From Octopus vulgaris (lineage: Eukaryota), in the NCBI GenBank assembly GCA_951406725.2, contig OX597815.1:141298001-141362000 (forward strand): DNA of 64,000 nucleotides, read 5' to 3'. Below the pieces are notes generated by a model. It was given only the letters and a program-made list of their open reading frames with translations. It did no database searches and was not told the origin of the DNA. Of this stretch, positions 1 to 64,000 are shown in pieces (position 1 is the stretch's first letter; each line of letters begins with the position of its first letter). Both the position numbers and the translations under genes were made by a program.

Positions 1-501
1 TACTTAGGGTCCATGTAGTTTCATGGGCAAAAAATATTCAACTTCTTGCCTAGAGTGAGCCCATAGCAATATCATATCTTCTCCACTATTTCAGTATTAC
101 GTGTTAAAAGTGAAACAAAAACATTTCTCTATTTTATGTCAGATACTTTCACTTTAACAATAAAAATAATAATAACAATTGAATTATATGTAGTAAGTAA
201 TAATTAAAATCAAACTAAATTATAATATAATCGTAACATAACAAAAGTAAAAATAGCAATTGGTATAAAATTGCATCAATGACTTGAACTTGAATAAGTG
301 GTTTCAAAATAAAATTAGCGTGCAGAAATGGAATAGTCCAGACAGATAATAAAAATTAAATTAAAGAAAAGACTATTGTCTATAAATTATACAATGTAGA
401 GAAAAAAGCAGATTTGAACTTTGTAATTTGTATGTTATGTATAGATGTATATATAGATATACATGTAATATGTACACATATATATACACATATATACATG
501 C

Positions 502-542
502 ACTAGCACTATGACCCGGCAACGCCGGGTCATAATGCTAGT
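502..542. repeat. 41-bp palindrome built from a Helitron-type 3' end (CTAG + GC hairpin)
   Basis: ACTAGCACTATGACCCGGC-AAC-GCCGGGTCATAATGCTAGT; 19-bp arms with 1 mismatch; resembles the termini at 15898 and 50263. Confidence 0.75.
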
Positions 543-569
543 ATATATGTAAATATATACACACACTTA

Positions 570-610
<41 letters not shown>

Positions 611-784
611 TATAAACATTATAAACATAGACACACACACACATACACATATGTATATATATAAGTGGAGGCGTGTCTTCATGACAGTGACTAATTGTGA
701 TTGCTGTCTGACGACTGAAAAAGCAAATGGTTAAAAGATATATATATATACATATATACATGTGTTCACATATATATATGCATG

Positions 785-883
785 CATACATACATACATA
801 CATACATACATACATACATACATACATACATACATACATACATACATACATACATACATACATACATACATACATACATACAT
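785..883. repeat. (TACA)n microsatellite; (TA)n tract at 574-608
   Basis: Directly visible tandem repeat. Confidence 0.97.
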
Positions 884-889
884 GAATGT

Positions 890-1440
890 ATGCAGACATA
901 TCACCCACATCATAAGCAGTTGTCCGAAAATGTCATCACCGTATTATCTAGCGATGAGAAATGACGTTGTAGCTAGGACAGTCTATAATGAAATACGTTA
1001 GAAGGATAATCCCGAGGACAAAGAAATAAAAACTCACAATATGGTAGAAGCTATAGCCACTCATAATGAAAAGGAATACTGGTACTAGTGAAGATCTCAA
1101 TAAAATGTAAGAACAACAGACCTGATATAATGATTTGGGATAGAGGAGAGAAACTGTGCACAGTTGTGGAAATTAGCTGCACAGCGGATGTTAACATGAA
1201 GCTGAAGATCAGTGAAAAAAAGAGCACCTATGCTGAACTATTGAGACATCTGCAAGTTCAGGTCTATACTAGTAATTAGTGCGGCCCTGGGATACGTAAT
1301 ACACTGCCTAAATATCGATCGTGAGAAAGTAGGCTTCTCAAAACCAGAAAGAAGAAAGATAATTCGAAGACTCTAGATCCAATCCCTCACGGGAACTGTA
1401 TAAATCTGTAAAACTTCCCAGAAGTTTAATATTTAAATAT
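890..1440 (+). mobile_element. Decayed 3' fragment of an RLE-type non-LTR retrotransposon (R2/R4/NeSL group): zinc knuckle plus restriction-like endonuclease
   Basis: Translates to HITHIISSCPKMS..RNDVVAR (knuckle + RHD/N motif) and RPDIMIWD..VVEISC..EKKSTY (PD-(D/E)xK nuclease); has stops and frameshifts. Confidence 0.85.
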
Positions 1441-1544
1441 ATATGAGCATGTCTAGATATGTAACTCTATGCATGAGAATACATAAAAACATGCAAATCT
1501 ACACATACATACAGACAGACATATAAACAGAGAAAAATACCCTG

Positions 1545-1765
1545 TTGCTGATGTTAAAACCTTCAATCTAGTTTAGAAACCGGTTCTTTCTCTATTGGCA
1601 AGAAATCTTGAAATAAACTGATTAATGTCATACATACAAACAACAATACCGTGTTATTGATATTGAAATTCCAATGAAGGAACCTTTGATGTAGGTTAGA
1701 AACCGGTTTTTTCACTATTGACAAGAAATCTTGAAATATACTGAATAATGACCTACATACATGCA
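1545..1765 (+). repeat. Two diverged tandem units of about 100-120 bp downstream of the LINE fragment (probable 3' UTR repeat)
   Basis: ttagaaaccggtt..ctattg.caagaaatcttgaaata.actga.taatg occurs at about 1572-1628 and 1696-1750. Confidence 0.7.
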
Positions 1766-3640
1766 TACGTATACATATATACTTACATACATAGATACTT
1801 ATATATATATATAAACATGCATACATACATACTTCTGCACATACGTACGAGTATATACAAACATTCATACATCGTGCTTATCTACTCCTCATGTAGAGAA
1901 CCACCGACATAGAGGATATCACATTTCTCTGTTGTTATATGCAGTTACATCGATACTTATAAGTGGATATATGTATTTACAATACATGTGCCGTTTCAAA
2001 CGGACTGGTCTTAAACTTTGTGATATAAATAAACGCAAATCTCTTTAACAAATGTGTATTTCTATTATTGAATATTATTATTGACGCTTGTGTATCTTCT
2101 AACGCAATATAATTTATGAATGGATTAGGGGTGAACCACAGGGTTGCTAATAACTGTTAATGAAGTTCTTTTGATTTCAATTTTAAGTTTCATTCGTCGA
2201 TATAATATTGTAATTTCTTGCACAATTTAAGTGAAATTTCAGTGACAATTATGATTGAGATATTCCTAATCAATTGACAACAAAATGTATAAATCGTCAG
2301 AGGGAAATTTCAATTAAAACTCCCAAATTATTTTGAGCATAAATATGTATATACATTTGTATTTATGGGTGTATATGTTTTTGTATGTGTTTGTACACAC
2401 ACACACAAACACATATATGTAAGTATATATATATATATATATATATTTGTACATATCACTATCTGTATAAACTATGGAGTAGTATTCTCTTTCATCAATT
2501 CCCGAACGTTATAAATTATTCGTCTGAAGTATTGCTAATATGAAGTATATATTTATATTGGTCGACATTTATAAGAAAATTGATAATATGTTGTGTATTA
2601 TAGTTAGAGTAAGTAGTTTCCAAGCTTTACAGATGCAGAGAATAGTTAACGTTTGTCGTGCTTTGATCTACTCTTAAAACAACTCTACTTCGAACATTTT
2701 ACAAAACCACTGAACGAGGTAAATAAAAGTGAGTTATTTGACTGTGATACTTTGACAGACATTGTTCAAATAATTCTTTCAAGAAATCGAATTTGTTTGA
2801 TGTAAAAATATTGCTGCTTTTATTTTCACTTTTCTAATTGAAATATCGAACATAATAGAAAAATTTATATATTTCATAGTTTATTGCCGCAGACAAGAGT
2901 AAACACGGAAGACTTATGTTTGGCTTTTGTTGACCTAATATCCTATCATTGACCTATTAACTCGGAAAGCAACGCGCGCTTTTGTGTTAATTCTGTCTAA
3001 AAGTCATTTTCTTTATTTATTTATAACATAATATATTATAGGAGAGGACATACTTATTTAGAATATATATTACCGAAAGAAAATTAATAAAGAAATATAT
3101 TTTCAATTAATAAATAAGTAGGTTTTTTTTTAATTTCTCGCTTGTTTTTGTAGACTCGCCATATTGAAACGGCAATGCATTCAATTAAAGTGGTGATTAA
3201 GTATTAAAAGAATTCTTTATATTTATGTAAAAGAAACAAAAGAAATATGAGCAGCATTCAATCGAAAGTCCTGAAAAGGTAATCTAGAAAATGTAAACTA
3301 CATAACTCTGCGCGAGTAATACGGAGTTAGGATACCCTTTTCAATTTAAAGTTAATTGAGACATATTTCATTTAAACGCTATTATGAATTAGATGCAGAA
3401 ATTTGATGATATGCATTAAACCATGAAGTTGGACAAATCGAATACAACAGCAGGAAATAAATATTCAAAGACCGGTAGGTTTATTTCAATGAGATATTTC
3501 ACATTTGGCCAACTTAATTATAGCTACTTTACTACCAATTACAGGGGAATTAAATAATGAAATACAAACTGCCTTTTGCATTGTCCCTAAATGTTTTCAA
3601 ATTTCAAACTTTTGAGGTTCTGTGTATAGAATTCAAAGTA

Positions 3641-3905
3641 CAGTAATCTCTCGACTATCGCGAGTGTTACGCTCCAAACCTCCCGCGATAGGTGAAAATC
3701 CGCGAAGTAGAAACAGTGCAGTACTGTATATTTGTTTTTTTTTCTTATTTTCATAATCTGTATATATTTATCTTATTATAAATTCAAAACATCACGGAGG
3801 AATCGGCGTACACTTAAATAATAGACTGCGATAGGTGAACCGCGACAGGTGAACCGCGACAGGTGAACCGCGATAGGTGAACCACGACATGGCGAGAGAT
3901 TACTG
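3641..3905. mobile_element. pogo/Tigger-like MITE
   Basis: TIRs CAGTAATCTCTCG...CGAGAGATTACTG, preceded by TA; internal 14-bp subterminal repeats GCGA(T/C)AGGTGAACC x4. Confidence 0.85.
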
Positions 3906-4257
3906 TTGTTCTAAATTAAAGTAGTGTAAGCTGAGGTAAGATATCTAAAGACAATAATATAGTATACAACGAAGATCTATTTCTAAAACATTGCCTCTTT
4001 GAAAGTTCTTCGATAACTATCAAAGACAGTGTAATATATTGCTTTCGCCAAAGCTGGTCAATTCGAAGTAGTGATGAGATATTCACCAAATTTTTTACAA
4101 TGGGTATATATAATCTATGCAATGATAGATCAAGGTTATTCATAAATATAGTAATTTTCTTTCCAGAAACTGAATTAATGTGAATTGAAACACGAATAAA
4201 AGGAGTTAAGGACATAAAAACACAAGCATGTATGTATATACATACATACATACGTAC

Positions 4258-4321
<64 letters not shown>

Positions 4322-6660
4322 TGGGATTTTAAAAAAATACAAAAGACGAACACACGTTGTAAACAACAAATAGGTGTATTAGTTTAATGCTCAGGAAGGT
4401 GAGAAAGTCTATTCCGCTTCGCGCCTACGCTCATCAACCGAAAGGAAAGCGAGAAAATAAACAGAAAGAAAATAAAAAAAAAAAAAACTTTAGTGGCTAG
4501 CTTTCAATTTTGGCGATGGCCGGACAGAGGTGGTGAGTCAGGAGAGCTTGGAAGAAGAGGAGATAATAAAATAGTGGTGATCCCAAAACGAAGGTGCGCG
4601 TACGTATGTATGTGAGAGCGTGTGTGTGCGTGTGGATATGGCTGGTGACCTTCACGTGAGGGTGTGCGCATGCATAGGTGTGTGGATGATGGTGTGGTCA
4701 GTGCTAGTGTATGCGGGGTAGTGAAGTGTGGTGGCGTGGTGTGGTGTGGTGATATGTGATATGTTGTGATCTGTTGTGGTGGTGTGTGGTGTTTGGTGGT
4801 GTTGGTGTGGTGTAGCGGTGTGTAGTGTGCTAGTGTTCGGGTGTAAGGGATGCCAGAGCGATTCAGGGTGGGGTGTTGGTGTAGGTGTAGGATATATGGG
4901 AGTGGAATGTGTAGGGGTTGATTTGGTATGGGATGTATACGAATGGTTGGGTTGGGATGTGTGGGAGTGGGGTAACGATAGAAGGGGCGACGATGAAGGG
5001 AGGGGGAGAGTAGGAGTGAAGAGAAGTAGAAGTAAGGGAGGAGAGGAGAGGAAAGGTGGGTGGGAGTGAAGAAAGGAAATAGTTGTGAGAGGGGGGTGGA
5101 GAGAGGAAGGGAGGAAGTCGAGAACATGTGGAGCGAAGGAGCGAACAGGAGAGATTAATTCCTGATGGCCCCTGTGCAAGGACAAACCGAACAGAGACAG
5201 GTGTTGTAAAGAATGATCGGAAGTGGCGCGAGACCTGGGTGTTGTTGCTGAGTCTGATGTAACGGAGATGTTCCGCGAACCGATCAGCAAAGCGGCGTCC
5301 CGTTTAACCGATGTGCAGAGGACAGTGAGAGCAGGAGATGCAGTAAATGACGTTGCTAGAAGTGCAGGTGAAGGAGTCAGTGATATGATAGTATTGATGA
5401 TGGGTGCCTGTGAGAATGGTGGTGCTGGAGAGGTAGGGGCAAGTGCGGCAGCATGAGAAGGAGCAGCGGCACGAGCCGGGGTTAGAGATGGGGTTAGTGA
5501 AGAAATTGTGGACCAGGAGGTCACGTAGGTTGTGGGCTCATTTGAAGGAGTATGGGTAGGTTAGGGAAGATTTTCGAAGTAGAGGGGTCGGACTGGAGTC
5601 GCCGAAAAGCTTGGAGAGTAGTGCGTTGGAGAGCTTTGGTGGAGGGGTGGTAGGTGATGGGAGATGGGAAACAGGGGACGGCGGGGCGTGCCGCGGAGAG
5701 AGAACATATGCATGGTCTACGGAACGTTCTCTGGCAAGGGCGGTGTGGATAGTGTTGAGGGGATGAATGTTGAAGTGGGGAGCCATGAGTTGGGACTGAG
5801 TCTCAAAGTCACGGTTGTCACTGCAGAGCTTGCGAACACGGAGGAATTGGTATTAGGGGATGGAGAGCTTGGTGTGTTTAGTGTGGGAGTAGGAGAAGTT
5901 GAGGTCTGAGTGTGAGTCATTGTGTTTGTAGTAGATGGAGGCGGTGAGAATGGAGTGATGAATGCTGACCGAAATGTCGAGAAAGGCGACGAAAGTGTTG
6001 AAAATAGTACAGGAGAATTCGAGGGCACGATGGAAAGATTTGAGAAAAGATACGAAGAAGTATTGTTATTCGTGGTAGAGCGAGATCTCACCGATACAGT
6101 CGTCAGTATAACGACCGTATAGTTCGGGAGTAGGACCAGTGACTCTTGAGAATATTTGGGCTTGAATGTGGCCAACGAACATAGTTGGGTCCCATTCTCG
6201 TTCCCTTGGCCTCTCCCGAGAACATGTTGGTTAAAAATCACCCGTAAACAAGAAGCAGTTAAGGGAGAGAACAAGTTCAGCTAGATGAAGATATGTGGAT
6301 GTGTCAGGTTAGGAGTTAGGTCGAAATTCAAGGTAGTATTTGAGAGCAAGAAGCCATTCGTGGTATGGGATCACCGTGTATACGCTCTTGGTATAAAGAT
6401 TGGAGAGAAGTTTAGAGGGGCCAGAAGCGAAAGAGAAAGAGTTGAAGAAACGAAGAGCATGGCTAGTGTCATGGATGTGAAAAGGGAGTGAAGCCACTAT
6501 GGGCACAAAGACACGGTCAAGATATGCGGAGCAGTTGCAGGTGGAGATGATGAGGCGGCCAGGGTTGTTAGGTTTGTGGATTTGGAGGAGTAATAAATTG
6601 TAGGGATGCGAGGGGTGCGGGCAATGAAACTGGAGGCGGGGGGAGAAAGGAGGTTGGGAT
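4322..6660 (-). mobile_element. Decayed Penelope-like element (RT + GIY-YIG endonuclease + 3' pLTR), flanked by (TA)n on both sides
   Basis: Minus-strand peptides IHKPNNPGRLIISTCNC, PIVASLPFHIHDTSHAL..KSVYTVIPYHE, GTRMGPNY (PLE RT) and FTCTSSNVIYCISCSHCPLHIG*TGRRFADRFAEH (GIY-YIG, about 5270-5390); many disruptions. Confidence 0.9.
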
Positions 6661-7391
6661 ATATATATATATATATATATATCTGCGTGTGAGAGGAAGA
6701 AATAAATATATTATCTGAAAATATACACCTGTACTATGAAATTATATGTCCTTCAGTTCTTTTTATATCATCGGCTTTATTCAATCCGGTTAAACCCTCA
6801 GATTTATTCAATATGTCATGTGTACCTTGTCATCAACACCGTTTCCAACATCAATAACTTAATCGGCAAAATGATCAGCGCATAAAATATCTTCGTGTCT
6901 TGTGAAGCAATAATGTTTCACTTCCAAATCACCGGCACAGCTAACTAATAACTTTTGTAATAGTATCATATATTACAGGATTTGCTAAGTTTCAATTTCA
7001 CGTTTTCATAGTGAAAATCGGAAATATTTCAGTTGCACTCCATGACAATAATTCTTCTTTTTCTTTGTTTTGTCGTGCCGAAAATTTCACGAACCTTTTA
7101 TGGACTCCATGAATATGTTGTACATGAAGTTAATTGGTTTATTTTACATTAAAAAAAAAAATGTAATTATTATTTTTGGTTTGTCGAAATTTCTATTTGT
7201 TCTTTTTAATAAAGCTCCTTGAAATACTAATAAAATTATAATTATTGCCTAAATACAAAACCACCTGATATTACCGCCTTCACAAAATTGTTTTCCCGTT
7301 ATATTACGAGTTACACTCAAATACATACACTATGACACGTATCGACCCTGTGTCTAAATATTTTTAAAGTAAAGATTTTGTAGTAATTGTA

Positions 7392-7532
7392 TTAGGTTGT
7401 CCCAAAAGTTCGTAAACACTTGCGAAAATTGAATTTTTACTCGCCAAGTACTAACAAAAACAACAAAAATTATTCCTCAAAATAAAGACCATTATTTTCC
7501 AAGACTTTCTACGAACTTTTGGGACAACCTTA
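7392..7532. mobile_element. Tc1/mariner-derived MITE
   Basis: TIRs AGGTTGTCCCAAAAGTTCGTA...TACGAACTTTTGGGACAACCT with TA on both sides. Confidence 0.88.
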
Positions 7533-8841
7533 TATAATGACATTAAGAAAATTTGTTCTGGTAGTTTTATTTTAGTGATTCAGACGTTATTAATTTGTTC
7601 CTATTTTGATTGATACTGAAGTTGTTTTGTAATGGCGAACCGGAAGATGTATAGACTCTTACTATCAAATTCTTAATATTTTATACTGTTAAGTTGTTAT
7701 CTTCGTATGGCATTATATTGTAATTATTAAATCAGCATCACATAAACTTAATCGAATCGTTGTGTACGTCGAGTACAAAAACATTAAAACATTCTTCGAG
7801 ATGGCACACGCTGATATATAATACCAATATGTTCCCTTGTGCAATTGTTTTTCGTTTTCTGTGACGTATATATTCTGAAATGCAGCCATCTATTTGAATG
7901 AGCCATTCAGTTGAATTTTACGTGACAATCTACCTAATCTGTCTTATGACCGTTGCATGATTTCACTGGCTTATTTGGCCTAATCACAAAGTGTAAGCGT
8001 CCAAATCTTTAATAGCATTTGCTATTTGTAAACTGGAATTGAATGAAACTCATTACAAGCAATCTAAATGCTAAAACAATGTGTAGGTATCTTTAGATTA
8101 GACAAAGGTCAAGTTAACAATTGACATTAGTATCAAAGAGTAGACGATTACAACCTATCTTAAATATCCTGGGAAATAGATTCTTAATATCTTCAAATTA
8201 TGTTGCTTTTCTTGAAAGTAATTCATAATTGACGCTAGTTATTTTTTCTTTGTTTTCCTACTCAAAGAAAAAAGTGAATTTCAATATATTGCGAACACAC
8301 AAGTGAATTATTCAAATCGTGACATTAGCTGATGATTTTAATACCACAAAAAGTGAAGCTATCACCTTGCCTGCTATCAAAGATTAAATTTCCTCCAATG
8401 TGTGAAAATTAAATTTTCTGTAAAATTAATACTCAATTTACAGAAATTATTTTTACAATTTTGTAATTCTCTTGGCATCACTGTTAGAATATTATATTTT
8501 CTTCCTCAAACTAAGTGGTAAATTTCAAATCACGAAATGTTTTGCAGACACTACTTAGTACATTTATATGTTTAGGTTCATTTCATGAGTGGTACTTTTT
8601 GATTTTAGTGTGTATGGTTTAATATTGCCTTTTAGTGATATAAAACAAAAAGCTTATTTTAATGGGTTGCTTGTTTGTATGGATAAAAATGCCCATCATA
8701 ATTTAATTATATTAATTGAAATTAAAATGAATAGCATGAAAAAGATAAACAAATAAAAAGTGAATAAATGTATGAATAGTGGAGATGGCGGAGGTTGATC
8801 TTGAAGCGATGCTGGTTCTAATGTTGGTGGTGGAGCTGTTG

Positions 8842-9033
8842 GAAGAAGAAGAAGAAGGAAGAGGAGGAAGAAGAAGAAGAAGAAGAAGAAGAAGAAGAGG
8901 AGGAGGAGGAGGAGGAAGAAGAAGAAGAAGAAGAAGAAGAAGAAGAAGAAGAAGAAGAAGAGGAGGAGAAGAAGAAGAAGAGGAGGAGGAGGAAGGGGAG
9001 GAAGAAGGAGAAGAAGAAGAAGAAGAAGAAGAG
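8842..9033. repeat. (GAA)n/(GGA)n compound polypurine microsatellite
   Basis: Directly visible. Confidence 0.97.
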
Positions 9034-9319
9034 ATTTAGTGTTGGAAAGAGAGTTTGAATTTTCTCATCCTTTTTTGGGGTTATCATTCTCTTTGTGTAG
9101 CTGCAAATGTAGAAGAGAATATGTAAACATATTCAGATGATGTGGCAGTTACGTTGGTGCATGAATTTGGGAGTTTGGAGTAATAATGAATTATTAAAAT
9201 GCCTCATTATATTTGTACATCCAATTAACTCTTTAATTAAAACATAATTATATATATAAAGCAAATATATTTTTAAGCAACTCTACATTGCAATTACTGA
9301 ACCCACATATAGATGAACG

Positions 9320-10672
9320 TTAAATGGAAATGTTCTCTGTAGGACAAGTCCGCAGTAGTTCAGTTTTTCTCCACTCGCAGCCATCTGCTGCAACCTTCCG
9401 GTATCAGTCTGTCAACCGGCATCGTTCGGTGGGGGTCATACTGCCACGTGGTGTGTCTTTATTTTGCAGTGCTTCTCTGTTCGTTGATTCTGGAGATGGC
9501 TGAAACAAAGGGGCGACATGCATGCTTCCGTGAAATTCTGCGTTCTGCTGGGAGAAACGGCGGCCGAAACAGTTGTCATGCTTCAAACAGCTTACAATGA
9601 TGCTGCCATGAGCAAAATACAAATTTACGAGTGATATTCACACTGTAGGAATGGTCACTTGTCGTTTGAAGATGAATCTCGTTCAGGGCAACCGTCGACC
9701 TCCCGAACGAATGAAAACATCACGAAATCTCATGAACTGATTTTAGAGGACCATCACCGAACAATTGAGGAATTTGTTGATATGACTGGTGTATCCTTGA
9801 GCCCCTGCCAACGAATTTTGAGCGAGGAATTGCGAACGAAATGCGTTGCAACAAAATATGTGATTTACTTTTTCACGGAAGATTAAAAGCATGTACGACT
9901 AAATGCATGTCATGACCTGAAAGAAAAATTGGAAGTTGATCCGAACTGTTTTTCGAAGTGCATCACTGGTCAGGAACGCTGATGCTACGTCTACGACGCG
10001 GGAACGAAAACGTAATCAAGTGAAGGAAAGTAATGAATATCACCACGCCCCATAAATTTGCGTCAAGTGAAGTCTATTCTCATGAGGTTGCGAAGGGAAT
10101 TGTCCATATAGTATTTGTTTTACCTGATCAAACTGTCAACCAGGCATTTTACTTGGCAGTTCTGAAGTTTTTGCGAGGCACGGTGAGACGAAAACACCCC
10201 AACCAGTGGTAAAGTGCAGGAGGTGGCCTCATCACGACAATGCAACTTCGCACACTACCTAAAATACAAGAAGTTTTAGACTGAAACTGCCACGGCCCTG
10301 TTTGCCCACCCGCCCTATTCACGCGATCTTCCTCCGTGCAACTTTTATTTTGTTCCCCCGAATGAAAAATGTCCTTAAACGACAAACATATTCAATGACT
10401 GAATCAACGTATAGATGAACGTACAACAGGGTACCCAAAAGTAAATGGAAATGTTCTCTGTAAGACAAGTCCCTAGCAGTTCAGATTTCTGCTGCTCGGA
10501 AGGCAGTATTTGAAAAAATTTCAGGACTGCTTCGAACAGTGGAAATCGTGTCTGGACTGATGTATTGCCTCAAATGAAGAATATTTTGAAGGCGATAAAA
10601 GTGTAAAGATGTAAAACTAAGTAAATATAATAACATTGCGAAATACCGGGGTTTTTTGGGGTACCGCATGTA
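9320..10672 (+). mobile_element. Decayed mariner transposon (transposase pseudogene)
   Basis: SVKFCVLLGETAAETVVMLQTAY..SFEDESRSGQPSTSRTNENI (HTH region), HDNA and a degenerate YSPDLAP-like motif near 10230-10350; 3' TIR-like ggggtaccgcatgta. Confidence 0.88.
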
Positions 10673-10701
10673 TATTTATATATACATATACATGCATGCA
10701 A

Positions 10702-10732
<31 letters not shown>

Positions 10733-10759
10733 TACATATGAGTGTGTGTGTGTGTGCGT

Positions 10760-11010
10760 GGAGGCGCGTGGATTAGTGGTGAGGGTGTCAGCATCAGGAT
10801 CGTAAGATTGTGGTTTCGATTCCTGGAACGGACGACGCGTTGTGTTCTTGAGCAAAACATTTCATTTCACGTTGCTCTAGTCCACTGAGCTCGCAAAAAT
10901 GAGTAACACTTCGATTGAATTGCGTCCCGTCCAGCTGGGGAACACATACGCCATTGAAACCGGGAAACCGGGCCCCTGAGCCTGGCTAGGCTTTAAAAGG
11001 GCGCATTTAT
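10760..11010 (+). mobile_element. tRNA-derived SINE, full length
   Basis: A box TGGATTAGTGG, B box GTTTCGATTCC, central ttgagcaaaacatttcatttcacgttgct core, gcgtcccgtccag motif, ends in TTTA. Confidence 0.85.
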
Positions 11011-12599
11011 ATATTTACCTAACATTTTACACAGACAACAAGCAGAGATAGATAGAGAGAGAGAGGGAGGGAGAGGGAAAAGGAGTAAGTGACGGGGAGT
11101 ACATTAAGAAAGGTTATATAAAATTCAGTTTTTATTTAGTTGTTTATGTGCACGCATATGTTGACAAATATACAATAAATATATAAAAATACAACTAATT
11201 TATGCACATACACACATATGCGTATGTGTGTGTGTATTTATATATAAATATATAAACATATAAATGTTTTTGTATATGTGTGTGTGTGTGTCTGTGTGTC
11301 TGTGTATGTATGTTTAATAGCGTATGCTCAAGGGTAGATATTTACTTCCATGTTTATATTTAAATTCGTTCATATAAACACAGGTGTGTACTTCTACAAA
11401 TAAATATAAACTACATTTTATGTAAGCTTCCTTTGAGAAGTTTTCTCAGCTTATCAATATCTCCTTTCATGCCAAAGGCAGAGAATTAAAAATTAATGCT
11501 GGAAGTATATCTATTAATGTATAAGGAACTATCGTTGCCTTTCAGTGAATATTTCTGTCGATATATACTCAGTGGTTTAATCCTGTAGCCAAGTTCACCA
11601 GTGTCATTGATTTCCCTCCAACAAGATTAAAAAGCTCTCTTAGATGGATTTAATGCCTATATTGTCCTGGATCAAAATATCAAAAGACCTTTGGTGTATT
11701 TAGAATCTAGAAATATGTGTGGTATTGACAGCATGCGAATAAGCCAGTTTGACCTTCTAACCATCAATGTATCCCTAGGAAACTGTCATTCATTTCTTTC
11801 GGAAATATTGTATATACACTTAGAATCTTGAAAATGATATTATCCAGGGCTTCACAATTTATTTGAAATAATAAATCTCTTAGATTTTGATTTCCCCAAG
11901 TGGAATCAGCTGCTCTTGAATAGCGAATACTAAAATATCTAAGACAGATCATAATCCATACATATGACTTATTAGTTAAAAGTTTTCCGTGATATCTCAT
12001 TATAGGAATGTTTGACTAAAGTATATGCAAATTTAAAATTATCTCATTTCCTCTCACGAATAGATCAGAATATCTATAGATTTTCTATTCAGTGTAGTCT
12101 CGTTTATTATTAAATAAACTTCTACTTAAAGCTACATGCAAGGAATGTGTTCACTAACATACGAACCATACATAACAACGGAAATAATGTGGCATATTGA
12201 ATAAATCTATAAATAATATATTTCATAAAATAATACTAAAGTGGCCTTCCAAAGTGAATTATCCTATAATCACGGTACATATAGAAATAAGAGGAGCGCT
12301 TATTTTAAATTAAATATTGAACGTTGTATTCGTAACCAGAAGGAATATCATTGTACTTGTATACTGCAAGGACGAATATATAACCAACTTTGAAATATAT
12401 ATCGCGTTGGCGGTGTATATGTTTTTACCCTAAGTGAAATATGATCAAATATATCTTGTATAAGGTACATTATAGATCAACATAACCCGTCTTTTCTTTC
12501 AACTGTGCACCGTAAATCCTTTTTGAGTCGATAGGCTGTGATATTCAGGAAGATGCAGCTGTGTTGTTTCTACTCCAGTCAACAATAGACAGCCACCGC

Positions 12600-13070
12600 T
12601 GTTGGCAGAATTGGCAGAAGACTATAAGTCTTACCATTATCTAAAAGATTTACAAAAACTATTTCAACAAATTCCTCAGAGATCATTGAAAATCCCGACT
12701 ACACAGGGACAGATGAGCAGAAGGGTGAAAAGAAAGGTATGTAGGAAGCACGGGGAACTTATGATTCTACTAATCGAAATATGAAAAGACCGCGAATACT
12801 TGTGTATTATGAATTGATTATAGGAAAGCATTCAAATCTGTTCCCAACGTAAGCTTGCTTAAGACTGTGCTTATTTGTCACTTTAGTCGCTTCCCGGACA
12901 ACACCTGAGAGCGAAATTATCGTCAACAGTGTTATATATATATTTCAAAGTGTAGTAATCGAAGGCGATAGATTTTCTGTACTTTTACCTATTTTGTTAT
13001 TAAATGCAATATCATTATTTCAGAAAATGCGATGGCTATATGCAAATATCTCAGCCAGATGGAACTGTAT
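12600..13070 (+). mobile_element. Highly decayed RLE-LINE reverse transcriptase fragment
   Basis: IDYRKAFKSVP motif at about 12815-12845, homologous to IEYKKAFDSIPH of the LINE at 28970-29000; degenerate EGD motif downstream. Confidence 0.55.
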
Positions 13071-15478
13071 GCGATTGATAAGAATATGTATGTAACATCA
13101 TATCGCTCGGCGGCTCTGATAAAAGAGAATAACTACGGATATTTTGGTTGGAAGACTCAAGCCTTCCATCTATACTCATAATTATAACAATGATAACTGT
13201 TGCACTTGGTTTTGTTAATAACTGGAACAGTTAAACCACGAATTTTCTCCTGTTCAGCGAGTGACATTATTACGTTATCTCAAAAGACGGAGCTTCGAAC
13301 CTTTGTCAGAAATCTATATTTTACTTACAGGAAGACTTTAGATAATTGAAATTAGCACATACATAAACGTATGCACATACACAGACACACACGTATATGT
13401 GTGTATTTTTGTGTGTTTGCGTCTGTGTGTGCCTGCTTGTATGCATGTATGCATACACCTAGAAACATAGGTACGTCATACTTTGAGCTTTATGGGTCAA
13501 AACACCTCTTTAAAAAGATAGCTGAAAATATATTTCCACTTTCTGCTGAAACCCTTTCGTAGACTTATATTGCACTTTTCATTAAAATCGAGTTCATTCC
13601 TGGCGTAATTCGTTATATATTACATAATAGAGGTCTACGTGTTTCTAAATATCTTACTGAAAATGAAGCAGTTGTGTCTGCAGAAGTTACATGCGAAATT
13701 GATTCCTGTATTGATTTATGTAGTTAATGCGATCTTAGAAATCTCTGACATTAATTTAAGGAAAGTGAACATATCGGTCAATTCTAGACTTGGCATGCCT
13801 AAAATGATGGATTGAATAACGTGCTCGCTTTATGGAAAATAATCAGAATATATATAATATAAAATAAAGAATCGGAACATTGAACTCCACTAAGACGATG
13901 ACGTTGATTTACTCGTGTCAATCTTGATCATGCAGAACTATAAAGCCATCCATTCGTGAACATCCCATCTTTATTTTTAGCATATTTACTCCGTACCATA
14001 TTATCTATTTCTTGTTTCATCTGCAGTGTAATGTTCTTTGACTGATAGTTATCTCTTGTTTTTACGAGGTTGTGCAAATTCGGAAATAATTTTTTAGTGT
14101 CTCTGTACTTAAAGTATTTTCTCTTATACTTGAGCGAAAGCTTTTTCTGTGTATGAAATCCTTAGCAATCTCATTTATAAAGCAAAAATAGTTATTATGA
14201 TAGCATACAGTAAATATCATATCGAGATCTCCTGCAAAATTCGTGACGACTTAATACAATCCAGGTTTTAACTGTAAAAATAAAGGAGATTGAATAGTTT
14301 CATAAATTAGTGGATGAGTGTTACAATATTTTGTATCATGTAAGTGCAAGTTTAGGCTACGAGAGTAATCGACTCTAGAGATTGTAACCAAGAGAACACA
14401 TAACGAATTCGACAGTAAAAGTAATTGCAATCCGCAGAACCCTAGCTGTCATATTGGACATATTAGCACAACACTGTCACATAGCCAAGGGTCAAATCAA
14501 CAGCGAAAGCATGCTCGTTTTTTTTTCTTTGCTACAAGATTCGTTATTGCTCAAGCAATGCAGTTGGTATTACCTCTAGCCTTCGGTTTTTTGTTTTTGG
14601 ACTGTACATCTAAATGTATTTCTGTAAAGCTTAAGTCTCTTGAACCTGCATTTAACTACTGGATTTTTGCACGTGCAGTCTCGTTATATATTTTACACAT
14701 TTGGGGAGTATTTCATACAGTTCATTTTACATATATGGTGACAATTTCAGCGTGTATCGTGTGCAGATTTATTGTCCATATTCTTACAAAATCCTTTCAT
14801 CTACATATTCACAATGAATTCTGGTTGAAATCCCTTTTCTTCGTTCCATATGTTCGGCGAGAATGATTCAAGACCACCTTGAGAAGAGTCTTAATGGTAA
14901 TGTTATTTCTCCTCGACATTTGGCATTATACGTGTGAACTGGAAGCAGGCATGATTTATACTGGCTCATTTGGGTACTTTTCAAAGGGAACATCGTTTTT
15001 CGCTCAGCATTCTGAATGTGTGCTTTGAAATAATTAGATTTACTTGAACCAATTGGTGTGAAGAATAGCCGTACAAGCTTGTTATTTTGTTGCACAAGAT
15101 GTACATCTGCTATATTTTATTATCCTAATAAACCATCCAATATGGTGCCGCATTTTTCATATCGCCATAATGATTTTTCCAGTTTGTATTCCACTCGTGT
15201 TATACACGATAAGTAATTTCATTACCCCGAGCACTGCAGGTTTTTCTTAGACGTTCTTAAGAGTAATAGTAGGATTGCATTGAAATATATTACTTATCTA
15301 GATGTTAACATCACATGATTCCATTTGCTCTGCGTCAAAATCTTTGATAAATGTTAACATGAACGCAGTTGACAATTTCTTTAATCTCTTTTAGAGAACT
15401 TTCTGCTGAGTGATGTGTATTTTGTGTGTGTGTGTGTGTGTAAGTGTGTTGTGCGTGTGTATGTGTGTGTATAGAAAC

Positions 15479-15533
<55 letters not shown>

Positions 15534-15564
15534 TAAGTATACACACTCATATATACACATAAAC

Positions 15565-15622
<58 letters not shown>

Positions 15623-15897
15623 GTGTATGTTATGTGTGTTTGTGTACATCTATGTATTGCAGAGCGAAAAGTGAACCTTTAAAGGCATTAAAGAAGTGTC
15701 GACTGCTTTCATGTTAAAATTTATGGAAGATTTTGCTGAAGAGCACATGGATTTATGTGATGTTAATTAGTGGACAAATAATACCATTCTATACAAAGCT
15801 AGTATAACACTTAAAAACGTATAAGTTAACGGCCAAGAAAATATAGGCGCTTTCCTATTTGCTAATACAGTGAGTATATAAATCAAAGTATAAAATA

Positions 15898-16167
15898 TTA
15901 GCAGTATCGCCCGGCGTTGCTCAGGTTTGTAAGGGAAATAACTATAAAGCATTTTTAGAGAGTTATAGCCAAAAAAAATTTATCGATTTTTTTCAGAACT
16001 GGGGGAACTTTTCAAAATTTTCGCTGCGTTAGTTATGAATTATGATATTGGGCTATGTGTGTGTCAAGTTTCATCAGAATCGGTTGAAAGCCGTGGTCAG
16101 GGTGAAGGTACAAGCAAACAGACACACAGAAACACGCACAGACAAACTGCCGTTTAATAGAGAGAGA
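15898..16167 (-). mobile_element. Non-autonomous Helitron
   Basis: Minus strand starts TC and ends with hairpin cctgagcaacgccggg + CTAA (CTRR); sits between A and T; last ~70 bp shared with the copy at 50263. Confidence 0.75.
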
Positions 16168-16924
16168 TTACAGCCGATCATACAAAGAGATAATTTTCTT
16201 ATTTTGGCGCCGGATATTAGCTGATCGGAAGATTGACTAAGTACTACTCTGGTTAGAGAAGGAAGGTGTGGAAAAATAGTGGCTTCTCTCTATTAGTGGA
16301 GCTGAAGTGATATCAGATCCGGTTCATGGCTGCTGGAGAAAAGGCAAGTCAAAATCAAAGGTGGCAATGACCAGACAGATCTATAAAGAGTTTTGTATGT
16401 GGCTGAGATGTGCAGGCAACAAAAATATAGTTGCTTGGTATGAGTGTTGGGAATGCTTGCCTTTAAGGGTTTTATAATCATGGTGGATCCGGAAGGCAGG
16501 CAACTATTCTCTTCTTTTTTCATCTAGGTACGAGAGGTAAATTTTGCTGCTTCACTTACTATAAGTGAGTGGATGAATACATCCATACGTACATCCGTAC
16601 CTAAATGTATACACATTCACATACACACGGACATACACACGGTTTTAACTCTTTATAGCGGTCGTGGTGATAGTTTGCACCCCTTGTCAGTTTTCTGACC
16701 TCCACTTCTCATCGCTGTATTGCGTGTGATTTTATACTTGATGTTCTATATAAACGAAGATATTTCCTCCACCTGGCTGCTCCTGAACTAGTTGCTGAGT
16801 GACCGACCTATGAGGGAACGATCCTAGATGTGACGAAACAATTGTCGTGATTAGTAATAAATTCTTTCATTTGCTCTCTCTCTCTCTCTCTCTCTCTCTT
16901 ATATATATATATATATATATATAT

Positions 16925-17306
16925 ATAAGTAAGGAAAATTTTTAAAAATGCAGAATGCTCAAATGAAAGAAAATTTTGATAAAATGAGAAATTGATAAAA
17001 TATATAAATATATATTTATTCAACCGGTTTTCGTCATTGTATGACTTCATTTTTATCATTATTCTTTTGCAAAAAACAATGCAATTTTCTTTTTCCCCTT
17101 TCTAATTTAAAAAAAACTTTTAAAACATAAATATTCTTGACAAGTCATACAATGACGAAAACCGTTGAATAAATATATATTTATATATTTTATCAATTTC
17201 TCATTTATTAAAATTTTCTTTCATTTGAGCATTCTGCATTTTAAAAGATTTTTCCTTACTTATCATTTCTCCACGTGCGTCAACACAACCCCACCATTTA
17301 TTGATC
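16925..17306 (+). mobile_element. (TA)n-embedded fold-back element with ~123-bp inverted arms, a hammerhead-like motif and a 3' tail (probable Penelope-type pLTR derivative)
   Basis: Arms 16925-17047 and 17142-17263 are reverse complements; TATTC-TTGACAA-GTCATACAATGAC-GAAA-ACCG-TT-GAATA at about 17132-17171. Confidence 0.7.
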
Positions 17307-17338
<32 letters not shown>

Positions 17339-17342
17339 ATAA

Positions 17343-17580
17343 AGGGGTGAATTCACAAAAAGAGACGAAGACAGATGGCGTAGACAATAAACATTTGTAT
17401 TTTTATAACGCTCGCGAAGTGAAAAAGTCTATAACGTTTCGAATCTACGCTCTTCCACAGAAAGGAACACAGAAATAGACAAGGAGAGAAATTAAGAAAG
17501 TGTAGTGGCTAGGAGACCTAGGGAGAAGGGAAGATAATACAGTAGTGGTGATCCCAAAAGGGAAATTGCGCGTGCGTGTG
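17343..17580 (-). mobile_element. Solo Penelope pLTR-like fragment, homologous to 4322-4600
   Basis: Shares aaagtcta....tttcg..ctacgctc..c..gaaagga, tagtggctag and tagtggtgatcccaaaa with the 3' end of the PLE at 4322-4600. Confidence 0.8.
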
Positions 17581-18111
17581 TATATATATGTGTGTGCGTG
17601 CGTTTTCCCCTCTCACCACCGTCTAACGGTGAATGGTTACAACGTCTTAGATGCATATATGCACAAATAACCTTATACATATATACAACACACAATCATA
17701 TAGACACTTACACATACTCACAAATATACGTATAATCTTAAAGTATACACACATATACGCTTATATATGTTTTTTTTTAAATGGCTTATAACGACCAGAG
17801 TATTGCAACATCCCGGCACTGGCATGCTGGTTAACACATAGCACTGACCCTAGCAGACCTATATACATATATGTGTGTGCGTTTGCGGACACGCGTACAT
17901 GTATGTATATTTTAAAATATAATTTTGTGTGTATACATAGACTGTTCTCCTCTGTGAACGATGTAAATAAAACGCTTTTATGTAACACGAATCCATTTGA
18001 GGGGGTCGCCTCAAATTAAATGATGCAATATTCTCTATTCAGACACAATATCCCTTCTGAGATGGAGATAATGATCACATTTACGAATACACATACATGT
18101 ATATTTTTATA

Positions 18112-19135
18112 CTGGGTTGGCCACTAAGTTGCCGCCGTTTTTTTGTTTCAAATTTAAAATTTTTTAAAGGCTTAATAAGAAACAACAACTAATTAGTCAA
18201 TAATGTATTCACCCTTTTTCTTTACAACCTCTTCCCAACGTTCAACAAGATTTTCAATACTTCATTGATAGAATTCACCCGATATCGACGCGAAAAATTG
18301 ATCCAACCAAGCTCTTAATTGTGCATCAGTATCAAACGAATCTACGCGCATAGCATTTCAAAGAATTTCGGAAGAGGTGGAAATCCGTTGGTGCCAAATC
18401 AGGGGAGTACGGCAGCAATTCCCAGCCATGCGTTTGAATGGGTTTTTTGGTCAAATTGATGATATGTGGACGGGCATTGTGTGTATACTCCATGCTACCG
18501 ATTAGGTATTTTCTCTTGAATAGCCATTTTGAGTTGTTCTATTTGTTGAATATAGAGTTCCGGGTTGACCGTTTGGTTCCGTTCAAGCAATTCGTAGTCC
18601 CACATTCCCAGTCCCACCATACGCACAACAACGTTTTACGCGAATGAAGATATTGTTCCACACGCGATGTCGCTTGTTTACCTGGCTAAACCATTCCTTA
18701 CGCTACTTCATATTGATGTAAAGGCACCATTTTTCTTCGCTAGTAACGATTCGCTAAAGAAATCGTTGCTTGTGTCCATAAGTTGATTGGTGACGAGCAA
18801 ACAATCCAACGGAGATTGTGGCTCGTTGACTTTTGTTGTTGTCACTGAAAGCATGCGGAAGACATGCTCAATACTTCTGAACCTTTCCCATCGAGTGAAG
18901 ATGATTCTCTATAATAGTGTGGGAGTATTCCATTTTCTCTGCCAGTTTTCTAGTCGTTTGACGACAATATTCATGTAAAAGTTGGTTTAATCGCTCTTCA
19001 TAGAACTCAATTGGACGGCCGGAACGAGGTGCGTCATTGAGGTCAAAGTTTCCATATTTGAACTTGGCATACCAATCACGAGCGGTTCTTTCAGCTATGG
19101 CACCCTCTCCATACACAGCATAAATGTGAGGTGCT
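18112..19135 (-). mobile_element. Decayed mariner transposon, 5' truncated
   Basis: AVYGEGAIAERTARDWYAKFKYGNFDLNDAPRSGRP, IVTSEEKWCLY, NARPH, PYSPDLAPTDFHLFR (DD34D-type motifs); TIR ctgggttggccactaagtt after TA. Confidence 0.93.
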
Positions 19136-19612
19136 AAATAGCATCTCACGTTCACATTCGTCGGGAAGTTGCGATAAACATTCTTGATCAAAACTGCCTG
19201 ACGAACAGGAACGGGAATTTCTGATTAGCAGTAGCAATTTATTTGTGATGTTTTGGTAGCTTTAATTAAAAAAATGCATATAATTTGTATGTGTGTATAA
19301 ATATATGCATGTATGTATGCATATATGCATACGTACATACACATATAAGTACATGTACATACTTATCATTGCTATTATGCAGAAGTGTCGTAAGTCCAAA
19401 ACCTTGCTTTTTCAGAAAACGAGAAACAGTTTCAGGGTCCAACAGCAAAAGAATTGTACTACACCATCTTTGACAATATATTGATATCTTGGAAACTGAA
19501 GCAGTTAGAGATTCGTTAGTTTGACCAGAAGAACCGTCGATTGCGAGTAAAAATAAGTACTGAAAAAGAAAAAAAGCATTTGGACATACGACAGTTTAAC
19601 GTAAAGGCAACG

Positions 19613-19649
<37 letters not shown>

Positions 19650-19650
<1 letters not shown>

Positions 19651-19900
19651 CTGAAATGCGTTTCAACCGCTTGGATCGCTTTCAAGGCCACTACACCCCG
19701 TCGGATTGACTCCAAAATTTACAGGGACATGTAAAATGAGGTGACGATGCCCGTCAGCTACCTTAGAAATCCCTATCTTAAAAGGTTTCGTTGCTAGGGC
19801 CGAAAACCCACTTTGACAAGTCCACTCCCATTCTTTTACGTATCTGTCTTCCTCACTCACGCTATTTCCTCCATTCCCCTCTAACCACCCCCTTCAGTTT
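19650..19900. repeat. Unclassified interspersed repeat fragment following (TA)n, possibly a Helitron-like 5' portion
   Basis: GC-richer block with gtcggattgactccaaaattt, a motif type seen in non-autonomous Helitrons; no termini confirmed. Confidence 0.3.
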
Positions 19901-20044
19901 CCCTTTATAAGTTCGTCAAACGGTGTTCTTTATCTCGCTGTCTGCATTCATAGAGAAAACTATCATCGCCACAAACATTTTGTGTCATATATAGCTGTCT
20001 TTGGGAAAAGCATGTTAACACAAACAAACACACCCACCCACATA

Positions 20045-20146
<102 letters not shown>

Positions 20147-20801
20147 AATAAACACATACATATATACATATATACGTGCATTTATATTTGTGTGTGTGTG
20201 TGTGTGTGTTGAGATAGAGCCCTTGAACTGACTACCAAATCAGGCATGTGCACTATCTTTAATATATCGCTTAAATGACCTGAAATAGTACTGAATAGGT
20301 TCATACGTTTGTTCATCTCTCCCCTCCTCATTCCCTATAGACATATTACTCGGTCTCTCTCTCTCTTCTACTGTCTCTCTCTCTATCCCTCTTTATCTTG
20401 CTATATATATATACATATATATGTATATATATATATGTATAGGTGTCTAATTTTGTGTGTGTACATGTGAATATTTCTCTGAATTTGTTTGCATTTTGGT
20501 ATTTAATATGTTCATGCACATAAATAGAATATATGAAATTTATTACTTTCATGCCTCCATACAGTGAAAGAAAATAATATGATATTTACAATGAAATGAT
20601 ATTTTAATCTATTTTATACCTGGAGTTATTAGTTTATATGAAAACAAAAGTACGCCCCACTCTCAAAAATATATATATTACATCAATGTCAATATATATC
20701 TTTATATCTATAAATCCTTTCATACCTTTGAATGTTTTTTATTATATCCTTCATTTGTGTACAATAGCATTACTGGATATTGCTTTTAAGACTAATATGT
20801 G

Positions 20802-20850
<49 letters not shown>

Positions 20851-22233
20851 AGAATTTACAAAAAAAACAAAAGAATATGTATACGTGTGTGTGTGTGTGT
20901 GTTTGCGTGTATGCATATATATGTGTGTATATGTACGTATATTCATATGTATACCGCTATACTTTTATGTCGTTATACTCACATATAGTTAAACACACAC
21001 ATATAGACGCACATATATGGATAAATGTTTGGTAGCTCACTAACAATTATCGGAAAATTTTCCATTTTCTTTTCCTACGCTTTGTAACTGGTAGTTTGAT
21101 TTTCAATATTTCCACTCAAGGACACTGGTAGATATCTTTGTTTCTCATACGTTTAACTTATCAAAAATACTTCCTTTTCATTTGTGTACATTTGTATATC
21201 AAACAAACCTTATTGAAATAAGGCTCTCTTCTTTCTTATGAAAATTCAACCCTTCTACGCGAAGGCAATTCCATATTACGACGCTCCGTCAACTCGCGCA
21301 TTAAATGCCTATAAATGAATTCTGTGTCAGTTGTGAATAACAGTCAGATATTTTCTTTCAAGAGGAGTCTCTACGAGGATCATAGAATGCTATATCTTTA
21401 CAAATGCGCTTTCACATACGATCTGATGGTCGAATATTTCAGACTTATATTACCACATGTTTGTGTTTCCTGTTCAAAACCGACCATTTACGCGGCTTAG
21501 GCCATATTTTCAAATATTATATGCGGTGTATGTGAATGTGAAGATCGAGTTCTTGTATATATTCTCTTTATCCTCAAGACCGTACCTGTCATACTACGAC
21601 TCTTGCACCATCGAGGACATGTAGCTCAATTCTCCCCTCTCTCTATCTATCTGTCCATCTCTATCTCACTCTCTCTATATATATATCTCACCTATCTCTC
21701 TCCTTCTATCTTTCTTACTTTCTCCTATCTTTCTTTCTCTCCTCTCTCTCTACCTCTCTCGATCTCTAGGCAAACTTTATATGCACAGTTATTTTTTACC
21801 GCCCCACCTCAACTAAAGCTGCCTGTACAGCAGCTTTCTTTTAGCTCTACTCAACTATCTACAGCATCTAGCGATAAACTTAATTTCTTTGACGTCACTT
21901 CAAACCTAACCTCTACAAAATAATCACAGTATCTATAAACATATCCTCGATATGGTGATTAGATATCATTATAAATGTCCTCAGATATTTCTCATATTGT
22001 CCAATCACCAAACATCTACATATTACACATCACCGGAAACGCTTGTCCTTTGATATTTACTGACAGGTCAAACAGCAGCTTCTATACTATAATAACAACA
22101 AGCGAATACGCTTTATCTTTCAACCATGAAAAGCAACTATGAAAGTTACTGATGTAATGCACATACCTATAACCCGGAAAAACTCAAACAAAGAATAATG
22201 CGTGAATCCCCAAACTAGACTTGTTTCCCTGCT

Positions 22234-22399
22234 AGTCGATTACATCGACCAAAGCGTTTCACTGGTACTTAATTTATCGATACCGAAAGGATGAGAGGCA
22301 ATGTCGACCTCGGTGGGATTTGAACTCAGAAAGTAGCAACGGGCGAAATACCGATAAGCATTTTGCCCGGCTTGCTAACGATTCCGCCAGCTCACCGCC
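22234..22399 (-). mobile_element. tRNA-derived SINE (family A)
   Basis: Matches 49403-49634: atcgaccccgaaaggatgaaag.caaagtcgacctcggcggaatttgaactcaga...gccagctcaccgcc. Confidence 0.9.
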
Positions 22400-23099
22400 A
22401 AAATTATCATTAAATAATACGTTCCTAATAATATCCTATCCTTGCAAAGCATACACAAAGCTTCACACTCTTTCGTACACGCTATCACGCACATACATAT
22501 ACTCATATGAGCCTTTTCTTTCTTCAATCCGGCAATCTACTATAAAGTCCCCATTTCCTCGGAATTAGTTCTTTACTTTCTATATCTCCCTGCTGAAGAA
22601 ATGCAAGTCTATCTCTCTCCCGTCACCATCCCTCTGCTTCCATCACTTACCTTTTCTCACACTAACCAAAACCGATATCGTTATCTCACTAGAATATATT
22701 CTCTTTAGTAATCTATCCTGTTCATATACTACCGTTATTCAAGATGACCAGCTATTCCACGTACCGTTCAAACTACACCTTTGTGGGTATCAACTTTCTC
22801 CTGACTTCAACATTTAAATACAGAGATACACACACGTACACACACTTACACATACATTCACAAATTCACACACTCGCACGCACACATGAACATACACATA
22901 CACGTGCGCACGCACACTCATACACACACACAAACATATATACACATATGTCTATGTCTGCATGTGTGTATGTATATAAGTATGAATGTATGTATGCATT
23001 GAGACACCGAAGGGTGGCTAGTGTATGCGAGTGCTACTGTTTGATCAACTGCTTGCAAATATTTTGTTGTCCACCCACCAATCCATCCATCCATCAATC

Positions 23100-23290
<191 letters not shown>

Positions 23291-24350
23291 CTTTCGATCT
23301 ATCAATGTATCCATCTATCTATCTGACTATCTATTTATATATCTATACAAATACATACATATATGGGTGTGTACGTGTGTATATATATATGTGTATAATA
23401 TATATATACATAAACATTCATGCAGGCAAGTATGCATATGTATAATTGTGTGCGCGCGACAAGTGTGTATGTATGTGTGTGTGAGTATGCTCACATGTCT
23501 GTATATATGTATATATATATATATAATATGCATGTATGTTTATAAGCATATATATCTTCCCCAAAATGTCGATTGGATATAAAATTTCTCCTGCCATATG
23601 TAGAGATAAATGTTGGACGTAATGGATGCACTGAAGCATAAAAAGCAATGTTTCAACATTTGCAGTTTATTTTAAGCAATTCAATAGCTATTCCATGTGT
23701 CTTTTATTGTCGGCAATAATGCGATATCCTAATTGTGTTGTAACTCGTTGTTTGAAGTCAAACATTTACGTGACCCATTCCAGCTTTAGAGGAAATTTTC
23801 TCCAAACATCTCCATTCAGGAATTCTATTCATCAGTAATCTGTTGAGTACACACCTACGTGTATATGGATTTCTTTTATATGCACAAACGGACTTATGTG
23901 TTTAATGTTGGAGAATACGTCAGAGTGGCACGTACGGATTAGGTGAGAGTCTATTTCAACATTACCGGAGATAATTTGAATGATGTAAGTGGCCTTTGCG
24001 TGATATAATTGCTCTTTCCATAGGAACGAAATTCCTTGTGGAGATTCCAAATCCATGAAACTATTCAACTAGTAAATGACATTCTTTAACTGCAAAGATC
24101 CGATTGATTATAAAGAAACAGATACAATGGTCAAAGTTTCAAACAGGGCTAACAAAACAATATGGCAAAACAATACAACAAAGAATCGCCAAACCAACAT
24201 TCTCTTTGAATTATCGCCTAATATTTCGATATCCTTTTCGCTCTTATAATGAACATATCAATTATTGCCCATACGTTGTTTGGACAAAATAACAAAGCAA
24301 TGTTTTGCCTTTTACTAAACAGTGTGATCTCTAAATATTTCAGCAAGTAT

Positions 24351-24388
<38 letters not shown>

Positions 24389-25209
24389 TATACACGCACA
24401 TATATATGTATATATGTACACACACACACACACACACACATATGTATATATATTTATGTATGCACATATGCTTGCATGTATATATATATATATATTTATG
24501 TATATACATGTATATGTGTATGCGTGTGTGTGCCTATACATACACTTGTTTGACTGTGTCACTAACAAATTTGCCTTCCATTGCGTGTTGTTTCGTGTTC
24601 AGTTCCACTCCGGCACCTTGGACAAGTGTCGTCTTCAACAGTAGCTCAAAACAATAGCTCAAAACAAACCAATGCTATATGCTTTGTGTCTTTGCATCTA
24701 CATTGCTTGACTACCGGCTTACAAAAGTTGCACAGAGATTTTTCGATAGAGAGAATAAATTATTCATTATTGAAGCTATCTCGCCAACAGAGAAACTTTT
24801 TTTTAACTTTCGTTACAAACAATGACGTAAAAAAATTTCCGAATTCAGGTAATTGCTTAAAATGTATATTCTCTGAATTTTACATTATAAACGCAGAGAA
24901 CATATATTTAACTTAAAAACATTAATCCGGATATTTTTTAGTCAATTAGAATTCAATTTAAAATCATTTTGTGCGTGCGAGAAGAAATTAATAAACATTA
25001 AATTAAAGTATGTAATGTAATGATATTCAACTTGGGGCATTTTACGTGATTTTCCCCCTTTTCATGGTTCAGGCAGCTTCGCAGTTTTTTAATATGTCTC
25101 TATATCTCTGTCTCTTTGTTGCCCTTTCTGCTCCTCCTTCACAGTGTGTAACCGAAGACTATAAATCTACACATCTAGAGTCTTTCCCTTGTCAATAAGC
25201 AATACTATT

Positions 25210-25300
<91 letters not shown>

Positions 25301-25306
<6 letters not shown>

Positions 25307-25444
25307 GCAGTGTGGAAGGTGAATATAAGCCATTTAAGAAACACACAAAATCCGTTAGATTCACTTCAACATTTAAATTTAACTTGTTAAAATATTTTGG
25401 TCGCTTTGAGACCGTGACATGTTCATTGACAAAGCTGCATGATG

Positions 25445-25449
<5 letters not shown>
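25301..25449 (-). mobile_element. Short (TA)n-embedded element with a degenerate hammerhead-like fold
   Basis: Flanked by (TA)n on both sides; tataagccatttaa.aaa shared in reverse with 17770-17790; hammerhead-like topology at 25384-25432 on the minus strand. Confidence 0.5.
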
Positions 25450-25532
<83 letters not shown>

Positions 25533-26013
25533 TATATGTACTCACAGCTAAGCCCGGTTCCACACGGTCGGTTTGGACGATGTGGCTGTAAAACCTACTC
25601 TGTGTAAGCACTCGATTTGTTTGGGCACGCTTACGTTAAACAAACAATTTAGCAATTCTAAAATGAATTTTTCTGTCAAAACGCTAAAAGTAACTGACCA
25701 ACAAGAAAAAAACAAGCATCATTCAACCAAATCAAAAAGTCAACCCCGAAACTAAGCGAACAAAATGAACCATCCTACTTCCATTGCGCGCGCACACGAA
25801 CACATGCACACACACAGAAACAAACACACATACGCAAACACACACACATTCACATATCCCCCTTTTACATACACACACACATTCACACAGAGTTGAAAGG
25901 CTGGTTGGTTTATTTTTTCAACGTACACTACCAAGTATGACATAAGCCCTTCCTTCCTTATTCATCTATCACCTGTTCCTTTCTCATTCATAAACACAAT
26001 AGTATTTTTATAT

Positions 26014-27040
<1,027 letters not shown>

Positions 27041-29288
27041 AGTTTTATTTTTATAGCGTGCTTTCACTTCACTACCGAGCGCAGCTCTGTGTTCCTTGGG
27101 TATGTGCTGTGATTTGTTGTGATGCTCTGATGGTTATTGTATGGAAAGTGTTCTGCGTAGGATGTGTGCAGTGCCTAGTAGTGCAATTTTCTGTATGTTA
27201 TATGTGTTTGTAAGTCCTGGTGTTTTTGTTATGTATTTGTCTGAATATTTTTTTATCATGCCTAATGCACCTACTATGATAGGAATTGTTTCTGTTTTCA
27301 GATTCCACATTCTAGTTACCTCTATTTCCAGGTCTTTGTATTTTGAGAGTTTCTCCATTTCTTTTAGAGACACGTTGTCATCTGCCGGTATTGATACATC
27401 AATTAGAAAGCATTTTTTTCCTTCATGATCTCTGACAACTATATCTGGTCTGTTGGCCTTAATTTCTCTATCTGTGTGTATCGGCATATCCCAGAGTATG
27501 GTTGCTTTCTCGTTTTCTGTGACCTTTTCTGGTGTGTGCCTATACCATCTTTTTTCTGTTATTATTCCATAATGTTGGCATAGCTTCCAATGTATGTAGG
27601 TTCCAACTCTGTCATGTCTGTGAATATATTCCTTCTTAGCCAGGACTGGGCAGCTAGAGATAATATGATTTATTGTTTCTTGTCCATCTCCACATATTCT
27701 GCAGTTACTTTTAATATTTCTTTTCATTACATGTTATTGGTAATTTCTGGTGGGGAGGCTTTGGTCTTGTGCTGCAATTAAAAATCCCTCTGTTTCTGCT
27801 TTGAGTCCTGAGCTTCTCAACCATTGCTGGGATTTTTCTTTGTCTATTTCTTTTGCGTTTAGTTTAGTGCAGTATTTACCATGAAGGGGTTTTTCTTGCC
27901 ATCGTTTTATCATGGTTCGTTGCTGTTCTATTTTTAGTTTGGATTTCATTTGTGTTATAGCTTTTGTTGTTTCTTCATCATCTTCTTCTTCTTCTTTGTG
28001 TTTATTAGGTGGTATGATTTCTTGTTTGTATTTGTCAGCTTCCTTAAATACTGAGAACAGTTTTTTGTTTTGCTCGTGTTTTGCTGCTATCTGGATCAGT
28101 TTTCCTTCTTTCTGAAGTAGGTATTTTTGCAGTCCTATGGTGGTTATTTTATAGTAGTTTTCCAGCTGTATAAGGCCTCTACCACCTTCTATACGTTGTA
28201 TATATAGTCTTTCTATGTCAGATTTTGGGTGATGCATCCTAGATCCTGTCAGTATTTTTCTTGTTTTCCTATCTATTTTGGACAGTTCATTTCGTGTCCA
28301 GTTAAGGATATTGTAGCTGTAACTTATAACTGGGACAGCTAAAGTGCTGATACCTATTATCTTGTTTTTGGCATTGAGCTCTGTTTTTAGTATTGATCTA
28401 ACTCGTCTATAATATTCTTTTTATTTTCTCTTTCATTTGTGTGTGTTTTGTCTTATCTAGTTCATGGATTCCTAAGTATTTGTAAGTTTGGCTTTGGTCT
28501 AATTCTTTTATTTCATTGGTTTTATCTAGTGTGATGTTGTTACTCTTAACTAGTTTTCCTCTTTTCATGGTTACTTTGGCGCATTTTTCTAATCCAAATT
28601 TCATATCTATTTCTTTGGTAAATCCATGAACTGTCTTTAATAGTGTTTCCAGCTGTTTGTCATTTGCAGCGTATAGTTTTAGGTCATCCATATATAAAAG
28701 GTGGCTGATCGTTTTGCCGTAACATTTATATCCGCATCCAGTTCTATTTAGCATATCAGATAGAGGTGACAGTGCCAAGCAGAAAAGGAGTGGAGAGAGC
28801 GTGTCTCCCTGGAATATTCCTCTTCTAATGGGGATGTCTTTGTTTTCATGAGTCCCTCTTTTGTTTGGAGGTGTAGGACTGTTTGCCATTTATTCATAGA
28901 GTGCTCTATGAATTTTATGATTGTTGGTGCTATTTTGTTAATGGCTAGTGTTTCGAGGATCCATGTGTGGGGGATGCTATCAAACGCCTTTTTGTATTCA
29001 ATCCAGGCCATACTGAGGCCTTTCTTCTTTCTGTGGCTGTCTTCAGTTACGGCTTTATTAATCATTAGTTGATCTTTACAGCCATATGAGCCCTTGCGGC
29101 ATCCTTTCTGCTCTTCTGGGAACAGTTTGTTTTCGTCCAGGTGCTTGTTCAGCCTTTGCGATATCACTGCAGTAAATGCCTTGAACATAGTAGGGAGGCA
29201 GGTTATTGGTCTGTAGTTTTCTGGTTTTGTTGTTTCATTTGATTTGGGAATTAAGATGGTTTTCCCCTTCGTGAGCCATTCAGGCATT
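27041..29288 (-). mobile_element. R4/Dong-like non-LTR retrotransposon: RT + CCHC + restriction-like endonuclease + 3' UTR (frameshifted pseudogene)
   Basis: ORFs 28748-29440, 28407-28889, 27734-28237 and 27134-27727: NYRPITCLP, GIFQGDTLSPLLF, YMDDLKL, YKYLG, CRIC..ETINHIISSC, RHD, RPDIVV..IDVSIP..K..KY; flanked by (TAA)n. Confidence 0.96.
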
Positions 29289-29304
29289 ATTATTATTATT
29301 ATTA

Positions 29305-29388
<84 letters not shown>

Positions 29389-29403
29389 CATTATTATTAT
29401 TAT
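29286..29403. repeat. (TTA)n microsatellite at the LINE 5' junction
   Basis: Directly visible. Confidence 0.97.
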
Positions 29404-29518
29404 CGTTATAAAGGTGCTGAGTAGGCAAAATCATTACCACGCGCAGCGAAATGCTCAGCGACAGTTCGTTCGTATTTACGCACTGAGACTCCCAACAATT
29501 TCGTACCTTTAATGATTA

Positions 29519-30270
29519 CACTAGTCTGCGTTTCAAAAATATTTGTCAACGGTCAAAGATTTTTCATTGACTCTTAAATGCTTTCTGCGAGCTGAATTCG
29601 AAAAAGTAACTCATTTTGTTCAATGAGATCAGGTTTTTTTTTTTTTTTGCTATATCAGTTTTTTAAAAAATAATGATAAAAAAATATATTATTTAACATT
29701 TCTATTTTTCAAATGCCACTTACATAGCTGGAAAATGTAAAGACTATATCTAAAATGGTACACAACTAAAGTTTATGTAAATTCCGACATGAAAAATGAA
29801 TGTACTGATAAAATTAATGTGGCTTAAATGGCTTTCGCAAAGATGTTTGGCTATATTTTATATCTGGAACATCTCTCTTGATGCACCAGCAATAGTCTGC
29901 AAGCATATTCGCATCCCAACAACTCCGATACTTCTCCTCCATCATTCGAATATCCTGGTGAAAACGCTCGCCTTTTTATTCACTGACATCACCGCAGTTT
30001 TGTGGAATGTAGTCTAAATGCAACCAAAGGAAATGCATTTTTATGGACATGAGTGCACCTATAGCCTGGAAGTTGTGCAGGTGCTCATCTACAATGCGTT
30101 CGTAATCCGCATGTCGGTAGTTACCAAGAATTATTTTTTAATAAGAAATTTAAGTGAAAGTCAGTCTTTCTTCTCGGTATCCTCCATACATTCGTCGAAG
30201 TTAAAATCTTTCAAAAGTGATGGTTTTGGCACTCTTATATTCCTATTTCCTGTTTTAGATGAGATAGACT
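29519..30270 (-). mobile_element. Chapaev3-like (CMC) DNA transposon 3' fragment
   Basis: Minus strand: LGNYRHADYERIVDEHLHNFQAIGALMSIKMHFLWLHLDYIPQNCGDVSE*KGERFHQDIRMMEEKYRSCWDANMLADYCW; candidate terminus TTA|CAC at 29519. Confidence 0.8.
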
Positions 30271-30687
30271 GAGGTCTTGGTCTGTGTCCTCTATAAAAAC
30301 TCATAGATTCGCCCCATTCGGGAGTCAAGTATTTCAGGAAAAAGGACTTCCAACGTGATCTCGAGCCAGTTCTCCCTTCTCTTTATCATCGTGTACAATG
30401 GAATATCCTTCCCCTCGGACAATATGCAATTCAGAAACTGCCAGAGATGTCGGCATGTTGGGTTTATCGATATTGTTACACTTACCGTCACTCTACCCAA
30501 GTAAATGAGGAAGAGAGTGAATTCCTCGTTGTGCAAGCTTCCCCGAGTGACGAAGTTCAAGAGCGTTAGTCTTAGACATCGAACCCGCCGAATTTCCTTG
30601 CCTTTGATATAAGTTAGATATCTTGCAGGGAAGACGTTCCACTTGTGCCTCATTGATTATCTTCTTACGATAATATGTTAATCTCAC

Positions 30688-30882
30688 AACGGGTGAAATG
30701 CTTCGTGGTATCTCGTCTGTCTTTACGTTCTGAGTTCAAATTCCGTCGAGGTTGACATTACCTTTCATCCTTTCGAAGCCGAGGTACCAGTTACGAACTG
30801 GGGTCGATGTAATTGACTTAATCCATTTGTCTCTCCTTGTTTGTCTCCTCTATGTTTAGCTCCCTGTGGGTAATAAAAAATA
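30688..30882 (+). mobile_element. 5'-truncated SINE (family A) with a 16-bp target site duplication
   Basis: gagttcaaattccgtcgaggttgac..cctttcatcctttcg; TSD aatatgttaa(t/a)ctcac at 30672-30687 and 30883-30898. Confidence 0.88.
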
Positions 30883-31883
30883 AATATGTTAAACTCACGC
30901 AGCGATATAAAATATTCTTTCTAGCAACTGAGGTAGATTATTAGGAGCGAGCTAATGATCTACTCTTTTAAAAAAAAAATTTCTCAATTAATCTACATCT
31001 TCTAAGTTTGCGAACTTGATTGCACGGAGATCTATAGCTCCTTTGTGGAGGCTATTCTATCGAAGAAAGCCTTGCTATCGTTACTGATTTTGTTGCAGCT
31101 GTCGTTTATTTGTTTATGTTCTGCAACAGTTGTTAGTTTTCCACCGTCGCTATCAGTATAGATATTACTATCACTGTAGTTGTTGTTGCTTTCGTCAACG
31201 TTGCTCTATCATAACTTATAATTGAGGCGGTGGTGGTTTTCTTTCTGCTACAGATGAGTGTGTTAAATGAACCCGTCTCACTTGATTGTAATTCTACGAG
31301 CCCTTTTACATGACATGTCAATATGCCTACTGCCGCTGTTGATACTGATGTTGGATTTTTGTTCTTGTTTTTACTGCTGTTAATGCTACTAAAATGTTTT
31401 ATTGTTCTTATAGCTATAGTATTTTTGTTGTATGTTGATTACGAAGGGTGGTTTTATCTTCCATATTTCTTTCCAACTTTAACACTATTTAGTTTGCCAC
31501 AATAACAAACGAAGCAACTTTGAGTTTTACTACTTTCAGTTCTTTCTGTGTAAGAATATTTATCTTGTACACAAACATCTTTGTCAGGACATTCTTGTGC
31601 GCTACAGCTAACATGTTAACAGTACAACCTGTTACATGTCGGGTCATCGGCAACTTAACTGGCAACCTCACTGTTTTCTTGCTTGGTGAAAAGGATGATT
31701 GCTGGTCAAGCTCCAGAACGAAAAGATCCGAAAAAGGCTGGACGAAAATAAGAGAGTCAACGGCCATTCTATTATGTGTATGTTTGTGTGGAAACTTTGT
31801 GTGTGTGTTTGTTTATGTGTCTGTGAGAGTTTGTGTGTGAGTATATATACATATATATGCATATGTACATACATCTATACGTG

Positions 31884-31945
<62 letters not shown>

Positions 31946-32087
31946 TATATATATATGCATGTGTGCGCACAGAACGTCATGAAATGTGTACAAGTGTACA
32001 ACAGAAAATACGAAGTACGAGTACATGGGATATGAACTATTTTTTCGAGCAACGAAAAACACAAATGGACAGATACTTATGTATATA

Positions 32088-32193
<106 letters not shown>

Positions 32194-32624
32194 TATACAT
32201 TATCTATATTATTATATGATTGAATGTCACATATCCTCTGCCAAGTAAAATTAATATATATATATATATATTATTCAAAGAAATTCCAACTCTGTTTTTT
32301 TTTTTATTTATTCATATTCTTTTTAATATTAATGTATAACATAGAATATATAGTATAAATAATATACATAGTAAAATGAAATGAAGTATTGCTTGTCTTA
32401 TTGAATAGATGAGATATTGAATATAAAATGCTAAATATTAATGGACTATTATACTTTTTTGCATAAATGCAGTCTTCAAGGTCCCAGGTTGTGGCAGGAG
32501 TGTTTCAAATGTGAAACACTCCTGTCACACGCATTTATAAAGAATATAAATAAAGCATAAAAAAAAACAGTCTTGGAATTTCTTTGAATAATATATATCC
32601 CTCTATACACAATCATACAAACCC

Positions 32625-32688
<64 letters not shown>

Positions 32689-34607
32689 GCTATAATTATG
32701 GATATTGTAACATGTATATGTTATTTAAAATATATGTGTGTATTTAAATTAAATAGGAACTACTTCATGATGTATTGTTTATTTCCATTTTGAAAATAGA
32801 AATATCTGAATATATGGAGAATAATATCATATACATATATGTTTGTGTGCGCTCGCGCGTGTATGTGTGTGTGCAAATTATGATGATACCAAAGTCGCTT
32901 CAAGGAACACGAAAGATTTACTTAATAGGCACCCTACAGAAATCGTAGTCAGTAATATATGAAAGGGAATGTGTGAAAGCGTTTCAAGAAAAGTTGATGT
33001 CATCTGACTCACATTTGATTTATTACATAAATTTGCATTAAACATCTTTCAAATGTATTCGTAAGGAATTTAAATTATTTTAAGGAAATGCTATCATATT
33101 CCAGAAAACTGATTAAATATTTGACATACGACATTTTTTCTTAAAATGTTTGATATATGATATATAATAATCTCACTTCTACATTTGAAAACATGTAATT
33201 ATTTAAGTATTAGTTCCTCTATGAATATGTTTTCTGTTTATTAAATTGCAGGGAAACTAATTCATATCAGTGTTGTAGATAAACACAAGTTTTGCATATG
33301 AGTTTTATTCTGATATTGTTTAAAAAATATAACAAACGCATATCAGAAACTATGAAATGCATGTTGATTACGCGTTAGATGCATATTTTAATAACCCAAC
33401 GTATTTTTTTAAATGTTAACTAAAACAGAGAACCAAAATCTTTATACGGTGATGTAAATATCTCTTAGCATTTAAGTGATAAAAGAGAATGAAAATTCTA
33501 AAGAAGTATTTGAATCTCCTTCTCTAGGAGGACATTTATAGAGCACAATATGTAGATTTCGTTAAACGAAAAGGATATTAATAAATTTAATATGGCGTTC
33601 AATATTAAAATATATACTACATTTCTGGAATATCCTCGACGTAAAACCAGTTTCTGGAATAAAATGATTCTAAATGCTGAGAAGGAACTACGAGATTGAC
33701 GTTACTCAAATGAAAAATATTCGATGATGACAAAATAGATATTATTTAATTAGATAACAGAGGGATGTGTTTGTACACAAGCGAACACAGTATACAGTCG
33801 TTGAATCACAAGCAGACAAAGGGGATTATACCTGATTCAAGATGATATATAAACCCTATAGCTGGAGGTAGTATTTACTTTTAGCTTTTGGAGGGAACCT
33901 TAGTAGATCAGTTCCATAATAACAAGCCGCTAAATTGCAGCAAAATTGTGAAAATGAGGAGCGAATTCATAGTTGGGCACTTGTATTGAAATACGAAGGA
34001 CAACGATTCAAAACTCCAATGTAAAATCGTCGTAAACAAATGTGATATTTGAAGCTCAGTACACAGTTTAGATTAGGCTATTATTCGGGATTACATTTCG
34101 TTTCGCCGAGATGCAGTGGAAAATATTTTTCCACAAAACAATTCCTGATTTCTATGCAAGTGATTTGGAAAAGGGAATTTCTTCAATATACAACATTCCG
34201 ATGTCTGTGGACATGACTACTGAAATACGAAAACTGAACGATAAGTATTTACTTAAATATTCATTTGTGTATGGATAGTTTTCATTCGTGTATCGTGTCT
34301 GTTTATTTATTGCAATAGTGTACTTTTCTAGGAATATTGCCTCAATAACTATTTACTCATTCCCTAGGGAATTGTGTAGAATATGCATGTGTGAAAATTT
34401 ATTTATCCAACCGAGTATTTTCTCAGTACTTTTAAGGTGTAGTATAGATTCTCCTTGCAGAACGGAAATGCTCAGTCAGAGTGTGAAGCTCGTTCTCAAA
34501 TAGAAAATAAAATAATTTGTATCAAGAAATTTATAACTGTAGCGTGTGTATTTACGTGCATGCATGCATGTATCATCAGTCCAGATCCTTTCTTCCATAA
34601 CTGTAGT

Positions 34608-34641
<34 letters not shown>

Positions 34642-34899
34642 CATGAAAAAAATCTATCGATGTTTTTGGCATTCCATTGGAGTAATCATTCTGGCTTACC
34701 GTATCTACATTGTGTTCTCTGCACAATAATTATGTGCAAGATAACTTTTGTTATCTCATACGAACCAACCTGCATTGCACTATAAATCTGCTTCTTGCAC
34801 CACCAAAGCTCACGCTCAATTACACCTCCGAAAAACAAACTCTGCAAATTTGGTGCACTGAATGACCTTGCGATTTTAGATCTGTATTCCATACATTTC

Positions 34900-36560
34900 C
34901 TCTTCTATTTTTCGTAGAATCCGCTTGTTTAATCACTTTTCGCTCTCTTGATTCCTTCATCTTCATCATTCATGGTTCAAGTAACTGTACAAGAAATGCA
35001 TGATTAGCACTTTACAACAAATAGCGGTTCCAGCCACATGCTCCTTTTGACATTTACTGCTGGTATGGGTTGCTTCCATTCTAAATCCACCCTGCTATAT
35101 ACCATTGCTGACGCGTAAAAGTACGAATGGAGAGTATATTCTTATATTTCTTCTTTAGATCCACATTTCCACTGATTTCCCACACAGTCCTAATTTTCTT
35201 TATTATCATAATCTTTCAAGCAACCTCCACCAGTCCCTTGACAGCTGACTGTGATTAGGAGTGGTACTTGAAATAAATCTTCTCAGCAAATTTACACGTG
35301 CTACAATAAAATTCTTTTGATTTTTCTGCAAGATTTTATTTTTCTAAACCTTCTATTCCTAATACCAATAGAAATGTTGCTAGTATTATGTAGTAGCCAT
35401 CCTTCTTTTTCCATCTCTTTGCCCACTTTTGTCACCAAATTTGCATTCGTAATAAGAAAGACCTACATCACTTATATCAGTTTTCCTTCTTTTCGAGAAC
35501 GCAACATCTTCGGTTTCTTCCACTTTCCACTCACATCCAGTTAGGTTTGGAATTCTTGCGTTGGTATTTATTGTATCTTCTGTTAACCTTATACTACAAA
35601 TGCATTTGAATATTGTTATTACGATATCTGTAAGCAGCCGTAATTTCTCTCAAAACCTACCAGGATTACAACGGGCAGTATCCAAAGCACTTTCGAAATG
35701 TATCCATCATTTCATTATTAGCTCAACTGTTGTACCTCCAATCCCGTATATAAGGTTCTTTGTCACATTCTGTAGATATTTAAACATGTTGCAGCTTAGC
35801 TTTGACTTTCCAGTAATCAATGCCACATCATTCTTCCACCCACTTAGTCTTTCGCTCACTTGTTCCTGTGTAATTATATCAACATGTATCTCATTCATTT
35901 TGGCTTTGTTCCAAACTTTGCATCCCTACTCTTTAAAACTTATGCCGTTTCCTCTTCACCTTAAGTTTTAATCCTAATGTCAGCTTCTGAAGCTTTCTCA
36001 ACTTTCAATCCACCTGCATTTCGTTGTTTGACGCAATTCAAAAATCATTAACGGAAACTCTCACCGATTATATCAGTACTTCCACAAAATAACAACGTTC
36101 CAATACATTCTGCATTGCTTTATGTCAAACCTCCATCCACATTCCAAAGAAGTGGTGTGAGGCATGAACGTCAATGCTTGTAGTCGTGCAAGTGAACGCT
36201 GAAAATTGTAAGAAATGAATGTAAATTCTAGATAGTCATGGGAAACCGAGCAATATGTATTCCTCACATCTAATGAGATGATATCAACTTTTAAATTTGA
36301 TTTACGTTTACACATCTGTAGACTAGTATGTGATCTGTACAGCTTTAAAGCATCCTGGAAATCTTGTGACCCCCGACTGCATAAATTTAAACATCAAAAT
36401 CTCCATTTAAAACTTCTTTCATATTCTGTATCAACCCCTTCTTATCACTGTTGAAGATTGTTATTGATCAGAATACACAAATCTCTTTCCACTCTTTCTC
36501 TAATGGAATTCCAAACTATTCCAGCATGCTTCAACATTTTCCCTTCCAAAATCCAGAGAA
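34900..36560 (-). mobile_element. Old, heavily decayed RLE-type LINE (HERO-like)
   Basis: Minus-strand LDVRNTYCSVSH (cf. LDLxNAYGSVPH RT motif) at about 36235-36275; collinear remnants VKGLVE, VDLEWKQ and ESRERK toward 34930. Confidence 0.6.
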
Positions 36561-37209
36561 CTTCGTGCAAGTCGCTTTCATATTTCCCTCGATACTTTAT
36601 TTTGCAGTTTATGTATTTGGAGTTCTTAGTTTTCAGCATATTTTCTAAACGTCATCATACTGTTCCGGAAAAAAACCCAGTGTCCTAGGTTCTGAAAGAG
36701 AACCCCTTTTCTCAGAACTGATATCTACCTTTGCCTTCGATATATCCTGTATTCAGGACGGTTACCTCACCAATTTTTACTAAGTGAACTAGATTTAAAT
36801 TCCCCCAGGAACTATTGATATGTACTACCACCAGCAATACTACGCGCCTGTTCTCTTCCTCCTTCAACGTGAAGTAAAGTACAGGTACATCAAGTTCCCT
36901 ATTCGCATCACCAGATTCTCGCTGTTCACTGGAAAACAAGAGGTCCGATGACATTTCATTCATATTGAATTTTTTTACTGCTATGTATGAAAGCTAACCG
37001 AAAAACTCACATTCTCTCCTACAACACACACTCACACGCACTCACAGACACACACACGCGCGCGCACATGGAAACACACTCACGTGTGTGCCTTTGTGTG
37101 GTTATACGTATGTATGTATATATATGTACATGCATGTATGATATGCATGTGTAATATATATATATATAAGTATATATATATATATATATATATAAGTATA
37201 TATATATAA

Positions 37210-37287
<78 letters not shown>

Positions 37288-38056
37288 CCATATATAGATA
37301 TACATACATTTCACACACACACATATATGTGTGTATATATATGTATATTCCTTTGATTACAGAATCGGTAGTGCAATAAAATTTTCAAAGAAGTATATGT
37401 CTACATTTATCGAGAATAATATTTTGCGAGCTACATATTCGTTTCCATAATTTGTGGGCTTAGAAATATTTCACATGATATATTCTATACCATAGTGCTC
37501 GTACTCAATAGAGAAAGGATTAAAAAGAAAAGAAGACTAATTTGAAAACAAAAAGTGAGAGCAAAAAAAAAATATGAAATTTAATCTGGTCACTAACGAG
37601 AGTAAACTATATATTTCTACTGCTCTTTTGTATAGCTATAATTTAATTTTGTTCGAAATTCAATTCACTTAGCTTCTTTGAGTAACTTTTAATTCCCGTT
37701 TTAATCATTTTAGCATACTAGTAATGAAATATTAATCCGTAGATTATTAATTTTCTTCTAACTGATGTAAAATTTGTTTTAATACCTTTATGAAAATATG
37801 CGAGCAATATTTAAAGTAATCAATGACAATTTTTGCGTTTTTATTATGTCCTTATACCGCTCTATAGCATACCAGTCATTGGCGTTCATTGAAAGGAAGT
37901 GACAGTTTCATTTATTTCAATGAAGTCTATAAAAATACAGGGCCGTTCTTTCACATTTCCATAGTCATCGTGTTCCAATTTCGTTTACTCTTCCTATCAC
38001 TTCGTATCATCCCTTTCATCTACTAAATTTTCCTTCTACCTTTTTCCTTCTCTCTT

Positions 38057-38093
<37 letters not shown>

Positions 38094-39409
38094 ACTTTGT
38101 TTTGAAGCATAATTTTCCCACTTATTTTAATATCAACCCTCTACTAACCATCCTCTCCCGTTTTCGACCTGCCGTGCTTGTCTTTATATCAACCGCATTC
38201 ATTTCATCAGTCTAGAAATGCCTGAGGGAAAATTTATGAGCATAGATCCACCTCCTGATTAACGGCAAAGTATTATGCTGCCGATATTTAAGTGGATTTA
38301 ACAAAGGATTCATTCACTGCTAGAAACATTTCCAGCTTCTTTTGTAATTTTCTATGTAATGATGGCTTTTATGGTCATAAAGTGTATATTTGCCGGTGGT
38401 ATATATTTTCTTTCCTGGTTGGGACCGACCCACGTCATGTTTGCTATTGCGCACTTTACAAATGATATAAATGTCAAAGGAATTCGTATATATATACTGA
38501 TTTGTCTAAAATGAGAATTAGTATCAAATGCTATTGCGGATACATCGCGGATTAGGTCCCATGATCCACTGCATTAGCTCGCCTCATGACGATTTTATCT
38601 CCTTGTGTATCATTCATCTAACACTTTATTACTATTGGAATGAAAGTAGAAAACGTTCCCCATATTTAGAAGTTTGTTCACTGTACTATTTGTCGTATAA
38701 TAACCATTCATATAACATATCCCCAAATGAAAATATGTCGGAAACGGCGACGTCAGTGAAATGGTATCTCACTTATCATAATTTCAAACTACTTCGTTCC
38801 ATTAGTGCACAGAGCTACTCACTTTTTCCCAAAATACGTTAGAATAGATAACTGAATTTGCGTTAACTGGTAACGCTATACTGTAGGATTAGAAGTTTCG
38901 ATATGAAGTGAATAGGAATGTTGTTGTAAAAGAGCTTGAATGGTGGTATGAAGCCTCGCTGTTGGTCGGATAGACAATATGTGGCTTCATTTTAAATATC
39001 AAATATACCACATGTGAAGTGAATTACAAATTCAGATATGAATTTTATACATTAAGGAGATTTCAAAAGAATTAGAATACATACCGTTTTATTTCGTTCA
39101 ATGGCATCCATACTACAAGCATACGACATATATGTTAATATTGAAGGATGGCTTCATTGGAAGATAAAGTTCTTGAGTTCTTGCAGAGATCAGTTTTGTT
39201 CTTAAGTACGGAACTAATGTGGAGTGATTATTGAAAGGCATATTTCCACCGCCCCATTTATTCTGCAAGCTGGTAGCCTCGTAATGAGTATTTTGGTGGT
39301 GAAGACGATCACAATGATGATCATGATGGTGCTCATGATGATGATGATGACGATGATGATGATGATGATGATGATGCTGATGATGATGATGAGAATGATA
39401 ATAACCCTT

Positions 39410-39580
39410 TCTACTATAGGGACAAGGCCATAAATTTTGCAGTGGGACTAGTCCAGTATATCGACCCCACTGTTCAACGGGCACTGGGTACTTATTGACA
39501 CAGGACGATGAATAGGGAAGTCAACATCGGCAGAATATGATCAAAGAATGTAAATACGGACGAACTGCAGCTAAGTATTG
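39410..39580 (-). mobile_element. Diverged SINE (family A)
   Basis: ctttctactatagg.acaaggcc..aaatttt...atcgaccccactgttcaac.ggcactgg. Confidence 0.75.
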
Positions 39581-39600
39581 AGCTCTCTCTCACTCTCTCA

Positions 39601-39632
<32 letters not shown>

Positions 39633-39904
39633 GGGATATGAGATAAGCTCCTCTATAATGTTTTGACCTAAATGCTCCTTTATAAACAGCTGTTATTGTT
39701 GCTCCTTTCAGTAAAGCTGAGAATACGTCCGTCTCCCACGACTTCTTGAATAGCACCTTCAATGACTCAACTAGAATGCATTTACATGTTGTTGTTTTTT
39801 AACAGTATGGTTGGGAGACGATCTGATTCTGGCGCTGTAATTGAACTCTCTTCGAGGTCTTTAATTTCTAGACAGTTATATTCTGGAGGTTAAAGAATTC
39901 GTTT

Positions 39905-39977
39905 AGATTATGTACTATTTTGTTTTTAGTTTGGGAGAATACACTGATAAGAATTCGCTTATATGTGATTGATACTG

Positions 39978-40040
<63 letters not shown>

Positions 40041-40170
40041 TTAGGAGTAGTAGTTGTAGTATAGAGGCAAGTGGTGAGGCATGTGGTGAGACATGTGGTG
40101 GGGCAGAGTGTCGCTGCATCCGCCATTTATTCGTGATACCCTACACCTGGAGGGTGACACTTTGCCCCAC
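39905..40170 (+). repeat. Copy 1 of a ~260-bp dispersed direct repeat containing (TAG)n
   Basis: Aligns with 41425-41688 (aagaattcgc.tatatgtgat.gatactgg(tag)n...agagtgtcgctgcat.cgcc.tttattcgtgatac.ctacacctggagggtga.actttgc). Confidence 0.9.
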
Positions 40171-41424
40171 TGAGGAGGAAACTCTACAACACGTGGGTCG
40201 GTCTCGGTAATCGTTGCTGGTCAGCGTTTTACAAGCTCGGAGTGCAAATCATACCTCAAGCTCTTTTACACACCTTTTCACCCTGAGGATACGCCGGATC
40301 TGTTCAGTTCTGTTTTGTTTTTTTGGTTTTTTTGGTTTTGTTTTTTTTACATACTGGTCCCCATATGTTATTAGAGTAAAATGAAATGAACGGAACATGA
40401 CGTTGGAAATCCAACTCACGATCTCAAGAGTGTGAGTACATCACTCTAACCACTAGACCATGCGTCTTTTCATGTGCTGGATAGTTAGTAGCTAATCCTT
40501 TTTGGTTCTGTAGACGTTCAAGCTGAGTATGAGTTCTGGATTATTGTTTAGCAATGTGGAAGAATGTCTTAAGATTAAACTTTATTTTTTCCATGGCTTA
40601 CCGTGCCTTTGGCAAGCTTTGCTTTTCGTAGATATTTTACGATCCATTCAATGTTTCTTATAATGTTGATATTTCTTTCAACGTTAATATTTACGAAATC
40701 TTGTTTTATTTTTAGCTGCTCCATAAGTTTAATTCTATTTCACATTGGGATCCATCAGTTCATGAAATTGAATTCCTGACAAAATAGAGACGTTTAGATG
40801 GGGAATACTTTTCAAAGGTCCTGATTACTCCCTCATAAAGAATCATCATTTTTGCATTAATACTGAGATTGACAATATACTTAGGCCAATTTGCTGTGAG
40901 GACCCAGTTTCGTTTCTTTCCCAGTTGGTCTTCTGAAATTCAAGTTCACAGGAAGTGTGTCATGTTTGATGCTATTTTTATTTTTGTATGTTACCTTCTG
41001 AAATTATATACAGATAGCTGGATCATGCATTGATCGGAGGTGGCTGTTGGAATAAAATGAGCATTCTAAATAAAATATGTTCTATTAGTAAAGACTAAAT
41101 GTAAATTGTCTCTTGGACAGGTAATGATTATCTAAACGTCGAGGTTGCAATGATGACAAGGAGAACTTCAATATCTAGTTTAATTGTATGGTTCCTGTTT
41201 GAACATAACCATCAGGCCAGCTCAAGGTAGGACAACTGATATCTTGGGATAAACGTTCATTGCTCAATATGTTAGCATCATGTGCAGTTAGACTTACGCT
41301 TGAAAACAAAATCACGAGAATAGATATGTTTCGCACATAGATGCATTGACATATTTATATATACAGGCAAACACACACACACTGACACACATACACACAT
41401 ATATATACGTATAAACATAAGCCG

Positions 41425-41522
41425 CATACAATTTTGTTTCTAGTGTTGGAAAACACAATGTTATATTGTTGACTTAAGAATTCGCATATATGTGATGGAT
41501 ACTGGTAGTCGTAGTAGTAGTA

Positions 41523-41586
<64 letters not shown>

Positions 41587-41688
41587 AGTAATAGTAGTAG
41601 TATGGATGCATGTGGGGAGGTAGAGTGTCGCTGCATTCGCCGTTTATTCGTGATACTCTACACCTGGAGGGTGAAACTTTGCACCCAC
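41425..41688 (+). repeat. Copy 2 of the ~260-bp dispersed direct repeat
   Basis: See 39905-40170. Confidence 0.9.
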
Positions 41689-43004
41689 ACATATGGTTCT
41701 GTGTGTGCTTTTGCGTGGTTGTGTGTTTGTATGCAATAAAATATAAAACATAGGTAGATAAATGTACATACAGATTGTTCAGACTAATTTCGACTGTCTG
41801 CACATAAATAAAAGAAAATACAAGATCATATAAAAAAACATAAAATGATATAAAAGAATGAAAAAAACATATCAACAACATTATGGTTTGGAGAGATGAG
41901 ATTACTCAACGCAGCGGCCATCAGGTTCCACCACGGATTTAAGATAGCTGGGGAATCTGGCACATAGAATCCTCAATGTGTCCATGGGAAGATTTTCAGT
42001 TGGAAGTTTTGCATACTTCACGATGTTTACTGAGTATTGCGCAGCGTTCATGGCGTAGGTTTTCTTTTATACCCTTCGCTATCATCATGATGCAAGAAAC
42101 TCTTTAACCAATATGCAGATGACGTCTAGCTCTCCACGACAGCTAACATTGACTTAAATTCAGCTGCAATCTATATGCTCTCTAACGCCGTTGACTGTCC
42201 ATCAATACATCAAGCACCTCCTGGCAGATGGAAAAGACTTGTCAAATTTAGTTCGGACACAAATAGACTTGCATGCAGACTATACGTATAGCCCTAGTGT
42301 GTACATGTATACAAACATGTTTAGTTATATATATATATATATATATATATATACAAACACATACATGTTTGAATATATAATACACTCACGTGCATTAATT
42401 TCAACCTGCACACCCATTTTTGTGTTTTATTTTTCTGTAAATTTCAACTAATCACACACACACATATACGAGTATGCTTGTGTGTGTATGTGTGTGTGTG
42501 TGCGTGTGAGAGAGAGAGAGTGTGTTGTGCGCCTATATCAGCGATATATCTATGTATCACTATGTGTGAGTATATGTGTGAAAGGAGATAGATTTCTGAG
42601 TAATTTAGATAAGACGGTTAACTAGATGAAGTGAACAGATATAGAGATATGATGTGATACAGAGACGGTTAAAAAGGCAGTGTGAATAAATCCAAAGATA
42701 TGATGAGATATAATGACGAGTAAATAGGCGAAGTGAAAAATACATAGATATTACGAGAGATAGATAGATAGAGACACAGTGAGAGATAACGAAAGACGTC
42801 CCTATTTACTCTAGAATTCTTTAAGCATTTTCTTGATAAAATATTGCGGAAAGAAAACTGTCAGCAGCTTATTTTGTTGTCAAAGAGAAGTTAATGATGT
42901 TTGTAGTTTTCCTTAATGAAAGAAAAAGCTGGTTTCGGATAAATATCTCTCAGCTGCACGAGACTTTAAACACGTCATTTCTACCACGGTTTTAAATTTT
43001 GACA

Positions 43005-43141
43005 CAAGGCCAGCAATTGCATGGTGGGAGTAAGTTTATGACATCGACCCCAGTGCTCAAATAGTATATATTTTATTGACTTGTGAAATGATGAGATACA
43101 GAGTCCATCTCGGCAGAATGTGAATTCAGAACGTAAAGACC
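43005..43141 (-). mobile_element. Diverged SINE fragment (family A)
   Basis: acaaggccagcaatt..catcgaccccagtgctcaa..ctcggcagaatgtgaattcagaacgtaaagac. Confidence 0.8.
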
Positions 43142-43175
43142 AACACACGTGCACACACACACACACACAGACGCA

Positions 43176-43236
<61 letters not shown>

Positions 43237-43689
43237 GTAGAAGATGATAATTTGTGGAGATTTACTGGAATAAGCGTTACTTTACTCGGGTGAAATGATT
43301 AATATTTCATCAGTTTTACTTCTACTGCTTGGCCCTTGTATTATGCTATTTTACAGGAATATAGTCCGGATCTTCGGACAGAGAAATGGACACACTTCTT
43401 GACTAGGAAATATAATGTATCTACAAAGAAAACGGAACCGTAATTAACGGCGTAATTTCATTTCTGGGATCATATTTGGAGATTAAGAATTATTGTTAGT
43501 AAAAGAAAATGTCTATGAAATATATTTGAATAGTAGCTATTCTTGTATTAAATGGCTGGGTTTGAAATACTGTTGTTAAATATAAGCACTCGGTCAATTA
43601 CATCAAAAATGCTTTTCGTCAACAGCAGCTGCAATTATGCGTATATTTTGGCTTATATTCATACCTTCTATCTTCTTTCTGTCAACTAC

Positions 43690-44047
43690 TCGAGTCGTTA
43701 GACTACAGTTATGCTGAAGCATTGCCTTGAAGGATTTTAGTCGAACTAATCGACCCCGGTACTTATCTTGTTTTTTAGCAATCACGTATTCTGTCGGTTG
43801 CTTTTTCTGAGTCGCTACCTTTCGAGGATGTTAAAAAAAACAACAACGGTTGTCAATGCAGTGGTGATGGTCAAAAGCACACACACACGCATATGCAAGA
43901 TGGGCTTCATTTATTTTCCGTCTATCAAATCCACTTTCAACAGCCCGAGGCTATAGTAGAATGCCCTTGCCCAAGTTGCCATACTGTGGAACTGAACCTG
44001 GAATCATGTGCTTCGGAGCAAACTTCTTACCTCGCAGCCACACCTAG
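43690..44047 (-). mobile_element. Diverged tRNA-derived CORE-type SINE (family B)
   Basis: Collinear with 56085-56900: gtcgaactaatcgacccc, ccgtcta.caaatccact, cttgcccaag, ggaactgaacc. Confidence 0.82.
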
Positions 44048-44267
44048 ATTCATTTTCACAAATGCGCAGTGGTTTTTACAGGTACAACATCCAAGGACAC
44101 AGAATATTGTGTGTGAGTATGTACGTGCATGTGTTATTAAGTGTGTGCATGTGCGTGTAAAATAAAGTTAAGCTGGTTAACAGCAAATAGCAACGGTTTA
44201 AATGGCTCGATGATGACTATAATATTGAACTTATGAATAGGACATTTTGATACTATATTTTTCTATC

Positions 44268-44304
<37 letters not shown>

Positions 44305-44667
44305 ATATTTAGTGATGGCATTTTTTGGGGTGGGGGGCGTAAGTGGGACAAATAAACACACGCACTATATACACGTCCTTCTCTTCATCTTTATAATTGA
44401 TCTTATTTTAGTGTCATTTATCTGAAATATTTTGTTACACATCCTGTGATGTTTTCAGCGACCCTCCATTCCCCCATATCTCCTCCTGTCATGTTTAGTC
44501 CATTTTCTTTGGGGCTGAAAAATGATAATAATAACAATAATACTAAAATGAAATAAGCACTTCTATATATATAATAATTTTTCTTTCAAATCACGATTTC
44601 ACATCAGGAATATTGCTAAGCAAATACATAAACGTAATATTTATGTATGATTCACTTTTTGTCTGTT

Positions 44668-44777
<110 letters not shown>

Positions 44778-45111
44778 CCTTCTGTGTGTGTGGGACTCAC
44801 TAGCTTTGGTTTATATACCTAGCTTTATGCATAGGTATATGCGTCAATCGATATTACGCACACACACACACGCAAAGGCACACTCACACGCAAAGGCACA
44901 CTCACACGCAAAGGCACACTCACATAGAAAGATATATAAATAGATAGATAGATACATACATACATAGATAGATGGGCTTCTTTCAGTTTGCTTCTACCAA
45001 ATTCACTCAAGATCGGCCCGACGCACTGAGTGGAACTGAATCGAGAAACATGTTTCGGAAGCAAAATTCTTACCACATACATAGATGTATGCATACATAT
45101 ATATACGTACA

Positions 45112-45420
<309 letters not shown>

Positions 45421-45431
45421 CTCTATCTCTC

Positions 45432-45481
<50 letters not shown>

Positions 45482-45483
<2 letters not shown>

Positions 45484-46210
45484 CGAGATGCGGTCAGAGC
45501 GACGAAACCGTCCTGCACGCACTCGTGCAGTGTCCAACAATTTCCGACCTGTGGGCTTATGTCGAACAACAGCTGTCACGTGCGGGACGAGCCGGTTTAT
45601 CAGCCGAGTCTATCGTCAATATTCTCACGCCTTCTACCTTCAAACGGGAAGGATGAGCTATTTTCGTCATTCTTGTGGCTATGGCAAAATAATGTATCTG
45701 GTGGACGCGTCTGAACGTATTGGAGACAACACTTTCCTCTCTGATCAATCTCTCATCAACTTCTTCAAGTATCACTTGAAAAGGAAAGTGAGAGTAGAGA
45801 GGCAAGTTTTGTCTAGCGAATGTTTCAAAAAGATATGTGTGAATGTAGCAAGGATGGCACGTATGAATGACAAAGTCACCTTGAGCATAATCCTATGAAA
45901 CAAGAAAAATTTTAAACAGAGGGTTACTTACTTGCAAACAAATGTGTTAATATGAGACATTATTGACCGAGGTTGCCGTAGTCTTTTCTGTAGGCTTTTC
46001 TTTCCACGGATAAACTTTATCTGCTTCTCCTTTACACTTTACATCATGACATTTCTGTGATACACGATACCTATTGATTTTTTTATTCCCCTTTTACGAT
46101 CCCTTTTGATCGAAAACCTACCCCATTTTTTTTCTTTTCTCCCCAAAAAGAAAAGCTCTACTTTGTAATCTGTCCCGTCTGTGTGCAGCCCTGTGTGGCT
46201 AATAAAGAAA
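45482..46210 (+). mobile_element. L1/Tx1-like LINE 3' end (ORF2 C-terminal zinc finger + 3' UTR)
   Basis: [24 protein letters not shown] (zf-RVT-type knuckle), ..AK*CIWWTR..; T-rich UTR, AATAAAGAAA, then (TCTA)n. Confidence 0.8.
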
Positions 46211-46254
46211 CATATTTATCTATCTATCTATTTATCTATCTAGCTATATATCTG

Positions 46255-46376
<122 letters not shown>

Positions 46377-46547
46377 TATATATAAGGGCTTAGTAAAATA
46401 AATTACTTTGCCACATACTGAACTCATTAGAAATAGCAGCTAAAGAAATTTCTTTAGCTATTTCTAATACTTAAAGAAAATCTCTCTCAGATAGTGTTTG
46501 CTCAAACCAACTCACAAAGGTATGGGGGAAAAAACCCTCAATTGTTG

Positions 46548-46603
<56 letters not shown>

Positions 46604-47522
46604 GGTGTATATGAACCAGGGACAACTGAAGAAGGGGAATATTCTTTATGTTGTAAGTATCGTTTCTCTGGTTTTTTTTCGTTGTTCGAAAAAATGTTCG
46701 TTTCTATGTTTTTGATTTTGTTTTGATTTCTCATTGAGTTCGACGCCTTTTTTTTTGTCCTGTACCCATATATGCATGTGTATATATACATATATATGTG
46801 GGTATGTACATATATGTATGTATATATGCATATATTTGTATAAATATATATATATATATACACACACATATATATATACACATATATATATGTACTTATT
46901 ACATTTAAATATATGTAAGTAAATGTGCGTTGTTATAGTAAATTGTTTTTTGAATATTCAATTTTAAAAATATATTACCTAACTTCATCAGAAATATAAC
47001 AAGTAGCGTAATCTTATGTGAAATATTAAAGTTTCCATCAATATCTTTTTGTTTTTTTTGGCTAAATATATTTCTTTTCCAAAAATTTATCCTGAAACTG
47101 AAAAGCGACGTCAATGTAAATAACATTTCGCGATGTTTTCACACTATAGAAAGAAATACCTATGTTATTAACGATAATAATGTTAAAATACCCAGTGAGT
47201 GAAAGAGTGAATCAGAAGAATCGAACAAAATAACAAAATATAAACTATAGATTCAATATATTTCTTTTTCTTTTCGGTAGCATCTTTATGCAGTGTGGCG
47301 TGATAAAATAAGAAAGAAGCAGCAACGCCACAGTGATGGTTGTCATGGTGATATACAAGTCTAGTATCGCCTATTTACTCAGTCATATCGTAATCGATAC
47401 ACAGTTGACGGTAAAGAAAATTTCTCCTCATCACAAATCATCGTACAGTAGTTGCCCGCTCGTACGTTCATTAGTCTTCAGAAAAATGTGAATGGATAAC
47501 TCCTGCGAGAAGTATATATATG

Positions 47523-47572
<50 letters not shown>

Positions 47573-47625
47573 TATATAACTAAATGTGTGTATATGTCTC
47601 TATGAAAGTAGCAGATGTATCCACA

Positions 47626-47674
<49 letters not shown>

Positions 47675-47731
47675 ACATTTATCTATCTGTCTATGTATCT
47701 CTCAACCTATCTATCTATCTATCTATCTATC

Positions 47732-47762
<31 letters not shown>

Positions 47763-48848
47763 CAAGCTATTTATCTCTCTAGCTCTCTATTTATCTATAC
47801 GGATAGATAGAAGTGGGTAAATATATAGATATGTATAAAGACGGAGAAAATAAAAGAAGTAAATCAAAATATCTACGTGAAAAGAAAGGAATAAATAGAA
47901 ATCAAAATCACCAATAAGATCTATAGGTATTTTGTCTGTAAGCTGAGATGCAAAATATTCTATACGGAATTTAAAGCAGCGTTATTTTGTTTTGCGATTA
48001 ATTTTATCTTCGACTGTTAAGTACGCCATAGATAACCCAAAAGAGATACTGAATCAGAAAGTAAGGAGATGTCGAAGTTACAGTTTGATTATTATACAGT
48101 CTGCTAAACTTAAATTTTCCACCATCATATTTCTTAATAGCCAAGCTTTCTTAAAATTCGACTTAGCAGCCGATGTAGGAATGCTTGTTCGACGAAGCGT
48201 GAGAGTTACGCTGTGTAAACCTTCCGCTCCAGTCTACATTTTCTATACCATTTCTTACGAGTTCGAGATATTTCTCTTCTTTCATCGAGTAAAAGTCAGT
48301 GAAATATGGTAAGTTGAAAGGAGGAATGAGGCACCGCCGAGAGGATTCTCTAGATATGACGATAATAGCTATATTAAAGATAAAGCAGAGCGCCATACAA
48401 TAAGTACATGATGATTATGACGATGAGAGTGATGCTAATGATGATGATTATGATGACGATGATGACGACGACGACGACGAATATGACGACAACGATGATG
48501 ATTAAAATGACGGTGATGTCGGAGAGAATAGAGTCGGTGGTAGTGGTGTTGATGGAAAAGCATAACCATAAAATAAACGATCGATAAACTGCACGACAAT
48601 GCATTATGATGATATTTCTTTTCTTCCGGTATTATTCTACTGAATTCACTTATTGGACAGCGGCCATGCTGTATCGCTTCCTACTGAGTCGAACATGTGA
48701 AACCCCATATATATTGTTATCAGGTACTTATTATGTCAATCCTATATTTACAATATAACTTCGATATTATGTGGTCGAAAATGCGATTTCTACCTCAGAC
48801 ATATGCACAAGCCCAACACAAACGCAATGAGCGCGCGCACACACACGC

Positions 48849-48916
<68 letters not shown>

Positions 48917-48919
<3 letters not shown>

Positions 48920-49190
48920 TAAACAGTAAAAATAATTACAGACATGGACAAGAACATGAAACACCACAGAGACGACACAAGAACCACAGGACGGGACATT
49001 CGAAGCCCTCAGTCATCAGTCAAGAACCAGATCATCTTAGCAATTTCGGCTGATTAAACTTGAGATTGCTCCGATATGGGCAGCCCGCCAAGGGAAATCT
49101 AAGCCAAGCGCATTAGATCCCCTGGAAGAAAGCTTCGAATGTATACAACACGAGGACGGAAAACGAACGAAGTACACGAACAAATACATA
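48917..49190. repeat. Unclassified (TA)n-embedded element with an internal 11-bp inverted repeat
   Basis: Bounded by TA/TACA tracts; ACATTCGAAGC (about 48997) and GCTTCGAATGT (about 49132). Confidence 0.55.
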
Positions 49191-49402
49191 CATGCATATA
49201 TATATATATACATACATACATGTATATATATGTGTGTTTGTGTGTGTGTGTGTGTGTGTATGAGTGTATGTATGTATATGTTGTATTTCGGGACGGTCAC
49301 TTTTTTTCGTGTTGCTAAATAAACACATGCACTATATATTCGTTCTTCACTCATTTATTACTGTTCTTAACTTAACTCCTGTCCACTGTCCGTAAATCTT
49401 TC

Positions 49403-49634
49403 TATTTCTTTACTACCCACAAGGGGCTAAACACAGAGAGGACAAACAAGGACGGACAAATGGATTAAGTCGATTATATCGATCTCAGTGCGTAACTGCT
49501 ACTTATTTAATCGACCCCGAAAGGATGAAAGACAAAGTCGACCTCGGCGGAATTTGAACTCAGAGCGTAGCGGCAGACGAAATAACACTAAGCATTTCGC
49601 CCGGCGTGCTAACGTTTCTGCCAGCTCACCGCCT
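49403..49634 (-). mobile_element. Full-length tRNA-derived SINE (family A) with a 10-bp TSD
   Basis: Minus strand ggcggtgagctggcagaaacgttagc...gagttcaaattcc (A/B boxes); TSD TAAATCTTTC at 49393-49402 and 49635-49644. Confidence 0.93.
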
Positions 49635-50262
49635 TAAATCTTTCGTCACACATGTATGGCCTCATCAGCGACACTTTCTGTCCTCGTTTGTGCTCCTGCT
49701 CCGCTTAATTCATTCTGTTCTTCTATGATGTGCATCTTTACATGCGCATGCTTTTGCGTCTGTATTTCTGTGCGTGTGTGTGTGTCTACATGTGTGTGTA
49801 TTATAGTTCTTAGTAGCACTATAAGCCTGCCCTCCCCCATTGCCGCTGTTGCTGCCCGTGACCCGTTTTTTTGGACAACCCCTGTATCTCTGTGATTGAG
49901 TTCACCCAAGAATTAGCCATCGTGGTAGTTGTCATTGTTGCTGTTTTTGTTGCTGTTGTTGTTGCTGTTGGTTACGTTGCTGGTGTTGTTGCGGCAGTTG
50001 TAAAGTTTATGTATATGTGTTTGTGCGTGTATATGGGTTTCCTTACTATCTTGTCAGTATCCGTGGCCTTTATAGAGCTTTTATCTTTTTGTTTGTTGTG
50101 TTTCCCTATTCCTGTCTATTTCTTATATTTATCATAAATATACTGGTTAACTGTGTGTGTATTACACTGTTTCTGTATGTTTATTTTTTTTTCTCACCTC
50201 TGTCCTTATCCGTCATGTTGTGTGGTGGTAGCTGTTGTTCCATTCGTGTTTTATATATAATA

Positions 50263-50778
50263 CTAGCAGTATCGCCCGGCGTTACTCGGGTTTGTAAGGG
50301 AAATAACTATATAAGCATTTTTAGAGAGTTACTTCCTTATAGATGCCAATTCGGGCTTTCTTAGCCATTTCTGTTTTGGTGTCTTCAAGCCATGAAGTCG
50401 TTGTTCTTAAAGAACGCTGGTCTCCTTGTCAACGCTTTACGACGTTGATTTCCTTACACTCCCTTCCCCACAGCTTCCCGAGGGAGGGAAGAAGGAGTAG
50501 AAGCAAACACAGGTGCAGGTGTTTGAGCGTGGACGCCAACTCCGCCGCCATCGACACACGAAAAATTATGCATTAAAATGGAATAAAAAATGATGTTAAA
50601 TTATTTTTAAAATCGTAGACTCATCGTAGACGCGCGCTAATAGCCAAACGGGCTCGATATTAATCTCGACTATAAGATACCCGAATTTGGTTAAACTGCA
50701 CCGCAAAATGTGGGAGGAGTTAGGAATCTAAATCGTAGGAGACAGACACTCACACAACTACAGTTTTATATATATAGA
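50263..50778 (-). mobile_element. Non-autonomous Helitron
   Basis: Minus strand 5'-TC...cccgagtaacgccggg hairpin...CTAG-3', inserted between A and T; 3' end shared with 15898-16167. Confidence 0.85.
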
Positions 50779-51134
50779 TATATATATATATATATATATA
50801 GATATATATATATATATATATATTCTCACAGACAGGCTCACGCACACGCACATTCATATCCATCCACAAACGCACATACACACGAACGCGCGTGCGCACA
50901 TGCATGCACGCGCACACTCAAACGTTGATTTTTCTCCAAAGTTCAAAATATATTATTTCATTCACAAATGTGTGGGGTCTGTATGGTACAGTAGAAGAAG
51001 CTTGCACATGGTGCTATAGAGTGGGAGCTGGCCGGCATACAGCTAGTTCGAAAGCTGTTTTTCTATAAAGAGAACTTGCTTTTATTTTGAAAACATCCTG
51101 TAATAATTTCACAGTATAAGACTAACAAAATCAG

Positions 51135-51620
51135 TTATTTCTACTATAGACAGAAGGCCTGAAATTTCGTGTTGAAATGATATAATCGATTCGGGAGAGG
51201 ACAGTTGATTAAATTGACCCCATACAGAACTGGCATTAACCTTACTGATTTTAGCGACCGCGAAAGTATGAGGGACAAGATTCTCCTCAGCGGAATTTTA
51301 GCGCAGAACATAATGTCAGATGAAATGCCGCTAAGTATTTTGTCCGGGGTAGTATCGATTCTACCACCACACTAAATTATGCGACAGCAACGACAGCAAC
51401 AATAACAAAAAACAACAGCAATAAAAACAATAACAAAACAATGTTAATGATGATTTCAAATTTTGGTGCAATGCATGCAAGTTCGGGAGAGAGGGTAAGT
51501 CGAACTCATCAACTCCAGTGTTCCACTTGTACTTGTTTTATTAACCCGAATGGTTGAAAGGGAAAAAGACGACCTCAGTAGAATTTGGAATCAGGACCTA
51601 AGGATGGATGAAGTGCCCTA
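51135..51620 (-). mobile_element. Two adjacent diverged SINE copies (family A), about 51135-51372 and 51450-51620
   Basis: tttctactatag.c.gaaggcctgaaattt, cctcagcggaatttt, gacctcagtagaatttggaatcag. Confidence 0.7.
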
Positions 51621-51694
51621 CACGATATCAATTCTACGACAGATTTGGAACCTAGATACACTGGAAGCTATGGCAACACTATTGAATTAAAACA

Positions 51695-51845
51695 GAAAGA
51701 ATGGAGAAACTTTCAAAATAAAATGACCTGGAAATAGAGGTAACTCGAATGTGGAGTCTAAAAGCATACACTTTCTATCATAATGGGCGCATTAGGCATG
51801 ACAAAACAATACTCAGACAAATATATAACGAAAACCACCTGCACT

Positions 51846-51855
<10 letters not shown>
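51695..51855 (+). mobile_element. Short 3' fragment of the same Dong-like LINE family as 27041-29288
   Basis: atggagaaactttcaaaata.aa.gacctggaaatagaggtaact.gaatgtgg matches the reverse complement of about 27200-27360. Confidence 0.88.
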
Positions 51856-51922
<67 letters not shown>

Positions 51923-52409
51923 TTAAACATATCAAAGGGAAATGGAAAATTAACATTTTCACTTCCAGTGGCCTAACGTGTGAAAATTTGGTCCGAAAAG
52001 ACTATGAATTAGTCATAATATATCGTGTACATTTAAATACATAAGGAATCTACTCGTGGAATTCAACATGCTAGAAAGAACAGCTAGGTTCTATAACTAC
52101 AAAAATTAGGGAGAAAATTCGACAGGAACGAAATGAAAAATAAAAGCATTTTACTATCATGTTTCCTGGACCAATTGGTTTCTGATTTTAGTCTAGCAAG
52201 CAAATAATCTTTGCTCACGAGGTGAAATCGTCCTCAACAGTTACACCTTAGGTTAAATTTATAAACAACGAGGCAATCAAACTATATGCCTCCCGTTTAT
52301 ATATCCTACTTTTTTCAAATTCTACTGCACAGACTCAGCCCTTCGCCGGCAATAGAAATTGCCAACTTTTAAATCCGAAAATTATACAAAGAATTATAAT
52401 ACTTAAACA

Positions 52410-52735
52410 TATCAAAGAGAAACCAGACGTTGTTGTGGTAAAGAGGGTAAAAGAGAAAACCAAGGTTATAGATATTGCAATATTTGGAGATGCACGCATA
52501 AGTGACCAAGAACAAGAAACTATTGAAAAGTACAGTGTACTAAGAGACGAAATTGCCAGAATGTAAGCTAAGAGCAGAGTGTCTGTCATCGTAGTAGCTG
52601 TAGTGTCAATCATAGTACTAACAACCGCGTTCGAGAAATATGTTAGTGAAATCGGAATTCATATGACAGCAGAGAAAGCCCAAAATCTGCTCTGCTGGGG
52701 ATAGCTAGGATTTTGAGTTTGATAGTCGGATTTTG
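52410..52735 (+). mobile_element. RLE-LINE endonuclease (3') fragment, different family
   Basis: KPDVVVV..VIDIAIFGDARISDQEQETIEKYSVLRDEIARM*. Confidence 0.8.
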
Positions 52736-52861
52736 AATTACTTCCACAATAATTAACAACCAAGTATCATAACTTATAGTACGCGGAAAAAGCTACTGTG
52801 AGAAATTTTTCAACAGGTTGCTCTCCTCTCTCACAGAATCAATGAGAGCTCTGAGAAGTAA

Positions 52862-52900
52862 AACAGCAACAACAACAACAACAACAACAACAGCAACAAC

Positions 52901-52971
<71 letters not shown>
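52862..52971. repeat. (CAA)n(TAA)n microsatellite
   Basis: Directly visible. Confidence 0.97.
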
Positions 52972-54635
52972 GGAAAGTAAACGAGTGGAGCCGCTCCATG
53001 GACTGATTAATGATACATCTAGTGATGGTGTCACAATAAAAAACACTAGTAATTGCGCAACCTGATAATCGATACCTCATATCAGTTACAAAGAAAAAAC
53101 AAAATATTGTGAATAACGGTGGTAATGAAACTGAGTCCAATGACGGTAACAGAGGTACACCCGGTAGGCTCGGAGATTCTGGTTCAGCTCCAGTCTGTCG
53201 ATATTCAGAAAGGGACTACCACACACGGCGTAGATGAAGCAAGCAAGTTAATGCTGTGGTCATGGAGTGTTACTATCTGTGCAACCGCGTAGATGAAAAT
53301 GGTGCTCAAATTAGGGTTTACCGACCAGGTATGTATGATCATTGGAGAGAAAAGGGATTGTTTTAACTCACGGAACAGAGCAATAAGAAAAATCGTTGGT
53401 TCACAGAAGTAGAGCTCGAAGCTATCACAAGACAGATCTTGGAAAATAGCAGCAGAGATAACGATGAAAATACAGTTTTTAATAATAAGAGTAATCCCGT
53501 AGCACAGGAAAGTAGAAGCGGTAGTTTACTTGATGAGAGACATAGAGATGATCAAAAAGAAGACAATAAAACTAATGTCTACATGACAGATGAACAAAAG
53601 GCAAGACGACAGGAGAACGATAGCGACATTATTTGCAGCCATAAAAAGGATGATCTATGGAAATTGAACCAACGAAAAGAAAAATGTCAATGAAAGTCTG
53701 ACATACATCAGAAAAAACAACATCACAGAAACAAATAATTTGATCAAGTCAGCAAGTATAGTTGTAGCAGAAAACGTAGGTGTTGATATCAAGTAAATGA
53801 ATCATAACAGGGGTGACAAAATAAAAGTTCCATGGTGGAAAAAAAAGTACTGGCAGGGTTAGACATGCTCTCGAAGAAAATCTCTGTATTAGACCGAAAA
53901 GAGATAAGGGAGCTGAAAAACGAACAAAAATACAGGGCGCTAAAAAGGAAGTATAATATTGAAAGAAAGGGTGGTAATGGAGGAACTGAAACAGCGCCTC
54001 GTTGCAAAGAAAAACAAAGATGGTAAGATACGACCAAAGAATGAAGGGTTGCCACCAGAGTAGGTTATTCAGAGTAGATTAGAAGAGATTCTGTAAAGAA
54101 ATAAATGGAGAGTCTACAGATGAAAAGTTGATATCTGATAACATTGAAAGTCAAAGGTTTTGGAGTGACATATGGAGCAAAAACAAGAAGCACAATAGAA
54201 AATAGTTACAAGAACTGAAACAAACAGTAGTCTGTTCAAAACAAGCCGAACTAGTCAGTTCAGTTAGGGAAGTGAAGGAAACCAGCAAAAAATCAGCAAC
54301 TAGAAGGCCCTGGGACCAGATGGCGTTCAAGGCTACTGGATCAAATGATTTGGTGAATGTCACGCACAAATAGCTGCGCAACTCAATATCTTGTAACACC
54401 AGATTGGTTGACATTAGGGAGGACAGTGCTGTACTTAAAAAACATCGAAAAAGGCAATACGGTAGACAATTACAGATCGATATCCTCTTTGCCACTTATG
54501 TGTGGAAGTTATTGATTGGAATACTCACAGAGTCAATGTATGGACATCTTGGAAAAAACTGGAGACCTGCCACAGAGTTCCAAGCGTAAGTGAAGAGGTA
54601 CCAAGGATCAACTCCTGATAGACATAACTGTACTT
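52972..54635 (+). mobile_element. 5' portion of a decayed R4/Dong-like LINE, 3' truncated inside RT
   Basis: Starts right after (TAA)n; [73 protein letters not shown]. Confidence 0.88.
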
Positions 54636-56332
54636 ATAATATGTATATTGCAAGACTGAACGTATAAGTAATAGGTCCGCTTGAAAGGCAGTAATGGTTC
54701 AAAATTTCTCCACTGTATACGGTTTTAACTATCATGAAATTGGATATGGTGTCACTTGCTTCTCAAACAATGATTTTCAACTACACAAATGATTGTTTAC
54801 TTATACAGAACACTAATATGAAATAAGTGTGAAATGCTAAATAATCTAGTGAAATATATGATAAAATCTTAGAAGCAAATTCAATAGAATTACTGGTTCT
54901 GAAATTAAAGGGGCAACAAAAGGCTTCCATAAGAAATATACTCACTACTTTTTACTGTACTATACATAGTTGCTAAAAAAACACACGCTCGCAGGATTAA
55001 TTATTTTTTAGAGAAAAGCAATAATTATCTGGTTGAAAACAGTGTATGTTCCATTGGTTCATTAATGAGCTGACTCAATTACAAAGCTAGAAATATCTAA
55101 ACAAATAATATAAAAAAAAACATTTTAAATCTGTGTCTGAGTATGACCTTAATGGATTTAGAGAATGTATTTGATAATCTTTCCAGCACTGACTGTTCTT
55201 TTAATTAACCTCTTGCGTAAACTATTCTCAATAATTTGTTTGTCATGAATAACTTGTTTATGTTGAATGCTCTTGCACATAAGTTTTCTGGATTAACAAG
55301 CTAGGGTGAATTTGAGTTTATAGAGAGATATACTAAAATAACTCAGCTGCTAGACAGGAAATATTACTAACAAGAAATAATGTAAAAAATGGTACAGCAG
55401 GCAATGCACTCGGTTCCACATTATTGCAAGATAATCTAGCACACGGTATTTTCTCAGCGGTTTACAACCTTTTAGAAGTAAGAGCCCAATTTCGTCTCAT
55501 AGCCCATTTAAAAGTTTTCAAAATAAAGACGGGTTCCAAAAAGAACAGTTATTCATTTTGTTAGCATAAATAGATAGTCTTTAATCATAATCTAACAGGA
55601 GAAACATTAATAAGGACAGAGGAACGAAATCTTTGCATATATACATAAAATGAGAGAAAAAGAGACAAGGGAGACAAAGAGAGACAAAGGGAAATATTAA
55701 GTGACGGAGAGAAGGAGAGGGCAAACACAGAAACACATATTTACGCATGAAATGAAGGTATTTTTTGAGTTGAAGATATATAACTACATTGTTATGTCGA
55801 CAATGTATAATCCCAATACCTCCGAAATATTTACACATTCTAACGCCCTCTACTATTTCACGATGTTACGTGTATGAATGTATGTATGTATGTATGTATG
55901 TATGTATGTATGTATGTATGTATGTGCGTAAGTATGTATGTATGCGCGTATGTATGTATGGATGTATTTATGTATTATGTATGTATGCATGTATGTACGC
56001 ACGTATGATCGAATGTACGTACGTATGCATGCCTGTATGTGTGTGCTTTTGTGTATGTATATATACATATAGTCTTACTCTCTTTTTACTCTTTTACTTG
56101 TTTCAGTCATTTGGCTGCGGCCATGTTGGAGCACCGCCTTTAATCGGGCAAATCGACTCCGGGACTCATTTTTTGAAAGCCTAGTACTTATTCTATCAGT
56201 CTCTCTTTTGCCGAACCGCTAAGTTACGGGGGACGTAAACACACCAGCATCGGTTGTCAAGCGATGTTGGAGGGACAAACACAGACACACAAACATATAC
56301 ACACACATACGTATATATACATATATATATAT

Positions 56333-56687
56333 ATAGAATGGTTGTATACTGTCACTGAATATAGATATATACAATTGCGAAGACAAGACAAATATCACCA
56401 GCTGACCGGTGTCTGCTACTCTAGGCCGATGGAGGACAACGATCCTGAAACACGTGTCCCTAGATGCAGCTTCGGCAGCCGGGGGTGTTTGTCTCCTCTT
56501 CGTAAATGTATATAAGGACACAGGGAAAAATGTGTCAAAGCCATCAGGAGGCGTTCGATGCTTCCTAGGGCTATACAGCGGTGGTGTACCCCCTACTGTC
56601 ACGTTCTTGTTAGATTGACAGTATACAACCATTTTATCGTACCACCACCGTACATGTCTCTACGAGAGATTTAGAAATTCAATATTT

Positions 56688-56690
<3 letters not shown>
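56333..56690 (+). mobile_element. Nested (TA)n-embedded non-coding element with 22-bp inverted arms, a hammerhead motif and a 53-nt tail
   Basis: Arms 56333-56354 and 56616-56637; tail 56638-56690 similar to 59572-59623. Confidence 0.8.
56420..56464 (+). ncRNA. Minimal type I hammerhead ribozyme-like motif (variant core)
   Basis: TCTAGG-CCGATGG-AGGA(CAACGA)TCCT-GAAA-CACGTG-TC-CCTAGA: 6-bp stem I, 4-bp stem II, palindromic stem III, GUC cleavage triplet; core differs from CUGANGA at two positions. Confidence 0.72.
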
Positions 56691-56731
<41 letters not shown>

Positions 56732-56939
56732 TACATATATACGACAGGCTTCTTTCAGTTTGCGTCTACCAAATCCACTCACAAGGCTTTGGTCGGCCCG
56801 AGGCTAAAGTAGAAGACACTTGCCCAAGGTGCCACGCGGTGGGACTGAACCCGGAACCATGTGGTTGGTAAACAAACTACTTACCACACAGCCACTCCTG
56901 ATACATAAATTTATATATACATATATATCTGTACATATA

Positions 56940-56991
<52 letters not shown>

Positions 56992-57194
56992 CATACATAT
57001 ATACATACATATATATATATACATGTATACATATATTCATACATGCACGCGCGCACGCACACACACACATATCCATACAGATAAACATATCTGGACTTGG
57101 ATGTGTGGCGGCGTTCAATGAAATATTAACATAAAAAATATATATGCATGCATATATGTGCATATATATATATATATATACATGCATATATAAC

Positions 57195-57238
<44 letters not shown>

Positions 57239-57837
57239 ATATATATATATACATACCTGCCTATATATTTATATATGTATATATATATATATATATAAAA
57301 ACATACGTACAAAAATGTGTGTGTGTGCGCGTATCGACTACACACATACACACTTATACATAGGGGAATAGAAAAATTGAGAAATAGGAAGAGAAAGAGA
57401 GAGATGGAGAGAGAGAGCTTTTGATAGACGACAAATAATAAGGGAGGATTCCTTATACTTCTATTAACTCATTAGCAATCAAATAATTCCCTAGGTCGTT
57501 AATGATCCTTATGATCTAAAATGAACATCGGGGGGAGTCGTTTAGATAAAAAGGATTGTATCATTATAACGGTATTTTACAACGGAAATTCTTTATAGAT
57601 TTACAATTAAGCTCACATCAGCTTTCAACAAAGCTTCATGAAAACATCAAAGTCTCTCAAATTTTTGTTCGTTGAAGATAATACGCCCATATTTGACTTG
57701 AAAGATAAGATATAAAGACGAATGATAAAATACACCACATTTATATTAAGTAAAGTTTGTACAGCATTATTCAGCGCCTATGTATATCTATGTATGTATA
57801 TGTGTGTATGTGTATTAACACATGCATACATACAAAA

Positions 57838-57886
<49 letters not shown>

Positions 57887-57932
57887 GTACTTGTTTCAGT
57901 TATTTGACTGCGGCCATGCTGGAGCACCGCCT

Positions 57933-58091
57933 TTTAGAGTGGTGAAAGAGTACAGCAGGGATATCCCCTGCCGGAGCCTCGTGGAGCTTTTAGGTGTTTT
58001 CGCTCAATAAACACACACAACGCCCGGTCTGGGAATCGAAACCGCGATCCTCCGACCGCAAGTCCGCTGCCCTAACCACTGGGCCATTGCC
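57933..58091 (-). mobile_element. tRNA-derived SINE (family C), adjacent to a family B 3' fragment at 57885-57932
   Basis: Minus strand ggcaatggcccagtggttagggc...ggtttcgattccc (A/B boxes) followed by a non-tRNA body. Confidence 0.87.
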
Positions 58092-58112
58092 ATATATATA
58101 TATATATGGGCC

Positions 58113-58147
<35 letters not shown>

Positions 58148-58315
58148 CATGAATACATACATACATGTATATACATACATACATATATATATATATATAT
58201 CAATATATATAATGAGAGAGAGAGAGAGAGTCGACAATATTAAAAAACAAACAATGCGCGTGTGCGAAATAAAAATGGCGACAATTTACCCATCGCACCT
58301 TGTAAATGTACATAC

Positions 58316-58376
<61 letters not shown>

Positions 58377-58380
<4 letters not shown>

Positions 58381-58585
58381 ATCCAAACAAGAAAGCACAA
58401 AAAAACACGTCAACGCGAGGACGTGGAACAAATATAGTATTTTTGGAAGCTCAGGAAAGAAGGAAAGAAGGAGGGTTTAGCGTTTCGATCGGAGCTCTCG
58501 TCGGAAATATAGAAGAAGGAAAGATCCATAGAAGGGAAGACGGAGGAAAAAAATCGCCAACGGTACACACGCAGTCACATTTTGA

Positions 58586-58590
<5 letters not shown>
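58377..58590 (-). mobile_element. Solo Penelope pLTR-like element with a hammerhead-like motif, in (TA)n
   Basis: Minus strand ATTT-CCGACGA-GAGCTCCGATC-GAAACG-CT-AAAC at 58475-58508; gctcaggaa motif and layout similar to 4322-4450 and 17343-17470. Confidence 0.7.
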
Positions 58591-58630
<40 letters not shown>

Positions 58631-58728
58631 CATGTTATGCACTATATCGATGCGTATCCCCCTTCTACACAATATAATAATGTATGGAAGTGTATCTATA
58701 TTTTTTGTATAACGTAAGATATAACAAT

Positions 58729-58940
58729 CCTTTCTACTATAGGCGCAATGCCTAACAATTTGTAAGAGGTGTGGCTATGTGATAAAATTTTTATCCAGTT
58801 CTCAACTGGTATTTATTTCATCGGTCTTGAAAGGATGAGAGGTAAAGTGAACTTCAATAGAATGTTGAACTCACAACTCATAGCTGGAAGAAATGCTGCT
58901 AAGTATTTGCTCGCTGCGATCAGAACGACTCTGGCACATT
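58729..58940 (-). mobile_element. Diverged SINE (family A)
   Basis: cctttctactataggc, ctcaactggta, gaaaggatgagaggtaaagtgaac, ttgaactca. Confidence 0.75.
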
Positions 58941-59260
58941 GATGCAATAATCGAATGATTAGGATAGGAATAAATGAATTCGCTAACCAAATGACAGTCG
59001 ATTGCTACGGAGTGACACCATAGATGAGCTCTTGACATACAACAGAGGTTAATGTTATTTATTCTGGCAAACAAAGTGCTGAAAATATTAAGCCTATGCA
59101 GGAAGCAAATGTATACATATCAGTGATAATCTATTTTTCATTATATCGTGTCTCTATGCGTCAGAGCAAAGTCATTTATGCGAAATGTTTATTGTAGATT
59201 TTTAAATAAATATGCCAATCACAAATTTGTTATATTGTTTGTGTATGTATGTATATATAT

Positions 59261-59622
59261 ATATTAATAGTTATCGCCAAGCTAATATGGTAGTCCATAA
59301 ATATAAGACTAAAGCTACCGTTGATTAGCTCCAAGAGGCCATCGCCTCTAGCTAGCTATATGACACACGAACCTGTGTCCATTATAACCTTCGAACAGGG
59401 GAGGTCAGCCGATTTCCCTTGCTGGTCAGACATCTGTTCGAAGGTTCTAATGGACACAGGTTCGTGTGTCATATAACTAGCTAGAGGTGATGGCCTCTTG
59501 GAGCTAATCAACGGCAGCTTTAGTCTTATATTTATGGACTACCATATTAGCTTGGCGATAACTATTAATATCCAGTACCGCTGCCGTAGTCTCCTTTAAA
59601 GAGACTTAGAAATTTTAATATT

Positions 59623-59623
<1 letters not shown>
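59261..59623 (+). mobile_element. (TA)n-embedded fold-back element: 138-bp inverted arms, 35-bp spacer, 52-nt tail
   Basis: 59261-59398 is the reverse complement of 59434-59571 with 4 mismatches; tail and internal hairpins resemble those of 56333-56690. Confidence 0.88.
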
Positions 59624-59635
<12 letters not shown>

Positions 59636-59720
<85 letters not shown>

Positions 59721-59800
59721 CGTGTGTGTGTATGTGTGTGTATGTCTGTCTGTCTGTCTGTGTGTGCGTATGTGTGTGTGTGAGAGAGAGAGAGAGAGTA
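59636..59800. repeat. (TG)n/(GA)n microsatellite
   Basis: Directly visible. Confidence 0.97.
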
Positions 59801-60594
59801 TATATGCATGCTTTTGCGAGGTGAACTTTTGCTTGCTCCCCACTATCTTTCGACAGTGATTATACCTGGAAATTAATATCTGTATATGTGTGACAATGGA
59901 AGGTAGATTTAATGTTCGTGCAAATCAATTCCTTCTGGTATAACGTCAAGAAATGACAATTGATTCTGCTTGCATAGCGGTCCACATTGATGTTTATAGG
60001 AGAGATGTGTCTGAACATGATTTGCTCAGAACAAACTTTGAAATTCCGAAATTATCTAATGATATTTAATGAAATTATACCCAATGAAAGTGCACTCAAG
60101 CAATGCAGTATATAGCTAAATAAAGTTCATGTGTTCATTAAAGCCCAGTTTCTATTTCATGGTAATTTGTACATATTCACATAACATAATTATGGTCATG
60201 TAAAATATGATTAAGTATTTCAGGCGCTTCTCTTCTTATGACTTTCGTGTAGTTCCTTTTTCGTGACTGTAGCCTGCATATCTAGAAAATGTAATAAAGC
60301 GAAGTGTTCAGTACAGGTTGCTGTTTGTATCACGTTATTTTCCGTCGGTGGAACAATTGATCGTTAATAAAATTCACATTGGTAATGTCCTAATCTTGTG
60401 GCTGTTGATGTAAAAAAAGTTACTGAGGATTTAACAAAGCATTGAATCTAGACTTCCTTGCGGCCTACTTAATTCCTGACCCTTTCATCATATGTATATA
60501 TGTATATATATATATATATATATTTACATGATTCCATACATTCGTGTATGTGTATATATATGTGTACATATATATATATATATATACACACATG

Positions 60595-60651
<57 letters not shown>

Positions 60652-61349
60652 TCTGCACTATATGGATGCGTATCGCAGTTCAGGCCGGTTCATTTAAAGC
60701 GGACTTTTGTGAAAATGTAGAGAAAAGGTGTAATGATAACAGAGGTACAGAGAAATTTCTCGTACGTAGGAAACGGAAATACCGCACTAAATATTCAAGT
60801 GGAACACCAAACCACGACATGCTCGCATGCTAGATTAGAGAGCGAATACTTGAGATGCTAAGTATAAATGCTAATAGGGTTCAAATATCATCCTATTAAT
60901 TTAAGAACGTTGGATGCAAAAGTGCAGCGTCTTTTAATAGCTGGGGAACTTATTTGATGTATTGTTATGGATCCAAACGCACAAAAAAACGTTTGGAGAA
61001 CACAGGGGTTGACGGTAGCACATGTAATCTCTCTTGATAAATGTTGATCATGTCAGGGTCATTGATCATAATTTAGGGACTTTTGATGTGTGTATATGGT
61101 AAAACACTACTCTTCAGCAAATGACGGAGATGCTGCATAAAGATGCTGTTACCTATTCTTTCCAAATACATCGTATTTCTCCGACTTGAAAATGTTTTGA
61201 AAAAGAAGAGGAATTTAATACAACATGCCATCTAGTAGCTGTTATACAATTATCCGAAAATGTATTTGCAACCAATCTCCCATTTACCTTATTGAAAGAC
61301 ACGGATATTGTTATGATGCTGCGTTATTTTTTTTATTCCTCTATTCTTT

Positions 61350-61415
61350 TTTTTTTCAGTCATTTGACTGCAACTATGCTGGAGCACCGCCTTTAGTCGA
61401 ACAAATCGACCACAG
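61350..61415 (-). mobile_element. SINE family B 3' fragment; head remnant at about 61655-61690
   Basis: tttcagtcatttgactgc...atgctggagcaccgcctttagtcgaacaaatcgacc; gctacttaccacacagccactcc. Confidence 0.78.
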
Positions 61416-63961
61416 CTAAATGAGTTACTGAGCGCAACTGCAGCTGACAAATGTTTGAGACCCAGTGAGGATTTCTTATATGAAAAAAGGAAAAGCAATG
61501 TTATACAACAAATTCCCCACTAAATCCCTTAAAAAAACAAGTGACTACCGTGCAGCAGTCGTGCCTCTTCAACTGTTCTTCGATTAAAGACGGCTACCAG
61601 CGCACTTCTTGACAGTGTTCAATCAAATAAGCAACTAACAAACGTGCATGCGTATGCAAGCTACTTACCACACAGCCACTCCGGCGCCTTGAATATTTTT
61701 CTTCATTTTCTTCATCATATCTCTAAGTGGTCGCAAAATTATACTTAAATAGAAATAGGAATAAACGTCAAGAAATTGTTTCAGCCAAAGCAATAATATG
61801 TGTGCCAGGAAATTTTGGTAGTAATTTTAGATTTTTACAGGGCCCGGGTTTTGCAACCTATCGCGTAGCGTCTTTGCTAAATGTGTTTTCATATGCATTC
61901 AGGCAGACATAAATACTTTGGATAAACTTTTTCAGAATAAATTAATTTTGAGTGAAATTATAGATTCAAATTGGTCAAACGTCGTCAAACAAATTATGCT
62001 TACGTATTATGCATTAAAGTTTCTAATGTGTGCGTTTATTTGTTTGTTTATGCATGTGATAGGTGTTTGTCAGTGTTGTGTTTACGCGGTGGTGGTTTTG
62101 TCGGCATACTTGATTGGCTCATTGTAAGGCTTACACACTAATAAATTGAGCCTCTGTTGAAATTGTAACGCTTCATTTTCAGTTATCGTGTCATGTTTCA
62201 CCTGAATGTTAGATAGTCTGACTCTAACCCATATATTATTTATCTGTTGGTGTCTTTAAAAGTGTTTTCTCTTCAACCTTACCGTCAGTAGATGCCCTTT
62301 TAACATCCATTAAAAACACCATCTATTAAATACCCCTTCACTATGAACTCAATTTATTAATATATCCACAAGAATAATGGTGACCACCCATAAACAAACG
62401 ATGCGGACACACACACACACACATAGACACATACACATGCATGTGACCATCTTCCCATACCATACATTCATGCATAGAAATATCCAAATATAAATTCAAA
62501 AAATTACAAATTGCTATGCGCACACACACATGTACATACACACACGTGTACATACACACATGCACAAAACTATTGGTATAAAAACAATTCCATAAAGAAA
62601 GAATGTCCTCGCAATGTAACCCCGCAAAGATCACTCAGCCGTGGAATGCACCATTTATTCAATATATAACTATAGAGACACACTGAATTACTATCACAAA
62701 TATAACCATTAAAACGAAATATAAATTAAGAACCTTACAAACACAAAATAAAAGAAAACAACTAAAAAATTATAGATTATGAATAACAATAATTACATAA
62801 ATAGAAAAAGAAATAATTCAACAAAAGCGCTCAGTTACATCATACCAATAAACCATAGATAAATGAATAACACTCCTCACCTACAACTTCAAGAAATACA
62901 AGAGCAACATCAGAGAAAACATGAAAAATGGAAAACATGAAAAATTTAACCGACCAACGAATACAAACACTAGGACACGTATTTATACCCCCATTATCCA
63001 GTAATAATATTTCACCCGAAGATCGTAATTGCACGAAACTCGAGTCCTGACGCAAATTCTCCATTTCACTTTCAATATAAAATTACGTGTGTGTATGTGT
63101 GTGTGTGTGTGCATGTTAGTGTAGTTTTTATATGAAATTGGTGCATAGATAACATATGTTTTGGGTAAAAGCTATATACATATATCAAGCCGTATGCATA
63201 TATGTTATATAAGTTGAATTGACAACTAATGGTATGATGCAAACACTAAGAATAGATTAACTGACTCTTCTTGTAAGGATACATAGAATAACAGCAATGA
63301 TAAACTTATACAATAGCCAAGAATGAGGATGGAAGATGGTCACTTATGCCTTTGACATTCTCTATATACGTAAAGTCACCCACACAGCGAATGTGTCTGC
63401 GTAAAACGCGCATTTGAATTATTGATTTGTGAGGAACTTCAAGTCGTACTTGTGAGAGTGTAAATAGAATTGTGGAAATCTATTAGACCTGTAATATAGC
63501 AGGTAGCTTGCAACATTATTCTTTCTCTTGGTGATCCTTAAGAATTGTTAAACATTATGATGATGTCTACGTAATCATTATTATGAACATCACAGTCGTA
63601 AACTATAATGCATAAATGTATAAGGAACATTAAAACAAATTCCAGTCTGTAGAAAAAACACTGTCCGAATAGCAATGCAGTAATAGCAATGCAATAAAAG
63701 CAATGCAGCAAACGTTATGAAATAACCATTGTTTTATAAAAAAAATGTATTTCCATTTGTCTTTATAGTATATGTAATCTCATGTGTATTTATGAGTGTA
63801 TGCTTGGGTGCATGCGTCTCAACGTGTCTGTGTGCTGTGTGTCCGTATGTACGTGTGCGTGTCTGTGTGCGGTCCTCTATGTATGTATATACGTATATAA
63901 GTACACATTTGTGTATAAATATAGCTATATCTATACCAAAGTATGTACAAATTTATATATA

Positions 63962-64000
<39 letters not shown>

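Follow-up and report, generated by a model that had tools for sequence, protein, structure and literature searches.

Two sister families of hammerhead-motif non-LTR retrozymes in Octopus vulgaris, probably integrated by a Penelope-like protein

The window, a stretch of 64,000 nt from Octopus vulgaris (contig OX597815.1), contains three fold-back repeats, A, B and C, each of which is flanked by (TA)n runs on either side. Repeat A consists of a short inverted arm (56333..56354, minus strand; positions 291-312 of the monomer described below), whose outer end abuts (TA)n at a fixed internal 3' end ('site 2'), and a 5'-truncated direct copy (56352..56690, plus strand; monomer 27-363), which ends at a terminal fixed 3' end ('site 1') and is likewise joined to (TA)n; the target run on the right side is located at 56690..56741. 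The segment of about 51 nt between site 2 and site 1 (56638..56690, plus strand) is referred to as the tail. A type-I hammerhead motif is found in the direct copy (56420..56464, plus strand), with the stem I TCTAGG/CCTAGA, the stem II AGGA/TCCT, a short palindromic stem III and a predicted GUC cut. Repeat B is composed of an inverted arm (59261..59436, minus strand; monomer 133-308) with its outer end at site 2, and a direct copy (59434..59623, plus strand; monomer 171-360) with a 53-nt tail (59572-59623) ending in (TA)n. In repeat C, the outer end of the inverted arm (16925..17047, minus strand) lies 45 nt inside the tail end and is joined to (TA)n, and the direct piece (17048..17308, plus strand) represents the last 260 nt (3' UTR and tail) of a coding Neptune-type Penelope-like element (PLE).

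The order (TA)n, inverted copy, body, tail, (TA)n, which the initial annotation had claimed for A and B, is present in both. The arms pair between 56333-56354 and 56616-56637 in A (21/22), between 59261-59398 and 59434-59571 in B (138 nt, 97%) and between 16925-17047 and 17142-17263 in C. Thus, the arm lengths of 22 and 138 nt given before are correct as pairings; the inverted piece of B in fact measures 176 nt (59261-59436), and its supposed 35-nt loop is further inverted monomer. The alignment of the A and B tails is beyond chance, as claimed: its score was reached by 0/5000 shuffles and, among 18,270 window positions, at A and B alone. The likeness had been seen in the tails only; the homology spans the whole monomer. 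Comparison of the C tail with the A and B tails gave no significant match (1029/5000 shuffles reach the score).

A and B each derive, as truncated insertions, from one of two sister families of non-coding head-to-tail monomers of 361-366 nt. The genome (2.8 Gb, 227 contigs) was searched with A and B; 2247 (A) and 2599 (B) first-look candidates, which are not copy numbers, were obtained and 40 of each were scored. Cut from tail to tail, the monomers measure 362-366 nt in A (20 units) and 361-362 nt in B (3 units); their GC content is 0.42-0.45. The longest stop-to-stop frame is ≤ 120 aa in A and ≤ 69 aa in B, and none exceeds 120 aa even when the monomer is circularised. Circular folding gave z-scores of -7.1 to -9.2 against 40 shuffles in 4/4 monomers folded. 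The two monomers are colinear with 237/363 identical positions, a value matched by 0/1000 shuffles, and still by 0/1000 with the tail and the ribozyme removed. A unit-junction pattern showed the tail reading directly into the next monomer 147 times in the genome, with at most about 3 units per insertion in the loci seen. Arms within one insertion differ by 2.0% (A) and 5.7% (B), tandem units by 2.1% and 4.6%, and copies from different insertions by 6.1% and 11.1%, respectively. Contigs from four sequencing runs, which we guess to be RNA, cover the monomer with no unit-to-unit joint; such contigs cannot show ends, strand or level and are given no weight here.

In both families there are two fixed 3' ends, separated by about 51-53 nt. 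The internal end lies 50-52 nt from the tail end in 16/21 cases for A and exactly 53 nt from it in 20/35 cases for B (50 B loci sampled, 10 duplicates dropped). After the tail end, (TA)4 follows in 25/30 (A) and 20/43 (B) cases, compared to 4.9% of the window 20-mers, which bears out the proposed (TA)n preference. Exact internal-end/TA junctions occur 516 (A) and 110 (B) times in the genome, and exact tail/TA junctions 197 times (A). Among loci selected solely for their internal end, inverted insertions had the tail end at the far side in 18/20 (A) and 10/14 (B). Target duplications of 8-15 nt were detected in 15 of 38 non-microsatellite insertions (7/17 and 8/21), and in 5% and 3% of mismatched-flank controls. 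The inversion is head-to-head and pairs one end of each kind; partial tandems and 5' truncation are present, and the insertions are mostly dispersed and 0.2-3 units long. The variable arm length with a fixed start noted in the window is supported for A and B. One locus (L385) apparently has the internal end on both sides, and one family C locus (L083) has the tail end on both sides. An insertion signature of this type is described for PLEs in PMC8557442 and PMC3846280. In vitro, both strands of AT-rich DNA are cut and extended by a PLE protein, predicted to dimerise, which uses two RT start sites bounding the tail, according to the text of PMC11167929. The PLE-type tail and inversion proposed for A and B are thus borne out by two fixed 3' ends, a one-sided tail, (TA)n targets and duplications.

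According to a descriptor scan and a core census, A and B each have one type-I hammerhead motif per monomer. The core of A is CCGAUGA (U4C) in 82/89 and canonical in 3/89; CCGAUGG, the core of the window copy, is present in 1 of the 89. The B core is of the U3-A8 type in 16/17 cases of the descriptor scan and in 58/65 listed in the census, in which the search window was one base off. The window copy of B is without a hammerhead, its arm stopping 3 nt 3' of the predicted cut. The hammerhead claim hence holds for the families, and less so for the window, where one copy has no motif and the other a changed core. An exact pattern of the A ribozyme has 435 matches in the genome and the reversed control has 0. 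Between A and B, 16/50 helix pairs are changed on both sides (1-5 in slid controls), including three pairs in stem I, further pairs in stem II and the core change from C3-G8 to U3-A8; almost all of these compensatory changes stem from one A/B split and do not represent 16 independent lineages. An Rfam scan of the window and four loci yielded no hammerhead match, only microsatellite-driven miRNA matches. It seems, given the fixed variant cores, that families of this kind escape standard hammerhead descriptors. The U3-A8 core is known in nature (PMC4209133, PMC3088659), in PLE hammerheads among others (PMC4209133), and is active in vitro; U4C considerably lowers in vitro activity, yet it occurs in a viable viroid (PMC3088659).

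Arms stop at the predicted cut, which lies at monomer 133/134 in A and 130/131 in B, no more often than expected (5' stops 4/113 and 2/88, about 3.5 and 2 expected), hence there is no sign that the ribozyme acts. Furthermore, 55 of 136 site-2 arms, i.e. those starting at the internal end, run across the predicted cut site, leaving the idea of ribozyme-cut linear monomers as templates unsupported. From the positions of stops and arms, the template RNA is likely an uncleaved multimer or circle.

Judged by its sequence, C represents a 3' stump left by a coding Neptune-type PLE; it is unrelated in sequence to A and B and of the same geometry. The family protein has RT motifs, a CX4CXXC linker and, at its C-terminus, GIY-YIG with CCHH, and the pLTR forms a partial tandem. 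The RVT_1 match of C is weak (E = 6e-4, below the Pfam cut-off); many of 42 longer homologues carry RVT_1 and GIY-YIG. The assignment to the Neptune-type clade is by motif. In 12/14 inverted pieces of C, the arm terminates 45-51 nt inside the tail end, one of the 12 being located at a locus edge. C had been placed on the same plan as A and B, which is correct for the arm geometry between (TA)n runs and incorrect for the kind of element. It is a plain member of the endonuclease-positive PLEs with inverted pLTR and tail as described in PMC3846280, PMC8557442 and PMC11167929. A minimal hammerhead-like motif at about 17133-17172 was seen by eye only and was missed by the descriptor scan.

Family A is the host of a further element. 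At position 74-82, 5/49 A units break into one common sequence of 1.7 kb, after which the monomer resumes at position 66; both junctions are present at 5 loci. Among the best matches, the fixed A site follows 21/25 intact guest 3' ends, 18 of which continue into monomer and 3 into another guest copy. The target site is located 30 nt upstream of the A hammerhead and a target duplication is present. A looser junction pattern gave 14 matches, all of the same family, and no second family at this site. All guest copies seen are ORF1-only. ORF1 has weak zinc-knuckle matches and no homologue was found by sequence search. An RT partner (ORF2 with APE and RT) was not found for the guest either, hence placement in the Tx1 clade is not established. 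Guest and monomer might also have been amplified together as a composite. At 17 loci, however, the distances between guest ends show no correlation with those between the host monomers (Mantel p = 0.21), a weak argument against this idea. By analogy, the guest behaves like a Tx1-type element, i.e. a putative ORF1-only non-LTR-like element at one fixed site in family A. It resembles the transposon-targeting elements of the Tx1 clade presented by Kojima 2015 (PMC4494074), namely Tx1L inserting into Tx1D, and Tx1-Mar and SINEU inserting into Mariner-N4, in its fixed site within a repeat, its target duplication and its tandem re-insertion; it differs in that its target is a retrozyme and its gene is ORF1-like only. 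No retroelement targeting a retrozyme was found in the literature searched (retrozymes and Tx1 targeting).

As far as tested, the sequence data indicate that A and B are non-autonomous and protein-free. The DNA upstream of the monomer is monomer or unique flank in 30/30 loci chosen by the ribozyme. In 40 regions around unit junctions, 35/49 units starting at position 1 reach position 300 or beyond; of the 14 units stopping earlier, 5 enter the guest element and none a PLE ORF. PLE-protein matches occur in 7/300 A and B loci (6 sites), with no common junction of monomer and ORF. The PLE ORFs beside A and B copies at L002, L011 and L052/L057 were rejected as partners, having their own 3' ends and being separate insertions; the PLE neighbours at L096, L186 and L248 were set aside on coordinates only. 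The non-autonomy proposed in the initial annotation is supported; the expected extension in 5' direction to an RT/GIY-YIG ORF led to monomer, unique flank or guest and to no PLE ORF. A coding PLE with A or B ends was also not found when a combined A and B profile was run on 58 + 5 PLE loci, where it detected A copies alone. These 63 loci are a small sample of the PLE families of the genome (6136 first-look GIY-YIG candidates). Consequently, the proposed PLE mobilisation of retrozyme-like elements is supported by the footprint on A and B and lacks a coding counterpart in the loci sampled. A and B could instead be pLTRs of rare coding PLEs which are seen as 5'-truncated stumps. C, in the same window, is precisely such a stump, vertebrate retrozymes are described as related to pLTRs (bioRxiv 10.64898/2026.07.22.740005) and the sampling covered part of the PLE diversity of the genome. 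Family C, however, runs into its own ORF in 8/8 long stretches fetched, whereas A and B show no common ORF junction in 300 loci, units reaching position 300 or beyond, no early stop entering a PLE ORF and the tail reading directly into the next monomer; we regard the pLTR explanation as quite improbable. Being short and AT-rich, with inverted ends in TA sites, A and B are also reminiscent of MITE-like DNA transposons or of chance palindromes in microsatellites. As already argued in the initial annotation, the arms are not the terminal inverted repeats (TIRs) of a DNA transposon: their length ranges from about 20 to > 400 nt, they do not lie at the terminus on both sides, fixed-length TIRs are absent and tandem units are present. 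Together with 5' truncation, compensated helices at the RNA level and long target duplications, this practically rules out such an origin.

For the formation of the inversion, 70 A and 66 B loci with an internal end, 136 in all, were analyzed after removal of 4 B rows from the same place. An adjoining inverted tail arm is present in 65 of them and absent in 71. The site-2 arm outreaches the tail-bearing arm in 5' direction by > 10 nt in 40/65 and the reverse is true in 9/65; in about seven loci, where the tail arm extends into another unit, its length was taken to the nearest tail. In the window copy of B (arms 133-308 and 171-360), each arm contains sequence absent from the other. The initial annotation had assumed self-primed fold-back, an idea already in print (Arkhipova 2013, PMC3846280). 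In its pure form, the inverted arm would be made solely by fold-back of one cDNA or antisense RNA after a single target-priming event. This would agree with the correlation of the arm stops (Spearman 0.40 and 0.45), which lie within 40 nt of each other in 26/43 and 11/22 loci (14.8 and 5.4 expected; p = 0.0002 and 0.006), i.e. in 37/65 overall with about 20 expected, as well as with the common junction microhomology of 1-4 nt and with the fact that arms within one A insertion are more alike than copies across insertions. However, inverted arms do not resemble each other more closely than tandem units do (2.0% versus 2.1% difference in A), the length of one unit is exceeded by 14 site-2 arms and the inverted tail is missing beside more than half of the internal ends. 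Since each arm has sequence lacking in the other in 40/65 loci, so that neither can be a copy of the other, plain self-primed fold-back is not the general mechanism, and pure fold-back is considered unlikely. Two priming events are needed, and a better fit than with a single fold-back is obtained with two start sites, used for priming at both target strands. As the stops are correlated, fold-back may still join the centre of inverted insertions; the coupled stops fit either two RTs working on one RNA or two cDNAs joined by a fold-back.

Non-LTR retrozymes are presented by Cervera and De la Pena 2020 (PMC7229834) and Li et al. 2026 (bioRxiv 10.64898/2026.07.22.740005) as non-coding head-to-tail monomers of 150-450 nt (350-390 nt in mussel) with one type-I hammerhead each. 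In both papers, PLEs are proposed as mobilisers based on co-occurrence and sequence relatedness. A and B are similar to these retrozymes in monomer size, hammerhead, GC content < 50%, strong self-pairing, long target duplications (> 4 bp) and co-occurrence with PLEs. They have no coding capacity and, PBS and PPT aside, no LTR organisation. According to the sequence-level definition, A and B are non-LTR retrozymes and hence belong to a known class. Unlike the described members, they have the inversion, two fixed 3' ends, (TA)n targets and dispersed insertions of 0.2-3 units (in the main text of PMC7229834, the words 'inverted' and 'microsatellite' occur 0 times); moreover, both cores are variants missed by Rfam, and A hosts a site-specific guest. 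Whether the family is already described had been left open. The class is known, and the A and B families themselves were not found in the literature searched; prior annotation in Dfam, Repbase or the deposited library or supplements of PMC13282606, the text of which does not contain 'ribozyme', is possible.

With the insertions of endonuclease-positive PLEs, for which duplications of 8-10 bp and two RT start sites bounding the tail are described (Arkhipova 2013, PMC3846280; Craig 2021, PMC8557442; Frangieh 2024, PMC11167929), A and B share 5' truncation, partial tandems, an inverted 5' copy, a tail at one end and the (TA)n bias. They differ from coding PLEs in having no ORF, and the tails of the window families are 45-53 nt long versus the quoted 30-40 nt. 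Closer in organisation are the non-autonomous Chlamys PLEs, e.g. MRC1 (Craig 2021, PMC8557442), which are also non-coding PLE dependants with pLTRs and head-to-tail insertions. However, those are described as generally sharing the 3' end with an identified autonomous family, whereas for A and B no partner was found and a hammerhead motif is present.

Taken together, we consider it probable that A and B are truncated copies of sister 363-nt hammerhead-motif non-LTR retrozymes, likely reverse-transcribed and inserted in trans by a Penelope-like protein that cuts (TA)n, and that C is the stump of a Neptune-type PLE. In the proposed mechanism, a multimeric or circular monomer RNA would be bound by the PLE protein via the conserved tail region, and the PLE endonuclease would nick both strands of AT-rich DNA. 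Site 1 would serve as the start of reverse transcription on one strand and site 2 on the other, and the two cDNAs would stop at variable, partly coupled points and be joined head to head via microhomology, possibly by fold-back of one cDNA. Fixation of one priming event alone would leave a direct-only truncated copy, and read-through past the unit junction would give partial tandems. The correlated arm stops (37/65 within 40 nt) are not predicted by independent twin priming. A more far-reaching and rather speculative version is a three-tier RNA parasite system. Here, circular hammerhead RNAs would be copied into (TA)n by a PLE dimer, with two RTs starting 51-53 nt apart on one RNA and stopping together, and the ORF1-only guest would home to one site just upstream of the ribozyme and use transcription and cleavage of the host unit.

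If true, copying by a PLE dimer would explain the PLE tail and the head-to-head inversion in one mechanism. New are the PLE footprint on hundreds of protein-free ribozyme repeats, which is unusually direct genomic evidence on the mobiliser of retrozymes, the arm statistics favouring two-site priming, the fixed variant cores and the site-specific guest. For the PLE in vitro assay already in existence, a 363-nt RNA whose two 3' ends are mapped lends itself readily as substrate. Beyond A and B, the arm statistics bear on how PLE inversions are formed in general, i.e. by two-site priming or by self-priming.

The genome has a further Neptune-type family besides family C, which is also a coding Neptune-type PLE. 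Its 781-aa frame (L239:3245-5587, L240:3164-5506, both loci from the same genome) encodes RT and GIY-YIG domains and is open in many copies, and at L239 the element is bounded by direct terminal repeats (pLTRs) of 456 nt that are 99% identical. It is a candidate for a recently active PLE. Its members end at (TA)n and carry a U3-A8 hammerhead-like motif, recognised by eye, that is similar to the core of B, one of the two non-coding monomer families; its tail gave no match to the A or B tails. In both Neptune-type families an upstream frame of ~340-360 aa precedes the RT frame (L084:3172-6937, L239:1906-5587), and by eye the two upstream frames look homologous. On the minus strand of the window, 5322-6125 is a decayed remnant of another PLE family, a C-rich one; it shares 27% identity with the protein of family C.

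Within B, two subfamilies repeat one inversion junction, in which the inverted arm extends to monomer position 133 and the direct sequence starts from 171 (L031, L035, L041, L043), whereby these loci were picked with a query itself containing this junction. More divergent subfamilies of A, 86-90% identical, have longer hammerhead stem III variants (L171, L175). Abundant short interspersed repeats, unrelated to A, B and C and possibly SINE-like, lie near the monomer copies in the window (56084-56290, 56744-56900, 57888-58090). A further short inverted repeat (56 nt, 87.5%) at 32272-32590 is flanked by two (TA)n runs.

Family A also hosts a 1.7-kb guest element (L324:735-4183, L364-L367 and L368-L393) with a single ORF1-like ORF of ~460 aa that has a weak zinc knuckle, and with an AATAAA terminus. 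It is inserted at monomer positions 66-82, so that the hammerhead lies 30 nt downstream of the site, and the insertion is apparently accompanied by a duplication of 9-17 nt; this site holds 21 of the 25 intact guest 3' ends. Tandem re-insertions occur, and an RT partner of the guest was sought and none was found. Some arrays mix guest relatives with other ORF1-only elements (L374, L389, L390, L392, L393, L394-L397). One sister family, whose 3' end differs, is followed at three of four loci by another shared sequence, which suggests a group of site-specific ORF1-only elements.
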